Origin: a virus
IMG/VR virus record: IMGVR_UViG_3300015202_000003
Coordinates: 134,096-198,095 of that record
Length of the DNA: 64,000 nt
Reading direction: 5' to 3' (one strand)
The notes beneath the pieces were generated by a model that worked only from the letters and a program-made list of their open reading frames with translations, did no database searches and was not told the origin of the DNA. Made by a program: the position numbers and the translations under genes. Of this stretch, positions 1 through 64,000 are shown piece after piece; position 1 is the first letter of the stretch; each line of letters opens with the position of its first letter.

Positions 1-2
1 TA

Positions 3-188
3 GCCTCTTTTCTAAAAAGTAGGGCTGAAAAGTTTTCAAAATCTTATTCCTCTGTTGAGGATGAAAATTTTAACAGCCATAAAGTTCTTAAAGTTGAATT
101 TTTAAATGTTGTAGAAGATGCTTATGATTTAGGAGTAGACGACGATTCTCATACTTTTCCTTTAGCTTGCGGTATTTTTGTTCACAAC
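3..188 (+). mobile_element. Intein C-terminal splicing region (blocks F/G) inside the portal gene
   Basis: Translation HKVLKVEFLNVVEDAYDLGVDDDSHTFPLACGIFVHN|S gives a canonical His-Asn end (cac aac, 183-188) followed by a Ser +1 nucleophile (189-191). Confidence 0.9.
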
Positions 189-737
189 TCTTTTGATGAT
201 GCAATCGGAGGACAGTATTCCAACACATCTTTGACAAGACTTGATATAAGATATGCCAGAACGGTTAAAAGAATAGTGGTTGCATTACAAGTTGGGATTG
301 AAAAAATAATTGACAATCATTTAGAGACAATTAAAAAAGAAGATTGGAAAGGAAAATATAAAGTGGTATCTACCCCGGTATCCGATGCAGAAGAATCCGA
401 TAGACTTCAAGACTTACAAACTAAAATAGAATTTTGCTCTACTTTAGGAAGTGTTTTAACTTCTGTAGAGGGTGTTTATTCTCCTTTAGAACAAAAGGCT
501 ATTTTACGAAGTTTCATTAAAGATAAAGTTGGAATAGATGTAGAAAAAGTTCTTGCTGCTTATTTAGAATTACACCCCGAAGAAGAAGAAGTTCCCGTTC
601 CTGCCGAAGATGGACAAGAACAAGACCCTAACCAAGAAGCTGCCCCTGAAGATGGAGAACAACAAGAACCAAAAACTAATTCAACAACAAAAGAGCCTTC
701 TCTGGAAGATTTATCTTCTCAGTTGGACGCCCTCTAA
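3..737 (+). CDS. Portal protein (T4 gp20-like), C-terminal part; 5'-truncated by the window edge; contains an intein
   Basis: The frame is open from base 3 to TAA at 735-737. After the intein end it reads SFDDAIGGQYSNTSLTRLDIRYARTVKRI, resembling the gp20-family 'L..EDIRFARTI.RIQ' motif. It has an acidic tail and lies upstream of the protease and capsid genes. Confidence 0.75.
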   Translation, partial: ASFLKSRAEKFSKSYSSVEDENFNSHKVLKVEFLNVVEDAYDLGVDDDSHTFPLACGIFVHNSFDDAIGGQYSNTSLTRLDIRYARTVKRIVVALQVGIEKIIDNHLETIKKEDWKGKYKVVSTPVSDAEESDRLQDLQTKIEFCSTLGSVLTSVEGVYSPLEQKAILRSFIKDKVGIDVEKVLAAYLELHPEEEEVPVPAEDGQEQDPNQEAAPEDGEQQEPKTNSTTKEPSLEDLSSQLDAL

Positions 738-740
738 AAA

Positions 741-1271
741 ATGAAAAATTCAATTATTTCCAAGATTTACGATGTTATTTTTGAATGTGAAAAGAATAAC
801 ATAGAAGTTTTTTCTTTAAGAGAAAGTTTAAGTTTATTTTTTTCAGGTAAAATAACACAGGAAAATTTAGAGCGGAATTTAAATTTATTTTATTTGAGTT
901 CTGTTGAAAAGGAAGAAGTTCCATTAGAGCAAGAAGAAACAAACAAAATTATTTTAGAGTTTCAAAATTCTTGTTCTTCCAAACCTTTTTGGAAGGAGTT
1001 AACAAAATTTTTATATTTAAGCTTAGAAGACGAAGAAAATTTAAATTTGTCTGAAATCTCTCTGGCAAAGGCTTTAAGTTCTTTTTTGACACATGTTTTA
1101 ATTCAGGTGGAAAAGCAAGAAGATTCCTATGTTACTTTAGGAGGTGCGGACTTGAGCTTCCAACTTCATTCTTTTATTTGTGGAGAATTGTCTGTAGAAG
1201 ATTTGCAGAATTGGTTAAAGGAAACTTACGATTTTCTTTCAATAAAGAACAGTGATTTTACAATAAATTAA
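741..1271 (+). CDS. Hypothetical protein
   Basis: 176-aa ORF starting 3 nt after the portal stop; no recognisable motif. Confidence 0.7.
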   Translation: MKNSIISKIYDVIFECEKNNIEVFSLRESLSLFFSGKITQENLERNLNLFYLSSVEKEEVPLEQEETNKIILEFQNSCSSKPFWKELTKFLYLSLEDEENLNLSEISLAKALSSFLTHVLIQVEKQEDSYVTLGGADLSFQLHSFICGELSVEDLQNWLKETYDFLSIKNSDFTIN

Positions 1272-1847
1272 ATGTTATCTTTAAAAGTAAGACAGTTTGA
1301 AAAAGAGTTTAGAAAAACTTTAGTTATAGATAGAAAGAATAACGGTTTTACGGATGTATATGTAGCCAAACACTATGCGATGTTGCCAACTATTTTTGAA
1401 GGGAGTGTCGGCAATATTAAAAAAGAGAGTTTGCAGAGTGCTTTAAGTCTCAATTTGTTAGACGTTGTTTATTGGGGAGATTTTGCAGGACAAGTTACAA
1501 CATTACAAAAGTTAAATTCTTCGGATACGTTGCCCTACCCTTTTAAAGACGAGGTAATTCCACGAATAGAATCTTCTGACCCAATGGGAAAGGAGTTAAT
1601 GTCTTTTGCTCATCTTTTATATTTAAATTTTTATTTGCAAGTTTTACACTCTGTAACGGAGAAAAGTAAACCTTTAAAATCTAATTTTTTCCTTTCAACT
1701 GCGTATGATGATTTGGTAAACTTAAAAAAAATAAAAGAAAACAATTATAGTTTAGATGAATCTCAAATTAAATATTTAAGATTGAACTATGTTTATATAA
1801 TTAAATATTTAATCGAAAGTTTTGAGAACCTTTCTTCTTCTGATTAA
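1272..1847 (+). CDS. Hypothetical protein, paralog family A (related to 2989-3636)
   Basis: DVYVAKHYAMLP resembles DVVVARQMSLVLP, and FAHLLYLNFYLQVL resembles LTAIYFLSLNFLFLYL; similar length. Confidence 0.6.
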   Translation: MLSLKVRQFEKEFRKTLVIDRKNNGFTDVYVAKHYAMLPTIFEGSVGNIKKESLQSALSLNLLDVVYWGDFAGQVTTLQKLNSSDTLPYPFKDEVIPRIESSDPMGKELMSFAHLLYLNFYLQVLHSVTEKSKPLKSNFFLSTAYDDLVNLKKIKENNYSLDESQIKYLRLNYVYIIKYLIESFENLSSSD

Positions 1848-1872
1848 GATTTATAACATTGAAAAAATTAAT

Positions 1873-2988
1873 ATGACTTTTATTGATAATTTAAATGAAT
1901 TGGAAAAATATCCTTGGTTTTCCAATTGGCTATTTTCTTCGGACGACATATCAAGTCATTTTAATGGCCTTACAACTGAAAGTTTTCCGGGTTTTTGGAT
2001 TGCGGGAAGCTATAAAAACGAAGTTCAAGTGGAACTTGCAGACTTAGAGGGGGCAACAAAATACCCTTTTTTGGGCTTTGACATTTGTTTACTGTCCGGA
2101 GAAAACATTGTTTTTAGTTTGGGAGGTCGCGTTTTATGGTGGTTTAATTTTTACGGTGGAAACATTAAAGTTGAAGATTTATTAAAAGCATTTCAACTGT
2201 CTTCTTTGGGAGGCATGTGTTTAGAAGATGCTTTCAGTCAAGTTTTTTCGGACACTGAATCATCTTTTTCTTACGATACTTCTAAAAGCGTTATTTCTAA
2301 TTATAATAATTATAAGGTAACAACTAAGTCAAATAGAGCGGATGTTCTACAAGCATTAGCAGAGTTAGGTCTTTTTTTAGGGAGGAGGGTTAACGAACTG
2401 GCTACTTTGTCTCAGTTTGATTTTTCCTATACTCCTGAAGTTTGGATAGGAAAATATAGAGTTTCGGAATCTATTAGGAAAAAAATTCAACAGTTTCCTT
2501 TTTTTCTTCCCGCTTTATCTTATAAGAGAGACGTTTTTTCTAAATATGCAATTATTTTTCCTTCAGAATTTTTAAAATCTAAATCTTTAGCTATTGTTTT
2601 ATCTAACAATTCAACATATTCTGAATTAACATTAGATCAATATAAAGTTTTAAATGCGTTAGAGTTAACGAGACAGAGTTCTAAGTCTGCTTTTTTATAT
2701 GATTGGTTAAGATTAAAAGACGGAGGGGAAAATTTTGGGGGTGAGAATGTGCCTGATCCTTATGAGGTTTTAACCCAAGTAGGTTTAGATAAAATTTTAG
2801 GGGATGATTGTATTAAGTCCCAATCTTCAAAAACAATGCAAGAGTTAGAGCCAGAAATCACGGACGCTTTAATTTACCCTCCTGAAACAGATAAATATAC
2901 AGAAGAACAAAAGAAAGTCTTTGACCCTGTTTTTATCAATAGATACAATTCTTTGATGGGTTTTTGGAGAAGGTTTTTAAAAATTTAA
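1873..2988 (+). CDS. Hypothetical protein, distant member of paralog family B
   Basis: ATG at 1873 is preferred to the overlapping TTG at 1822. SYDTSKSVISNYNNY resembles SYDKNKSTIFNYINF and FYDKTKSTVFNYINY; C-terminus RRFLKI resembles RRFKIKGII. Confidence 0.6.
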   Translation: MTFIDNLNELEKYPWFSNWLFSSDDISSHFNGLTTESFPGFWIAGSYKNEVQVELADLEGATKYPFLGFDICLLSGENIVFSLGGRVLWWFNFYGGNIKVEDLLKAFQLSSLGGMCLEDAFSQVFSDTESSFSYDTSKSVISNYNNYKVTTKSNRADVLQALAELGLFLGRRVNELATLSQFDFSYTPEVWIGKYRVSESIRKKIQQFPFFLPALSYKRDVFSKYAIIFPSEFLKSKSLAIVLSNNSTYSELTLDQYKVLNALELTRQSSKSAFLYDWLRLKDGGENFGGENVPDPYEVLTQVGLDKILGDDCIKSQSSKTMQELEPEITDALIYPPETDKYTEEQKKVFDPVFINRYNSLMGFWRRFLKI

Positions 2989-3636
2989 ATGAATTACGAA
3001 GCACAAGTTTATCGTTTAGGGGTTTACCGTCAATTTTTAGCAAAAGAAATAGTAAATGCTAAAGAGTGGGATGTGGTAGTAGCTCGTCAAATGTCCTTGG
3101 TTCTTCCTTACAGTAAAGAAGAATTAAAAAAAGCTCATATTTATCAACATGACACTTCAGAAGATATTGACGTTGAATTAATTTTTCCGTCTTATTTAAG
3201 ATTTTTTCTTAAAGACCTTGAAATAAAAAAACAATGGGTTAATTTAACGACTTACGATAAGAGTTTATTTTCTCCTGACGCCGTCAAAGCGATTAGTTCT
3301 TTAACGGCGATTTATTTTCTCAGTTTGAATTTTTTATTTTTGTATTTGCGTTCGGATAAAGACATGAGCTATTCTGAAAACTTTGAAAAAATAAAAGGTA
3401 AATCTCCGGTATCGGAAAAGTTGTTTTTATATTTTTTCAAAGCGATGGAAACTTTTCACGTTGGGGGAGAGTTATACGAATCTTTAAAAGAGGTTGTTCC
3501 TAAAGGAAAAAATTTGGGTGTTGAGTTAACTTCTAACGATTGCGATTTTTTTAATTTTACTGCGGCACGTTTAGCTTATTCTTTTTTAATTTATTCTCGG
3601 AAAGGGGGAACAACAGTTTCAACAAAAACGCCTTAA
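2989..3636 (+). CDS. Hypothetical protein, paralog family A
   Basis: Shares the motifs listed for 1272-1847. Confidence 0.6.
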   Translation: MNYEAQVYRLGVYRQFLAKEIVNAKEWDVVVARQMSLVLPYSKEELKKAHIYQHDTSEDIDVELIFPSYLRFFLKDLEIKKQWVNLTTYDKSLFSPDAVKAISSLTAIYFLSLNFLFLYLRSDKDMSYSENFEKIKGKSPVSEKLFLYFFKAMETFHVGGELYESLKEVVPKGKNLGVELTSNDCDFFNFTAARLAYSFLIYSRKGGTTVSTKTP

Positions 3637-3639
3637 AAA

Positions 3640-4644
3640 ATGTCTTTTAAACTTACAAGGAAACAGATTGAAGTTTCTTACAGAAATTTAATTGACTTCG
3701 AGAATATTTTAGCGGAAGCTCCTAATCTTCACAGATCAACGGCCCTTCCGCTGAAAGGCCCTTGTCTTCTAAAATCAAAGGCGTTTATAGTTTCTATTTT
3801 TAAAATAGACGCTGCATCTAAAAAATGTTATTTAAATTATTTAGAGGTAGAATCAACTGGTTTACAAATTCCATTTTGTTTAGGTAGCGTTAGCTTATTT
3901 TGGTTAGATGCTGAAACAGGTTACATCTATTCTTCTGTTTCTGCTTTGCCGATTTACGTTCCTCTTTACAATTTAAAAGGTTTGATAGAAAGTTTAGATT
4001 TCAATTGGGAGGTTTATCTTAAATTGGGAATGAATGGTTTTAACCCGACATCGGGTTTTGATTGGAGATGTAGCCGAACGACTGAACTCGAAAATGTAGG
4101 GGGGTTATACTCCAATTCAATTTCTTACGATAAAAATAAATCTACAATTTTTAATTATATAAATTTTCAAAAAACAGAGGTTTCTCCTGATAAAACTCTT
4201 AAAGCAGAAGCTTGGGGAATGTGTCAGAAATTTTTTAATGTTTTGGCCTCGACTGATTTCTACAATTCTTTAAATATAGAAAATGTTTTGGGAAATTTAA
4301 TTTCTGTTTCAAAGGATTTTCTTGAAGCTAAAGAATCGTTTGATTATTTATTATTAGAAAATTCTTTTCAGTCTCCGATTATGAAAGATTTTTTATTGGA
4401 AAATTCTTTTCAGTCTTTTAATATGAGAGATGTTATTAAGAAAGCAGAAGATGCCAATATACTAAATACTTTGAATATGGGGATTGGAAGTTTTTATGAA
4501 AACTACATTAAAAAATATTTTGATGATGAAAGTATTTCTAAACAAATTGAAAAAGTAGAAGATAAAAATTTATTTCCCTACGAGATAGTATTAACTCAGT
4601 TTTCAAAATTAGTAAGGAGATTTAAAATCAAAGGAATAATTTAA
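3640..4644 (+). CDS. Hypothetical protein, paralog family B
   Basis: Clearly similar to 4671-5600 (LNYLE.ESTGLQ.P, LFWLDAETG, FNWEVYL.LGM, identical last 25 aa). Internal duplication of LLENSFQS. Confidence 0.8.
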   Translation: MSFKLTRKQIEVSYRNLIDFENILAEAPNLHRSTALPLKGPCLLKSKAFIVSIFKIDAASKKCYLNYLEVESTGLQIPFCLGSVSLFWLDAETGYIYSSVSALPIYVPLYNLKGLIESLDFNWEVYLKLGMNGFNPTSGFDWRCSRTTELENVGGLYSNSISYDKNKSTIFNYINFQKTEVSPDKTLKAEAWGMCQKFFNVLASTDFYNSLNIENVLGNLISVSKDFLEAKESFDYLLLENSFQSPIMKDFLLENSFQSFNMRDVIKKAEDANILNTLNMGIGSFYENYIKKYFDDESISKQIEKVEDKNLFPYEIVLTQFSKLVRRFKIKGII

Positions 4645-5600
4645 GATTTAATTTTAGCTCCTAAAACACAATGTCTTTTAAAAACACAGAAAAGCAAGTA
4701 GCAATTTCTTTTAAAGATGCTAAGATGGTAGACAGCTATCTTTCAATTTATCCGAAAATAAAGAAGTTAATTGTTCCTAAAGTTAGCCCCTACGGTGATA
4801 CTTTAAATTATTTAGAAACAGAGTCTACGGGGCTACAAGTTCCTATTTATTTAGTGGGATCATCAATTTCTCAGAATCATTTATTTTGGTTAGATGCTGA
4901 AACAGGGTTTCTTTTTTCTTCCGTTTCTGCTTTGCCTGTTTATGTTCCTCTTTTTGATTTAAAAAGTTTTGTAGAAATTTTTGGTTTCAATTGGGAGGTT
5001 TATCTTAGATTGGGAATGGAGAATTTTGATACAGACGCAGGTTTTGATTACAACGGAAGAAATTTTGACGTGAAAGAGTTGTTTTCAAGTTATTCTTTTT
5101 ACGATAAAACTAAATCTACAGTTTTTAATTATATAAATTATAGAAGTTCTTTAGTCTCTCCTGATCAAGAAAAGAGTTTAAAATTATGGCGGCAGTTTCT
5201 GCCAGTGTTTATAACTATATCTACGAATGTTTTTTATAATGCTTTAAACTCAAATAATATTTTAGGTTCTTTAATAGATGCTGATGCCTACGCTAAAAAC
5301 AGACTGGACTATCTATTATTAGAAAACTCGTTTCAATCTCCCATATTAAAAGACTTGTTGGGAGTATTAGCAATGGACACTTCTCCCGAACAAATAATAG
5401 AAAAAGCAACCAAAGCTAAGATTTTCGATACGCTCAAAACAGAGCCTCTTATGTTTTCTTCTTCAAACATTAAAAAATATTTTGATGATGTGGATGTTTC
5501 TACAGAGTTTAAAGAATCTGACAATTTATTTCCCTATGAGATAGTATTAACTCAGTTTTCAAAATTAGTAAGGAGATTTAAAATCAAAGGAATAATTTAA
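4567..5600 (+). repeat. 78-bp direct repeat (4567-4644 and 5523-5600), one mismatch
   Basis: aatttatttcccta(c/t)gagatagtattaactcagttttcaaaattagtaaggagatttaaaatcaaaggaataatttaa ends both genes. Confidence 0.95.
4671..5600 (+). CDS. Hypothetical protein, paralog family B
   Basis: Tandem paralog of 3640-4644. Confidence 0.8.
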   Translation: MSFKNTEKQVAISFKDAKMVDSYLSIYPKIKKLIVPKVSPYGDTLNYLETESTGLQVPIYLVGSSISQNHLFWLDAETGFLFSSVSALPVYVPLFDLKSFVEIFGFNWEVYLRLGMENFDTDAGFDYNGRNFDVKELFSSYSFYDKTKSTVFNYINYRSSLVSPDQEKSLKLWRQFLPVFITISTNVFYNALNSNNILGSLIDADAYAKNRLDYLLLENSFQSPILKDLLGVLAMDTSPEQIIEKATKAKIFDTLKTEPLMFSSSNIKKYFDDVDVSTEFKESDNLFPYEIVLTQFSKLVRRFKIKGII

Positions 5601-5633
5601 AAGATAAAGAAGATAGAAATTAACAATTAAAAA

Positions 5634-8600
5634 ATGATTTACAGTTCAGTATTACCTTTCATAGAACAGTCCAAACTTTGTGGTTCTGGATTTATTGAGA
5701 ATTTCGATTTAACTCAAGTTTATTTTCCTTTAACACTAACACCAGACTTACAAAAAGTTTTGGATAGCGTTTCTTATAGCTCTTCTTCTCATAATCCTCT
5801 TGTTATTCATGTTCAACCATTGGATATTTATATCATAGATGCTGTTGACCCTTTGTTTGCTTTATGGCAGTTGAGTAAAAAGACTTCTGATGTAACTTTG
5901 AGAAGAGTAGATTATTCCAATGTTGCCGAGCAGTTAGTTTATTTTAGGGACACGGTAGAAAACAAAGAGAAAGTTTATATTCCCAGTCATGGCAATACGG
6001 GGGATGTATTAGATATTCAAAACTGTTCTTTAATTTTAAAAGCTAAATTGGGACAAGTTGCGGAGGAAAAAGATTTAGTTTCTTTTTCTTTAAGTTCAGA
6101 ATTTGAGGTTTACGAAAATTTAAATTTAGAAGATAACCAAGTTCAAATTGAAGAGCATTTGGAAGAGTTAGATGCTTTGGCTTTTAATTTAAATAAGGAG
6201 AAGAGAAAGTTGTTTAAAAAATTAAATGAAGAGTTGAGTGACGACGAAAAGAGTTTAGATTTAAGTTATACGGGCCAAGTCAACGATAGTTCTGTTATTA
6301 TGGCGTTTCTTACGTCTTATTTATTAGAGCCTAAAAATCCTCCTAAAGTCCCTATGATTCAGTCGAACTCGGGAATGGGAAAAAGTTCGATCATTAAATC
6401 TTTAGCTAATAAGTTAGGTTTTAGAATGGTGGATATTCGCGCGGCTTTCATGTTGCCGTTAGATTTTAAAGGTTTGGCAGAGGTGGTGGCGGAAGACAAT
6501 CAAACAACAACAACTTACGCTCCAAGTGCAAAACTTTTGGAGTGTTCGGACGCCGGAATTTATTTTGCCCGTAGCACAGTTGAGAAAATTAAAGTTTTAA
6601 TTCAAGACATTGTTGAAACTTTACCAAAAGAGTTTTCTTCTCAAAATTTAGAACAAGTTTTAAAATTGGATGTTTCCAAAGAGGATAAAACCATTCAAGA
6701 TATTGTTTCTCGTTTAAAGAATTTAGCTTATTTTCAAGCTAAGTATGAAGAGAAGTCAAAAAGACCTCTTTTATTTTTAGATGAATATACAAGAGCAATT
6801 CCTATGATTCAGGGAGCGTTCTTTGAAATTTTTACGGACAGAAAATTTGCAGATCAAGAAATGACTTTAGCAAAGGTTTTGGCTGCGACTAACTTTCCTG
6901 TAGGGATTGACCCGGAGTTAGCTTCTAATATGTTCCCCGGTGTGGGTTTAGTAGAGAATCCTGCCGCTTTAAATAGATTCTTAATTTTAAATGTTACGGA
7001 GAATGATGTTATTCCTGATTGGTTGGTTTGGGCGGGACAAACGAACAAAGAAACGGGAAAACAAAACATTCATCCTTCTGTTTATAAATTTCTCCAAGAT
7101 AAAAAATATCAAATTTACGACTTTAAAGTTGTAGAGAACGCTTTTAATGCTTCTATAGCTGATCAAGACCCTCGTCCTCAAACAAAAGTAGCAACTACTC
7201 CTTTCCCCAATTTTAGAACTTGGGAGATGGTTTCTAATTATTTATATAGTGAAGAATCTAAGATGGGAGCTACAGCATTTTCTTCTACAGAAAATGTAGG
7301 TAATGAATTAGACATAACCTCCACAGAAGATGCTCAGGTAGATAAAGATAGTTCAACATTTTCTCCTTCTTCTCCTCTAACATACATAGCAAAGTATACG
7401 GCGAAAGATCGTTACGAATCCGGGCCTAGAACAGGTGTGATTCGTGCTAATTCTAAAGCAAGAGAGCAAGAAGAAGCTAAAAAGAGTGGTTTGACTTTTG
7501 AAGACAGGGGGTCGGAAGTTGAAATTAATAGTTCGGGAGAAAAAGGCGTTGTTAAATCTTACGACGTTTCTTCTGAAATCTTTGATATTACAACTTCTAC
7601 AGGAGATCAAAAGGTTTATAAAAAAGATGTTACTCTTATTCACTCAAAAGATTATTTATTGTCGTCATCATCAGGGTTAGTTTCTTATTCTGATTCCGTT
7701 AAAGATAAAACCTCTCAAAAATTAAATTCTAAATTACCTGTAATTTTACCGACAGCCCTTGAAAAATTAGTTGGCATAGGGGCTTCTAATGATTTCTTAA
7801 AATCAGGTTTTTACAAATGTAATAAAAAACTAACAAAGCCAGAAACTTCTATGACGGATGTTACGGATGCGGCATTAAGCTCAAACACTCCTTTGTTATT
7901 AGCAGGAAGCAGCAGTCTTGGCAAGTCGGCAAGAGTTTATCAATGGGCAGAAAAAAACAATGCGGAAGTTATTACAATTTTATTATCTCAAACTGACCCT
8001 GCATTAGTAATGGGTAGACCAGATACGGTAAAAGCGATTGATTACATGGCGGGAAGCGTTATTTCTTCTGATTCAAAAATAAGAAATCCTCAAACTGGTT
8101 TATATGATGATAAAGTTTCTGTTCAAGGAATGGATGGAAAGCCTGTTGAAATAAACCAAACTCGTTACGCTCAAAGCAATTTAGAAAAATCTGAACCTGA
8201 ACTTTATCACGATTTAGCGGTAGATTTTCCTCCTGCTTTAGCTAAGTCTTTTACGACAAGAGTTCCGGATAGAAAATTAAAATCTCAAATGGAGGATATA
8301 ATTTTCAACAAGAAAAAAACTTGTATTATATATTTTGATGAGGTAAATATATGCTCAACTCCTGCCGTAATGAGTGCGATTTTCGAGTGTTATTCGGACT
8401 CAAGAGTGTTTGGCATTGACTTTTCTTCTTTTAAAGACAGAGTAAGAATTGTTTGCGCTTGTAACTTAAAGGGTTCGGGAGTATTAGATTTGGACACGGC
8501 TTTTGGCGCACGGTTTATGACGTTTGCCAAAGAAAAATATGATATTTCGGATGCCAAAGCCTATTTAAATTACGCTGAAACTAAATTAGAAAAGGGAGAG

Positions 8601-9695
8601 TTTTCTCCAATTTTATATAAGCATTTGAAAGCTTTAAGTCCAACAGATTTATTGGATTTTCTAAGTTCTGTTGACCAAACAGATCAAGGGCAAAAATATG
8701 CTGAATCGACGGCGTTACCTTCTTCAAGAAGTTTTGAAACACTAAGTCAGTTTTTAAGTTCTGATTCCTACTCTTATTTACGAGGCTCTTTGGTTTGGGC
8801 TGATTTAGAAGTAGATAGCAGATTTAATAGTATTGAAACTTCTAATTTAGCTTTAGATACTTCAAAAGACAAATTAAGGGATTTGTGTGATTTAGTTTCC
8901 TCTCGTTTATCAAATTGGACTTGTTTACGTTCTGACCCCAACGGCTATTATGCAACCACTTTAGTAGGAACATTAAATGCCAGCGGCCCTAAAATAAAAG
9001 AGTTATTTGAATACAATTATAATTTGGCATTTAAAGACGCTTCTGTTTCAGACGATAAAAAATTAAAATCCTGTAATTCTTTAATGGTTTTAATTAAGGC
9101 TATGCGAGATATGGAAAAGAGGGTAGAAGATAAAAGAAGAGAAACAACAAATAATATCATTGGCCCAGAAGCAGGTTCAAAATTTTTAAATTTTTATAAT
9201 CCTTTAAGTGGCATGGATGGGGATATGTATGAGATTCCGGATTTGGGAGACTTAAAATTAATACCTGTTTATTGGAAACAACAATATGCTTTAGCGGATT
9301 CTTCTGTTAATGAAGGCGGAAGAATCAATCTAATTAATTCTTTGTCTTTGGAATTTACGAAGTTTTGGAGTTCTAAACCAGAATTTAAAGAAGATCAATG
9401 TTTGGCATGGTTAAATTCTTTGTTAAGTCCAATTCCTCAAGTGGATGTTCAAAAAGATGCAGTGATTTCTTTAACAACAAATCCAGACACGGATATAATT
9501 TTTTATAAATTGTCTGAAGACAGTCAGAAAATTATTTTAACACAGGTTTACGGCGCTAAAGAAGTAGATTCTAAATGGAATGATTTAATTGCTTCTCGAA
9601 ACCCTGAAGCGCAAAAAACAATTTCTACTGGAAATCTTTTCCCAATGGATGAATCTTTTGCGGCCAAGTTAAGAAAGTTTGGTTTTGCGGTTTAG
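5634..9695 (+). CDS. Tandem two-module MoxR-type AAA+ ATPase
   Basis: Module 1: SNSGMGKSS, LLFLDEY, AATN, ALNRF, PNFRTWE. Module 2: GSSSLGKSA, IYFDEVN, CACN, GARF, PSSRSFE. Confidence 0.9.
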   Translation: MIYSSVLPFIEQSKLCGSGFIENFDLTQVYFPLTLTPDLQKVLDSVSYSSSSHNPLVIHVQPLDIYIIDAVDPLFALWQLSKKTSDVTLRRVDYSNVAEQLVYFRDTVENKEKVYIPSHGNTGDVLDIQNCSLILKAKLGQVAEEKDLVSFSLSSEFEVYENLNLEDNQVQIEEHLEELDALAFNLNKEKRKLFKKLNEELSDDEKSLDLSYTGQVNDSSVIMAFLTSYLLEPKNPPKVPMIQSNSGMGKSSIIKSLANKLGFRMVDIRAAFMLPLDFKGLAEVVAEDNQTTTTYAPSAKLLECSDAGIYFARSTVEKIKVLIQDIVETLPKEFSSQNLEQVLKLDVSKEDKTIQDIVSRLKNLAYFQAKYEEKSKRPLLFLDEYTRAIPMIQGAFFEIFTDRKFADQEMTLAKVLAATNFPVGIDPELASNMFPGVGLVENPAALNRFLILNVTENDVIPDWLVWAGQTNKETGKQNIHPSVYKFLQDKKYQIYDFKVVENAFNASIADQDPRPQTKVATTPFPNFRTWEMVSNYLYSEESKMGATAFSSTENVGNELDITSTEDAQVDKDSSTFSPSSPLTYIAKYTAKDRYESGPRTGVIRANSKAREQEEAKKSGLTFEDRGSEVEINSSGEKGVVKSYDVSSEIFDITTSTGDQKVYKKDVTLIHSKDYLLSSSSGLVSYSDSVKDKTSQKLNSKLPVILPTALEKLVGIGASNDFLKSGFYKCNKKLTKPETSMTDVTDAALSSNTPLLLAGSSSLGKSARVYQWAEKNNAEVITILLSQTDPALVMGRPDTVKAIDYMAGSVISSDSKIRNPQTGLYDDKVSVQGMDGKPVEINQTRYAQSNLEKSEPELYHDLAVDFPPALAKSFTTRVPDRKLKSQMEDIIFNKKKTCIIYFDEVNICSTPAVMSAIFECYSDSRVFGIDFSSFKDRVRIVCACNLKGSGVLDLDTAFGARFMTFAKEKYDISDAKAYLNYAETKLEKGEFSPILYKHLKALSPTDLLDFLSSVDQTDQGQKYAESTALPSSRSFETLSQFLSSDSYSYLRGSLVWADLEVDSRFNSIETSNLALDTSKDKLRDLCDLVSSRLSNWTCLRSDPNGYYATTLVGTLNASGPKIKELFEYNYNLAFKDASVSDDKKLKSCNSLMVLIKAMRDMEKRVEDKRRETTNNIIGPEAGSKFLNFYNPLSGMDGDMYEIPDLGDLKLIPVYWKQQYALADSSVNEGGRINLINSLSLEFTKFWSSKPEFKEDQCLAWLNSLLSPIPQVDVQKDAVISLTTNPDTDIIFYKLSEDSQKIILTQVYGAKEVDSKWNDLIASRNPEAQKTISTGNLFPMDESFAAKLRKFGFAV

Positions 9696-9716
9696 AGGGG
9701 GGGGTAGGGTTTGTAA

Positions 9717-9765
9717 AAAGAGGAAGTTGAAATCTTGTTTAATTTCAAATTTCAACTTCCTCTTT
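9717..9765 (+). terminator. Long inverted repeat, probable intrinsic terminator
   Basis: AAAGAGGAAGTTGAAAT...ATTTCAACTTCCTCTTT, a 17-bp perfect stem. Confidence 0.6.
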
Positions 9766-9779
9766 ATTAAAAATAAAAA

Positions 9780-10175
9780 ATGTTACAAGTAGATTTTCTT
9801 TCTTATATATTTCTTCGTTTGGGTTTTTCTGATGAGGTAGCTTATCAAAAGACGTTAAGCGAACAAGACAGGGTTTTAGTTTATATTCCGTTAGATTTTA
9901 ATTTGTTAGAATCTAACTTTCGGGTATGTGAATCTTTAATTTTACAAACTCAGTTTGATTTTGATAAGATTACGTTACCTTATAAATACTTCGATTTCGG
10001 TTCAAAGAGTTGGGTAAATGTTAAATTAGATTTTGAGTTATTTAAATCTGGTGTGCAATTGGAAGTTACAACCACGTCTGTAGAGGTTAAATCTCCCAGT
10101 GGAGTTTTATTGGAGTGTCCAACTTTTGCATTGAGGGACATCTTTTTACCGGAATATAAAACACAAAATGATTAG
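9780..10175 (+). CDS. Hypothetical protein
   Basis: 131-aa ORF overlapping the start of the peptidase gene. Confidence 0.65.
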   Translation: MLQVDFLSYIFLRLGFSDEVAYQKTLSEQDRVLVYIPLDFNLLESNFRVCESLILQTQFDFDKITLPYKYFDFGSKSWVNVKLDFELFKSGVQLEVTTTSVEVKSPSGVLLECPTFALRDIFLPEYKTQND

Positions 10176-11574
10176 CAACATTTACAAAATGGATGAATTT
10201 TTAGAGGGTTTTTCCGTCCGTCCTATTCCTCCAACTCTTAGCACAAATTTATTGGATATAAATTTAATTTACCCTGTAAAACAAAACGGCGTTCCGGGCA
10301 TGGCTCAGACCATTATAGAAGTTAAAAAAAGTTCTGCTTTAAAAACTAATATTTCAACTGCTCAAGTAAATTTTAATAAAGACGGTATTTCAACTTTAGA
10401 CCCTAATTGGAAAGTAAATTCACAGTGGGATTCTTATTCTTCTGTAGGAAAACCTTTAGGAATTAAGAATGAAAAAATTCTTCCGGAGTGCGATGCTTAT
10501 TCTTTTTGGAAGCAGTGTGAAAAAGAAATTTACGATACTATTTACATAGCTGCTAAATCTTCTTATTTAGTTTTGATGGGGATTGATAAAACTGTTGTTA
10601 AAAGTTCAGGGATGTATGCTGCCATTGGGCCTAAACAATCTACTTTAAAAGCGACAGGAAAATATGTTTTTGAAATGGTTTTTAATCCGAGCAATTTATT
10701 AAAGGTTGCTTTGGATTTTTATTTTTATTATCGAGAATATTTTAAAACTTTTAAAGACGCTTTTATTTACACCTATGCTTTTATTTTCATACATGAAACG
10801 TTACATCTTTCGATGGATCATTTCACGACAAAAAACAAAGACTTACAAGATTTACAAGCTGAGGGCGGGGGAGGTCACATGACAATTAATAAATTAGCGG
10901 ATATGACAATCAATTTAAGAACCGCTAAAAGATTAAGTTATTTAACTAAGTCTGTAGCTTTAAGACCGATTGGTTTTTATACTACAAAAACAGAGTTTCA
11001 TGGTAATGCCAGCTCTAATTTTTTTAAGTTTTCTGATTTATCTTCTTTACTTTCAAAAATTTTTGGTTTTTCATTTAGTTTTAGCTCTGTCCCTTCTAAT
11101 TTAGGAGCCTACGAAATTAACCCGACAGATTGGATTAACATGGAACTTACGATAAGTCCTGATTTAGTAGATGATTTTTTTAATTCCAGTTCAACTTCTT
11201 TTTTGTCTTTTGCAAAAAATATAAGAGATTTCTTTTTAATTAATCCCGAAGTGGGGAGTTTAAGTTATGCTCAGAAAAAAGAGAAGGAGATAAAAATTTC
11301 TTTAGAGGATTTAGAACCTGCTGAAACTTGTGTAGGAGAGATTTTATATTCCGCTAAAGCTGGAAAGGCGTTGGGTGATTTATCAGAAGAAAACTTAGGT
11401 AGAATTATATCTATTTGTTCTGTTCTTTCTTCTGAGAGAGGGAAATTAGTCGGGAATACAGACCCTCAAAAAATAGAAGATTACGGTGATTTGTTATATC
11501 AACAAATTGATAAGTTAAATAAGTTTTTAGTTGGTTTATTTCCTTCTCCGGAAATTTCTTTGGAAACGTCTTAA
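10168..11574 (+). CDS. HExxH metallopeptidase (DUF2201 N-terminal-like, MoxR-associated)
   Basis: FIFIHETLHLSMDH followed by INKLADMTINL, the 'HE..H...H...N.A.D..IN' signature. Confidence 0.8.
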   Translation: MISNIYKMDEFLEGFSVRPIPPTLSTNLLDINLIYPVKQNGVPGMAQTIIEVKKSSALKTNISTAQVNFNKDGISTLDPNWKVNSQWDSYSSVGKPLGIKNEKILPECDAYSFWKQCEKEIYDTIYIAAKSSYLVLMGIDKTVVKSSGMYAAIGPKQSTLKATGKYVFEMVFNPSNLLKVALDFYFYYREYFKTFKDAFIYTYAFIFIHETLHLSMDHFTTKNKDLQDLQAEGGGGHMTINKLADMTINLRTAKRLSYLTKSVALRPIGFYTTKTEFHGNASSNFFKFSDLSSLLSKIFGFSFSFSSVPSNLGAYEINPTDWINMELTISPDLVDDFFNSSSTSFLSFAKNIRDFFLINPEVGSLSYAQKKEKEIKISLEDLEPAETCVGEILYSAKAGKALGDLSEENLGRIISICSVLSSERGKLVGNTDPQKIEDYGDLLYQQIDKLNKFLVGLFPSPEISLETS

Positions 11575-11580
11575 AAAATT

Positions 11581-13299
11581 ATGTCAGATCAAGCAACAAT
11601 TTTAAAAAAAATAGCGGTTACAAATAAATTCGCAAAAGAAAAATTAACAGGTTTTAAATTTCCTTGGGGTGGAAAGCCTGATCCATTCGCCAGAGTTAAT
11701 GATTTAGAGGGTGGAGATATTACGATTAATTCCGGGGGCGGAGAAGATTCTCCTCCTTCTAATCCTTTGGACAAACAACCTCCTACAAAAAACAAAAATG
11801 GAACTGTTACTTTAATGGGACAGAACAGTTCTTCTCCTCCAAAAACAAAGGGGGAAGAAGAAAGCCCAGAAGACGATGATGCGAAAACTATTGATAAAAG
11901 AAATGGTGGCGAACCGGGACAAGATAACCAAGATAAAAATAATGAAAAAGGAGACGAAAAAGGAGATGAAAAACCACAGGGGGGACAACAAAAACCCCAA
12001 TCTCAAAATTCTGATTCTAAAAAAAATTCTGATTCTAAAAAAAATTCTGATTCAGAAGGTAAAAAATCCGATGAGGATATTGAAAATTATTTAGATGAAC
12101 AGGGTTTAACGGGAAAAGAAAGAGAAGATAAGAAAAAACAATTAGAAAAAGAACGCGGAAAAGATTCCGAGGAAGAAGATGAGGGTTCAGAAGGAGGGGA
12201 TGGTGTTTCCGGTTCAAATTCTTCTGAAGAAGGAAAACAAAAATCAAATTCTAAACCGGAACAAAAGGGCGGTGATGGGGGAGACACTCAAAATTCTCCG
12301 CAACAAGATTCTGGAAAACAAGAAGGCAAGGAGAAGGGGACTCCCGGCCAATCTGGTCAAGAGGGCGAAGAAAACACTCCTGACCCAACTTACAGCCCGG
12401 AAGATGCCTCTTACGATAAAGCGAAAGAAGACGCTAAAAATAGTCCAAGAGATTTTTCTGGTAAGAGCCAAACGGAGGAGCAAAAAGCATCTGAACAATT
12501 AATTAGAGATGCTTTAAAAAAAGCGGACGCAGAAAAGAAAGCGGACAACACTGATGATAACGGAAAACCTGTTGAAAAAGGAAAAGATTTAATAGCGGAT
12601 TCTTTAAAAGCGGACGGTGCGGGTGAAATGGTTCCTACTGATAATTCTTCTAATTTAAATTGGAAGTTAAGATTAAGAGATATTTTTAACAAGGGAATTA
12701 ACTCTGAAATTTATGTAGATATGACAGAGGTTTCCATTGTTGATAAAAGAGCAGATGGAAATATGAGAGACAAGCCCAAACCTAAAACAGTTGTTTTAAT
12801 TTGTGATATGTCTGGTTCGATGGATGAAACTAAATATAAATTAGCTTTTCAACAATTGGATGCTGTTTTACAAGCGTTACCAACCACTTCAGTAAAACCG
12901 GAAGTTGTTTTTTATACTTCTTACAATAACGCACAAAGCCATTTAATTAAGTTGAGAGGCCCAAGAAAAATATCTGATAAATTAAATAAGATGGTCGGTG
13001 CGGGTTCTGGAGAGTTAATTGTTTTCAATGAGAAGTTGCCTTATATGTTAACCCCCGATAAAATTGATTTGTTGATGTTTTTTACAGACGGTGAATTTAC
13101 AGAGTCCCTTCCGGGTAGTGGATATGGTAGAAAACCTTTAAATGATTATGCTGTAAGAACAATCCGACAGTTGGGAAGAGAGAAAAAATTATTTTGGGTT
13201 TTAACTCCCGATGGTGTTATTGATTCTTCTTATGGAACAAGCATAAAAGAAATAGACCCTTCTGCAAAAGCCCAAAAAAGAGTTGTATGGATGAGATAG
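11581..13299 (+). CDS. vWA-domain protein with a long acidic/Gly/Ser low-complexity N-terminal region
   Basis: MIDAS-like DMSGSM and FFTDG; NW...L motif before the vWA domain; NSDSKK tandem repeat at ~12005-12053. Confidence 0.85.
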   Translation: MSDQATILKKIAVTNKFAKEKLTGFKFPWGGKPDPFARVNDLEGGDITINSGGGEDSPPSNPLDKQPPTKNKNGTVTLMGQNSSSPPKTKGEEESPEDDDAKTIDKRNGGEPGQDNQDKNNEKGDEKGDEKPQGGQQKPQSQNSDSKKNSDSKKNSDSEGKKSDEDIENYLDEQGLTGKEREDKKKQLEKERGKDSEEEDEGSEGGDGVSGSNSSEEGKQKSNSKPEQKGGDGGDTQNSPQQDSGKQEGKEKGTPGQSGQEGEENTPDPTYSPEDASYDKAKEDAKNSPRDFSGKSQTEEQKASEQLIRDALKKADAEKKADNTDDNGKPVEKGKDLIADSLKADGAGEMVPTDNSSNLNWKLRLRDIFNKGINSEIYVDMTEVSIVDKRADGNMRDKPKPKTVVLICDMSGSMDETKYKLAFQQLDAVLQALPTTSVKPEVVFYTSYNNAQSHLIKLRGPRKISDKLNKMVGAGSGELIVFNEKLPYMLTPDKIDLLMFFTDGEFTESLPGSGYGRKPLNDYAVRTIRQLGREKKLFWVLTPDGVIDSSYGTSIKEIDPSAKAQKRVVWMR

Positions 13300-13330
13300 G
13301 AATTAAGTTAGAAAAATTTTAATTTGTAAT

Positions 13331-13368
13331 AAAAACCCTGTTAGATTAAATTTCTAACGGGGTTTTTT
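13331..13368 (+). terminator. Intrinsic terminator
   Basis: AAAAACCCTGTTAGA-loop-TCTAACGGGGTTTTTT. Confidence 0.75.
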
Positions 13369-13458
13369 GTTATTTTTTTATTAAAAGTTAAAAATTAAAA
13401 TTTGAATGCATATAGAAAAAAGAAATCTTTTTAATTTGTTTTAAAAAGAGTTTTTTTC

Positions 13459-15099
13459 ATGCTTCAAGTCTTAAACGAACAAGTAGGCCACATTACAGAA
13501 TCTCGCAGGGTATCTAAGCCCGGAGTGTTGCGTGAAATGGAGGGTATTTTTTCGGTGTCGGATAGAGTTTCTTTGAGTGACAATCGGAACAACCGTTTAT
13601 ATTCAGAAAATTTATTGAGAAATAAAATTTTAAATTCTCCTCAGACACAGGAGAAGATGAATAAGAAATGTTTGTTAGGGGAAGCGGATCATCCGGCAGA
13701 TAGATTGGAAGTTCGTATTAACGAGGTTTCTCACAGGGTAGCGGAGATGTATTACGAAGACGGCTACATAAAAGGTAGAATAGAAGTATTGGATACACCT
13801 TCTGGGAGAATTGTTGATACGTTAAGTGAAGCGGGCGTTCAGATTGGGATTTCTTCAAGGGCGGAGGGAAGTTTAAAAGATGAGGGTTCTAAGAAGCGTG
13901 TGAATGAGAACGATTATTTTTTTCATACATACGATTTAGTTTTGAATCCGGGTTTTGCATCTTCCGTATTAAGTCCGGTGTTGGAATCTGTTGCAGAGAA
14001 CTCTTCTACTCTAAAAACAATGGAAGAGCAAGTAGGAATTTTAATTGAAGAAGAGACAAATTTATCAACTTTAAATGTTTATGAATCTGTTTTACGTTCA
14101 ATTGGAAGTTCTGTTTTAAATCCGTTGTTAGAAAAGTTAGAAGAGAAAAAAGATTCGTTACAAGTAAGTTCTCCAAAAGAAATAGAAATTCCGGCTCACA
14201 CTTTGGGTTTGATTGAATCTTTATATCGGGAGCAAAAAGAAAGTAACGAAGAGATAGAATCTTTGCAAAAACAATTGAAACAGAAAAATTTTCAGAACAC
14301 TTTCTCTGAAGACAAAGAGCTATTGGCTCAAGAATTAGCTGTTTCAGAAGGTTTCTTAAAAGAAGCTGAACAAGTTAGTTTCCATTTTAAAGAAAAGGTA
14401 GAAGAGTTAGAAGAAGAGTTGGAATCAACTCGGAAGTTTCGTTCACGCAATTTAAATTCTCAAAGAAAAATCAACGAATTAGAAGTTGGTTTAAAAGAAA
14501 AAGAAGAGGAGTTAGAAATTATTTTCCAAGAGCGAGCAGAGTTGGAAAGCAAATTAGAAGAGAGAAAAAGAGAATTTGAAGAGGGGTTGAACGAATCAAA
14601 TAGGAACTACGAATTTTTAGAAAAGAGAAGTTTAATTTTGTTAGAGTTGTTAACAACTCACGAAGAGGATTTCTTGGCTGAGTGTTTAGAGTTTTCTCGC
14701 GGTTTGAATGAAAGTTTAGTAGAGAAATTAAAATCTGGCTCTAAGTTTTTTTACGATACAAAAGAAAATGTTGTAGAAGAGAACAGAAAAACAGTTTCTA
14801 ATAAAACTACTCTTAATCAATTAGAAGAGAACATTGAAGAAAAAACTGTTGAGTCTAATTTTTTGGGCGGGGACAATGTTTTTGAACATGGTTTATCTGA
14901 TAAGAAACCTTTCAAAAATTCTTCTAATTCTAATAAGTTAGAAAAGAAGGGAGTTAAAACCAATCAAATTTTATTTGAATCTCAGCCAGTAAAAGTTGTT
15001 AGTTCAAAAGAAGATTTCCAAGCAGAAAATGCTTTGGGATTACCTTCTGGTCACATGAGTAAGTTTAGTCGTTTATTTACGTCTTTGTCTTCAGGTTAG
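13459..15099 (+). CDS. Prohead core protease (gp21-like) fused to a coiled-coil scaffold
   Basis: NRNNRLYS, LGEADHP, LDTPSG, GISSRAEGS and YDLVLNPGF motifs; Glu-rich coiled-coil C-terminal half. Confidence 0.92.
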   Translation: MLQVLNEQVGHITESRRVSKPGVLREMEGIFSVSDRVSLSDNRNNRLYSENLLRNKILNSPQTQEKMNKKCLLGEADHPADRLEVRINEVSHRVAEMYYEDGYIKGRIEVLDTPSGRIVDTLSEAGVQIGISSRAEGSLKDEGSKKRVNENDYFFHTYDLVLNPGFASSVLSPVLESVAENSSTLKTMEEQVGILIEEETNLSTLNVYESVLRSIGSSVLNPLLEKLEEKKDSLQVSSPKEIEIPAHTLGLIESLYREQKESNEEIESLQKQLKQKNFQNTFSEDKELLAQELAVSEGFLKEAEQVSFHFKEKVEELEEELESTRKFRSRNLNSQRKINELEVGLKEKEEELEIIFQERAELESKLEERKREFEEGLNESNRNYEFLEKRSLILLELLTTHEEDFLAECLEFSRGLNESLVEKLKSGSKFFYDTKENVVEENRKTVSNKTTLNQLEENIEEKTVESNFLGGDNVFEHGLSDKKPFKNSSNSNKLEKKGVKTNQILFESQPVKVVSSKEDFQAENALGLPSGHMSKFSRLFTSLSSG

Positions 15100-15121
15100 A
15101 AAAGCATTTCAAAAAATTTTT

Positions 15122-16549
15122 ATGAACACCCTTGATGGAACACCTTTAATGGAAAATGCGCGTCGGGACAATACCGAGCGTCTTTTTGAAACATGGACTC
15201 CTTACCTTTCAAAAGTTATGGAGCATCGCCCTAATCTTTCAGAGCTTGCGGCTTACAACTTAGCCCAAGTTTTAGAAAACACTCGTTCTTTATTTTCTGG
15301 CGCCAATCGCGGAAGAGTTAACGAGACAACTCAAGTTGGAGATGTAAACCAAGATCGTCATTTTTATTATGACGTAATTGCCAGCGTATTTCCCAACATG
15401 GTAGCTCAACAGTTTGTTTCTGTTCAGCCAATGACTTCCCGTATTGGAGTTATTTCTTTCTTAGATTATTCTTACGGTTCTAACAAAGGTTCTATTAATC
15501 GTGGCGAGATTATGCAAAATCCTCGCACGGGTCATAGAATTGGAACTGGGGCCACTAACTATACTGGGGAAATTATTGATAATGAAGAGGTCGGTAACAC
15601 AGGTGGAACAGCTTATACGGGTAGTTTGAGCTATTTGCCCGTTCGTCCCGGTTCAGTTATTTTTACAATCGGTGCTATTAGATTAATTGATAACGGTTCT
15701 GGTGTTTTGGTTAACGGTAATTCAACGGGAACACCTCTAACAAGTGCGGCTGCGACTGTTAGCTACGATAACGGTCAGTTTGCTTTGACGCTTTCTGCTT
15801 CAGCAACGGATAACGTTTATGTAACGTATGAATATAATAATGAACATTCTCCTTCACAAGTGCCGGAGATGAACATTCATATTGACAACCGTTCAATTAC
15901 TGCTCGTTCAAGAAAATTAAAAGCTCTTTATGCTTTGGACGGTGCTTACGATGTTCAGACTCAGTTTGGTTTGGACATGGATGAACTTATTCTAAAAGCC
16001 GCGTCTTCGGAAATCATGTATGAGTTAGACTCAGAGATTTTCAATGACCTTCTTTTGGGAGCTTCTGGCACTTCAACTTGGTATTCCAAGCCACCCCAAG
16101 CGGTTTCGATGCTTGACCACAAAACAACTTTTGTGGATGAATTGATTAGTGCATCTAACTCAATTTATAGCGCGACACAGCGTTATGGCGGTAACTTCGT
16201 AGTGGCGGGCGTTGGCGCTTGTTCTGTTTTGGAATCTTTAGGAGCCCCTCGTTTCGTTTCAACTGGTGTTACTGGAAACGGCCCCCACATTTGCGGTGTT
16301 TTGGATGGTAAGTGGCAAATCATTAAAAATCCTTATTATAACATTGACACTTATTTAGTGGGTTATAAGGGTGAAAGTCCAATTGATGCTGGCTATGTTT
16401 GGGCGCCTTATCGTCCGTTGTTTTCAACTCAGTTAATTCAAACTGCTGACTTTACGGCTCAAAGAGGATTCTCTTCAATGAACGGCAAAGCAATGATTAA
16501 TCCCGGTGCTTATGTTCGTGGCACAATTATTCATACTCAGGCTCCGTAA
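15122..16549 (+). CDS. Major capsid protein (gp23-like)
   Basis: QVLENT, VSVQPM, ITARSRKLKA, LVGYKG..IDAGYVWAPY.PL motifs; follows the protease gene. Confidence 0.95.
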   Translation: MNTLDGTPLMENARRDNTERLFETWTPYLSKVMEHRPNLSELAAYNLAQVLENTRSLFSGANRGRVNETTQVGDVNQDRHFYYDVIASVFPNMVAQQFVSVQPMTSRIGVISFLDYSYGSNKGSINRGEIMQNPRTGHRIGTGATNYTGEIIDNEEVGNTGGTAYTGSLSYLPVRPGSVIFTIGAIRLIDNGSGVLVNGNSTGTPLTSAAATVSYDNGQFALTLSASATDNVYVTYEYNNEHSPSQVPEMNIHIDNRSITARSRKLKALYALDGAYDVQTQFGLDMDELILKAASSEIMYELDSEIFNDLLLGASGTSTWYSKPPQAVSMLDHKTTFVDELISASNSIYSATQRYGGNFVVAGVGACSVLESLGAPRFVSTGVTGNGPHICGVLDGKWQIIKNPYYNIDTYLVGYKGESPIDAGYVWAPYRPLFSTQLIQTADFTAQRGFSSMNGKAMINPGAYVRGTIIHTQAP

Positions 16550-16672
16550 TAAATTTTAGCGGGTAAAAAACTAAGTTAAAAAATTAAGAAAGAGTGATGT
16601 TTTGGGAAAGGATTTTAAAACCTCTTTTTTAGAACTTCGCTCTTTTTTAGTTTAGAAAAGAGAAAAAAAATT

Positions 16673-17383
16673 ATGTCAAATACAAACAGTGAAAATAACG
16701 ATGCCGTGGGTTTAGATTACGGCCAAACTAATGAAGTTCCAAACGATGCCAACCCTAAAATTTCATCTGGGGCACCTGAAGGAAAAGTTTTAGGTTATGT
16801 TGAATCTTCTGATGAGGTTTCGGAAGCCGCTCTTCCAGTAAAAGAAGAATTAAAAGCGGTAGGTGCGGATTACGGTTCACAAAACGCATCTCACAATGAC
16901 GTTAACCCTAAAATTCCATCTGGGGCACCTGAAGGGGAGGTTTTGGGTTATGTTGAATCTTCTGATGAGGTTTCAAACTCTAAAACACCTGTTAAGGATG
17001 AAATAAATGCTTTAGGTGGCGGTGACTACGGGCATACTAATGAAGTTCCTAATGACGCCAACCCTAAGATTCCTTCGGGTGCCCCAGAAGGGGAAGTTTT
17101 AGGTTATGCTTTACCAACAAGCATTAGAGAGGATACGGTGGAACCTTTTACGGCTTCTCCCAACACAGAAGTCCCTGTTTTTGGAGGTGAGATTGACACC
17201 ACAAACGGTCAAGCTGATTCTTCTCGTGCTGCTAATGAAGTTGTAGGGGAAACAATTCCTGATTTAACTCAAACAGTTTTTCAAAACGTGGACAACGCAA
17301 CTAAAGTTTCTGTTTCTGAGGGTTTAGCGGATAGCACACAAAAGAAAGGGTTGCCAGACAGATCACTAACGAAAACTTTTTAA
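16673..17383 (+). CDS. Acidic repeat protein, probable head-associated
   Basis: Three ~44-aa repeats DYG..N....ND.NPKI.SGAPEG.VLGY; lies immediately after the capsid gene. Confidence 0.7.
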   Translation: MSNTNSENNDAVGLDYGQTNEVPNDANPKISSGAPEGKVLGYVESSDEVSEAALPVKEELKAVGADYGSQNASHNDVNPKIPSGAPEGEVLGYVESSDEVSNSKTPVKDEINALGGGDYGHTNEVPNDANPKIPSGAPEGEVLGYALPTSIREDTVEPFTASPNTEVPVFGGEIDTTNGQADSSRAANEVVGETIPDLTQTVFQNVDNATKVSVSEGLADSTQKKGLPDRSLTKTF

Positions 17384-17453
17384 AAATTAATTTAACTTAG
17401 AATCTTCGCTCTTTGTTTTATGTTATTTTTTAATTTAGGTTTAAATTTTCTCA

Positions 17454-18125
17454 ATGCCTAAAGTCACACAGCCACAAGTTGTCGCTTATGTCAAATCTTC
17501 TTTAGGTTATCCGAGTGTTAACATAGAAGTGTCTGATTCTGTGATAGAAGCTCATTTAGCGGTAGCTTTGTTGTTTGTGGCTCCTTATTATTCTGGAACT
17601 GTATTTTTAGAGAAGAATTTTAATACTGTTGTAGATTTAAGGGATGATAAAGTTGAAGAAGTGGTTCAGGTTTATGAAACCACTTCTTTAAACTCTGATT
17701 CTTTTGTTTCGGGTTTAAATTTTGGATTAGCTAATACATATAATTTAAGTGTAAATCCAATCGACAGAGCGATAAACTCTTATAATCAAGCGGAGTTAGT
17801 GTCTTCTTTGGGGAGAAACTTTAAATTTATTGATGGGAGGTTATACGTTTACGGATATGTAGCTTCTACAATTTCTATAGAGTGTTTAAAAACTTTGGAA
17901 TCTGTAGAAGAGTTGCGCGACCCTGTTATGATAAATTATCTTTTGGAGTATACTTTAGCCTTAACAAAAATAACTTTAGGAAATATCCGTAGAAAATTTA
18001 GTATTTCTTCTAACCCTGTTCAGATAGATGGTGATGCAATGGCTTCAGACGGTCAGAGTCAAAAAAGCGATTTAGAATCGAGAATAAAAGAGGGGAATGT
18101 AGGAATCTTTTTTGTTGAGAGGTAG
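17454..18125 (+). CDS. Neck/head-tail adaptor (gp13-like)
   Basis: YVKSSLGYPSVNIEV and YTLALTKITLGNIRRKF...IDGDAM motifs. Confidence 0.8.
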   Translation: MPKVTQPQVVAYVKSSLGYPSVNIEVSDSVIEAHLAVALLFVAPYYSGTVFLEKNFNTVVDLRDDKVEEVVQVYETTSLNSDSFVSGLNFGLANTYNLSVNPIDRAINSYNQAELVSSLGRNFKFIDGRLYVYGYVASTISIECLKTLESVEELRDPVMINYLLEYTLALTKITLGNIRRKFSISSNPVQIDGDAMASDGQSQKSDLESRIKEGNVGIFFVER

Positions 18126-18194
18126 AAGATTAGAGTTTTTATTTTAAAAATTTAAAATAAAAAGAAGATATGAAAGATAAAATTTAAAAGGAAT

Positions 18195-18959
18195 ATGTTT
18201 AATTCTTACATTCAGAATCAAGTAGAACAAAAGTTTTCTTCTTATTTCGGCCCCAAATTATTTTTACAAAAATTTAAGTCTTCTCTAAATAAACTTGAAT
18301 TTTTAAATTCGGGTGCTACTTCAGGTATTCAATTTACGATTTTCTTTGATGCGTCTCAGATAAATGGGACGTGTTGGAACTCAAAAGACCCTGAAGACTT
18401 CACAAATTTCACAAAGTATACATCTGAGGGATGCGTAGATTCTTATTTAAGTTTTGTTATTTCTTTTTGTCAATGGTTGGAAGAGACTTTTAATTATTCA
18501 AAAACCCCTGAATATATTTCTCAATCGGTTTTAGCAAAAACTCCAGAAACAAAACAAAATCCTTTTTTCTTAAATATGAGTAAGCTAAGAGAAAAAGGAG
18601 ATGGGGATTCGGGGGTGTTTTTAAATTATTCTCCTAATTTATATTCTTCTCCGATGGGGGAGGGTTCTTCCAATGTAGATTTAAAAGAGGTTTATATTTT
18701 TTGTGAGCGTCAAATTAAGGGTCAGTTGTTGGAGAATAGGGTTCAATTAATTTTAAACGAAGACAGTGTTGAATTACTTTATCCTAAATATGAAGCTGTT
18801 TTACGAGCAACAATCGGGGGTAATTTTGAAATAGTTTCTTCAATTGCTTTACCTTCTAAGTTTTCAATTGATTATTCTTCTCCGATTAGCACACAAAATA
18901 TGTGTCGTATTTTTTCTCGTTGGTTTTTTTGTGAAAGTGAGTTAGGTTTCTATTTATAA
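18195..18959 (+). CDS. Hypothetical protein
   Basis: 254-aa ORF in the structural operon. Confidence 0.7.
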   Translation: MFNSYIQNQVEQKFSSYFGPKLFLQKFKSSLNKLEFLNSGATSGIQFTIFFDASQINGTCWNSKDPEDFTNFTKYTSEGCVDSYLSFVISFCQWLEETFNYSKTPEYISQSVLAKTPETKQNPFFLNMSKLREKGDGDSGVFLNYSPNLYSSPMGEGSSNVDLKEVYIFCERQIKGQLLENRVQLILNEDSVELLYPKYEAVLRATIGGNFEIVSSIALPSKFSIDYSSPISTQNMCRIFSRWFFCESELGFYL

Positions 18960-19009
18960 TTAACAATTTAATATAGGAATTTAGAAAGAAAAATTTAAAT
19001 TTTTAAATC

Positions 19010-20545
19010 ATGTCTAAAACAAAGGTATTGAGAGAGATTTTTGAAAGGATTGTTGTTTCTAATAAGGAAACCGATTTCGATGTTAATCCCCATTTATTTT
19101 TAGGGGAAAGCAAGATGCAAGTTTTGGGTATCAGTCCATTACACAGAGTAGGTTCTGAACAAATTGTTGAAAGAGACAAACCTCTTTCTTCCACTTCAAG
19201 TTCATCTGCTCCTAAAGATAATGGAAAATCCGATGAACAACATCAAGCGGAAATGGATTCTTGGTTAAAGCGCAATCAGGAGTTTATGGGTTCTCAAACT
19301 CCTGACGAACAAAAAGCTATTAAAAGTTGGAAGTCCAATCGTTACAAACAAAAAGCTTTTGGTATTACGGGACAATTAAAACCGGGAACTCCTTATAACA
19401 AAGAGTGGGCGGTTCGTCACCAACAAAGAGTAATGGTAAAGTCTCCTGACCAGAAATCTCTTCAAACTTCAAAAATAAAAGTTTTGAATATGATTAAGGT
19501 TACGAAGAAACGGGCAGCTTCAGGTCGCTGGAAAGTAAATTTTAAGAAGTCAATTGACAAGCGTCATGCTTTAGGTTTGAAAGCGGGTTCAGGAACAAGG
19601 AAATATAATCCCAAGAAACTTTTAAACAATAAGTCTTTTCAAAATCAAAAGTTTTACGATAAGCGCAAGGAGTTGATTCAAGCACATGGCGGCGAAGAGG
19701 GTGCGAAAAAACACGTTGATGATTTGATTGCAAAAGACAATTTAAATGTAAGGGCTTACAATGCTGGAAAAGAAGGTGCTGAAAAATTCTTTCATTCAAC
19801 TCTTACGGACGATCAACACAAGGAATTGGGTGGTTTGAGAGGCTTGTCAAAAGCGAAGAAAATCCGTCAATTTAAACAAGCTGCTCATCCTGATGTTTTA
19901 GACAAAATGGATAAGATGGTTGGTGGTGATGGTTATAAAGAAACGTCTAACTCAAAAGATTCCGATAAGAAAACAACTTCAAATAACACTTCAATTTCAA
20001 AAAGAAAAAGTTCAATTGCCAATGTTCAATTAGAAGAATCTTATTACAAACTTCCTTCTCAGAAGAAATTGAACGAAGCATTAGAGAACGACGAAGAATA
20101 TGCTACTTACGAACAGTTGTTCCAAACATATTTTCCTGATTTTGATGTTACTTATGTTGACACCGATGCTGGAGCAACTTTTACATTAACGGATGATGAT
20201 GGGGATGTTGTTTTAACTTTAGTTGTTTTAGAGAATGAAAATGACGAAGATGATTTGGAAGAAGAGACAGATACGGTAACAGTTTTCGTTGGGGACGGTT
20301 ATGAGTATTTAGAATCTGTTGTTCAATCTTATGAGGGAGACGAAGGCGTTTTCCCTTCCGAAGATTTAGAAGATTTCTTGGATGAAGCTTCACAGTTGTA
20401 TTACGATACTGAAGATGAGGAAGACGATGAGGTAGAAGATGACGACGGCGAAAATGTTTTACAACAAGATGGTATGGGTAACTTTGTTACAGTTGAAACT
20501 CCTTCTTCTTTAGCAAAAACAGAATCTGGATTTTACGGAGATTAA
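19010..20545 (+). CDS. Probable internal head/prohead core protein (basic and acidic halves)
   Basis: K/R-rich middle with KKSIDKRHALGL, reminiscent of the gp68 C-terminus; very acidic C-terminus; LGE-S, LEE-S and LNE-A motifs. Confidence 0.55.
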   Translation: MSKTKVLREIFERIVVSNKETDFDVNPHLFLGESKMQVLGISPLHRVGSEQIVERDKPLSSTSSSSAPKDNGKSDEQHQAEMDSWLKRNQEFMGSQTPDEQKAIKSWKSNRYKQKAFGITGQLKPGTPYNKEWAVRHQQRVMVKSPDQKSLQTSKIKVLNMIKVTKKRAASGRWKVNFKKSIDKRHALGLKAGSGTRKYNPKKLLNNKSFQNQKFYDKRKELIQAHGGEEGAKKHVDDLIAKDNLNVRAYNAGKEGAEKFFHSTLTDDQHKELGGLRGLSKAKKIRQFKQAAHPDVLDKMDKMVGGDGYKETSNSKDSDKKTTSNNTSISKRKSSIANVQLEESYYKLPSQKKLNEALENDEEYATYEQLFQTYFPDFDVTYVDTDAGATFTLTDDDGDVVLTLVVLENENDEDDLEEETDTVTVFVGDGYEYLESVVQSYEGDEGVFPSEDLEDFLDEASQLYYDTEDEEDDEVEDDDGENVLQQDGMGNFVTVETPSSLAKTESGFYGD

Positions 20546-20625
20546 AATTTAAAAAAATTAAATAAGAAGATAAGATAAACAATAACAATTAAACATCTTA
20601 TCTTTTTATTTAATTTTATTTTCAA

Positions 20626-23600
20626 ATGAAAAAACAAATTTCAGAGGGTTTTTTACCTTTAGAAAAATTCAACAAAGTTTTCTACAATGATCCTAAGTTA
20701 TGGTCTTCTTCGGCTAACAAGTTAGATTATAAATTTGAAGTTTTAAATACTAACAGTTGGAAAGTTTATTTACCTAACAGTGTTATCTTATATGTAAATA
20801 CGAAAGGGGATTTTTATATTGAATCTAAAGAGAGAGATGTTCAAATTGCATTGGATTCAATGGCTGTAGTTTGGAGTGATTTATATTTAAAAGACATGTA
20901 TGAGATAGAAGATTTTTTTAAATTTGTAAATGAAACAATAGAAAAGAAATTACCCAAACAAACTCCTCTTTCTTACCCAACAATTTCCATTGAAAATTTA
21001 AATTTAAGTTCAACAGATTCTCAAATAAAAAGATTACAAGAAATAGCTGTTTTAGCTAAAAAATATGGTTTTAAATCTAAACTAAGTAGAAATGCTTCTT
21101 ATGTAGATTGTGGTAAATTAGCAGATGGTGTAGAATTTAACATAGGTTTTAGTGGAAACCTTTCTTTTACGGGCTTTGATTGTAAAAAATGGGAGTGGCT
21201 TTTCCCTCTTCAAAGAGGTTTAGGAAGAGATTTAAAAGACATTGAAGTTTTATTTCAATTAATTAAAAAACAAAATTCTTCTTTAATAATTAAAGAGTCT
21301 TCAAACTTGGAAGCTGTCAAATCATTACAGAAAAGACTGTTTAAAAATTTAAATTTGGAAGTAGAAAAAGCGGGTTTTGAGCCGGGAGAAGTTTTAGAAA
21401 TTACGACTTTTTCTAACAAAGTTTTGATTCATCTAACAGCAGATAAAAAAGAAGATTTAACGGAATTAGAAAACATTATTTCTAATAATGAAGTTATTAA
21501 ATCTATAGACTCGGACAGTTTAGACTGGGAAGGGCATAACGATTTTATGTCTTCTGTCAATATTTCTTTAAAACAAATTAAAGAATCTTATGATGATGAA
21601 GAAGACGACGGAGATTTTTCTCGTAGTCTTCCAGACATAGAATCTGACATTAAAGCAAAAGAACCTCAAGAAAAAGATAATAGAGAAGAAGAGCTAACTA
21701 ATTTTATTAAATCTTTGTTGGGTTCTTCCGTTAGATTAAAGACGGTTAAAAAATCAAAAACAAAAGTTTCTTTGATAGGAACTAATAAAGGAAAGACGGT
21801 TCAAATAGATTATGACAGTTCTAATTCAATAGAAGCCACAGTTTTAACTCTTTCGGTTTCTCCTGAACTTTTAGTTAAAGACAAGTTAAAAAAATACAAT
21901 TCTTTCTTTTTAGGGGATGGAGATTTGTGTTTTCAAAAAGAGGCAGTAGAACCTATCGGTTCTTTCATAAATAAAATGATTAAATTTAAAAACCCTTCTT
22001 CTTTACGAGAAGACGTTAATCCAGACAACGAAGATGCTGTCTTAGATTTGGACAGAGTGGAGACTTTGTTAGACAATCTTTTTTCTGATTTCAATATGGA
22101 ATCTAAAATTGAAGGTGGAACATTAACTTACGGTTATTTAGAAGACGGCGACACTCTTGAAATCACAGAGGAGGGCGAAGTTTCTTATGATGGTTTAATG
22201 GAGTTGGCAACCAAAGTTTTTTCGGAAGATTCCGAAATTGATTCTTTTGACGATGAAGATGATTTAAATTCTTTTCTTTCGGATTTTGCTTCTGCTTTTA
22301 CGGAAGTCATGGAAGCATTAGAAGAAACCGTTCCCGATTCAGAAGATGAAAAAGAAGATGTAACCGAGGAAGGAGAGGTTTCCGAATCTTACAATCCCAA
22401 AAAAGGAGGCAGAGTTGTTTTTGAATTAGAAGGCGAAGTTTACGGGGGACAAATTTTAACTTGTGAGAATCTATCTGTTTCAAAGACTCCGAATTGGAAC
22501 ATTGTTTTCTTAGATGAAGAAAACGAAATTCAAAATATTACACAAGATAGAGATGGGGCTTTAAATTTTAAATTTTCTCGTTTAGAAAATAAAGTAGGAA
22601 AAACAAATTCTTTATTAGAACAGGTAGAGAATCTAAGTCCAGACATCTTAACTTCTCTTTCTGAAGGAATTTTTAGGGCGGTAGAAGTTTTTCCTGAGTT
22701 GTCAATTGAACAAGTTTTTGAAACACTTTCAGTTTTCAAGGGCGGTTTATTTGAAGGTTTTCAGTTTCGTCGCACGGTTCACGGTTTAGTAAAACAAAGA
22801 ACTGGTTTAATTCATCATACTGCGGCTCAAATTGCGGGTTTCCGTCATGCTGCTCGTATTCGTGCCCGCAAGCCAAAAATGAGTGCAACGATTAGAAATA
22901 AAATTAAAAGAAGTTTAATCAAAGCACATAGGAAAGGTTTCTTCAAAGATGCTTTAGTAACTCGCAGAGTGGGTAAGTTTGGTTTACAACAGAACAGACT
23001 AAAGAAATTTAATTCTTCTAACAGGTTTCAAAAACCTGATTTAATGACAAAACCTGTTGTTCAACATCCTCAATTAGCTTTTTCAAAACACGAATCTAAT
23101 AGAACAAACAGAAAGAACCCATTTTTAATGGAGTCTAATGAATTGGAAGATTATGGCGATGAAGGGACTGTCAAACAAATTTTAAATTTTATTGCTCGTT
23201 ATTATCGTAAAGCAAACGGCTGTCTCACTCCTAATTTGACGGGTCTTTTTAAATCTGAGAATATCAACCCAACTTCGGGTTTGAAAATTCTTGATGGTTT
23301 AGTAAAGTCGGGTTATTTAACGCAAAAAGCCTATGGGGACAAAGAAGAAGAAACTTTTGAATACGAGTTTTCTTCTCAGGGAATAAACTGGTATAAAGGA
23401 TTAAAAGAATCTTTAATGGAAGATGATTCGGATTCTCTTAAAAATACAACTTTAAAAATTCTTTCTTGGGTAATTGAATTAGATTCAAAAGACGAATCTT
23501 TTACGTTAACTAATAAAAAATCGAAAGTTAACATCGAAGTTTCAAAATCAGATGATGCTAAAAACTACGCTGCTTTATTAAAACTAATGGATGAGGAAGA

Positions 23601-24075
23601 AGTAACTGTAAGAGTTTCTGCTTTCTTCAAACTCCTTCCCGGTCTAAAGAAAGTGCAAGAGAGTCGTTTTGTTAGCTTATTCAACGATTCGGACGCGGAT
23701 GAGGAAGAAGAGTTGACTTACGAAGATGGTTATTTAATGTTGGGGGATTATAGGTTTATTAACAGAAAATTTTCTTCTTTAGATAAGGCTCAAAAATGGT
23801 TGAAAACTCTCAAACTAAAATTTTCAATTAAAGACCCAGAAGATGAGGGGTATCACGAAGACGATAAAGTTTCCGAGGGTTATTCTTTTAAATCTAATAA
23901 AAATTTAAAAGAGAACAATACAAAAACTTATACGGCCAATTACGAAGAAACAGATTTTTATAAATTTGGTTCCTTGGCGGGCAGAGTAAAAGCTCAAGCT
24001 AAAGCCCGCGAGCGTTCCATTGCGGAATCAACGGGAAGAAAGTTTAGAGACTTAGTTTCTTTAACTGAGCATTAA
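20626..24075 (+). CDS. Large multi-module probable internal head polyprotein
   Basis: 1149 aa punctuated by (I/L/V)xE-(S/G/D) motifs; contains acidic modules and a basic gp68-like segment (RHAARIRARK...KIKRSLIKAHRKG). Confidence 0.55.
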   Translation: MKKQISEGFLPLEKFNKVFYNDPKLWSSSANKLDYKFEVLNTNSWKVYLPNSVILYVNTKGDFYIESKERDVQIALDSMAVVWSDLYLKDMYEIEDFFKFVNETIEKKLPKQTPLSYPTISIENLNLSSTDSQIKRLQEIAVLAKKYGFKSKLSRNASYVDCGKLADGVEFNIGFSGNLSFTGFDCKKWEWLFPLQRGLGRDLKDIEVLFQLIKKQNSSLIIKESSNLEAVKSLQKRLFKNLNLEVEKAGFEPGEVLEITTFSNKVLIHLTADKKEDLTELENIISNNEVIKSIDSDSLDWEGHNDFMSSVNISLKQIKESYDDEEDDGDFSRSLPDIESDIKAKEPQEKDNREEELTNFIKSLLGSSVRLKTVKKSKTKVSLIGTNKGKTVQIDYDSSNSIEATVLTLSVSPELLVKDKLKKYNSFFLGDGDLCFQKEAVEPIGSFINKMIKFKNPSSLREDVNPDNEDAVLDLDRVETLLDNLFSDFNMESKIEGGTLTYGYLEDGDTLEITEEGEVSYDGLMELATKVFSEDSEIDSFDDEDDLNSFLSDFASAFTEVMEALEETVPDSEDEKEDVTEEGEVSESYNPKKGGRVVFELEGEVYGGQILTCENLSVSKTPNWNIVFLDEENEIQNITQDRDGALNFKFSRLENKVGKTNSLLEQVENLSPDILTSLSEGIFRAVEVFPELSIEQVFETLSVFKGGLFEGFQFRRTVHGLVKQRTGLIHHTAAQIAGFRHAARIRARKPKMSATIRNKIKRSLIKAHRKGFFKDALVTRRVGKFGLQQNRLKKFNSSNRFQKPDLMTKPVVQHPQLAFSKHESNRTNRKNPFLMESNELEDYGDEGTVKQILNFIARYYRKANGCLTPNLTGLFKSENINPTSGLKILDGLVKSGYLTQKAYGDKEEETFEYEFSSQGINWYKGLKESLMEDDSDSLKNTTLKILSWVIELDSKDESFTLTNKKSKVNIEVSKSDDAKNYAALLKLMDEEEVTVRVSAFFKLLPGLKKVQESRFVSLFNDSDADEEEELTYEDGYLMLGDYRFINRKFSSLDKAQKWLKTLKLKFSIKDPEDEGYHEDDKVSEGYSFKSNKNLKENNTKTYTANYEETDFYKFGSLAGRVKAQAKARERSIAESTGRKFRDLVSLTEH

Positions 24076-24095
24076 AAAGAGATTATAAACAAATT

Positions 24096-24130
24096 AAAAA
24101 GACCTTATCTTTTTTGATAAGGTCTTTTTT
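24096..24130 (+). terminator. Intrinsic terminator
   Basis: AAAAAGACCTTATC-loop-GATAAGGTCTTTTTT. Confidence 0.75.
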
Positions 24131-24190
24131 GTTGTATATATTAAATAAATAAATAAATAAAGAAGTAGGAGACAACAAAAACCTTAAAAA

Positions 24191-24808
24191 ATGTTTGACA
24201 TAGAAAAACTATCTTTTCCAAGCATAGACCCTCAAACCAACGAAGTAAATTATTTGAGGGATAGGTTTTACGAATCTCTTTCTATCAGGGGATATAAAGC
24301 AAAAATTTATTTGGTAACATCTGAAACGGACGATTACAACATGGATGCTAATAATATTTCCTATAAGGAACCTATTTCAAGTTTTTTACATTTGGAAGAA
24401 TACCCTAAAAGAACAATTTTATCGGCATTTGGTTGGATGAGTGAAACAGATCAACAACAACCGATAGCTTATTTACCTACATATTATTACGATCCAATAA
24501 CAAAAGAACAGTTTAATTTTTATCCGAAAAGAAATACAAAAATAGAATTAGAGTATGATTCTTTATTTAGCGAACATTCTTCTCGTTTATTTTTAGTTTC
24601 TGACATTCAAGCGGATAGTCCTCATGTTATTAATTGGATTTGTTTGTTAGTTCCTCATAGGGAGAAGTTAGTTCTTCCTATTTCAACGATTCCTCTTCCT
24701 GACGACGATTTAGTTTCACAAACAAGTTTCGATGCGACTTCTACGGGGCCAATCGGAGATTCTGATTTTAGATATTTAAATCCTAACAGTCCTAATAGGA
24801 GAAGTTAG
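24191..24808 (+). CDS. Head completion/neck protein (gp14-like)
   Basis: 'FYESLSIRG...IYL' N-terminus and position among neck and tail genes. Confidence 0.5.
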   Translation: MFDIEKLSFPSIDPQTNEVNYLRDRFYESLSIRGYKAKIYLVTSETDDYNMDANNISYKEPISSFLHLEEYPKRTILSAFGWMSETDQQQPIAYLPTYYYDPITKEQFNFYPKRNTKIELEYDSLFSEHSSRLFLVSDIQADSPHVINWICLLVPHREKLVLPISTIPLPDDDLVSQTSFDATSTGPIGDSDFRYLNPNSPNRRS

Positions 24809-24875
24809 TTAATTAATTTAACTTAGAGTTTTAATTTTTTGTATTTTTATAGTTTAATTTTTAAAAATTTAAAAA

Positions 24876-25268
24876 GTGTTACCTTCTCATTTAATTTTCA
24901 AGTTTCATAATTCTCATTTAAAGAAAAATAAGTTTTATGGAACTTTGGATTCAAAAAACAAGTTAAAATTTGAACAGAAATTAGAAGAAAAACATTTTAA
25001 ATTTTTAGAGAGTTTGTGGAATAAAAGACCTAAAGAATATGAGAAGTTTAAAATAGAAAAGATTAAACATATAAATCATCTGTTTACGATAAGACCTAAA
25101 ATCTCTTCTTATGTAGAAGAAAGGGAGTTGAAAGAAATAGAGTATGGAAGTTTAGATTCCAAGAGAAAACAAAAACCCCATAAATTTTTAAATGGGGTTT
25201 TCAATAAATTAAAAGAGAAGTCTCATATTTTAATAAAAGAGACAGAAAAAGAATTTAAAAAAATATAA
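24876..25268 (+). CDS. Basic hypothetical protein (possible tail completion)
   Basis: K-rich 130-aa ORF with EIEYGS motif; synteny. Confidence 0.45.
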   Translation: MLPSHLIFKFHNSHLKKNKFYGTLDSKNKLKFEQKLEEKHFKFLESLWNKRPKEYEKFKIEKIKHINHLFTIRPKISSYVEERELKEIEYGSLDSKRKQKPHKFLNGVFNKLKEKSHILIKETEKEFKKI

Positions 25269-25269
25269 T

Positions 25270-25863
25270 ATGTTTTTAACCTTGTATTCTAAAGCGGTAA
25301 CACAAAAAATAAAAGCGATTTTTCCGAATACTTTTTATTCTCTTCCAGAACAATTGTTAGAAAAAGCGGCAATTCAAACAACGCCGTCCAATCTTCCAAT
25401 TTTACCTGTGTTGGGGGTTTATCGTTCAAGTTGGGAAATAATACAAGATCAATCTTACGTTCAAAGTTTTCAAGGAGTAGCGGGTTTAAGAAGTCCTTCT
25501 AATACGAACGGGAATTTTTTGAAATTGAAAAGACAAGGAATAAAAATAATTTTTCAATTTGATATTGTTTCCAACACACAAAGGGAAATGGACACTGTAG
25601 CGGAGGAGTTGTATTGGTTTTTAATTTCTTATCCGAAAGTTTCTTTTCAAATTAAGAATCCGTTTCCTTTTACTTTTAACGAATCAAATTTAATTTTTCA
25701 AAATGTAACGGACAACTCTTCTCCCAATGAATTTAAACAGAGTGGTTATTTATATCGAACGACTTATGATTTTTCTTTAGAGGGTTGTTATTTAATAAAT
25801 TGGGCTAATTGGGAGGAGATAAGACAGATAGATGTTGGATTGGAATTAATAACTTCCGATTAA
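25270..25863 (+). CDS. Tail terminator/completion protein (gp15-like)
   Basis: ILPVLGVYR, FQFDIVS.TQREMD, LYRTTYDFSLEG; just upstream of the sheath gene. Confidence 0.6.
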   Translation: MFLTLYSKAVTQKIKAIFPNTFYSLPEQLLEKAAIQTTPSNLPILPVLGVYRSSWEIIQDQSYVQSFQGVAGLRSPSNTNGNFLKLKRQGIKIIFQFDIVSNTQREMDTVAEELYWFLISYPKVSFQIKNPFPFTFNESNLIFQNVTDNSSPNEFKQSGYLYRTTYDFSLEGCYLINWANWEEIRQIDVGLELITSD

Positions 25864-25938
25864 ACTTTTAACAAATCTAAAATTAAATTTGTCTCATTTT
25901 TATTTTAATTTATCATAAAGAAGAAAAGACCTATTAAG

Positions 25939-26292
25939 ATGAAATATCAAATAAGGAACATTACAAGACAAGTTTTAAATTTGGAGGGTGGGATTACGTT
26001 GTTAGGGGGTCAAACAATTATTGGAGAGAAAACTTTTAAAATTGAAACGTATGAACAGCGTGGTTATGTGGCTTTGGTAGAACAGACCGAGGAGGAAGAA
26101 AAGTTAAATTCTTCTGAAGAAAACAAAACTGAGCCGATTGAAGCTGAGAGTGTTTCTACGGGTGTTTCGAGAATTGTTTCCAATGAAATTGAGCCTTTAA
26201 GTTCTTTAAATCAAAAAAACACGAAAGAGCCTATAAAAGAGACACCTAATTCTAAAGACACTAAGATTCTCTCTACTCCCCTTGTTTCCTAA
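25939..26292 (+). CDS. Small hypothetical virion-associated protein
   Basis: Short folded N-terminus plus disordered tail; pre-sheath position. Confidence 0.55.
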   Translation: MKYQIRNITRQVLNLEGGITLLGGQTIIGEKTFKIETYEQRGYVALVEQTEEEEKLNSSEENKTEPIEAESVSTGVSRIVSNEIEPLSSLNQKNTKEPIKETPNSKDTKILSTPLVS

Positions 26293-26332
26293 GTTTTGGT
26301 TTAGACAGTTTCTAAATTTTAAATTATAAATT

Positions 26333-27862
26333 ATGCTTGAATCTGCTGGAATTTTATTAACAGAAACGGAAGTCCCAATTTCCGATACAACGGTATCTCA
26401 AACTGTTATTGGTATGGTGGGAACGGCTCATAAAGGCCCGTTTAATACACCGACTTTAATTAGAAATTTGAGTGGTTACGTTTCAACTTTTGGGGTTGTG
26501 GACACCAACTCTTTTGGTAGTTTGGCAGCTTATCAATATTTAAGAAACGGCAACCAGTTATGGTATTGTCGTGTAGGAAATGCTGTTGTTTCTCCTTCTC
26601 AAACACCTGCCGCAAATTATTCTTCTTCTTCTTTTACTAATTTTAAATTAAGTGCATTAACAAAAGGAATTTGGGGAAATGACATTGCTGTTCGATTTGT
26701 TTACCCAAACCCTGATAGCGATGCAACTATTTTTAATTTAGAAGTTCATTCTTTAAATTCTCAAGGGAAATATGTTTTACGAGAATACATTAAAGGTTTA
26801 ACTTTAACACCGACTTCTTCCAATTTTATTTTAACTCGTTTAGGAACAAAGAGCAGTGATGTTGTTTCGCCTAATGAATCAGGATATATAGTTGCAGAAA
26901 TTTTAACTTCTGCGTTAACCCGTCCAACTGCAACTGTTGTGGGGGCATTTCTTCCTCTTTCTGGGGGTCAAAGCGGTTTAAGTCCAACAATTGCGGAAGT
27001 AGTTGGAACAACTGTTAATGGAGTTTCAACGGGTATTCAATGTTTTTCTTCTTTAGAGAACATGAATATTAATGTTATTTCGGCTCCCGGCTATACAGAG
27101 CCTACTCACATAAATGCCTTAATTACATTGGCAGAGTCTCGTTTAGATGTAATTGCTTTAGTTGACCCTCCACAAGGTTTAACTGTTCAACAAATGACAA
27201 CTTGGCAATTAGATTATGTTAGTTCTTATGCTGCGGTTTATTGGCCTTGGGTTCAAGTGTTAACACCTGACAAAACAGCTGCGGTTTTCGTCCCACCTTC
27301 TTCTGTTGTTGGGGGACAAATGGCTTATAACGACAGAGTAGGCTATCCTTGGTTTGCTCCTGCGGGTTGGGATAGAGGTTTAGTAACAAACGCAATTGGT
27401 GTTGAATATATAACAAATATTTCGGACAGAGATTTACTTCAAAGCGATAATAATTCTGTTAATCCAATTGTTTATGTTAGAGGGAGAGGAGTTGCTTTAT
27501 GGGGACAGAAAACCTTGGCAAGAGAAGCATTGTTAGTGAACCGAGTTAATGTTCGGAGATTGGTTCTTTATTTACGCAAAGAGATTGGGAGAGTTGCTTC
27601 TAATTTATTATTTGAACAAAACGATTCGTCTACATGGGCCAGATTTGCAATGGCGGCAGACCCAATTTTAGCTTCCGTTAAAAATTCCAGAGGTATTTCA
27701 GATTTTAAAATTAGATTTGATGGGACAACAACTTCTCAAGAAGATATTCGTAACAATCGTATGAACGGTGTAATTTATATTAAGCCTGTTAATGCTGCGG
27801 AATATATTTATTTGAATTTTACTTTAACTCCGTTGGGAGTAGATTTCAATTCTTTGGCTTAA
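26333..27862 (+). CDS. Tail sheath protein (gp18-like)
   Basis: GTAHKGPFNTP, YWPW, VPPS, PWFAPAG..RG, WGQKTL and RVNVRRL motifs. Confidence 0.96.
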   Translation: MLESAGILLTETEVPISDTTVSQTVIGMVGTAHKGPFNTPTLIRNLSGYVSTFGVVDTNSFGSLAAYQYLRNGNQLWYCRVGNAVVSPSQTPAANYSSSSFTNFKLSALTKGIWGNDIAVRFVYPNPDSDATIFNLEVHSLNSQGKYVLREYIKGLTLTPTSSNFILTRLGTKSSDVVSPNESGYIVAEILTSALTRPTATVVGAFLPLSGGQSGLSPTIAEVVGTTVNGVSTGIQCFSSLENMNINVISAPGYTEPTHINALITLAESRLDVIALVDPPQGLTVQQMTTWQLDYVSSYAAVYWPWVQVLTPDKTAAVFVPPSSVVGGQMAYNDRVGYPWFAPAGWDRGLVTNAIGVEYITNISDRDLLQSDNNSVNPIVYVRGRGVALWGQKTLAREALLVNRVNVRRLVLYLRKEIGRVASNLLFEQNDSSTWARFAMAADPILASVKNSRGISDFKIRFDGTTTSQEDIRNNRMNGVIYIKPVNAAEYIYLNFTLTPLGVDFNSLA

Positions 27863-27887
27863 AATTAAAATAGAAAATTAAAATATT

Positions 27888-28580
27888 ATGGCAGATTTTT
27901 TCACTCAAGCAGACACTTTAGACACTACATCTTCAGAAGATAGAGGTGCATCCCGTGCGATGGGCTACGGTTCTTTAGCAGACGATAGGCAATACGAAGT
28001 TCAAAGGGGCAATCATTTCACTGTGATTTTCGGCCCTGCTTCTTCTAAGGACGCAAAAGCCTCCGACGATGTTTGGATTAAGACAATTGAAATGGCGGTA
28101 GAAGGTTTATCTCTTCCCAATATAACTGTGGATGCCATGAGTTTAAGTAGGGGAAATCAGACTTATAAAGTAGCGGGTAAAGTTCAAATTGAATTTGGAG
28201 AATTAACTTTACGAGATTTTATAACGGCGGATACAGAGGCCATGTTAATGAACTGGTTTTCCAAAGTTTATAATCCACAGACGGCGCAAATAGGTTTTGC
28301 GGCGGATTATAAACGACAAGCAAGGTTAATAGAGTATTCTCCAGACGGCTCTGTAGCGCGTAATTGGAAATTGGAGGGGTGTTGGCCTTCTACAATGACT
28401 TCCGGAGCTTTGAGTTCTGATAACAGCGAAAAGAAACAGGTAACTTGCCAAGTCCAAGTGGACAATGCTTACCCGATTGATCTGAGCGGAAATCTAAGAA
28501 TTTCTTCATCCACATCTCCTGTAAATCCTCTTGTAAATAATTTAATTCGTATTCCTTCTGGAGGCGCTCTAAATGTTTAA
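27888..28580 (+). CDS. Tail tube protein (gp19-like)
   Basis: YKVAGK, DYKRQARL.EY.PDG...R.WKLEGCWP motifs; follows the sheath gene. Confidence 0.9.
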   Translation: MADFFTQADTLDTTSSEDRGASRAMGYGSLADDRQYEVQRGNHFTVIFGPASSKDAKASDDVWIKTIEMAVEGLSLPNITVDAMSLSRGNQTYKVAGKVQIEFGELTLRDFITADTEAMLMNWFSKVYNPQTAQIGFAADYKRQARLIEYSPDGSVARNWKLEGCWPSTMTSGALSSDNSEKKQVTCQVQVDNAYPIDLSGNLRISSSTSPVNPLVNNLIRIPSGGALNV

Positions 28581-28693
28581 TATTAAAAGTGGTTAGGTTT
28601 ATTATTTTAAATATAATAGCGTTTACGATTGCATTTACTTTGTTTTATCCTGCTATTCACAGCATAGAAACAAAAAAATTATTTTTAAAAAAG

Positions 28694-28722
28694 TAGACAT
28701 TTCTATAACAATTTAGTAAAAT
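28694..28722 (+). promoter_or_regulatory. sigma70-like promoter candidate upstream of the tail chaperone gene
   Basis: TAGACA-N17-TAAAAT. Confidence 0.5.
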
Positions 28723-28786
28723 AAAATAAGAGTTATAAAAAGAGGATTTTAACAAAAACAATCCTCTTTTTCATTAAAAGTTTTCA

Positions 28787-29554
28787 ATGTCAACAAAATT
28801 TCAAGAAGAGGTAATGTTACCTTCAAAAGGTTTAGCTTATCCACAGGGCTATATTCCAGAGGGAAAAGTAGTTATTTCGATGATGGGCACCCAAGAAGAA
28901 AAAATCTTAGCGGGCGGTAAGATGAATTTCAATACGATGTTAACCACAATTTTGGACAGATTAATTGTCAGTCCAAAAATTGAAAGTTCAAAATTGTTAA
29001 CATTGGACAGAATGTTTCTTTTAATTAAAATTAGAGTTTTATCTTTAGGTTCTAAATATTCATTTAAAATGAAATGTTCTGAGTGCGGGGAAGAATCAGA
29101 GTTTGAGGTAGAATTAGCGGAGTTAGAAATCAAAGACTTTCCAGATAATTGGACGGAACCGTTGGCTTGTCATTTACCAATTTTAGATGAAGAAATAAAA
29201 TTAAGACTTTTACGGGCAACGGACGAAGTGGATGTAGATAGATATGTTCAAAAATTAAGGGCGAAGAACGCAAGATTATTTCAACAGGGCGATCCAACTT
29301 ATATTCCTTTAATGGCAAAGGCTGTAGTTTCTACTTCTAATTTAGAAGAGAGTTCTTTGTTTCAAGATAAGATAGCATGGGTTCAAGAATTAAAATCAAG
29401 AGATTCTATAGCGATTCAGGATACGTTAAGCGATAACGATTTTGGGGTAGTCATGCAAACCGAAGTGACTTGTCCCGTCTGTGGTGCGGAATTGGATGGA
29501 GTAAATATTGGGTTAGACCCCAGTTTTTTTCGCCCCCGCTCCCGTTCAAAATAA
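28787..29554 (+). CDS. Tail/baseplate-hub assembly chaperone (gp26-like, two CxxC)
   Basis: LPSKG..Y, DRMFLLIKIR..S.G, CSECG, CPVCG; ends SFFRP; lies before the tape measure gene. Confidence 0.85.
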   Translation: MSTKFQEEVMLPSKGLAYPQGYIPEGKVVISMMGTQEEKILAGGKMNFNTMLTTILDRLIVSPKIESSKLLTLDRMFLLIKIRVLSLGSKYSFKMKCSECGEESEFEVELAELEIKDFPDNWTEPLACHLPILDEEIKLRLLRATDEVDVDRYVQKLRAKNARLFQQGDPTYIPLMAKAVVSTSNLEESSLFQDKIAWVQELKSRDSIAIQDTLSDNDFGVVMQTEVTCPVCGAELDGVNIGLDPSFFRPRSRSK

Positions 29555-29738
29555 ACAGTATTTAGATTATATTTTAAATATGAGTTTCGAGTTAGTTTAT
29601 TATGGTCAAGGTTTTACTTTGGAGGACATAGAAAATCTTTCTACTTACGAAAGGGATTTTTATTATCGGAAATTAGTAGATACCAAGCAAGAAGAATTAA
29701 AAAGACAGAAAGAACAAATGGCTAAAAACAAGTCCTAA
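29517..29738 (+). CDS. gp51-like chaperone extension reached by +1 frameshift (alternative: 52-aa ORF from ATG 29580)
   Basis: The +1 frame opens just after TAG 29514-29516, spans TTT TTT CGC (29525-29533) and encodes FELVYYGQGFTLEDIENLSTYERDFYYRKLVDTKQEE. Not in the supplied ORF track. Confidence 0.7.
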   Translation, partial: TPVFFAPAPVQNKQYLDYILNMSFELVYYGQGFTLEDIENLSTYERDFYYRKLVDTKQEELKRQKEQMAKNKS

Positions 29739-29857
29739 GTTAAAAAATAAAAATTCCTTGGAATCTTCGTTCTGGGGAATTTTTATTTTCTATATAACAG
29801 ATAAAGAGAAGAGGTTAGTTATTAATTCTTTTGTAATTTAATTTTAAAATCTAAACA

Positions 29858-32800
29858 ATGCCTCCTTCTGGTTCTCCGTCTTCAGCAAGTCCGTCTTCAG
29901 CAAGTCCGTCTTCAGCAAGTCCTATAAATCCAACATCCCCTCCAAAGACGGGGCCGGGGTGGGGTGTTTCTGCGGCATGGAGTTTTTTAGCGGGAATAGT
30001 GGGTTCTTCTCAAAATGCTTGGGCGGGTGCTTTTAAAACTTTTAGTTCCACATTTAAAACTGTTTTCGATGTTAATTTAAAAAAATCCGGGGTGGGATTA
30101 AATTCTGGTTTAAAAAAAGATGTAAAAGACACGTCTATTTCTGCCGCACAAAGTTTAAAAAAGTGTTTCTTAGACCCTTTAAATTTGGGGGTTAAAAACT
30201 CTACTTTAGGTTTGTTAGGATTAGTGGCGGGAATAAGAGACGTTGTGAGGGGCCAAGGAACTTTACATGATGTTTATGTAAAACAAGGTCAAGTTACGGG
30301 ATTAGATTTAGATACTTTAAAAGAGAAGGCGGAAACTTTTAGAGAAAGGATGAACAATGCCAATACTGCTTATAGTCTTTACACGAAAAAACAACAAGAC
30401 GATTTTGCAGAAAGTGTTCGCAAAGAAGGAGTATCACTTTATAAATTGACAAATGGCAGGGTAGATAGAAAAGAGGTGGCAGAAAAGATGGAGGAGGTTC
30501 AAAAAAGTTCTGGAATCCGTGATCCAGAGGTTGTCCAACAAATTACTCGCCAAGTTATTTTATTAGAGAAAGCTAATGCTCCTGTTACTGGTTATGCGGA
30601 TGCAGCTGCGGAACTTTATAACAATAAAAACTTTGACAAAAAAGAACTTCCTGCTCTTTTAAATAATCTTTCTCAAACACTTACTCAAGCCAAACAATCT
30701 TTAAATTTAGATGAAACTCAATCCAGTTCGTTGTTGGAGGGTTTCAAAGGCGATTTAGAGCAGGCTTTTCGTTTTACGGGAAATAACCCTGCTCTTATAA
30801 AACAATTTACTCAGGGGGATATTTTAGGAAGGGCTTATGAAAAAAGAGCGGGATTAGATAATTTTGACATTAGTAAAAAAGCAATTGAAGCTGTAGATGA
30901 TAAGGGTGGTGAAGCTGCTAAAGCTTTCAGTATTATGCACGTTAACCCTGAAGAACTTATTGCGGCAATGAAGACGGGCGGTGACGCCGTTCCTAAATTT
31001 TATCAAAAGTTTATGGATAAGTTAGGTTCTTTGTCCAAAAGGGATCAAATAAACATGAAACCTGTTTGGGATTCTTTAGGCACAGGTGTTGATTTTGAAA
31101 CCATTGTTTCAAAAGTCGGTTCAAGATTGCAAGGAGCCGACAAAGAATTAGAAGCTTCTTACGGTCATTTTGGAGAGGGTTTAGCAAAAGAAGCAGATTT
31201 TGTGAACTCTATTCTGGGAGATAAGATAAAGGCTCAAAGTTCTGCATTTGGAGAGAAAATTAAACATTTTGTAGAGAACTCTAAATTATCTTTATATATA
31301 GATGGTTTTTTCAAAGATTTAGGAATTGACTGGACAACTATAACTCATATTTTTGAAATTGCGACACCTTTAGTTATTTTATTTGAAAGTTCTATCAAAA
31401 GATTAGGTTTAACTTTAATTGAGATTCCGTTAAAACCTTTTAAGTTTCTTGGAAACTTGTTTAAGAGTTTTACGGGTGTTGCAGGAAAAGAAGGCGAAGA
31501 AGCGACAGTAGGATTAGCTGGAAAGATAGCGGCTTCTATTAGAGGCACATTAAAAGGTTTATTTTCTGGCGTTGGCGCAAGGTTGTTTGGAACGGCAGAA
31601 AAAGAAGGTGTAAAAGCTTCTTCTGGTTTGTTTATGAAAGTAAGTCGTTTCTTTGTAAACATTTTAGCAGACGGTTTAAAAGCTTTTGGTAGAATAGGAG
31701 AAATTTTTTCAGATTATTTTAAATACGCTTGGGGTTTGATAGCTTACGAACTTAAAAATATTTCTTTTATTCGTCTCATAGGAACTCGTCTTTCAGTCGT
31801 TAGCGGCTATATAAGCCGTTGGATTTTAACAATTTTAACAACCGCTTCTGGTTGGATTTCTTCAATTACGGCTCCTATTAGAACATGGGCATCTGGAATT
31901 TTATCTTCTATGTCTTCTTCTTTGAAGGGAACTTTTTTAAGTAAACTTGGTAATTTGGGAAAGGGAATGTTTGGAGAAATAGGGGATGTATTAAAACAGT
32001 TGGGTGGAAAGTTGTGGACTTCAATTACGGAAGCCGTTGGAATAGGGGGTGCAGCGGAAGAAGGTGAGGGTTTATTAGGTGGACTGTTAAAAAATTCTGG
32101 TAAGTTTTTAGGAAGTTTAGCGGGAAAATTGGCGGGTTCTTTAGGCGGATTAGCAGAAGGAATGTTTGGAATTTTAGAAAAATTAAATCCAATAGCTTTA
32201 ATTTTTACGGTGGTAGCGGGCTATTTTCAAATTGGAAAAGCAAAAGACAAAATAAAAGCGTCAGTTAATTTTGCGGGACAAACGATAGGTGGTTTGTTAG
32301 GTTTTGCGGTAGGTGGCCCAATAGGAGCCCTGATAGGGACTTTATTAGGTGGTTTTCTATCTAAATTTTTAGAAAAGCCTGTCAGGGATTTCTTAGAAAA
32401 AAATCCGAAAGTTTCAGAGGCTTTAAGCAAGTTTGGTAATTGGATAAAAGACATTGGCGATAAAGCGATGGTTTTCTTAGGGGGTTTATGGAAAAGCATT
32501 AAAAAAATTGATTGGGGGAAAGTATTAGATGTAATTACGGGAGCCTTCTCTTCCTTTTGGAATTTTTTAAAACCTATTATTGCTGTTGTGGTTCCGGCTT
32601 TAATTGCAACGGGAAAAACAATTTGGAGATTTATTGATACGTCTTTAATTCAACCTTTTAAAACTTTATTGGCTTTATTTAAAGGATCGGGAACAAAAGA
32701 ATCTACTGGAGGTTTTGGAAAGTGGCTTACGATGCTAAGGGATAAAGCAGTTGAAATTTCTAATTTCGTTCTTCCCATTATTTTTAGATTTGTGGACTGG

Positions 32801-35800
32801 GCGGGGAGGGCAATTGGAGGTTTATTTAAATGGTTAATTCCGGTTTTATCCAAATATTATGAAATTATAACTGCTATAGTTGCATGGTTGGCGGATGCTA
32901 TCTTAGCTACGGCTAAAGTTTTATATGCTGCTTTCAATGCTATTTTACCTTGGATTGGAAAAGCTTTTGATTGGTTAGTTAAAATATTTAGAAAATATAT
33001 TGAACCTTATTTAATAAATACTTTTAAATCAATTTTAGATTGGGGAGTGCTTTTCGGTAAGTGGGCTTCTAAAAATCTTCCGGAATTTTTGGATCAAACT
33101 ATAGATGTATTGGGTGCATTTGTAGACAGTTTTGGAACGAGCATGTCTGTTTTATTTAAGACGTGGGATTATACTTTAGAAGCAATTGCTGACTTGGATG
33201 CGGGTTTTCATCATTTGCAAGGTTCTATTTGGTCTTTTATGTCTCACATTCCCGGTTGGTCTAAACTTACGGGGGTAACTCAGGAACAAATAGATGCAGA
33301 AAAAAGTTATGTTTCTCCTTATAGAGACAATAAAATAGGGGATGAAACAATTAAGAGTTTAGCTAATTTACATACCGCTAAAGCATTACACGCTTTAATT
33401 AAAGGGGCATTAGACCCTAAAACAAACAAACCAGACACAACAACAGATTACGGAAAAGCACAGAAACAAACGAATAATTATTTAGACGATACATTGCCTA
33501 CTTTCGGCAAAGAAGTGGGGAAACCTGTTTGGGATGCCGGAGTGGGTGTTGTTAAAGGAGTGGGTAAAAAAATAGAAGGTGGGATGAAAACGGCTTATGA
33601 TTGGTTAAAAGAAAAAGCTCCTGAAACAAAAGAACAAGCTGTTTCTTACGTTATTCAGGGAAAGGCTTCTTTCAGTGATATTTTATCTCAAACAAAAGAT
33701 AAATTTGGAGAAACAAGTCCACAATACCTACAAGCATTAAAAAGAATCAATCCTATTTTAGCGAGTTTTGAAAAAATGAGGCATAACATTATGGCCTCTA
33801 CGGGAATAGGTTTCAAAAAAATAATTGGGGGTTCTACCTTTGAGGGCATGAAAAAGGGCTTTGGTTCGGCATTAGATTGGATTAAAGATAAAATGTCCAA
33901 AGATGGTATAAGTTTTGGAGGTGTTAATGGCCCTTCTAATTCTTCTAATGGGGATTCAAGTTCTACAGGCCAAAAAAATTCAGAGGGTTATAATATTACG
34001 TCGGGAGGGCCAATGGGACAAAAAGTTTCAGCAGCTGCAATTGCAATGAATCCTTCAGGGGCTAATTTGGATGGAGATTCTGAGTGGCATCGCAATTGTC
34101 AAGTCAAAGCAAGAGAAGCTTTTCGTAAAGCAACGGGTTACAGACATTCTGCTTTTGGTCTTTCGGCGGCAGATACAATGAATAATTTCAAAAGTAAAGG
34201 TATTGGATATGCTTGGACGGGAAAAGACACTCCTATTCCCGTAGGGGCTTTAGTTTATTCTTCTGGAAGAGTTGGTAATGGTTCTGGACACGTTCAAATA
34301 ATGGGTTCAGATGGTATGTTTCACGATCAATACGGCGCTCATCCTCGTCCAAAAACCCGTCCTGATTGGATTGTTCCTTCTGACGGGCTATCGCGTGGCG
34401 CGGGAGGAAAAGTTTCTGATTATAATGCACAAAATTATATTGGAGGTTCGGTAGCAACGGCTGAAAACTCTGACAATCAAAACGGAACTTACGTTAATTC
34501 TTCTGATAAAAAAGTAAAAAGTTTTCAATTTTCAGATGATTTTAAAAAACAAGTTGCGAGCGATCCGACTTCACAAAGAGAGGTAAGAAACCATTTTGGT
34601 AAAAAGGGAAAAGCAGGGCCAGCAGCTTGGGCTAAATTTTATCAATATTACGGAGATTCCAGACATTCTATTAATGTTTTAGCCAATAGAATAATTAAAA
34701 ATGTAAATGAGCCTCAAAAAGACCTTCCTTTTGAGCAGACACAGCAGTATAAAAACATTCAAAACAAATATAGAATTTCTCGAAAGTCTCTACAAAAAGA
34801 TAGTGAAAACTACGGGCTTATAAGTCAACTTACTGACCCCAACAATATTAATTTAAAACATTTTTCTGAATCTAACGATGAAATGTCGAACCGTCATGCT
34901 GACAGAGTTCGTCGTTCATATGAAAAAATGCGACTGAAACAGGATAGGGAAGTAGCAAAAGCAAGACAAGAATACAATGGAAATAATTTTTATAGAAAAG
35001 AACATGCACAATGGAGAATGTCCCATGAAGGCAAAGGTTACTACGGACAATGGGGAACAAAAACAATAAAAGGGAAAAGAAGGTTTGTTCCCAACAAAGT
35101 TTCTTCCGATAAACCTTCTGTTTCAGATTATCAGACTACGGGGGGTGCGGGTTCTGGTGAAAGTTTGGGAGGTTTTGATTTTTCACATTTTGGTTTAGAT
35201 GCTGTAGGAAAAGGAAATTTAAATAAGTATGTAGGTGTAATAGAGGCTTCTTCTAAGGCGTCTGGTGTTCCCGGTCAGTTATTAGCTTCTGTTATGGCAG
35301 TTGAGTCTCATTTTAAAAATCTTCCTTTAAATAGTGCAGGGGCGGGGGGTATTGCTCAGTTCAAACCTTCTACTTTGAAAGAGTATGGTGGGGGAACGAA
35401 GGTAATGAATATAAAGGCTTCCATAATGGCTGAAGGCCGTATGTATGCCCATTTAATTAAAAAATACTCTGCTTCTAAATATCAGGGAAAGGGTTACTCT
35501 GCTCAAGAGTTAGCAACCGCAGCTTACAATAATGGCGAAAAGGGTTTTGAGGATTGGTGGAATAGTGGCAGGTCTAAAAATAGTCCTGAGCAAAGATACA
35601 TTACGAAACTAAGAAAAGTAAATGCTTTTGGTGGCGGAAGTGATGGGGCTACTGATTCTTCTTTTCCAAGTTCAACATCTAATTCTTCTTCTAAACCTTA
35701 TTCTCCCGGTGGAATGAAACACGTTGTATTAAAAAACGATCCTAATACAAATCCTTCTTTAAGTTCTTTTAGATTAAACTCGGATCAAATGGAAAAGTTT

Positions 35801-36157
35801 TTTGGTCAATCTACGGAGATGGGGCAAAGAGCGGGAACAATGACAAATTTTGGAATTGGAAATACAATTCAACAGGCATATAGTTCGGTTCCAAGTTCAA
35901 TGACTCCTGACATGAACCCTGTTTCTTTAAATCCTACGCCTTTACCGTTTAATTTTCAAGGTGGGATAGGTTCTATTTCTTCTCCTATAAAACCGGATGC
36001 GACTTTACAAGATATAGTAGATGCGATACATAGTCAAACAAAAGTGTTGGAAGAAATGGATTCTTTTGATGGAGATGGTGATTCTGATTCTAAGAACCCT
36101 GTTAAGTTCAATAAGGACTTACCTGCTCCTGCTCTTCCTTTTGGCTATAAATTATAA
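29858..36157 (+). CDS. Tape measure protein with C-terminal NlpC/P60/CHAP-like and lytic transglycosylase domains
   Basis: 2099 aa with Trp/Phe-periodic helical and Gly-rich hydrophobic repeats; NCQVKAREAF...GHVQI; AVESHF..GAGGIAQF..AAYNNG. Confidence 0.92.
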   Translation: MPPSGSPSSASPSSASPSSASPINPTSPPKTGPGWGVSAAWSFLAGIVGSSQNAWAGAFKTFSSTFKTVFDVNLKKSGVGLNSGLKKDVKDTSISAAQSLKKCFLDPLNLGVKNSTLGLLGLVAGIRDVVRGQGTLHDVYVKQGQVTGLDLDTLKEKAETFRERMNNANTAYSLYTKKQQDDFAESVRKEGVSLYKLTNGRVDRKEVAEKMEEVQKSSGIRDPEVVQQITRQVILLEKANAPVTGYADAAAELYNNKNFDKKELPALLNNLSQTLTQAKQSLNLDETQSSSLLEGFKGDLEQAFRFTGNNPALIKQFTQGDILGRAYEKRAGLDNFDISKKAIEAVDDKGGEAAKAFSIMHVNPEELIAAMKTGGDAVPKFYQKFMDKLGSLSKRDQINMKPVWDSLGTGVDFETIVSKVGSRLQGADKELEASYGHFGEGLAKEADFVNSILGDKIKAQSSAFGEKIKHFVENSKLSLYIDGFFKDLGIDWTTITHIFEIATPLVILFESSIKRLGLTLIEIPLKPFKFLGNLFKSFTGVAGKEGEEATVGLAGKIAASIRGTLKGLFSGVGARLFGTAEKEGVKASSGLFMKVSRFFVNILADGLKAFGRIGEIFSDYFKYAWGLIAYELKNISFIRLIGTRLSVVSGYISRWILTILTTASGWISSITAPIRTWASGILSSMSSSLKGTFLSKLGNLGKGMFGEIGDVLKQLGGKLWTSITEAVGIGGAAEEGEGLLGGLLKNSGKFLGSLAGKLAGSLGGLAEGMFGILEKLNPIALIFTVVAGYFQIGKAKDKIKASVNFAGQTIGGLLGFAVGGPIGALIGTLLGGFLSKFLEKPVRDFLEKNPKVSEALSKFGNWIKDIGDKAMVFLGGLWKSIKKIDWGKVLDVITGAFSSFWNFLKPIIAVVVPALIATGKTIWRFIDTSLIQPFKTLLALFKGSGTKESTGGFGKWLTMLRDKAVEISNFVLPIIFRFVDWAGRAIGGLFKWLIPVLSKYYEIITAIVAWLADAILATAKVLYAAFNAILPWIGKAFDWLVKIFRKYIEPYLINTFKSILDWGVLFGKWASKNLPEFLDQTIDVLGAFVDSFGTSMSVLFKTWDYTLEAIADLDAGFHHLQGSIWSFMSHIPGWSKLTGVTQEQIDAEKSYVSPYRDNKIGDETIKSLANLHTAKALHALIKGALDPKTNKPDTTTDYGKAQKQTNNYLDDTLPTFGKEVGKPVWDAGVGVVKGVGKKIEGGMKTAYDWLKEKAPETKEQAVSYVIQGKASFSDILSQTKDKFGETSPQYLQALKRINPILASFEKMRHNIMASTGIGFKKIIGGSTFEGMKKGFGSALDWIKDKMSKDGISFGGVNGPSNSSNGDSSSTGQKNSEGYNITSGGPMGQKVSAAAIAMNPSGANLDGDSEWHRNCQVKAREAFRKATGYRHSAFGLSAADTMNNFKSKGIGYAWTGKDTPIPVGALVYSSGRVGNGSGHVQIMGSDGMFHDQYGAHPRPKTRPDWIVPSDGLSRGAGGKVSDYNAQNYIGGSVATAENSDNQNGTYVNSSDKKVKSFQFSDDFKKQVASDPTSQREVRNHFGKKGKAGPAAWAKFYQYYGDSRHSINVLANRIIKNVNEPQKDLPFEQTQQYKNIQNKYRISRKSLQKDSENYGLISQLTDPNNINLKHFSESNDEMSNRHADRVRRSYEKMRLKQDREVAKARQEYNGNNFYRKEHAQWRMSHEGKGYYGQWGTKTIKGKRRFVPNKVSSDKPSVSDYQTTGGAGSGESLGGFDFSHFGLDAVGKGNLNKYVGVIEASSKASGVPGQLLASVMAVESHFKNLPLNSAGAGGIAQFKPSTLKEYGGGTKVMNIKASIMAEGRMYAHLIKKYSASKYQGKGYSAQELATAAYNNGEKGFEDWWNSGRSKNSPEQRYITKLRKVNAFGGGSDGATDSSFPSSTSNSSSKPYSPGGMKHVVLKNDPNTNPSLSSFRLNSDQMEKFFGQSTEMGQRAGTMTNFGIGNTIQQAYSSVPSSMTPDMNPVSLNPTPLPFNFQGGIGSISSPIKPDATLQDIVDAIHSQTKVLEEMDSFDGDGDSDSKNPVKFNKDLPAPALPFGYKL
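29876..29920 (+). repeat. 3 x 15-bp tandem repeat (ccgtcttcagcaagt, PSSAS)
   Basis: Perfect tandem copies at the 5' end of the tape measure gene. Confidence 0.95.
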
Positions 36158-36223
36158 AAAATTTAATTAAATTAAATTAGAATCTTCGTTCTAATTTTTA
36201 ATTTTAAACAGTATTAAAAAACA

Positions 36224-37357
36224 ATGGAACTTTCATATATTAGGGATTTAAATAGTAACAGTGCGCTTCGTTTTGATTATTTAACTGACGGGGCTGAATT
36301 TACTGACACTGTTTCTGTTTCTTGGGGAGAGCAAGCTATTATTGGGCGTTCGGAACCTTTTAGATATTACGAAGGAACTTCTAAAAGGAGCATAGGAATT
36401 TCTTTATTTTTTTGTAGTAGTGTTTGCGTAGAGGATACTTTTTATGGAATAGAAAACAATTCCAACATAAAAACTTCTTCTAATCCTGCCTATGCTACAA
36501 AAAACAAATCAATTGCTCAAAATATAAAACATCAACTTAGTGATAGAAAAGTGGGGGGAGTGGTTTGGGTAAACGAACAAGTTCCTATGGAGTGGAGAGT
36601 TGTGCATCAAGTTAATTTTTTAAGAAGTTTTTTATATCCCACTTACGTTCCTAATCAAGATGGAACGGGAGTTTCCAGAGTAGATAAGCCTCCTTTGGCT
36701 TATCTTTCTTTGGCTTCTTTTTTAAAATTTAAAGGGATTGTAACGGAAGTCGGAGTAAGCTGGAAAAGGCCTTTTATTTCTAACGATTTGCAATTGCCGA
36801 TTGTGGCGGAAGTTACATTAAATTTTGATGTTATATCGGATACGCCTTATGATTCTAATATGATAAGAAACAGTTTAAATTTTTTAAACAATACTTCATT
36901 GCAAGCGGCAACACCTAATCAAACATCTTCTAATTTACTTTCTGCTCAAAACACTCAAAAATTGCCGAGTTTGCCTGAAAAATATGTTTCTTTATATAAT
37001 TTAAATTACACAAACATGAAAGCGTATAAAGCTAAATCTCATGCAAGCAATTATCATACTTTATACAGTAATTACATAGATAGCTACACGAACTTAGAAT
37101 CTTATTTAAATTTAAATAAAGTAACAAATGAACAGAGAGATTTCTTAGAAAAGAGATTAAAAAGTGAAAGTTTTCAACAAGTGGGAACATTACAAGATGC
37201 TTTCCATTCGGGCGGTGTAAACGATGTTAAATCTTATCCTGTAGGCGTTCAACCTTTAAAACTACCAAATTCTAATGCTTTAAATCTTGCACTTAGAAAA
37301 CCTTCTCCTGCCCGTTCTCCTCGATTAGGTTCTACTGACAATGGAAGTGGACATTAA
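36224..37357 (+). CDS. Baseplate/tail-tube initiator (tube-fold) protein
   Basis: IIGRSEPFRYYEGT.KRSI, LRSFLYP, PP...L, AEVTLNF motifs; follows the tape measure gene. Confidence 0.7.
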   Translation: MELSYIRDLNSNSALRFDYLTDGAEFTDTVSVSWGEQAIIGRSEPFRYYEGTSKRSIGISLFFCSSVCVEDTFYGIENNSNIKTSSNPAYATKNKSIAQNIKHQLSDRKVGGVVWVNEQVPMEWRVVHQVNFLRSFLYPTYVPNQDGTGVSRVDKPPLAYLSLASFLKFKGIVTEVGVSWKRPFISNDLQLPIVAEVTLNFDVISDTPYDSNMIRNSLNFLNNTSLQAATPNQTSSNLLSAQNTQKLPSLPEKYVSLYNLNYTNMKAYKAKSHASNYHTLYSNYIDSYTNLESYLNLNKVTNEQRDFLEKRLKSESFQQVGTLQDAFHSGGVNDVKSYPVGVQPLKLPNSNALNLALRKPSPARSPRLGSTDNGSGH

Positions 37358-37364
37358 ATAAAAA

Positions 37365-37709
37365 ATGAATTTTAATTTAAATGAAATTAAAGAGATTGCG
37401 GATTCTCCTAATAATTTACCTGCTTTTTCGAGGTATAAGTTTGTTACTTTATTAGAAACAAATTATAGGGATTTTTTAGATTTGCCTTATTTTCCACAAA
37501 TTTACGATTTGCCTGTTAATTCTTATTTTACTGTTACTCTGTCTGAAGAAGACCGGATTGATAAGGTTTCATATAAGGTCTTTGGAAATACAAGATTATG
37601 GTGGGTTATCTGTATTTACAATAAAATCGAGAATCCCTACGATCTTCCTATGGGTTTTGTTCTAAAGATACCGTCGTTAGAAAGTCTTTACAATTTTGAT
37701 GTTGTATAA
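37365..37709 (+). CDS. Baseplate wedge LysM-like protein (gp53-like)
   Basis: EDRIDKVSYKVFG...LWWVIC.YN.I.NP.DL..G.VLKIP. Confidence 0.88.
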   Translation: MNFNLNEIKEIADSPNNLPAFSRYKFVTLLETNYRDFLDLPYFPQIYDLPVNSYFTVTLSEEDRIDKVSYKVFGNTRLWWVICIYNKIENPYDLPMGFVLKIPSLESLYNFDVV

Positions 37710-37730
37710 TTTGTTAGACTATTTTTTTAA

Positions 37731-38540
37731 ATGCCTCGTTCTAAACCTGCTTGGACAAAAGAGCAAGATTCTCTTCTTTTATCTTTAATTGAGCAAAAAA
37801 CTCCTTCTGAAAAAATATCTGTGTGTTTAGGAAGAACTCGAAACGCTGTCGAAAGTAGAGCCAGACGTTTGGGAAGTAGTGTGTCTTTAAATTGTTGGAC
37901 AGATGAGCAAGTTAGTCTTTTACGTTCTTGTGTTTCTCAGGGAAAAACTATTGAAGAAATGGTTTTTTTGTTGGGTGTAACGAGAAAAAGATTACGTCCT
38001 AAGCTAAATCATTTGGGAATTAATTCTTTTAAAAGTCAAAGTAGGAAAGAACAAAAAGATTTGAGATTAAAGGGTTTAAAACGCTGTCCTAATTGTAAAG
38101 AAATTAAACCTCTCAATACTGAGTATTTTGTTCCTCCTCTTGTTTATTGTATTTTTTGTGAACCTGTCCTTAGAAACAAAAGAAGAATCTCTTCTTTGAA
38201 AAGTGTTCTAAATTCACGTCTTAAAGGTGCAAAAGCAACTTCTAAAAAGAAAGGAAGAGAATTTAATTTAACTTTAGATTGTTTATTAGACTTGCTTGAA
38301 AAACAAGAGGGTAAATGTTTTTATACAGGTGAAATTATGACGGTTGGGGGAGAAGAAAGAAGCACTTTTACATCTGCTTTTTCTATTTCCATTGACAGGG
38401 TAGATTCTTCAAAAGAATATGTAGAAGGAAATGTTGTTTTGTGTTGTTGGAGAGTGAACCAAATGAAAAGTGAGTTTTCTGTTGAAGATTTGAAATTTTG
38501 GTGCGAAAGAATTTCTTCTTGTAAAAATAAGATAGTTTAA
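37731..38540 (+). CDS. Free-standing HNH-type homing endonuclease with N-terminal Myb-like repeats
   Basis: WTKEQD and WTDEQV repeats, CPNC..CIFC, CFYTG, SIDRVDSSKEY.EGNVVLCC..VN.MK. Confidence 0.85.
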   Translation: MPRSKPAWTKEQDSLLLSLIEQKTPSEKISVCLGRTRNAVESRARRLGSSVSLNCWTDEQVSLLRSCVSQGKTIEEMVFLLGVTRKRLRPKLNHLGINSFKSQSRKEQKDLRLKGLKRCPNCKEIKPLNTEYFVPPLVYCIFCEPVLRNKRRISSLKSVLNSRLKGAKATSKKKGREFNLTLDCLLDLLEKQEGKCFYTGEIMTVGGEERSTFTSAFSISIDRVDSSKEYVEGNVVLCCWRVNQMKSEFSVEDLKFWCERISSCKNKIV

Positions 38541-38620
38541 TTGAAATAAAACAAAGAAAGAAGATTCCAAGTAAATTTTTTTTCAATTTTCATATTATTG
38601 TCGTTAAATTAAAATTTCCA

Positions 38621-40042
38621 ATGTTAAAAAACAGAAGTAAAAATACAAAATCGCAATTTACGGGTGTTTCGGAAAGCCATACTCCGAATCCGAGTATGGT
38701 TTTTCTGAGTTTTCTCTTAGACCCCTTAAACCCTCAAAATCCCGGTCATGTAGATTTGACGACATTTCCTAATTTTACATTTGTTAGTTTTACGCACACT
38801 TATGTTGGTAAAGGAATGAGTGGAGATAGTTGGAGTTTGCAGTTATATGATCCCACATGGACGGACATTGAATTTTATTTATTTCAGAAAGAGATATCAC
38901 AAACATACGTTTTATTTAGGTATGGTTACACAGATGAGGGATCTGCTAAAAGCCCTCCTCGTTATGGGGTTGTATCGGGAGTTACTTGTAATTTAGAAAC
39001 GTCGGGAATGACAATTACAATTACTGGGGGGAGTTCTAATATTATTACTCAATTTACTCAGAGATTCGAGAATTTTTCGGATGCGAGTATTTCGGACATT
39101 ATTAAAAAAATGATTTCTTTTGAAGGATTAAGAGAGGGTTTAATTGTTCCCACAAAAAAAATCCCTCATCCTAACAACGACAGTCAGCATTTTACGTTTC
39201 AAATGCACGGTCAAACTTTCATGCAATTTATTAACAGCTATTTAATTCCTCACAGTATTTCTGAAAGTGGGGAGGCCAATTATAAGTTACATATAAGTTC
39301 GGCAACGGAGCCTCCAACTGTTCATTATTATCCAGAGAATTACGATACGAGCGACTATTTTAAAACAGAGGATAAAGCATATAAAACTTATTTGTATCAA
39401 CGTTCGGAAAAGTCTGAGGTTATTTCTTGGGCGCCTTCAATTATTCCTATAAACATTTATTCTAAGAAGAGTATCCATGAAGCGGGCGGTATTTTAAGTA
39501 GCACACAAATAAATAAAAAAACGGGTTTAGTGGAAAATATAAAAACTGACCCTAAGGATTTAAAAGACAATAAAAATCCTGCTACTAAAAAAGACCCTAA
39601 AAAATTTCAAACGGAAACATTGAAACAAAAAGTAAAACCGAATCCGTTAGCTTCTCCTAAAGACAGAGCGGCACGGAATCCGGGCAGGAATTTCATTTTA
39701 CCTTCTTCTTCTGTTCAAACTGTTCAAGTAAGACAACGATGTGCTTTAGCTTGTGCTGATTCTTCCGGGATTACGGGGAATTTAACCCTTGTTGGCGACC
39801 CTCATTTTCCTTCAGGTGAGCTTTCAAGGGTAAGGTTAATTGTTTTAACGCCTTTAAATCAAGAGCATTATTCCTCTGGTTTATATCAAGTAACGCAAGT
39901 AACCCATACAATTTCTTCTTCTTATACAACATCTGTTGAACTTAAAAGCCCTGTTTTCCAATCATCTGACCAGAAACCTTCTCAATCTCCGATTCCTTTA
40001 CCGCGTCCAACTGTTATTACTCCTCCAAAAACAACCGTTTAA
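38621..40042 (+). CDS. Baseplate hub protein (gp27/gpD-like)
   Basis: FRYGY, LTLVGDP, SGLYQVTQVTHTI...YTTSVEL motifs; precedes the spike gene. Confidence 0.75.
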   Translation: MLKNRSKNTKSQFTGVSESHTPNPSMVFLSFLLDPLNPQNPGHVDLTTFPNFTFVSFTHTYVGKGMSGDSWSLQLYDPTWTDIEFYLFQKEISQTYVLFRYGYTDEGSAKSPPRYGVVSGVTCNLETSGMTITITGGSSNIITQFTQRFENFSDASISDIIKKMISFEGLREGLIVPTKKIPHPNNDSQHFTFQMHGQTFMQFINSYLIPHSISESGEANYKLHISSATEPPTVHYYPENYDTSDYFKTEDKAYKTYLYQRSEKSEVISWAPSIIPINIYSKKSIHEAGGILSSTQINKKTGLVENIKTDPKDLKDNKNPATKKDPKKFQTETLKQKVKPNPLASPKDRAARNPGRNFILPSSSVQTVQVRQRCALACADSSGITGNLTLVGDPHFPSGELSRVRLIVLTPLNQEHYSSGLYQVTQVTHTISSSYTTSVELKSPVFQSSDQKPSQSPIPLPRPTVITPPKTTV

Positions 40043-40057
40043 ATTTTAAAATTAATC

Positions 40058-40744
40058 ATGGCTAAACATCCCTATGAAGAACTTGCAGATGCAATATCTT
40101 CTATTGTTTATGGAAGTGAAGATGGAATGTATATGTTTCCATTAAGAGCATATTGTAAAAACAATGTTGACCCACATAAGCAGGGAAGGGTTCAAATTTA
40201 CTGTCCTTCGATTTCGGGTGAAAAATGCCCTCCTCTTAAAGATTTATTATGGGCTTCTCCCTGTATTCCATTGGGGGGCAGTTCTAATTTAAGTTCTTTT
40301 ACGGTTCCTGAAATGGGGGCTAAATTGTGGGTAATTTTCGAGGCGGGTTCATTAAATTTTCCTTTGTATATAGGACAGTGGCCCGCCCAAAATGAATTGT
40401 CGGAAGAAACGTATGACAGTGAAAATAGTCCTGCTTATGATTTTATTTATCATCGAAATAAAATTAAAATAAGAACAAAAAGAGATCAAAAGGAACTTTT
40501 AATTCAATTTGATGAAAATACGACACAGGCTTTAACATCTGATTCAATTAACATTAAAAGAAAAGATTCTGTTGTAAATTTATCTGACAATTTAATTTCT
40601 TTAAGTGTGGGTTCAACAAACATAACTTTAACGGGAGATTCTATTTCTCTCTCTTCTGGTGGTTCTAATATTAAAATTAATTCTTCTACGATAGATTTGT
40701 TATCTGCCGTTGTTAATGTCAAAGAAATCTTAAATGTGGGATAA
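40058..40744 (+). CDS. Baseplate spike (gp5/gpV OB-fold plus beta-helix)
   Basis: NVDPHKQGRVQIYCP, WASPC.P, VPEMGA.LWVIFEAG..PLYIG; repetitive beta C-terminus. Confidence 0.88.
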   Translation: MAKHPYEELADAISSIVYGSEDGMYMFPLRAYCKNNVDPHKQGRVQIYCPSISGEKCPPLKDLLWASPCIPLGGSSNLSSFTVPEMGAKLWVIFEAGSLNFPLYIGQWPAQNELSEETYDSENSPAYDFIYHRNKIKIRTKRDQKELLIQFDENTTQALTSDSINIKRKDSVVNLSDNLISLSVGSTNITLTGDSISLSSGGSNIKINSSTIDLLSAVVNVKEILNVG

Positions 40745-40756
40745 ACAGTTTTATTT

Positions 40757-41275
40757 TTAATTTTTTAAAACTGTTTCAAATAGATTTTCACAGGGTAGAA
40801 TTTGCTTGCATAGCCACACAGAAGAAAATGGAGGGCAAACTGAAGGTTTCTGTTCTTCGTAAGATTTAAAATAGGAGATTCTTTTGTTTAGCCACATGAT
40901 TTCAAATTTATTTTTACTAAACAAATTGAAACGTTTTTGACTTTCAAAAAGCCCTACAACTCCTACTAACATGGCAAAGGGTATATTTAATTCAAATAGT
41001 TTTTCAAACACTTCAAATTTTTTACTGTAGGGGGGGTTGGAAATTATAATTTCTCCTTGGGGCTGAGTGGAGAAAAAATCTTCTCCATTTTTAATGTGTG
41101 TTGCGTTAACTTTTAAATCTTTTTCTTTTAAAGTTTTTACGATTAAACTTTCTTCTGTATCAAAAGGACACCAGATAATTTTTTCTTTTGGTAAATATTT
41201 TAATAGGGGTTCTACTGCATATCTGGGTGTATAAAATTCGTCGTTTCCACTGTTAGCTATTTTATCCATTTTCAT
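40757..41275 (-). CDS. Small DNA N6-adenine (amino) methyltransferase
   Basis: DEFYTP, IWCPFD, GEDFF, NPPY motifs. Confidence 0.85.
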   Translation of the reverse strand: MKMDKIANSGNDEFYTPRYAVEPLLKYLPKEKIIWCPFDTEESLIVKTLKEKDLKVNATHIKNGEDFFSTQPQGEIIISNPPYSKKFEVFEKLFELNIPFAMLVGVVGLFESQKRFNLFSKNKFEIMWLNKRISYFKSYEEQKPSVCPPFSSVWLCKQILPCENLFETVLKN

Positions 41276-41354
41276 AATTTAATTTCAAATAGTTTAGCAA
41301 ATTAAAATAAATTGTAAGGGATAAAGACTAATTAAAGAACACAAAAATAAAATT

Positions 41355-41609
41355 ATGAAATCCATATCGGTTTCTGGTTCAACAACTACACATGGAGGTG
41401 AAATTTTTGGTTCTGGCAATTTATTAAAAATAAATTCTCTACCTGCTATTATTAACGGGGATGTATTTAATTGTCCAGATCACGGTTATCAAACTGTAAT
41501 TTCATCTACAAACAAAATTAAGATAAAGGGGGTTTCTGTCGTTCGAGATGGGGATTTTACAACTTGCGGAGCGCAAGTTATTTCTACTACTCGTTCTTCT
41601 TCTGATTAA
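41355..41609 (+). CDS. PAAR-like spike tip protein
   Basis: THGG, GD...CPDHG, R.GD.T.CGA metal-ligand pattern. Confidence 0.85.
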   Translation: MKSISVSGSTTTHGGEIFGSGNLLKINSLPAIINGDVFNCPDHGYQTVISSTNKIKIKGVSVVRDGDFTTCGAQVISTTRSSSD

Positions 41610-41731
41610 AACTTACGATATAAAAAATTAAAATTGGAATCTTCGTTCTTATTTTAATTTTAGAGAAAAGTTTTTTAAAACATTAACATTTAGTTTTCCA
41701 ATAAAGAACGAAGATTCTAAATATAAAAGTT

Positions 41732-42085
41732 ATGAAAGGATTACAATACCTGTTTAATTTAAATTCCGGATACAATTATTCTGAATCTCAATATATTCAG
41801 TCTGGCATACGGGCGTTTTTAGACATACAATTTTTTGATTTATTTCATAAGCCTTGGGGGGTAGATTTGGATGCTTTAATTTTTGATTCTGTAGATGCTG
41901 TTTTTTTAGATTTTTTGGAGGAAAAGATAGCGAGTGCATTAAAACAATACGAACCAATCAATTTAAATTATATGCAATTTGATGAAGAGCCGAATCAACC
42001 TAACTCTTTAATTGTCAATTTGTTTTATACTATTAACTCTACGGGACAGCAAGATTATTACTCATATATTTTGGATAGAAATTAG
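41732..42085 (+). CDS. Baseplate wedge protein (gp25-like)
   Basis: WGVDL.ALIFD...I..ALKQYEP; size and position. Confidence 0.75.
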   Translation: MKGLQYLFNLNSGYNYSESQYIQSGIRAFLDIQFFDLFHKPWGVDLDALIFDSVDAVFLDFLEEKIASALKQYEPINLNYMQFDEEPNQPNSLIVNLFYTINSTGQQDYYSYILDRN

Positions 42086-42125
42086 AGAAAACAAGGTTGA
42101 ATTGGTTTAATTAGATTTTTAAATT

Positions 42126-42326
42126 ATGAAGATGTTAGATGTAGTAGGGCATCATTACGGGATGCTTGAAGTTTTAAATTATAGCGGCCTCGGCAAAAAA
42201 GGAGCCGTTTTTTCTTGTAGGTGTGACTTTAGAAATATCATTTTACGAACAAGTTCTTCTCTTAAAAATAGCACAAGTTTTAATTTTACAAGTTTTCACA
42301 AGCTTTTAGAGTTTCGTTTATTTTAA
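42126..42326 (+). pseudogene. Truncated remnant of an HNH/AP2-type homing endonuclease
   Basis: DVVGHHYGMLEVL...FSCRCDFRN resembles the 'DL.G..FG.L.V...W.C.CDCGN' repeat; no nuclease domain follows. Confidence 0.6.
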
Positions 42327-42330
42327 AATC

Positions 42331-43839
42331 ATGTCAACAACACCCTTAACTCGCTTGGACTTAACCTTATTAGAATATGACAATTTAAATGCTGAATTGT
42401 CGTCTTTAATTGCGACTCGAACTCCGTTTTGGAATAACCCTTCGTCATCTGATCCACTGATAATATTAATTAATCAAGTTTCGGCATTGGGTGATATGTT
42501 CCATTTTTTCATCGAACAAAGGACAAATGAAATGATTTTAACAAGGTCACAGAGAAAAAAATCTGTGATTGATTTGGGAAAAGTTTTTGACTATCATTTA
42601 ACACGTCCATTTACGACGGTATATTCTTTAAATGTGAGAGCTAAAGCGTCTCGTTCTCCTACAACTTCTGCAACTCAAACTTTCCCTGTCGGAACAAAGT
42701 TCAATTCTAATCAAAAATCTTTTATTTTAAAGCAGGAGTTAACGGCGGATTTTACAAGTTACCCTCCTCCTTCTGAGAAGGAGGGTAAAGAGGGGGTTTT
42801 AAAGGTTTACGAAGGAGTTTTTTATCAAGAAACTTTTTCTTTATCTCCGTTGGCTACGGATCAAAAAATTTATGAAATACCTTTGACGTATTCTAACATA
42901 AGCCAGAATTTTTTAATTGTTAAAGTGAATGGAGTAGAGTGGCAAGAAGAAGATTTTTCTCCTTCCATTGAATTTAACACACAGAAATATATTATTGAAA
43001 CGGACGAACAGGGTTTTTCAACTTTGGTTTTCAACGGTTTTAAATATGATTTGCCTCAAGATGTTAATTCCAGTTCAAGTTCTAAGGTAGAAGTTTCTTA
43101 TGTTTCTACAACTGGTGTAGAGGGAATAATTACTAACGCTTCGGAAATAAATACTTTTGATTTGCCTTACGATGTTCCTGTCAATTTTTCTTCTGATTTT
43201 GAAATAGATTCTGTTAATATAACATTAAAAGACCCGTATATTCCAGAAGCGGATTGGAAGCAAGCTAAATATAAAGTTTCTTCTTCTTTGTCTACTTTGT
43301 GGCGGGCGGTTAGTTTAAATGACTATGAAAAATTAACTTTAACTCTTCCTAAAATTTCATCCGTTAAAGCTATTCGTAAAGACGATAATCTAAATAGACA
43401 CATAGCTCAAGTTTATATAAATTCTGAGGGGGGTCAGTTAGAGGCTTACAATATGAAGGATGATGTTCAACAATTTTTATTGGATAGAAGCTGTGTAGGA
43501 GTAGGGGTAGAAGTTTTACCTTCTTCTCCAAGAGATTTTTATTTAACAGTGGAAGCTAATTATTTAAGTCGTTACACAATTTCGCAGATACAACTAAGTT
43601 TAACTCAAAAAGCCATAGAAATTTCAAATTCTTTGGGTGTGGGTGAAACTTTAACTGTTGATAGGGTTTACGAAACTTTGAGTTTAGTTGAGGGTATCGT
43701 TTCTTTAAAAATAAATACTATGAGTTTTGTAAAAGACAGCAATACAGTTTCTCATTTACAACCTTTGCCACAAGAAACTTTAACTTTAAAAAATAGCAAT
43801 GTAAGAATTTTACCGGTGTTTATTAAAACGGCTGTTTAA
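42331..43839 (+). CDS. Baseplate wedge protein (gp6/baseplate J-like)
   Basis: W.....SDP..ILI...S..GD...F, VSY.ST.G.EG, RAVSLNDY motifs. Confidence 0.88.
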   Translation: MSTTPLTRLDLTLLEYDNLNAELSSLIATRTPFWNNPSSSDPLIILINQVSALGDMFHFFIEQRTNEMILTRSQRKKSVIDLGKVFDYHLTRPFTTVYSLNVRAKASRSPTTSATQTFPVGTKFNSNQKSFILKQELTADFTSYPPPSEKEGKEGVLKVYEGVFYQETFSLSPLATDQKIYEIPLTYSNISQNFLIVKVNGVEWQEEDFSPSIEFNTQKYIIETDEQGFSTLVFNGFKYDLPQDVNSSSSSKVEVSYVSTTGVEGIITNASEINTFDLPYDVPVNFSSDFEIDSVNITLKDPYIPEADWKQAKYKVSSSLSTLWRAVSLNDYEKLTLTLPKISSVKAIRKDDNLNRHIAQVYINSEGGQLEAYNMKDDVQQFLLDRSCVGVGVEVLPSSPRDFYLTVEANYLSRYTISQIQLSLTQKAIEISNSLGVGETLTVDRVYETLSLVEGIVSLKINTMSFVKDSNTVSHLQPLPQETLTLKNSNVRILPVFIKTAV

Positions 43840-43877
43840 AGATATAGAGATGTAGAGAGTTAGAATAAAAAATAACA

Positions 43878-44441
43878 ATGTCTAATAACCTAAAATTTGT
43901 TCATCCCAAAGCACAAAAAGCTTTGAAATTAGCTTTTAAAGAGTCTAATCTTAAATTAGTTGTTGTTCAAACAATGAGTTTAGGCGGCAACGATGCAGTT
44001 AAAGCAAGTGCGGGAACACATAACCAAGCGGGAACTTATAGAAATTTATTTGGAATTAATATTCCTTATTCTTCGTGTATAGATTTATCTGTTAACCAAG
44101 AAGCTACGAGAATTAGTGACGGCAAGGCAATTAAATTGGATGAAACTCATATTAAATGGGTTTTAATGAATTTGGCACAGGAAGGGTTTTGCGGATGGTT
44201 CCGAACATTTCAAGAAGGATTCTCGGCTCAACATATTCATGTTTGCTGTCCTCAAGCTCCTATTTCTGGATTGCCTTTGGAACAAGTTTTAGATTTTCTT
44301 ACGGGAAAAGATGGTTTAAGGTATCATCGGAAAGAAGAGTTTTATTCTCCTTCAGAAGAATATGATAAGATAATTGTTCAAAAAATGTTGGAAGCCAATC
44401 CTCATCTAAAAGATAAAGTTCCACAGAAATTTAGGGTTTAA
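43878..44441 (+). CDS. Putative endolysin, Zn peptidase of M15-like fold
   Basis: SAGTH...CIDL...GWFR...HIH, an H..D..HxH ligand set. Confidence 0.6.
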   Translation: MSNNLKFVHPKAQKALKLAFKESNLKLVVVQTMSLGGNDAVKASAGTHNQAGTYRNLFGINIPYSSCIDLSVNQEATRISDGKAIKLDETHIKWVLMNLAQEGFCGWFRTFQEGFSAQHIHVCCPQAPISGLPLEQVLDFLTGKDGLRYHRKEEFYSPSEEYDKIIVQKMLEANPHLKDKVPQKFRV

Positions 44442-44443
44442 TT

Positions 44444-44926
44444 ATGCCGAATCAAATAGCGCAGGGGACTACGGGTCAAGCTCTTCCTTGGCAAACTCAG
44501 GTTTATTTATATAATGCGGGTGATTCCAGAGAAGGGACGTGGGGGGTTTATCCTAACGACAACAATGTTCCAGTTTTATCTTCACAACCTTTTGGTTGGA
44601 ATGTTACAATTGATGGTTTGATTACGGTTCCTTTTAACGGTAGAACAACTGATTATAGTGCTGTTATTTTCCAGAAAACTGGGGTAGATTCAAGCGGAAA
44701 AGATATAGTTCAAGCTAACACTTATATTTTTAATGTTGTGCCTCCTTCTGTTATTGTAAATCCTCCGATTGTTTTAAATGTTCCGGGTGCGGAATCTTCT
44801 CCTTCTAATGTTGTATCTGTCACTCCAACAACTGCGGTTTCTGTTATACCTCCTGTAATTATCAATTCTTATGTAACAATTTTTCAAGCTTTAAGAGTTT
44901 TTGAAAAGTGTGTAAGAATAGGTTAG
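44444..44926 (+). CDS. Hypothetical baseplate-associated protein, C-terminal CVRIG
   Basis: Beta-rich domain, Pro/Val linker, ends EKCVRIG. Confidence 0.6.
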   Translation: MPNQIAQGTTGQALPWQTQVYLYNAGDSREGTWGVYPNDNNVPVLSSQPFGWNVTIDGLITVPFNGRTTDYSAVIFQKTGVDSSGKDIVQANTYIFNVVPPSVIVNPPIVLNVPGAESSPSNVVSVTPTTAVSVIPPVIINSYVTIFQALRVFEKCVRIG

Positions 44927-44940
44927 ATTTTTTAAGAAAC

Positions 44941-46821
44941 ATGAATCTAAATTTGGTTGTTACTCAGCCGGGACAAGCTGCAATAGAGATTTCTAATCTT
45001 GCCGTTGGAATTGACACTATTTCAATTATAGATTCTTTTAGTAGTCACGCTGTTTATAGCGGATTAATTTCTCAGGCACCTTCTCCTTTAATAGTAACGG
45101 CATCTCCAAATTCTTTAGGACAAGTAGAGCTTTCAGTAACGGCAACTTCTTCTACAAACAATACAATTTCGGATTCTGGGGTGTTTTTAAAAGATACTTT
45201 TGCTCCTTTTTCTCCTGTAAACGATGTTAAATCTTCTGCTATTCAAATAAACACTGAAAGCGGGAGTTTAAACGGCACGACTCTTTACGCTAAAACTTTT
45301 GGAGACAGCAATAACTACTACAATTTATGGTATAAGTTTGTCGCTCCTAAAAATGGGCGTTATTATTTTACAGTTTTAGGAGAAAATTCTTATGTTGGTT
45401 CTATACAAGGTTCAAATGTTTCTTATGATTCTTCTTCCTCAGTTTCTACTTTAAATAATAGTAGCGGTCAACCTTATTTGGCTTCTAAAAAAAGAGCTTG
45501 TAATTTAGTTTCCGGGCAAATTTGTTACGTTGAAATTTTTTCGGCTTTTACAGTAGGACAATCTGTTCTTAATAACGCAATTCCTTGGGGTAGTTTTTCT
45601 TTATCTTGGTCTTTTACGGGCGACCCTGATATATTTCTTTTGGTAGGTGCGGGCGGTTCCGTTCCAAATAACCTTAGATGTTTAAATACTCAAGGGCAAA
45701 ATGTTTTAGACATTTCTGCTTTAGATGTTAGAGACGGAGGTGTTTTAAATACAAATTTCACACATTCTCCAGATGGAAGATATTTAGCTTATTCAACGGG
45801 TGTTCCCAATGTTTTTAACAGTAGTCAAATTGTTATTTTTGACCGACAAACTCAAACCTCTAATTTTTTAAGTTATAGCATAAATGCAAGTGTTGTTGGT
45901 TTATCTAACGAACAGGGTTTTTGGGCTGAGAAAGTTGCAAACGGTAATTCTAATTGGGTTTTAATGTCTTGGTCTGGCGAAGAACGGTCTTCTATTTCTG
46001 CTGTTGATGGAAATGTTTTATCTTCTTCTTATTTTTTGTTGAGTTTTAGCGGTGTTATTTCTGGAAATGTTGCTCGTTATGTTTTAGATTCTTCTTTAGG
46101 TGCCCCTTTAAGGGAGTTTCTTTTCCCCAATACTTATACTATTTTATCGGCTTCTTCTGACGGTTCTGTTTTATTGGTTTTAGATTCTTCGGGAGGTTTT
46201 AAATTTGTATTTCCGTCTCTTGGAGATTTAATACAAAATACCACTCTTTCTTTGCTTTCTGAAAAAATAAAAGACGAACAAGGAAATGCTTTTACGAGCT
46301 TTGATTTTAGCAATAATTATTGGTCTAAAGATTTGTTTGCGTGGTCTTCTTCTCATTTATATTTAATTGCAAAAAATAGTAGTGGCTCTCAAATTTTAAA
46401 AATTAGTTTGGGAGTTAGCCCTGTTATTACGAATAGGAGCGTTTATGCACCAGTTCCTTCCAACGACGAATATTGGAGTCCTCCTTTTGCTAAAATTCCT
46501 TTTACTTCTTTGGGTTTGAGCGTCAATAAAAATGTTTTGTGGGTAGGCCGTTCTTATTATTTTGGATACGGCTCGGGGGGGTGGATGTCAAACCGAACAA
46601 CTGTTGAAAGAAGAAACACTACAGATTTAACATTAATAGATACTTTTCCTTATTCTACGGATTCTCTTAACCCCGTGATTGTTGGAACAAACCCTCATTC
46701 TTGGTATTTTCTTCTTCCGTATAACAATAATAGTAGTTCAGGCGGCGGTTCAAATAATACAACGGAAACTTCAACAGCACTTCAAACATCTTTAGAAGAG
46801 TATTGTGTTAGAATAGGATAA
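44941..46821 (+). CDS. Putative receptor-binding/appendage protein (beta-sandwich plus beta-propeller-like), C-terminal CVRIG
   Basis: ATG at 44941 preferred. LWYKFVAP..G.Y.F and HSPDGRYLAYS motifs; ends EEYCVRIG. Confidence 0.6.
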   Translation: MNLNLVVTQPGQAAIEISNLAVGIDTISIIDSFSSHAVYSGLISQAPSPLIVTASPNSLGQVELSVTATSSTNNTISDSGVFLKDTFAPFSPVNDVKSSAIQINTESGSLNGTTLYAKTFGDSNNYYNLWYKFVAPKNGRYYFTVLGENSYVGSIQGSNVSYDSSSSVSTLNNSSGQPYLASKKRACNLVSGQICYVEIFSAFTVGQSVLNNAIPWGSFSLSWSFTGDPDIFLLVGAGGSVPNNLRCLNTQGQNVLDISALDVRDGGVLNTNFTHSPDGRYLAYSTGVPNVFNSSQIVIFDRQTQTSNFLSYSINASVVGLSNEQGFWAEKVANGNSNWVLMSWSGEERSSISAVDGNVLSSSYFLLSFSGVISGNVARYVLDSSLGAPLREFLFPNTYTILSASSDGSVLLVLDSSGGFKFVFPSLGDLIQNTTLSLLSEKIKDEQGNAFTSFDFSNNYWSKDLFAWSSSHLYLIAKNSSGSQILKISLGVSPVITNRSVYAPVPSNDEYWSPPFAKIPFTSLGLSVNKNVLWVGRSYYFGYGSGGWMSNRTTVERRNTTDLTLIDTFPYSTDSLNPVIVGTNPHSWYFLLPYNNNSSSGGGSNNTTETSTALQTSLEEYCVRIG

Positions 46822-46835
46822 AATTTAATTTTAAA

Positions 46836-47714
46836 ATGACGGAATCTCCTTCTTCTAATGTAGCTCATACAACTCCCCAACTCCCTTTGTCTTCAATTGT
46901 ATTAGGCCGATGGGAGGGGGGTTTATTTTACGAACAGATGCCACCAAAATGGTCAGAAGATGGAGCTTCTGCTTTACATTTAAGTTCTTATTGTTCTATT
47001 ATAGGAAGGGGTTTGGATAGAATAGAGCAATCTATTGATGCAACGAGAGACTATGTGTTTCTCCAAAATAAATTTTATTTAGAGGCTTTTTTAGAGCATT
47101 TGGGGTATGAAGATTTACCAAATTATTTTACAACTGATGATTTAAGACTTTTTGCTCCTGTTTTGTTACAATGTCATAAACTAAAAGGAACATTAGTTCC
47201 TTTGGAGAACATAACTCAATTTGTTTTTCGGGATGCTCCTTTAGGTTTTTTTTATGTAATAGACCCTCCTGATTTGAACAGTAATTTAAACATAGAAGTT
47301 TCTATGCCTGTTTTAGACAATCTTTCAATTGGTAATTTCACAAGTTACCTTCAAAGAAAGATGAGGGGTTTATTTTATGTTTTAACTCGTTTTGTTCCTT
47401 TTTGGTTAAATTTAAAGATTCTTCTTAGTTATTCTTTTATAGAAATTTTCGATGTAAGTTTCAACGATTCTAATTATAATTTTTATTTTGAATTTGACTA
47501 TGTAGAAGATATTTTCAATGGTGGGGGACAAAATTCTTTTTCAGAAGAAACTTTAATTGAGTGGGTTTACGATGTTCGTCAACAGTTGGACAATTCTTTT
47601 AATTTAAATCGTCCGGTTTTAAATCACAACAGTTTAGACCATTTTAAATTGAACAATAATTTAGAGGTTGTCGGTTTATTTTCGGAGGGAGATGTTTTGA
47701 TAGAGTTATTTTAA
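46836..47714 (+). CDS. Baseplate wedge protein (tail protein I/gp7-like)
   Basis: FLEHLGY...R......HKLKGT...PFW pattern; synteny. Confidence 0.6.
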   Translation: MTESPSSNVAHTTPQLPLSSIVLGRWEGGLFYEQMPPKWSEDGASALHLSSYCSIIGRGLDRIEQSIDATRDYVFLQNKFYLEAFLEHLGYEDLPNYFTTDDLRLFAPVLLQCHKLKGTLVPLENITQFVFRDAPLGFFYVIDPPDLNSNLNIEVSMPVLDNLSIGNFTSYLQRKMRGLFYVLTRFVPFWLNLKILLSYSFIEIFDVSFNDSNYNFYFEFDYVEDIFNGGGQNSFSEETLIEWVYDVRQQLDNSFNLNRPVLNHNSLDHFKLNNNLEVVGLFSEGDVLIELF

Positions 47715-47742
47715 TGTTTAGATTTTAGTTTAAATTTCAATT

Positions 47743-48243
47743 ATGTATGAAACTACTTTTCAATTATATGAAGGTTGGGTAGAAGGCGAGTTGGTTTGTG
47801 ACAAAACACAAAAAACAATTTTAAATTTAAGAGAGCATTTCCAATTTAAAAATCATAATATGGTTATGAAATTGGCAGGTGTTGCTTTAGCTGCTTCTTT
47901 AAAAGGAGATTCTTCTGTTTTAAATTTTATGTCTATTGGAACGGGTTCCAGTAACGAGATTAATACTGCTTCGAGTTTAGATGCCGAACTTTCAAGAAAA
48001 TCTGTTTCTGTTAATTACGATACGACAACATCTGGAGTTTTAGTTTCTGGCAGTTTTTCAAATCGTTTAGTTGTAACGGCAGTTTTTGACACTTCCGTTG
48101 TAGGAACAATTTCAGAAATGGCTATTTGGAGTTCGGGAACTTCCGTTTTAAATTCTGGTATTATGCTTTCTCGCAAAAAAGTTACTCCTATTACTAAAAC
48201 GGCAGAGACAAGTTTGCGTTTAACTTGGAACTTAGTTTTTTAA
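47743..48243 (+). CDS. Baseplate/tail-fibre attachment protein
   Basis: NMVM..A, MSIGTG, L.AELSRK, ISEMAIW, ITKT...LTW motifs. Confidence 0.65.
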   Translation: MYETTFQLYEGWVEGELVCDKTQKTILNLREHFQFKNHNMVMKLAGVALAASLKGDSSVLNFMSIGTGSSNEINTASSLDAELSRKSVSVNYDTTTSGVLVSGSFSNRLVVTAVFDTSVVGTISEMAIWSSGTSVLNSGIMLSRKKVTPITKTAETSLRLTWNLVF

Positions 48244-48248
48244 AAAAT

Positions 48249-49646
48249 ATGTCAAATCCTTCAAGAGATACATTTCAATCTACTTTAAATTTTTCAAAGG
48301 TTTTGTGGATTGAAAACAGAGATGTTTTAGATTCAGAGTTAAACGAGTTACAGGATAATATTTCCCGTCAATTTAACAATAGAGATGGTATTAATCTTCC
48401 TAATTGCATGGTTTGTAATCCGAGTTACAGCATTGATTCGGTAAATAAATTATTTACGATAAATCATTTAGAAATTAGATCGCAGGGTTTTAGTTGGGTT
48501 ATCAAAGACCGTGTTTTGAATTTTTTTTCCGTAACGGATTTAGTTCCTTCTATAATTTTGGAGATAGATGTTTTTCGGAGAGATGCTACAACAAACCCTG
48601 ATATTTTAAAACATCCTGAAACTTCTTTACCTGTAGCTGAGAGGTTGGAATGGGTTTTTTATTTTTATGCACTCCCACGCCCCGCCAATCTTTTACAGTC
48701 TGAAAATACCCTTTATATAGATTTGTGTCAAATTTCTTGGGCCACCTCTACTTTAACTTGGGGAGCTAACATAGTAAGGGGTTTCGATGTTAGTGATAAA
48801 AGTAGTTTAGACAGGCATTTACTTCCGGAAATAGAAAAACCGGGTATACCTTCTCACGATTTAGTATCGGCTTTAAATCCCGGTTTTATGAGTGTGCCTC
48901 ATTTTACGAAAGTAGATACTCTGGATTTGAGCGTTTTTAGTTATTTAAAGGCTTTTAAATCTGTTTATACACCTTACAATACATGGTATGTTCGTTCTCG
49001 TCTGACGGGTTATAATTCTATGTTAAAACCTAAATTAGATTTTAACGAGGCATGGCAAAGCGACGTTCACAGTTTTATGGGCACGCGATCTTGTATAAAT
49101 GGCGCCCTTTGTGAAACAGATCGAACTTTGTTCCCTACTTATACAGGTTGGGATGACAACTCTTATTTTTTGTTTTTTCTTGTAAAAGCAGAAGTTATAG
49201 GAAATGAAAGTGTTTTAGACGGTGCCACTGCAAGTTTTCAAATTTCTAAGTTTTTACAAGGTGAGCATGGAGGGGATGTGGCGAGAGTCTATTACCATCA
49301 TAATTTTTATCAGCCTATTATTCCCGGAAATACGCGCCTCAATTTACCTCCTGATATAAACAGTGTTGGTTGGGAAAGGGCAGAAGCAAGTGTTAATAAC
49401 TCTTCTAACGGAACTAATTTTATTACAGAATATGATAGTGTGCCGTCTTCTTTTTTTCTTTTGCCTGTTACTTTAGGTTTTACATATTCTGTTTGTTTTG
49501 TAACGCATCAGAATGGTTTCGATGATAATTTTTATTTAAATTTCAGCAGTTGGTTAAATGTGCCTCCTATTTTAGGAGATACTCGTTTAGTTTTAGTTCC
49601 TGACCCCGATTATTTAACATATATTAAAGATGGGGGAAGATTTTAA
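48249..49646 (+). CDS. Tail fibre/baseplate protein (DUF4815-like N-terminus)
   Basis: FSKVLW...R.VLDSELNELQD; ATG at 48249. Confidence 0.65.
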   Translation: MSNPSRDTFQSTLNFSKVLWIENRDVLDSELNELQDNISRQFNNRDGINLPNCMVCNPSYSIDSVNKLFTINHLEIRSQGFSWVIKDRVLNFFSVTDLVPSIILEIDVFRRDATTNPDILKHPETSLPVAERLEWVFYFYALPRPANLLQSENTLYIDLCQISWATSTLTWGANIVRGFDVSDKSSLDRHLLPEIEKPGIPSHDLVSALNPGFMSVPHFTKVDTLDLSVFSYLKAFKSVYTPYNTWYVRSRLTGYNSMLKPKLDFNEAWQSDVHSFMGTRSCINGALCETDRTLFPTYTGWDDNSYFLFFLVKAEVIGNESVLDGATASFQISKFLQGEHGGDVARVYYHHNFYQPIIPGNTRLNLPPDINSVGWERAEASVNNSSNGTNFITEYDSVPSSFFLLPVTLGFTYSVCFVTHQNGFDDNFYLNFSSWLNVPPILGDTRLVLVPDPDYLTYIKDGGRF

Positions 49647-49675
49647 AATAGATAAATTATAATTTTAGGTAGAAT

Positions 49676-50200
49676 ATGTTTACATCAGAAGATACACAGC
49701 AAAAAGTTTTTGAAAATCCTATAGAAAGAAGACAGAGAAAAAATCATTTGTCTCGTTTTTTGTTTTCTTGGTTTTTTTCGATAGATACAGATACGTTAGA
49801 AAAGCTTAACATTCTGCGGAAGTTGTTTTTTGTTTTTGCAATTAGCTATTACGGCTCCAGTGTGCTTAAATTGCCGCCTCCTTATTATAGTAATCACTTT
49901 ATAGTTTTAAAGGTTTGGATGTGGTCTTTTCTTTTTCTTTTAGCAATCGGGGTTCAGCTTTATGGCAGATATAAAAATTCTCTTTTTATTCGGGCGCGTG
50001 GTGCTTTATTAGGATTAGTTTTTTGCGGCGCTATTTTAGAACCTCTTTATTCTAAAAAATCGTTTCCTGATATTGATTTTTTCGCTTATTTGGTAACTTT
50101 TTTTGAGATTATTTTGTGGTCAAGGTTATCTCAAGAATGTCGTCTATTGCATAAGGTTGTTTCTAATTCATTAGATTTAAATAAAGAAATAAGTGGATAA
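49676..50200 (+). CDS. Multi-pass membrane protein (holin-like position)
   Basis: About four hydrophobic segments; follows the fibre genes; 8-nt overlap with the next gene. Confidence 0.6.
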   Translation: MFTSEDTQQKVFENPIERRQRKNHLSRFLFSWFFSIDTDTLEKLNILRKLFFVFAISYYGSSVLKLPPPYYSNHFIVLKVWMWSFLFLLAIGVQLYGRYKNSLFIRARGALLGLVFCGAILEPLYSKKSFPDIDFFAYLVTFFEIILWSRLSQECRLLHKVVSNSLDLNKEISG

Positions 50201-51497
50201 TAAAATAGAGCAATACATAAATTTTTTCGTTCATTATTTTTTTAGTAGTTTGTCCCCTGTATATAGGGGGATAGGTGGAACAACTTTGTTAGCAGCATTT
50301 TTAAACTGGTGGCTCAAAAAACAAGAGAGTAAACAAGACAAAGGAGACAAGAAAAAAGAAGATTCTCAAACTGCTAATGCGACGGTGGAAGTTGCTCGTA
50401 TTACGGATAGTGCGAGCGCCCTTCAATTTGTTTCTGGTCAATTGGAAAAATCTCAATTTCGCTCTGATTCTCTCCAAACGGACAACAATGAAAAAAACAT
50501 TAAAATAAATTCTCTAACTTATGATTTAGAAAGGGAAAAAAAGGGGGGTCAACAAGTTCAGGAAAGGTTGGAGTTTTTAAAAGAGGAAATGGCGAGAAAG
50601 AGTAAAGATTACGAAGAAATAGGTTTTAGGTCAGCATTATTTTTAGATTCTCTTCCAGATATTGTATGGTCTGCACGACAGGATGGTTTCGTAGATTACT
50701 TAAACAGAAAGTATTTTGATACGGTAGGGCATCAATTGCCAGAGATAGAGGGTTGGGGGTGGGAGAGTTTTGTTCATTCTTCGGATATAAAATTAGTAGA
50801 AGATATGTGGAAGAAATCTTTGGCAACGGGAGCTAATTTTGAAATTATTTATCGTTTATATCGGGCTTACGATAAATCTTATCGTTGGCAATTGACAAGA
50901 GCAACTTTAGTAAAAATAAAAGACAGAGGGGATAAATGGGTAGGGATTTCAGTAGACATAGACAATTTAATTTCTTCTCGAAATTCTTCTTCTTTAGATT
51001 TGACTGTTGTTGGAGGTAGTTCTGAAATTAAAAACAACCCTGTAAAAATCTTAGTGGCGGATGGGGATACTGCGATTTGGGGAGTTTTAAAAACCCTGTT
51101 CAAACTGAATGGTTGGGAAGGTTTCTTTGTGGAGGATGGAGAGCGAGCTTGGGATTCTTACGTTTCTAATTTATCTTCTTCTCCTTTTGACGTTATTATT
51201 TTAGAACTCTCTATTCCTAAAAAAACGGGTGAACAGGTTGTAAGACAAATAAGGGAGAGTGGTGATAAAAAAACCCCTATTTTTATTGTTTCTGCTAACA
51301 TTGAGGTTTTAACATTGGGCGCAAGAGAAAGTCTTTTATTAAAAGGTGTTTTATCTAAACCTTTTAATTTGGAAAATTTAAAAAGGGAAATTTTAAATGT
51401 TTTAAATCTTAAAGTAGAAAGTGAAGCTACAAAAGAAGTGCGCGCCAAAGAAGCATTAAAAAAAGAGTTAGAAGATTTAACAGGTGATATGTTGTAA
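50193..51497 (+). CDS. Membrane-anchored coiled-coil-PAS/PAC-atypical receiver protein
   Basis: N-terminal hydrophobic segment (GIGGTTLLAAFLNWW), coiled coil, PAS (LDSLPDIVW...YLNR...GWGW..FVH..D...YRW...WVG..VDID), receiver (ILVADGD, DVIILELSIPKKTG, VSA, SKPF). Confidence 0.88.
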   Translation: MDNKIEQYINFFVHYFFSSLSPVYRGIGGTTLLAAFLNWWLKKQESKQDKGDKKKEDSQTANATVEVARITDSASALQFVSGQLEKSQFRSDSLQTDNNEKNIKINSLTYDLEREKKGGQQVQERLEFLKEEMARKSKDYEEIGFRSALFLDSLPDIVWSARQDGFVDYLNRKYFDTVGHQLPEIEGWGWESFVHSSDIKLVEDMWKKSLATGANFEIIYRLYRAYDKSYRWQLTRATLVKIKDRGDKWVGISVDIDNLISSRNSSSLDLTVVGGSSEIKNNPVKILVADGDTAIWGVLKTLFKLNGWEGFFVEDGERAWDSYVSNLSSSPFDVIILELSIPKKTGEQVVRQIRESGDKKTPIFIVSANIEVLTLGARESLLLKGVLSKPFNLENLKREILNVLNLKVESEATKEVRAKEALKKELEDLTGDML

Positions 51498-51600
51498 GAA
51501 GAAGAGTTTTAAAAAACTATGATTTTAGAAGAAAAAGTTTTGGTGTCTTATAAATTTTTTCAGTTTGATTTTGTTCAAAAGTAGAAAATACTAAATTATA

Positions 51601-52593
51601 ATGATTGTTCCTATTGAAGAAATAGCTAAAAGTCCTATTGTATTCTTGTGCGATTTGAGTTGGGTTAGCTACAAAAGCCATCACGCCTATACTTATTTTG
51701 ATCCTATTTCAAAAACAAAAAAACCAACATTAACAGTTGAATTTGCAGGAGCAACTTTTTCTTCTGGTCATGTTTACGGCGTTTTAAATACAATAAAAAA
51801 TATAAAAACAAGGTTTCCAGATTCTTCTATTGTTCTTTGTATGGATGGTTTAAATTACAAAGAAAAAATAAAAGAAACTCATCCAGAATCAGAATACAAG
51901 CAAAACAGGGGTGGCGGGATTTCAGAAGAAATTCATAGAGATAGTGTTGAAACTTTGTCAATGGCTTCGGCTTTTCCTCAAGTTTATTATTCGTATCATC
52001 AAGACTACGAAGCGGACACTTTAATGGCTTCTATTGCATGGGAGTTAGAAAAATTTAAAAATATAAAAAGAGTTCTAATTTACACTGCTGACAAGGATTT
52101 GTTACAAACAACTTCTAATAAAATTTCTTTAATTAAACAATGGGAATCACATCCGAATCAATTAGGTTTAATGGGGCAGAGTTATGCTCAGGCTTTTTTT
52201 GGAGTAGATGTTAAGCAAATTCCTTTGTTTAGGGCAATTACGGGAGATGCTTCGGACAATTTAAAAGGGATTCAAAGATTCCCCAAAAAACTTTTAAAAG
52301 ATGTTTTTAATGAATCTAAAGTAGAAGACCCCAAACAATTGTGGGAATTGATTACGTTAAATCCTAAATTAAAATCTAACAAGTCAATTAAAAATTTAAT
52401 AAGAGAGTTTGAAACGGTTAGAGTTAATTATTCTTTAATGAAAATTGTTCCTAAACCTTTTCAAATAGAGAGAATGGAAAGAAAAGATTTACAAGATCAA
52501 TTATTTGAAAAATGGAGAATGGGTTCTATCGAATGTTTTCTAAAAAAGTTTCTGAGAGAGAGGAAGTTAGAGGAAAAAACAAATTTAATTTAA
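51601..52593 (+). CDS. 5'-3' exonuclease / flap endonuclease (T4 RNase H / PolI N-terminal family)
   Basis: CMDG, YKQNR, EADT, DKDLLQ and GDASDNLKG motifs. Confidence 0.9.
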   Translation: MIVPIEEIAKSPIVFLCDLSWVSYKSHHAYTYFDPISKTKKPTLTVEFAGATFSSGHVYGVLNTIKNIKTRFPDSSIVLCMDGLNYKEKIKETHPESEYKQNRGGGISEEIHRDSVETLSMASAFPQVYYSYHQDYEADTLMASIAWELEKFKNIKRVLIYTADKDLLQTTSNKISLIKQWESHPNQLGLMGQSYAQAFFGVDVKQIPLFRAITGDASDNLKGIQRFPKKLLKDVFNESKVEDPKQLWELITLNPKLKSNKSIKNLIREFETVRVNYSLMKIVPKPFQIERMERKDLQDQLFEKWRMGSIECFLKKFLRERKLEEKTNLI

Positions 52594-52675
52594 CATACAA
52601 TCTTCTTTTTTTTTAAAAATTTTTTATAAAAACAAAACCTAATCTCTTAAAACAGAGATTTTTATTTTTAACAAC

Positions 52676-53161
52676 ATGAAACTTATTTACGGCAGTTTAT
52701 GGGATAATATTTCTCCATTAGATTTAATTTTAGTTCCAGCCAGTAGAACTTTGGACAGGACAGATAAAGTATTAGCTTATAGTTCTGAACTTCAAAAAAC
52801 CCAAGAAATTTTTCCAGATTTTCTTTCTAAATTTGGAAAAGAGTTGGATGGTTCTGAGTCTTTTTACGGCTTATTAACAGAATCTTTTTTATATAAAAAT
52901 AAACCTGTTAGTTTGGGTTTATTTCAGGTTCATACTCATTTTAGAAACTCGTATTCTTTGAATTTGTTTAAACTGAGCATTGAGAAGTTAAATTTGGTTT
53001 CTAATCAATTTAGTAGAATTTGTTTAAGTTTTCCGGTTGGTTTTCTATCGTGCTATAAAACTAAAGAGTTAATTCCTTTGTTAGAAATGCTACCTGAAAA
53101 TTGTGTTGTATGGGTTCCGTTAAGTATGAAACCTAAGAAACAAAAGAAATTTAAATCTTAG
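52676..53161 (+). CDS. Degenerate macrodomain-like protein
   Basis: G.LWD, FQV..HF, L..SIE.L, LPENC.VW framework of phage macro proteins, but Gly-rich ligand loops are absent. Confidence 0.45.
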   Translation: MKLIYGSLWDNISPLDLILVPASRTLDRTDKVLAYSSELQKTQEIFPDFLSKFGKELDGSESFYGLLTESFLYKNKPVSLGLFQVHTHFRNSYSLNLFKLSIEKLNLVSNQFSRICLSFPVGFLSCYKTKELIPLLEMLPENCVVWVPLSMKPKKQKKFKS

Positions 53162-53202
53162 GAAAAACCTCTGTTAAATTTTATTTTAACAGGGTTTTTT
53201 CC
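53161..53202 (+). terminator. Intrinsic terminator
   Basis: GGAAAAACCTCTGTTAAA-loop-TTTAACAGGGTTTTTTCC. Confidence 0.7.
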
Positions 53203-53523
53203 AACCAAATTCAGTGTTTCCTCTTCCGTGAGATTCTATGGAGATAACCTCCCACAAGTTTTTCTGTCAAAGGAACCTAAGAATAACCTTTACGTTCAAA
53301 TATAGGATATTAGAAAAAAGTTGGTTTATTAAAGATTTTCAATTTAAATTTCCAGTCTTTCCGAATGAAACTTGTTCTCTTTAAGAGACAAAATGTTTCC
53401 CTTATAATAAAGCTGAGTTTTTAAAATTAAAAACCTAATTAAGAATAAATTTTGATTTCTAAATTTGAATGTAGGGTTTAATTTAAAATCTGTTATTGAA
53501 CAGTTTTTTTCTTATTTTTTGTT

Positions 53524-53712
53524 ATGTTTTCAAATGAAGCTGAAGAGAAGACAGAAAATTTCTCTATTTTAGATTTAAAGAATAGATTAGAGGAAGAAAA
53601 TCCGTTATTAAAAGAAACTTACGCTGATTTTTTAAAAAGTTACGTCAGGTTTAATTCTCAATACAATAAATTTTTGGACGGGTTTACGAACAGAGGTAAA
53701 GAAGTTAGGTAG
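53524..53712 (+). CDS. Small hypothetical protein
   Basis: 62-aa ORF. Confidence 0.45.
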   Translation: MFSNEAEEKTENFSILDLKNRLEEENPLLKETYADFLKSYVRFNSQYNKFLDGFTNRGKEVR

Positions 53713-53966
53713 AGGTGTTTTTTGAAAGGTAGATTCAGATGGTTGTAGAGAATTAAGCTAAAACTAAATTGGTTTTTAGTAGTTCTCTGATGTAGTTCAG
53801 TTTCTTTTCTATTTCGGGAGTGAGTTCTGTTTCCTTTCCGAATCCGAAAAACGGAGGTTCTTTTGCTTGGAAGACACCTAGGTATATTCTCAGCGAGATA
53901 AGGAACTTGCGGGATTAGACTGTGATTGTGATGGCGATAATTTTGAACTTAGATAAGGACAATAGA

Positions 53967-54155
53967 ATGAAAAATTTTTTCTGCCTTTTATTCGGCCATA
54001 GATATTTTGTGGCCGAAGAATTTTCTTTTTCTTGTCGAAAAGTTGGTTGTCATAGATGCCCTTCTTTATGGGGTATGCATGACCGAGTGAAAGCCTTTTT
54101 GCCTTGGGATAGTGATTTAGCAGAGGCCAGGAGAATCCTAAAAAATGAGGTGTAG
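53967..54155 (+). CDS. Small Cys/His protein (DUF1660-like)
   Basis: FCLLFGHRY...C.RC; AAGGA upstream of ATG 53967. Confidence 0.55.
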   Translation: MKNFFCLLFGHRYFVAEEFSFSCRKVGCHRCPSLWGMHDRVKAFLPWDSDLAEARRILKNEV

Positions 54156-54354
54156 TTATTGCGGCGCGAGAACGCACACGATTAAAAATTGCCCGAAGAC
54201 TTTCTCCGGGCAAGCCAATCGTAATGCGATGCGGTGTTCTTATTGCGGAAACAAGACACATAACCTCGCAGCGTGTCCTAAGACGTGGAATGGAAATGCG
54301 GCCCGTAAATGGGCACCAAAGAACGTAGAAAACGACTTCTTGAAAGAGGAGTAG
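54145..54354 (+). CDS. Double CCHC zinc-knuckle protein
   Basis: Two CX2CX4HX4C motifs: CSYCGARTHTIKNC and CSYCGNKTHNLAAC. Confidence 0.8.
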   Translation: MRCSYCGARTHTIKNCPKTFSGQANRNAMRCSYCGNKTHNLAACPKTWNGNAARKWAPKNVENDFLKEE

Positions 54355-54676
54355 AGACCAAAATGAACGAGATTAAATTACCCATCACGGAAGATGAAAA
54401 ACAACAGGTTTTTGACCGTCTTCCCTAAATAGGGAGGCACTTAATTAAACGTCTCTCCCAGAACGAAGATTCTTAGAGAAACTTATTTCAGTTATAAATA
54501 AAACTGTTGAAACCTTTTTCTTCTCCTAAGCGTTTGTATTAAATGAGAAAAGGAAGTGGTTTGGTCACTCAGTTTCTTTTCTCTAAGAAGTCTTCTGTAG
54601 CTGTATTTTTATTAGATTTAATATAGTTACAGAAGACGTGTGACGTTTAGGGAATCGTCTAATAAACCTCTTTTAC

Positions 54677-54748
54677 AGCCTGTTAGCTCAATGGAAAGAG
54701 CGGTATCCTTCTAAGTTATATATAGAGGTTCGATTCCTCTACGGGCTA
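54677..54748 (+). tRNA. tRNA-Arg (UCU), no encoded CCA, imperfect anticodon stem
   Basis: Acceptor AGCCTGT/ACGGGCT, D arm GCTC/GAGC, anticodon loop CT-TCT-AA, T arm AGAGG-TTCGATT-CCTCT. Confidence 0.8.
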
Positions 54749-54802
54749 AATTCTACTGCATATTACAATCTTTTAGGTTGTTTTGTGTGATATAGATGTT
54801 TG

Positions 54803-54850
54803 AAACCAAAAACCCTCTTTGATTAAGTTCAAAGGGGGTTTTTGGTTTTT
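54803..54850 (+). terminator. Intrinsic terminator after the tRNA
   Basis: AAACCAAAAACCCTCTTTGA-loop-TCAAAGGGGGTTTTTGGTTT. Confidence 0.75.
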
Positions 54851-54859
54851 ACCTAAAAA

Positions 54860-54897
54860 GCCGTAAGGCTCCTTGCTTTAGCAATGGGGAGTGTCAA
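54860..54897 (+). mobile_element. IS200/IS605-like terminal hairpin remnant
   Basis: gccgtaaggctccttgctttagcaatggggagtgtcaa: hairpin ending in TCAA, a typical right-end tetranucleotide; no transposase nearby. Confidence 0.55.
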
Positions 54898-54969
54898 ATA
54901 AGAAAATCTGTTTAATCGATAGGCAACTTCTGTCTCTTATACTCGTTTAAATAAGAGAAGGGAAGAAAA

Positions 54970-55533
54970 ATGACAAATCAAGAATTTATCGCTTTGCCAG
55001 TCGGCAAACAGCGTGTCGAAATCGCAAAAGATATTCTCAAACAAATTGAATGGGATATTTTTATTCCTCAAACTGGTGCATATGTTGAACGGCTAACTAT
55101 TGATGGTGTGAACCCAGACAGTTTTTCAGATTTATCAGAGGAAAGTGTTCAGGATAAATATGAGAGAATCGAAAGTTGTAAGGTGTGTGCCATTGGTGCG
55201 TGTGTGTTAGCCGCAACTAAGTATAAGAACAAAGTAATTTTTGCTGATGTAACAAGCAGCGCACATGTTTTCAAAGCATCTGAAAATATCCGAGAAGTTC
55301 TTAGTGATGTGTTTACTGCAAAACAGTTATTGCTTATAGAATGTTCTTTTGAAGGGTTCCTATTAGGCCGAAATAGTTTTGCTGTTGATACTTTGGACAA
55401 GTCTGTTGAGTTAACGGAAGCAGAAGGAGAAGCCTGTCTTAGGTTTAATCATAAGTATGAAAACGACACTGAAATTCTTGTTGCTATAATGGAAAATATC
55501 GTTAAGAACAATGGCCGTTTTCGTATTCACTGA
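54970..55533 (+). CDS. Hypothetical protein (CKVCAIGA motif)
   Basis: 187-aa ORF with a purine-rich leader. Confidence 0.75.
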   Translation: MTNQEFIALPVGKQRVEIAKDILKQIEWDIFIPQTGAYVERLTIDGVNPDSFSDLSEESVQDKYERIESCKVCAIGACVLAATKYKNKVIFADVTSSAHVFKASENIREVLSDVFTAKQLLLIECSFEGFLLGRNSFAVDTLDKSVELTEAEGEACLRFNHKYENDTEILVAIMENIVKNNGRFRIH

Positions 55534-55539
55534 AATGGG

Positions 55540-55576
55540 GTGTAAAACCTCTCAGCTTGTCTGAGAGGTAATTCAC
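55540..55576 (+). mobile_element. IS200/IS605-like terminal hairpin remnant
   Basis: tgtaaaACCTCTCAGcttgtCTGAGAGGTaattcac: hairpin ending in TCAC. Confidence 0.55.
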
Positions 55577-55704
55577 ACATTTTTCTTTGTCTGTTAACCG
55601 TCATTTAAAATTTAGAGTTGATTTTACAATTTAATTTATAACTAAAATCAAAAAAACTTAGAATCTTCGTTCTTCGTATTTTGTCTTTTGTCTTTATATT
55701 CCAA

Positions 55705-56052
55705 ATGGAAAGTTATTTAATCTACATGAATCTGAAAAAGAATTTTTTTTGTTGTTCTTTACGAGACAACGAAAAGATAGAAGAGCTTTTCTCTAAGCGT
55801 GAAACAATGAGATGGTTACGAAAGAGATTCAAACAGTTGTCTTTTAAACATCCTGATTTTAAAATAAAACTTTCTGACAAAGAAATTTTAGATTTACTCT
55901 ATTTTTCTGGTTACGAGGGAAGGTTTGAATTTTTCAAACAGGTTTCTGAGGCGGGTGTTTTACAAGTTATGGGAGTAGAAGAGAGCAGTAATTTCAAAAG
56001 TTTTAAATGGGGTGGCACAGAAAGTTCTGGCATTATGTGTTCTATTTTTTAA
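55705..56052 (+). CDS. Hypothetical protein
   Basis: ORF downstream of the first repeat copy; start at 55705 or 55726. Confidence 0.6.
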   Translation: MESYLIYMNLKKNFFCCSLRDNEKIEELFSKRETMRWLRKRFKQLSFKHPDFKIKLSDKEILDLLYFSGYEGRFEFFKQVSEAGVLQVMGVEESSNFKSFKWGGTESSGIMCSIF

Positions 56053-56323
56053 TTGCAAACAAGACTTATAATTTTTCATAAGAGTCTTTTTTTGTGTCTT
56101 TAAATTTGATGAAACTCAAACTTTTAGTGGGTTTAGATTTCCAAGGGCTTTTTTCGCTTTACGTTAGATTTTTTTCTTCCGTTCAAGAAAAAGGTAAGTT
56201 AGAAGCTGTTGATTTTAGTTTATAGCTGAAATAATTAAAATAAGGAGGGTTTCTTCCTCCTTATTTCTTTTATTAAAAAAACTATGAATCTTCGTTCTTC
56301 GTATTTTGTCTTTATATTTGATT

Positions 56324-56632
56324 ATGCAACCAGCACAAAATTTAAGCGCACAAGAGATTGAAAATTTCAATCTCCAAGTTTGGGAGAATTACGTTTCTCT
56401 TTTAGAAGAGGGGCCGAGTTTGTTGCTGGAGCCTTCAGAGAAATTTAGTGTGGCTTTATCTGAAGTTCTCAGAGAAAATCAATTAGAGTCTTCTTTTGTA
56501 AGTTTTGACCCTTATAATTTTCCTTCTCGTTTTATAAATTCCAAAGGGTTTGAAGTAGGTTGTTGGACAGTTTTCCCTAACAGCGAGTTTACGGACGATG
56601 AATTTGAAGGTGAATGTTTTGAGATAATTTAG
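56324..56632 (+). CDS. Acidic hypothetical protein
   Basis: ATG at 56324, downstream of the second repeat copy. Confidence 0.6.
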   Translation: MQPAQNLSAQEIENFNLQVWENYVSLLEEGPSLLLEPSEKFSVALSEVLRENQLESSFVSFDPYNFPSRFINSKGFEVGCWTVFPNSEFTDDEFEGECFEII

Positions 56633-56645
56633 GTTAATTTTTTCT

Positions 56646-56813
56646 ATGTTTAAAAATTTAATTTTTCCTGATTATCTTGTTTTGTTTTTGGTTTTTCAAT
56701 TCATTGTGGTATCTTTGTTTTACGTTATATCTCACAAGTATTGGGTTTCTCTTTACTGGTTGGCGTCTGCTTTAATTAATTTTTCTGCATTTGCTATGTC
56801 TAAAACCCGTTAA
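56646..56813 (+). CDS. Small two-TM membrane protein (55 aa)
   Basis: MFKNLIFPDYLVLFLVFQFIVVSLFYVISHKYWVSLYWLASALINFSAFAMSKTR; below the ORF-track cutoff. Confidence 0.55.
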   Translation: MFKNLIFPDYLVLFLVFQFIVVSLFYVISHKYWVSLYWLASALINFSAFAMSKTR

Positions 56814-56850
56814 AAAAACTCTTGAAATTCAATCTTTTCTCCGAAGCAGC

Positions 56851-56888
56851 AAAAAGCCCGTTTAGATTTTTTTCTAAACGGGCTTTTT
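56851..56888. terminator. Bidirectional terminator between convergent genes
   Basis: AAAAAGCCCGTTTAGA-loop-TCTAAACGGGCTTTTT. Confidence 0.8.
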
Positions 56889-56897
56889 ATTTATTTT

Positions 56898-57170
56898 TTA
56901 ACTGTCGTGGTAGCCTACTTTTCCATAGGCAATTCCTGTAGCACCGGGACATTTCAAAGTTCTTTCTACTGTCTTATTCCAGAGATTGAGAAGATGTTTT
57001 TTTATACTTTTTTCCATAAGACCTTCTTCTATGTCTGAAAGAAAACTTGTTAATTCGCCGTCTGATTCAACACCTCCCTTAATTTTATGTTTTTCGGCAA
57101 ATTTAATTGCTTTCAAGTTCAGGGTTTCTTGCTCGCCGTCTTGTGCGTTTCGGATGCAATTCCAAGCCAT
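56898..57170 (-). CDS. Hypothetical protein with its own SD and promoter candidate
   Basis: AAGGAG upstream on the minus strand; TTGACC-N16-TACCTT at 57229-57202. Confidence 0.7.
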   Translation of the reverse strand: MAWNCIRNAQDGEQETLNLKAIKFAEKHKIKGGVESDGELTSFLSDIEEGLMEKSIKKHLLNLWNKTVERTLKCPGATGIAYGKVGYHDS

Positions 57171-57311
57171 AGTGTTTATTTTCTCCTTTGTCCTTTTGTT
57201 GAAGGTAATAGTTAAACGCTTGAGGTCAACTCAAAGATTCTTATTTTTATTTATTACATTTATAACTTTAAGTGAGGGATTTTATCTGGCTATCAAACGT
57301 CTTAAATATTT

Positions 57312-57770
57312 ATGAAAAGATGTTTTTCTTATTCAAAACACGCGAAGAGGATTGGTGCCGCACGTTTTATGGGGATGTTGGGGAAAACTCCTTTGTCTTC
57401 TAAGGATAAGAGTGAGTATTTACAAGCAAAAATAGAAGGTATCAAACAATCAATTTTAAGGGGAGATTACGAGACAAAAACAATTTCTCAAATTGCTTCT
57501 TTTCGAGGCATAGAAGTTTCTATTTTAGAAACGGAAGGGTTAACAGATGAATTTATTTTATTTTGTTCTTGTAAACCTAATCCTCAACTTTCGGCTGTTG
57601 TTTTAGCTTCAGTTTGGGGTGTATCGTTTTTAACGGCAAACAAGTGGAAGTCTTTTCAATTAAAAGGTTTAACAGTGGCTTTTTCTGCTAAAAGGGAGAA
57701 ACTTATATTGGAAGAGAAACAAAGAGCTTTTAATAAAGAGTGTTCATTAGATATAGATAAAGTGATTTAA
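57312..57770 (+). CDS. Hypothetical protein, probably interrupted by the IS607 element
   Basis: Joining at the AG of 57723-57724 to base 59738 restores a frame (...EKQREQTTGQ...KYIEV*) that ends 6 nt before the next gene. Confidence 0.55.
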   Translation: MKRCFSYSKHAKRIGAARFMGMLGKTPLSSKDKSEYLQAKIEGIKQSILRGDYETKTISQIASFRGIEVSILETEGLTDEFILFCSCKPNPQLSAVVLASVWGVSFLTANKWKSFQLKGLTVAFSAKREKLILEEKQRAFNKECSLDIDKVI

Positions 57771-57781
57771 AATACATATAG

Positions 57782-58411
57782 ATGTATAAGAGCAGCACAT
57801 ATTCTATTTCGGAATTTTCAAAGAAAGTGGGGAGGACAGTTAAGACGCTTCAGCGTTGGGACAGGGAGGGGATTTTAAAACCTTCTCGAACATTGACAAA
57901 TAGAAGATATTACGAAGATTCTGATTTTAAAAAAGCGATGGGTTTGTTAGGGATAGAATCTGAAATTAAAAATTCAAAGCCTTTTGTTTATTGCCGTGTT
58001 TCCTCTCCTGCCCAGAGAACAGACTTGCAAAATCAGATGGAAATTTTAGGTTTGTTTTGTGCGGCAAAAGGGTTGTCTGATTTAGTTTGGATTCAAGAGA
58101 TTGGGGGAGGTTTAAATTTCAAACGTCCTAAGTTCTTATCCTTAATGGAGTTTATTGAAAAGGGAGAAGTTTCCCATCTTGTTATTGCTCATAAAGACTG
58201 TTTAGTTCGTTTTGGTTTTGAGTGGTTCGAGCATTTTTGCGTTTCTCATGGATGTGAATTATTAATTTTAAACCAAGAAAAACTATCTCCTGAAAAAGAG
58301 ATGGTGGAAGATTTAATGTCAATAGTTCATTGTTTTTCTTCTCGTTTATATGGTCTACGAAACTATAAGAAATCTTTAGTGAAACATTTAGGGGAATCTG
58401 ATGTTAAATAG
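57782..58411 (+). CDS. tnpA: IS607 serine recombinase TnpA
   Basis: MerR-like HTH (TLQRWD..G...RT..NRRYY), YCRVSS..Q..DL..Q, EIGGGLNFKR, FSSRLYG.R. HKDCL replaces the usual HKDRL. Confidence 0.95.
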   Translation: MYKSSTYSISEFSKKVGRTVKTLQRWDREGILKPSRTLTNRRYYEDSDFKKAMGLLGIESEIKNSKPFVYCRVSSPAQRTDLQNQMEILGLFCAAKGLSDLVWIQEIGGGLNFKRPKFLSLMEFIEKGEVSHLVIAHKDCLVRFGFEWFEHFCVSHGCELLILNQEKLSPEKEMVEDLMSIVHCFSSRLYGLRNYKKSLVKHLGESDVK

Positions 58412-59585
58412 ACGTTCAATAAAAACGAGGTTAAATTTAAATACAACTGAGAAAATTAAATTGTCTCGGTTTGGAGGGTTGTCTCGTTTCATTTATAATT
58501 GGGGTTTAGAAAGAAGGGTTGAATATTACAGGGAGGCTAAAAAAACTTTATCTTATCCTGCTCAGAATTTAGAGTTGACAAAGTTAAAGAAAGATAATCT
58601 TTGGATGGGAGAGATTTCTAAATGGGTTGGTCAAGATGCTTTGCGAAGGTTAGATGTAGCTTACAATAATTATTTTAAAAGTTTAAAGAATAAATTGGTT
58701 TCTAAGAAAAAGAAAAAAAGAAAGAAAAAGAAGAAATATACTGAAAATCAAATTAAGTTAAGACAGCACGTTGAAAGTTTTCCTAAATTAAAAAAGAAGA
58801 GAGACAATTCTGACAGTTTTACTTTTCCTGCATCTGCCAATTTAGTAGAGGTTAAAGGTGACAGAGTTAAATTACCTAAATTGGGCTGGTTAAAAACCTT
58901 TGAAACCATAGAAGATAAGATTAAAGGTAGACTTTTATCTGCAACAGTTTCTCAAGAGGGGGAGTTTTGGAACATTTCTTTAAATTATGAATTTGAACAA
59001 GAGCCAGAAAAACATAAAGGAGAATCTGTAGGAATTGATTTGGGGATAAAAACATTAGCCACACTTTCTAATGGAGCAACAGTAGAAAACCCTAAATTTT
59101 TAAAAAATTCCGAAAAGAAATTGAAAAGAGAGCAGCGTTGGCTAAGTAGAAAAAAGAAAGGTTCAAAAAATTTTTTGAAGCAGAAAACCAAACTTCAAAG
59201 AGTTCATAGAACAATTAGAAATCAACGTTTAGATAATTTGCACAAAACAACCTCCTATTTAACAAAAAAGTTTTATGTAATTTGTTTAGAAGATTTAAAT
59301 ATTAAAGGTATGTTATCTAATCATAAGTTAGCTAAACATATCCAAGATTGTTCTTTTTACGAATTTAAGAGACAGTTAATTTATAAATCTGAGTTAACGG
59401 GTTCTTATATTTCTTTAATTTCAAGATGGTTTCCTTCAAGTAAGTTGTGTTTTTCTTGCGGTGTTGTAAATGACAAATTAACATTAAAAGACAGGACTTG
59501 GTTGTGTGATTGTGGAATTAAGCATGACAGAGATTTAAATGCTTCTCGAAACATAGAAAGAGAAGGTTTAAGATTATTAGTTTAG
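58401..59585 (+). CDS. tnpB: TnpB RNA-guided nuclease
   Basis: RFIYNWGL, RuvC GIDLG / LEDL / DRDLNAS, zinc ribbon CFSCG...CDCG. Confidence 0.95.
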   Translation: MLNRRSIKTRLNLNTTEKIKLSRFGGLSRFIYNWGLERRVEYYREAKKTLSYPAQNLELTKLKKDNLWMGEISKWVGQDALRRLDVAYNNYFKSLKNKLVSKKKKKRKKKKKYTENQIKLRQHVESFPKLKKKRDNSDSFTFPASANLVEVKGDRVKLPKLGWLKTFETIEDKIKGRLLSATVSQEGEFWNISLNYEFEQEPEKHKGESVGIDLGIKTLATLSNGATVENPKFLKNSEKKLKREQRWLSRKKKGSKNFLKQKTKLQRVHRTIRNQRLDNLHKTTSYLTKKFYVICLEDLNIKGMLSNHKLAKHIQDCSFYEFKRQLIYKSELTGSYISLISRWFPSSKLCFSCGVVNDKLTLKDRTWLCDCGIKHDRDLNASRNIEREGLRLLV

Positions 59586-59757
59586 TATTATTTTTGACCG
59601 TTGGCTTGACGGCAGTAACGCTTGCGGACTAAGAGGCTCTGGACTTTAGGGTTTAGAAATAAATTTTCAAGTTGAAACTTTTTAGAATGAAGCAGGAACT
59701 AAGAATTGTTCGCAATTGAGCATGAATTAGAAAGCAGAGAACAAACTACAGGTCAAA
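59586..59757 (+). ncRNA. TnpB omegaRNA (scaffold to 59737, guide from 59738)
   Basis: ccgttggcttgacgg hairpin, taacgcttgcgga...tgaagcaggaa motif and element end, all immediately after tnpB. Confidence 0.7.
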
Positions 59758-59867
59758 GAGAAGTTTCAAATTTTCCGTTAAAAGACTTTAATAAGACGGG
59801 AGACAACGAATGGCATTTAGTTTTGGACAGTAGAGTTGTAGCTAAATATATAGAGGTTTAGTTAAAA

Positions 59868-60092
59868 ATGTTATCTAAAACTAATTTGTTTATCTGTCCC
59901 CGTTGTGGAGGTTTAATGGCAAAGGCTTTTTACTTAGGTTTTCCCGGCAGGATGTGTTTGGACAAAAACTGCGCTACACTCATTGGCCCCGCTTATTGGG
60001 TAGCTACAACTTTTTTCATCGGCCCTATTATTTGTTATAAAGGTTCTTATTTTAAATTGCTGTGGAATTTTTTGTTGGGTAGATTAAATTAA
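59868..60092 (+). CDS. Small hypothetical protein with CPRCG
   Basis: 74-aa ORF with four Cys in a zinc-ribbon-like spacing. Confidence 0.6.
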   Translation: MLSKTNLFICPRCGGLMAKAFYLGFPGRMCLDKNCATLIGPAYWVATTFFIGPIICYKGSYFKLLWNFLLGRLN

Positions 60093-60098
60093 AAAATT

Positions 60099-60383
60099 AT
60101 GATTGAAAACATTAAAGTTGAGATTCTAAATCGGCGTCATACTAATCTTCAAAATGATGTTCTTGGTTTTTCTGACAAAAAAATTGATAAGGCAGTAGAA
60201 CAAAAATTAATTGACCGTTACCCTATGCGTTCTAATTTTTATCTTCCTGCACATGTAAGAATTGCACATAGACAGCTTCGCAATGTGACTGGTAAAATCT
60301 TAAAGAAGGTTTGTAACCGTTACAGGCGTCATACGATTAAAAAAGAGACTGAAAGTGAATTTGAGGATTACGGAGAATTTTGA
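60099..60383 (+). CDS. Hypothetical protein
   Basis: 94-aa ORF in a tightly packed operon. Confidence 0.65.
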   Translation: MIENIKVEILNRRHTNLQNDVLGFSDKKIDKAVEQKLIDRYPMRSNFYLPAHVRIAHRQLRNVTGKILKKVCNRYRRHTIKKETESEFEDYGEF

Positions 60384-60449
60384 CAGGTTGAAAGAAGTTC
60401 GTCTATCTCATTTAGAGAACTTTGAGGGTTTATACATTTCTCTCCGATT

Positions 60450-60710
60450 ATGATTGGGAGATTCAAAAATCAAAACCGATTAAGTTTTAACATGAAAATT
60501 TTTCCTTTTATTATTTGCGGTTCTTATTCTTTTGTTTTAAGGTGGTCACAAACGAAAGACCCTTTTTGGTGGAATACTTATTCTAAAACATCAAATCAAA
60601 TAACCGGACATATTTTTGGTTTTTCTTGTTTCAAAAACGAGGGTAAATATAAAGGTTATGAATTTGTTTTTGGTAGATTAGCTTTTTCTATAATGAAGGA
60701 TTTAACTTGA
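60450..60710 (+). CDS. Hypothetical protein
   Basis: 86-aa ORF. Confidence 0.5.
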   Translation: MIGRFKNQNRLSFNMKIFPFIICGSYSFVLRWSQTKDPFWWNTYSKTSNQITGHIFGFSCFKNEGKYKGYEFVFGRLAFSIMKDLT

Positions 60711-60722
60711 GGTTTTAGTTAT

Positions 60723-61205
60723 ATGAAAAAAGAAATTAATTGGGGAAAAGTCTGTTTAGATTTAAGTTTAATTTTCGAGTTGCCTAAATTAGAACCTTAT
60801 GGTTTTTCAAATTCTCCTTTTACGGATAATTTAACTTATTTTAGATTACAAGGTAAAAAATTAAAGTCTAAACGAGAGCGCAGAAATAAAACCCAGATTT
60901 TTTTTTCTAATAGCAATGGACAATTCACTTCTTTGTTAGATGTGGACAGGGCTAATAGGGGAAAATTTAAAAGAATAACTTCTTTATGGAACTGGGATTT
61001 TACAGATTTCAAAAAAGAAAGTTATTGGTTGATGTGTTACGCTCAAAGTTTAGGTTTTGACATTGATTTTTTAGAAGGTATGATAAAAAGTAATTTCTCT
61101 AATCACGACATTTTAGAATTTTATTTGGGTTATCAAGAAAGAGTCAAAGAGTTAGGGTCACATTTATATTTTTTAGAAAATTTAACGCGCAGGAACACTG
61201 CGTAG
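60723..61205 (+). CDS. Hypothetical protein
   Basis: 160-aa ORF; its last codons run into the orphan IS end. Confidence 0.65.
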   Translation: MKKEINWGKVCLDLSLIFELPKLEPYGFSNSPFTDNLTYFRLQGKKLKSKRERRNKTQIFFSNSNGQFTSLLDVDRANRGKFKRITSLWNWDFTDFKKESYWLMCYAQSLGFDIDFLEGMIKSNFSNHDILEFYLGYQERVKELGSHLYFLENLTRRNTA

Positions 61206-61262
61206 AAAGCATATCTCAGTGAAGTAAGAATTGTTCACAATTGAGCATAGCTTAGAAAGCAG
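61182..61262 (+). mobile_element. Orphan IS607 right-end/omegaRNA-tail copy
   Basis: taagaattgttcacaattgagcatagcttagaaagcag matches 59700-59737 (taagaattgttcgcaattgagcatgaattagaaagcag) with 4 mismatches. Confidence 0.8.
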
Positions 61263-61690
61263 TGTCAAATAAAACGGAAGTTATAAAAATAAACAGAAAA
61301 ATAATCCAACAGTGTTTTCAAATTTCTATTTTAAACAACACGAAAGAGAAGCATCCTGAATACGAACATCACCCACATTTTTCCTTTATCATTCAAGATG
61401 GAAAACTTCTGGAATGGGGAATAAATCGAAAGGGGGATTCACATTTTAATTTTGGCTACCCCAATTATTCTAAAATTCATGCTGAAACAGAAGCCTATCG
61501 CAAAGCGAAGGGTATACTAAACCATCAAAAAAAATGGAGTTGCATTAACATACGATTGGATAAGAAAAACAACTTAAAAATAAGTTGTCCTTGTGAGAGA
61601 TGTTTTAATTTTCTTTCTTACGTTGGATGTTCGCGTGTGTTTTTTAGCACTCCAGTAGGGTTTTCTTCTGCTGTTCTCTCTCAAATTTAA
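61262..61690 (+). CDS. Zn-dependent cytidine/dCMP deaminase-superfamily protein
   Basis: HAE...PCERC motifs, with HFSFI, GIN and FFST framework. Confidence 0.85.
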   Translation: MSNKTEVIKINRKIIQQCFQISILNNTKEKHPEYEHHPHFSFIIQDGKLLEWGINRKGDSHFNFGYPNYSKIHAETEAYRKAKGILNHQKKWSCINIRLDKKNNLKISCPCERCFNFLSYVGCSRVFFSTPVGFSSAVLSQI

Positions 61691-61691
61691 A

Positions 61692-61892
61692 ATGTTAAAA
61701 AGTTATTTTGTAATAGGAAAACCTATTTCTTCCAAAGATAATAATGTAATTGTAATCTGCGACAAAAATAGATATTCTGAATACATAGGAAGAAAAAATA
61801 AGTTTTTCATAGATGTTGACAAAGAGACTTACGAAAAAACACAGGTAGGAGACTATTATTTGTATGAAGAAGACAATTTGAAATTTGTGTGA
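61692..61892 (+). CDS. Small hypothetical protein
   Basis: Ends VDKETYEKTQVGDYY, an OB/SH3-like motif. Confidence 0.55.
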   Translation: MLKSYFVIGKPISSKDNNVIVICDKNRYSEYIGRKNKFFIDVDKETYEKTQVGDYYLYEEDNLKFV

Positions 61893-61908
61893 TTTTTAAC
61901 TTTTCTAA

Positions 61909-61937
61909 TTGTCAGTGTAATAAATATAAATTATAAT
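61909..61937 (+). promoter_or_regulatory. Near-consensus sigma70 promoter upstream of the HigA-like gene
   Basis: TTGTCA-N17-TATAAT. Confidence 0.7.
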
Positions 61938-61984
61938 TTTTAACCTTGTCTTGTTTGTTTCACTGTAGACAGGGTAAAATTAAC

Positions 61985-62206
61985 ATGACACTCACACCGA
62001 AAATCATTAAGACCGAAGATGATTACGAAGCGGCCTTGGCGCGCATCGAAGAAGTCATGGATGCCGAAGTTGGCACTCCTGAGGGCGACGAATTAGAGCT
62101 TTTGTCTCTTATAGCTGAACAATACGAAGATAAAACTGCTCCTATCAGCCCACCTGATCCTATCAGCGCGATTCGCTTTCGCATAGAACAAGAGGGCCTC
62201 TTTTAA
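61985..62206 (+). CDS. HigA-type antitoxin N-terminal domain lacking the HTH
   Basis: IIKTEDDYEAALARIEEVMDAEVGTPEGDELELL...YE...PPDPISAIRFRIEQEGL, then a stop where the XRE-HTH normally starts. Confidence 0.8.
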   Translation: MTLTPKIIKTEDDYEAALARIEEVMDAEVGTPEGDELELLSLIAEQYEDKTAPISPPDPISAIRFRIEQEGLF

Positions 62207-62401
62207 TTTTAGTTATTAAAAAACTTAGAGTCTTCGTTCTTCGTATTTTGTCTTTTAAAGAGAAAATACAATGTTAAATTTCTATGAATTTCAACAAACC
62301 AATAGCAAATGTTCTTATAGTTTAAACGACAAAGTGTGTCCTTTAGTTGTTATAGAAGCGGAGAAAGAATCTTATGCTATAATAGTTGCAGAAGAGTTTA
62401 A

Positions 62402-62833
62402 ATGAATATTATGAGAAAACCTATTGAACCTAAGAAACCTTTGCCTCCTGTAAGGGAGCCTCTTGTGTTAAAAGAGTTGAGTTTACGAGAATCAAATTTA
62501 AACTTTGTTTCGACTTTGGCAGATATAAACAAATTTTTTGAGGGTTCTGATTTAAACAATGTCAAACTTTCAGAAGAGTCTTACTATACTGGTTGGGGTG
62601 AAGCTGAAGATTGTAGAACTTATTTAGTTCTTAAAGAATTTGTTCTTGATAACTCCGTCGATAAAAGTTTTCATATAGCTCAAAAAATTTATTTAAATCA
62701 TTTAACTGTTTACGAAGATAAAATTAAAATTTATTTAGATCAGTTGGAGAAATGGAAAAAGTTTAAAGCTATAAAAGAACAGGAAGAAGAGAAAGAGCAG
62801 TTAAAAAAATTAAAGGGGAAATATGAGTTTTGA
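62402..62833 (+). CDS. Hypothetical protein with C-terminal coiled coil
   Basis: 143-aa ORF ending EQLKKLKGKY. Confidence 0.7.
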   Translation: MNIMRKPIEPKKPLPPVREPLVLKELSLRESNLNFVSTLADINKFFEGSDLNNVKLSEESYYTGWGEAEDCRTYLVLKEFVLDNSVDKSFHIAQKIYLNHLTVYEDKIKIYLDQLEKWKKFKAIKEQEEEKEQLKKLKGKYEF

Positions 62834-63104
62834 AGTAACACCTGAACAAAGCAGTAAAATAAATGAGTGGTTAATGAAAGAAATTTACCCTCAAGTTATA
62901 GAAAAACAAAAGCAAGACCTTTTTTATTTAAACCACCCTTTTGCAAAAAAATCTTGGGAGGATGGTTGTCCTGAAACGGGGGCAATTGGCGGAGGTGTAA
63001 CATTTGAATTTACGCCTACTGGTTTAGGTGTAATTTTTGTTGTAAGGGAAACTTTAACTTCAGAAAAAAATACGTTAAATTTAACGGATTACGATAAGTG
63101 GTAA
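62823..63104 (+). CDS. Hypothetical phage protein (GAIGG..TF.FTPTGLG motif)
   Basis: 93-aa ORF with a conserved-looking motif, ending LTDYDKW. Confidence 0.7.
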   Translation: MSFEVTPEQSSKINEWLMKEIYPQVIEKQKQDLFYLNHPFAKKSWEDGCPETGAIGGGVTFEFTPTGLGVIFVVRETLTSEKNTLNLTDYDKW

Positions 63105-63234
63105 AAGAAGAGAAAATTAAAATTAAAAATTTTAAAAAGAATTACAACATGAAACGTTCTCTCAAAAATATAAGGGATATGTTAGAAAAAACAAAGAACT
63201 TTAATTTTATTCCTGAACCTCTTTCCCGGCGCAC

Positions 63235-63363
63235 ATGGTTAAGGAAACAGGACTCATTGCCAGCACCGTGCGATCTTGGGCAGATTTGGGCATCGAAGCT
63301 CTGTTCAAAATCTTCCGCGCGTTGGATTGCCGACTGAGACTCGAATACACCCTCAACGACTAA
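63235..63363 (+). pseudogene. Truncated XRE/Cro-like HTH fragment
   Basis: MVKETGLIASTVRSWADLGIEALFKIFRALDCRLRLEY in GC-richer DNA. Confidence 0.45.
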
Positions 63364-63405
63364 CCAATCGCCACCGGAGTCAAGTCCGGTGGCATAACAC
63401 ACACT

Positions 63406-63576
63406 ATGACAAATCCAACACAACAACAAGCCGCGCAACTCGCGCCTTGCATCGCCCTGACCTGCAAATTTGAGCAGAACAGTTTTTATCCCAACTTCGG
63501 CGCGTGGGAACAACTCGGCATCGGTTCGGGCTATGCGCTCCGCGACGGGATTGGCCCCAAAGGAGGTGCCGAATGA
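63406..63576 (+). CDS. Small hypothetical protein of prophage type
   Basis: 56 aa; ends in GGAGGT...ATGA coupling to the next gene. Confidence 0.55.
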   Translation: MTNPTQQQAAQLAPCIALTCKFEQNSFYPNFGAWEQLGIGSGYALRDGIGPKGGAE

Positions 63577-63815
63577 ACCACACTGCATGGATAGCCACCG
63601 CCAAGGTCTTCGATAACATCGGCTCCCTTTGTTTTTACGGCCTTGCAATTGTCGGGATTTTCGTGTTCCTTGTCGCCGTAGCCGCAACAGTCCAACTTCT
63701 CGCCGAAGCTGTCAGGGAAGGGGACGGGGTCGTTTTCGTGATGTGGCTGGTCACCCTCCTCCTAATGGGGTGCGGGGTGGCAGTAATTGCCCGAATGTTT
63801 GAGGGAACCCTATAA
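63573..63815 (+). CDS. Small two-TM membrane protein
   Basis: ATG at 63573 with GGAGG SD; two hydrophobic segments. Confidence 0.6.
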   Translation: MNHTAWIATAKVFDNIGSLCFYGLAIVGIFVFLVAVAATVQLLAEAVREGDGVVFVMWLVTLLLMGCGVAVIARMFEGTL

Positions 63816-63889
63816 GACTCTTCAAAAAGCAAACTCTCTTCGGCTGCGATGCGATAGGCGATGCCGACGTTTCTTACAACGAATTTGAT

Positions 63890-63920
63890 TTGAAAGCCCC
63901 CTGCTTTAGCGGGAGGATGA
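63890..63920 (+). mobile_element. IS200/IS605-like terminal hairpin remnant
   Basis: tgaaagccccctgctttagcgggaggatga has the same gctttagc loop as the hairpin at 54860. Confidence 0.45.
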
Positions 63921-64000
63921 AAAATCTTTCCTTGCAAAAAACGAGATTAAAAATATTTGAAACTTATTCTTCTTAGATTCGTTTCTAACATTAACGCGCA

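Follow-up and report, generated by a model that had tools for sequence, protein, structure and literature searches.

In the mycobacteriophages Girr and NormanBulbieJr, a multi-TM protein (LysF1a) and a single-pass membrane protein (LysF1b) are encoded by overlapping genes, and both are required for normal lysis (PMC13056207). LysF1b has one N-terminal transmembrane domain (TMD) in the N-out/C-in orientation, followed by basic residues; 30-50% of the residues in its helical tail are charged. About 30% of M. smegmatis phages have a LysF1b-type gene beside a gene with four TMDs (PMC13056207). In cluster A mycobacteriophages, including D29 with its LysA2a/LysA2b, the pair is found among the tail genes rather than beside the lysin, and in some cluster A subclusters a 4-TMD gene is directly upstream (10.64898/2026.08.27.747656). 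Lysis inhibition in T4, with the holin T and the antiholins RI and RIII, is a case of a large myophage that tunes its lysis time to a signal (PMC11413866). Receivers depend on five catalytic residues (DD, D, T/S, K), and receiver domains without the phospho-accepting Asp, without one of the others, or without both are classed as pseudo-receivers or aspartate-less receivers (PMC12632262). The Asp is missing from about 4% of receivers, most often with Glu in its place (26%), and changing Asp to Glu is by itself often insufficient to activate a receiver (PMC4395418).

The locus described here lies in a window of 64,000 nucleotides, which is the final 64 kb of a 198,095-base IMG/VR virus record with an estimated completeness of 88%. 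The window encodes a major head protein like that of T4 (phrog_138, E = 3e-51), and it also has genes for a tail sheath (phrog_23, E = 3e-78) and for the baseplate, so the source genome is that of a large uncultured T4-like myophage (198 kb). Its GC content is 33%. A Logan assembly, possibly derived from the same sample, contains the same DNA (0 differences over 15,487 bases), and the same genes are called in it (ORF B lies in contig L001), so we rejected an assembly artefact. Using the capsid, the sheath, and the protein encoded at 43878 as queries, we found no close relative of the phage. TnpB and the other horizontally acquired genes of the genome did not identify the host, which is probably not an actinobacterium. 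The only tRNA gene in the window is a tRNA-Arg(TCT) at window:54677-54748. The sequences before the start codons of late genes (for example, upstream of 13459, 26333, and 43878) are A/T-rich and do not have Shine-Dalgarno motifs, and some imported-looking genes have a GC content of 46-59%. Together, these might point to a host of higher GC content in which translation does not use Shine-Dalgarno motifs.

Judging from gene content, the late operon probably ends with two overlapping genes, ORF A and ORF B. The features of the locus are as follows (all positions are in the window).

47743-49646, + strand: last genes of the tail/baseplate module, directly upstream of the ORF A/B pair.
49676-50200, + strand: ORF A, ATG start, 174 aa; predicted four-helix membrane protein and candidate holin-like or lysis-regulator partner.
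49811-50128, + strand: region in which hydropathy and charge predict four transmembrane segments of ORF A, at aa ~46-64, 75-93, 103-121, and 133-151.
50193-51497, + strand: ORF B, GTG start, 434 aa; anchor, charged stalk, PAS_3 domain, linker, pseudo-receiver, and short tail.
50256-50315, + strand: weak anchor by which ORF B would cross the membrane once (aa ~22-41), with WW-L-KK at its end; the N-out/C-in prediction is marginal.
50316-50627, + strand: cytoplasmic stalk of ORF B (aa 42-145), 39% D/E/K/R; probably helical or coiled-coil.
50628-50972, + strand: complete PAS/PAC (PAS_3) domain of ORF B (aa ~146-260), PF08447.
51039-51407, + strand: pseudo-receiver (aspartate-less receiver) of ORF B (aa ~283-405), PF00072.
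51060-51068, + strand: acidic pocket D290-G291-D292, in which the second, metal-binding acid is replaced by Gly.
51204-51206, + strand: E338 (codon GAA), at the position of the phospho-acceptor Asp when aligned with canonical receivers.
51408-51494, + strand: C-terminal tail of ORF B, ~29 aa, charged; helical in a low-confidence model and probably helical.

The predicted transmembrane segments of ORF A have Kyte-Doolittle (KD) hydropathies of 1.3, 2.2, 1.9, and 1.4 (from N to C terminus), and its Lys and Arg residues are distributed in a way that is compatible with a predicted N-in/C-in topology. The tape measure aside, ORF A encodes the only multi-pass protein among the 50 ORFs of the late cluster. 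No Pfam or PHROG profile, including those of the holin families, matched ORF A at E values up to 10. Searches of 5.8 billion proteins, of metagenome and viral contigs, and of GenBank phages returned only ORF A itself. The single-sequence AlphaFold model is all-helical and poor (pLDDT 59), and fold searches gave nothing significant. In a language-model comparison, the neighbours of ORF A were unannotated clusters of 160-180 aa proteins (scores of 0.91-0.92), and two of the top three clusters are mostly viral. We consider these neighbours to be a lead only.

ORF B starts 8 nt inside ORF A. Its anchor is marginally hydrophobic: the best 19-mer has a KD value of about 1.0 and Arg25 lies inside the segment. 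The tentative prediction of a single N-terminal TMD with N-out/C-in topology is based on the WW-KK boundary and on the positive-inside pattern (one Lys or Arg before the anchor and seven in aa 42-60). When we compared aa 1-150 of ORF B to 1.84 billion representative proteins, the only match was to itself, and aa 1-145 had only non-significant profile matches (phrog_89, E = 0.13; phrog_20, E = 1.3). The single-sequence AlphaFold model of ORF B is poor (pLDDT 37). A predicted complex of ORF A with aa 1-100 of ORF B scored 0.01, which is uninformative for or against an interaction.

The PAS domain matches PF08447 (PAS_3) across nearly the entire profile (E = 3.8e-10; aa 169-251; profile positions 3-87 of 89; above the curated cut-off) as well as TIGR00229 (aa 149-259). 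Its identity to PAS domains from histidine kinases is 29-36%, and by sequence it belongs to a family that is common in those proteins. Of the conserved PAS columns, 25/38 are kept (13/38 differ), as compared to 5/36 of the variable columns. In an unresolved tree, the branch leading to this PAS domain is long (1.74, compared to a median of 0.45). ORF B does not contain any Cys, which rules out a LOV- or PYP-type sensor. Its only His residues are at 14, 180, and 195, and H195 is the His of the H-P-D motif of the PAS family; judged by motif only, the PAS domain does not have the heme-ligating His of FixL.

The receiver matches PF00072 (Response_reg; E = 7.3e-12; aa 286-399; 45.9 bits versus a cut-off of 30.2) and also matched receivers from the PDB. 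It keeps the residue at 8 of 11 strongly conserved columns and at 13 of 66 variable columns, in a comparison that involved only nine sequences. The three changes at conserved columns affect both catalytic acids (D>G291 and D>E338, each of which is a single-base step) and a Leu (L>F303, which is conservative). S367 and K389 are retained, and the switch aromatic position at K-3 is V386. The fold is maintained and the phosphochemistry has apparently been lost, and by its residues the domain fits the definition of a pseudo-receiver or aspartate-less receiver. E338 could be a phosphomimic, but this is not implied by the substitution. ORF B has no kinase or output domain. Beyond the receiver there is just the ~29-aa tail, which would be the sole candidate for an output or dimerisation element. 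Across the 88%-complete genome, we found no match to HisKA or HATPase_c, and just one receiver and one PAS_3 domain. We therefore rejected a complete two-component system, given also the Glu at the acceptor position. An anti-phage defence system was rejected as well: there was just a weak PADLOC match, in the receiver region.

A sequence-only reading of this DNA had described a ~4-TM protein whose gene overlaps that of an anchored protein with a complete PAS/PAC domain and a receiver, with Glu at the phospho-acceptor position, a DGD pocket, and no kinase or output domain. All of these held up, including the coordinates and the 8-nt overlap, and the domains were recovered with PF08447, TIGR00229, and PF00072. 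Other parts of that reading fared less evenly. Its transmembrane anchor plus coiled coil agrees with the charge pattern and with the charged stalk, though the anchor is only marginally hydrophobic. Its claim that the receiver cannot be phosphorylated agrees with the residues, but mimicry of the active state, which it also raised, is often not conferred by a change from Asp to Glu (PMC4395418). As far as we can tell, the architecture of a membrane anchor, a PAS domain, and a Glu-containing receiver has not been described before.

The position of the pair was also part of the sequence-only reading, which placed it at the end of the late operon. The gene content fits, with the major head and sheath genes earlier in the window. 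The gene at 47743, in the module just upstream, matches phrog_5417 (E = 3e-14) and has a weak match to the tail-fibre family phrog_4176. We found no terminator, and shuffled sequences gave more promoter matches than the locus did, so that the scan was at chance level. In T4, gene t also follows the tail-fibre genes. As a separate observation, a lone minus-strand gene (window:40757-41275) separates the gene for the baseplate spike from the PAAR gene, and it has an NPPY motif and is DNA methyltransferase-like by motif.

No lysin adjoins ORF A and ORF B. The protein encoded at 43878 (window:43878-44441; 187 aa; in the baseplate region), which had been put forward as an endolysin, gave no meaningful match in searches for families, structures, or homologs, and that proposal is unsupported. 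It does have a SAGTH...D...HIH motif, which we take to be reminiscent of M15-type zinc peptidases. Better candidates for lysins and holins lie far away in the genome. These include a candidate SLT transglycosylase at genome position 2215 (E = 2e-7), an RlpA-like protein at 109160, a weak Rz-like match at 107293 (E = 0.03), and two proteins with the shape of a holin, encoded at 56492 and 71129. The protein at 56492 (L010:16492-16905; 137 aa) has two TM segments, a holin-like shape, and no family match, and is an alternative candidate for the holin. There are also two tandem genes from the GH46 chitosanase family (88752 and 89508, spanning genome positions 88752-90215 or L012:8752-10215; E = 5e-25 and 2e-26). 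Tandem GH46 genes are unusual in a phage, and these could possibly be lysins or polysaccharide-degrading enzymes. Since the genome has other candidates for both holin and lysin, ORF A is not required as the holin by elimination.

Our best reading, which is tentative, is that ORF A and ORF B are a pair of lysis regulators with a captured tail of PAS and pseudo-receiver domains. The cytoplasmic stalk, at 39% charged residues, is within the range of 30-50% for LysF1b-type proteins, and ORF B lies directly downstream of a 4-TMD gene, after the tail genes, where LysF1b-type genes follow a 2- or 4-TMD gene. Two overlapping genes that are placed after the tail genes and that encode a multi-TM protein and an N-out/C-in single-pass protein, as for LysF1a/LysF1b, would be co-translated. 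The single-pass partner would have gained its cytoplasmic PAS_3 and receiver domains, with a hybrid kinase of the host that shed its kinase core as the probable source. Both proteins would accumulate in the inner membrane late in infection, and the charged stalk of ORF B would promote oligomerisation with the four-helix ORF A and would trigger disruption of the membrane. Together, the PAS domain and the receiver, which could not be phosphorylated, would form a conformational or dimerisation module that does not depend on phosphorylation and that shifts the trigger time. This last part is more doubtful: we infer only that ORF B might gate the timing of lysis in response to a signal, and we consider it rather improbable that a host metabolite, or a host signalling protein bound to ORF B, shifts the moment when the four-helix partner opens the membrane. 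(Our literature searches, whose coverage was incomplete, turned up no publication that describes PAS domains in the control of phage lysis.)

Some of the evidence counts against a lysis pair. The sequence-only reading spoke of a pair in a holin/antiholin position. The position and the predicted topology do match those of published pairs of lysis regulators, but neither protein has any link to a holin family by sequence or by structure, and there is no adjacent endolysin. No homolog was detected for either membrane part. In a search with full-length ORF B, the matches were to kinase-type PAS segments or to receiver segments only, with no shorter PAS-receiver form.

To look beyond direct homologs, we scanned viral contigs with the PAS profile, and an unrelated phage (L031/L032, and also L043 and L044) proved to have a similar layout.

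L031:4289-5787: analogous cluster of three tightly packed genes, encoding a 4-TM protein of 130 aa, an anchor-stalk-PAS_3 protein of 237 aa, and a 4-TM protein of 136-144 aa.

The two 4-TM proteins of this cluster are paralogs of each other (z = 8.7), and neither has detectable homology to ORF A (z = -0.2 to -1.0; hhalign probability 0.3%). The PAS protein is 28% identical to ORF B over the end of the stalk and the PAS domain, and it does not contain a PF00072 receiver. A common origin of the two PAS domains had a p-AU of 0.38 in an unresolved tree. In these sequences, the layout of a 4-TM protein with an anchor-stalk-PAS protein recurs both with and without a receiver. The sequence-only reading had looked to homologs with and without the PAS-receiver extension, and to their neighbours. 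ORF A and ORF B themselves are singletons, and the receiver-less layout that did turn up lies among accessory genes (NUDIX, HNH, macro, phosphatase, and cREC). No lysin is annotated within ~10 kb of it, on a contig that is 27% complete. This single independent case gives no support to a lysis position. PAS_3 is absent from the five distant myophages that we examined.

Other viral contigs have different combinations of these domains. Two contigs (44 kb and 182 kb) each encode a PAS_3-HisKA-HATPase-REC hybrid kinase and a separate receiver (L040:5848-7608 and 8663-9010; L041:5866-7617 and 8712-9074), which apparently form a complete phage-borne two-component system. These loci are near ribonucleotide reductase genes, and L041 also has a PAAR-like gene. 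A third contig (L034:3547-6498) encodes a GAF protein, a five-PAS protein, and a coiled-coil protein, upstream of a terminase-like ORF. The five-PAS protein has no kinase or output domain, and its last PAS carries a LOV-type motif (NCRFLQ); the coiled-coil protein has a C-terminal TM segment and a weak match to a holin (E = 0.036).

The analogous cluster bears on the idea that ORF A and ORF B form a non-lytic membrane sensor complex, which would monitor or alter the envelope of the infected cell and would have nothing to do with lysis timing. Examples would be superinfection exclusion, control of membrane stress, or counter-defence. We consider this to be unlikely. The only analogous cluster that we found lies among accessory genes, and no lysin is annotated in its surroundings; the pair has no homology to holins, and the genome has other holin-shaped genes, all of which speaks for such a complex. 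But the pair continues the late structural cluster, which is the usual slot for lysis genes, and the contig with the analogue is only 27% complete.

Another idea, which was also raised by the sequence-only reading, is that ORF B is a membrane-tethered decoy that jams the host's two-component signalling: either the pseudo-receiver would dock on a kinase or a receiver of the host, or the PAS domain would heterodimerise with the PAS domain of a host kinase, and no phosphate would be accepted. It is consistent with a receiver that retains its fold, S367, and K389 despite the loss of phosphochemistry, and with a PAS domain from a family that is common in histidine kinases. Also, no kinase was found in the phage, so a partner would have to come from the host. 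We judge it to be quite unlikely, as E338 and G291 preclude action as a phosphate sink, the presumed late expression and the translational coupling to the four-helix gene would be left unexplained, and the analogue does not have a receiver at all; our analysis identified no partner in the host. We treat both signal-gated lysis and the jamming of kinases as proposals.

The sequence-only reading also mentioned a recent bacterial fragment. The codon usage of ORF B is typical of the genome: its GC3 is 0.26 and its codon index ranks at the 41st percentile among 158 genes. Neither the PAS part nor the receiver part is an outlier in codon use, while apparently imported genes reach a GC3 of 0.5-0.6. 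A recent insertion from a high-GC bacterium is therefore unlikely. A low-GC donor for the PAS and receiver domains is possible. In a passenger fusion, an ordinary 1-TM membrane or lysis protein would carry a PAS-receiver fragment that has no function and is slowly decaying. This reading is in line with a fusion for which we found no second example, with catalytic changes that each take a single base, and with the long branch and the altered conserved columns of the PAS domain. We think it improbable given that each of the two domains is complete, reads in frame, and scores above its curated cut-off, that in both of them conserved columns are retained far more often than variable ones, that the codon usage is phage-like, and that an anchor-stalk-PAS protein recurs in another phage.

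If ORF A and ORF B are lysis regulators, then the captured domains would be of interest because lysis timing sets the burst size. The classic case of signal-adjusted timing is lysis inhibition in the T-even phages, where the signal is superinfection, from outside the cytoplasm. If ORF B does gate lysis, then phages would read the internal state of the host directly at the holin step. If the role is non-lytic, then ORF B would be an unusual natural example, in a virus, of a pseudo-receiver that is tethered to the membrane and has no output. Either way, this is a singleton locus, and a role in lysis is what we infer from its layout.

The PAS family of ORF B, and the order of its PAS and receiver from N to C terminus, are as in PAS_3-HisKA-HATPase-REC hybrid kinases. 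In contrast to those kinases, ORF B has a 22-aa Ser/Gly-rich linker in place of HisKA and HATPase, and its receiver is apparently non-phosphorylatable. Hybrid kinases of this kind are carried by large phages (L040 and L041), and it is plausible that the PAS and receiver domains derive from a hybrid kinase minus its kinase core.

With the aspartate-less receivers, ORF B shares the change from Asp to Glu, the loss of the second triad acid, and the retained Ser and Lys (PMC4395418; PMC12632262). The second residue of the acidic triad is acidic in only 29% of aspartate-less receivers, and in ORF B it is Gly (PMC4395418; PMC12632262). ORF B differs from the known examples in that it is encoded by a phage, has a holin-like membrane tether, has its receiver C-terminal to a PAS domain, and does not have a DNA-binding or enzymatic output.

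The T protein of T4 is N-in/C-out, with a globular domain in the periplasm, and it responds to superinfection, whereas the putative sensor of ORF B would be cytoplasmic and of two-component origin, and the two have no sequence similarity.

The closest resemblance in layout is to LysF1a/LysF1b and LysA2a/LysA2b, which share with ORF A and ORF B the gene order, the overlap, the location after tail genes, and the charge pattern. LysF1b homologs are 92-150 aa and do not have sensor domains, while ORF B has 434 aa, with PAS and pseudo-receiver domains, and a weaker anchor. There was no match in the genome to DUF2746 (PF10874), the family of LysF1b. Also, LysF1b-type proteins were described in phages of actinobacteria, while ORF A and ORF B are from a large myophage whose host is probably something else. 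Overall, ORF A and ORF B may function like LysF1a and LysF1b, by an analogy that does not imply membership in that family.
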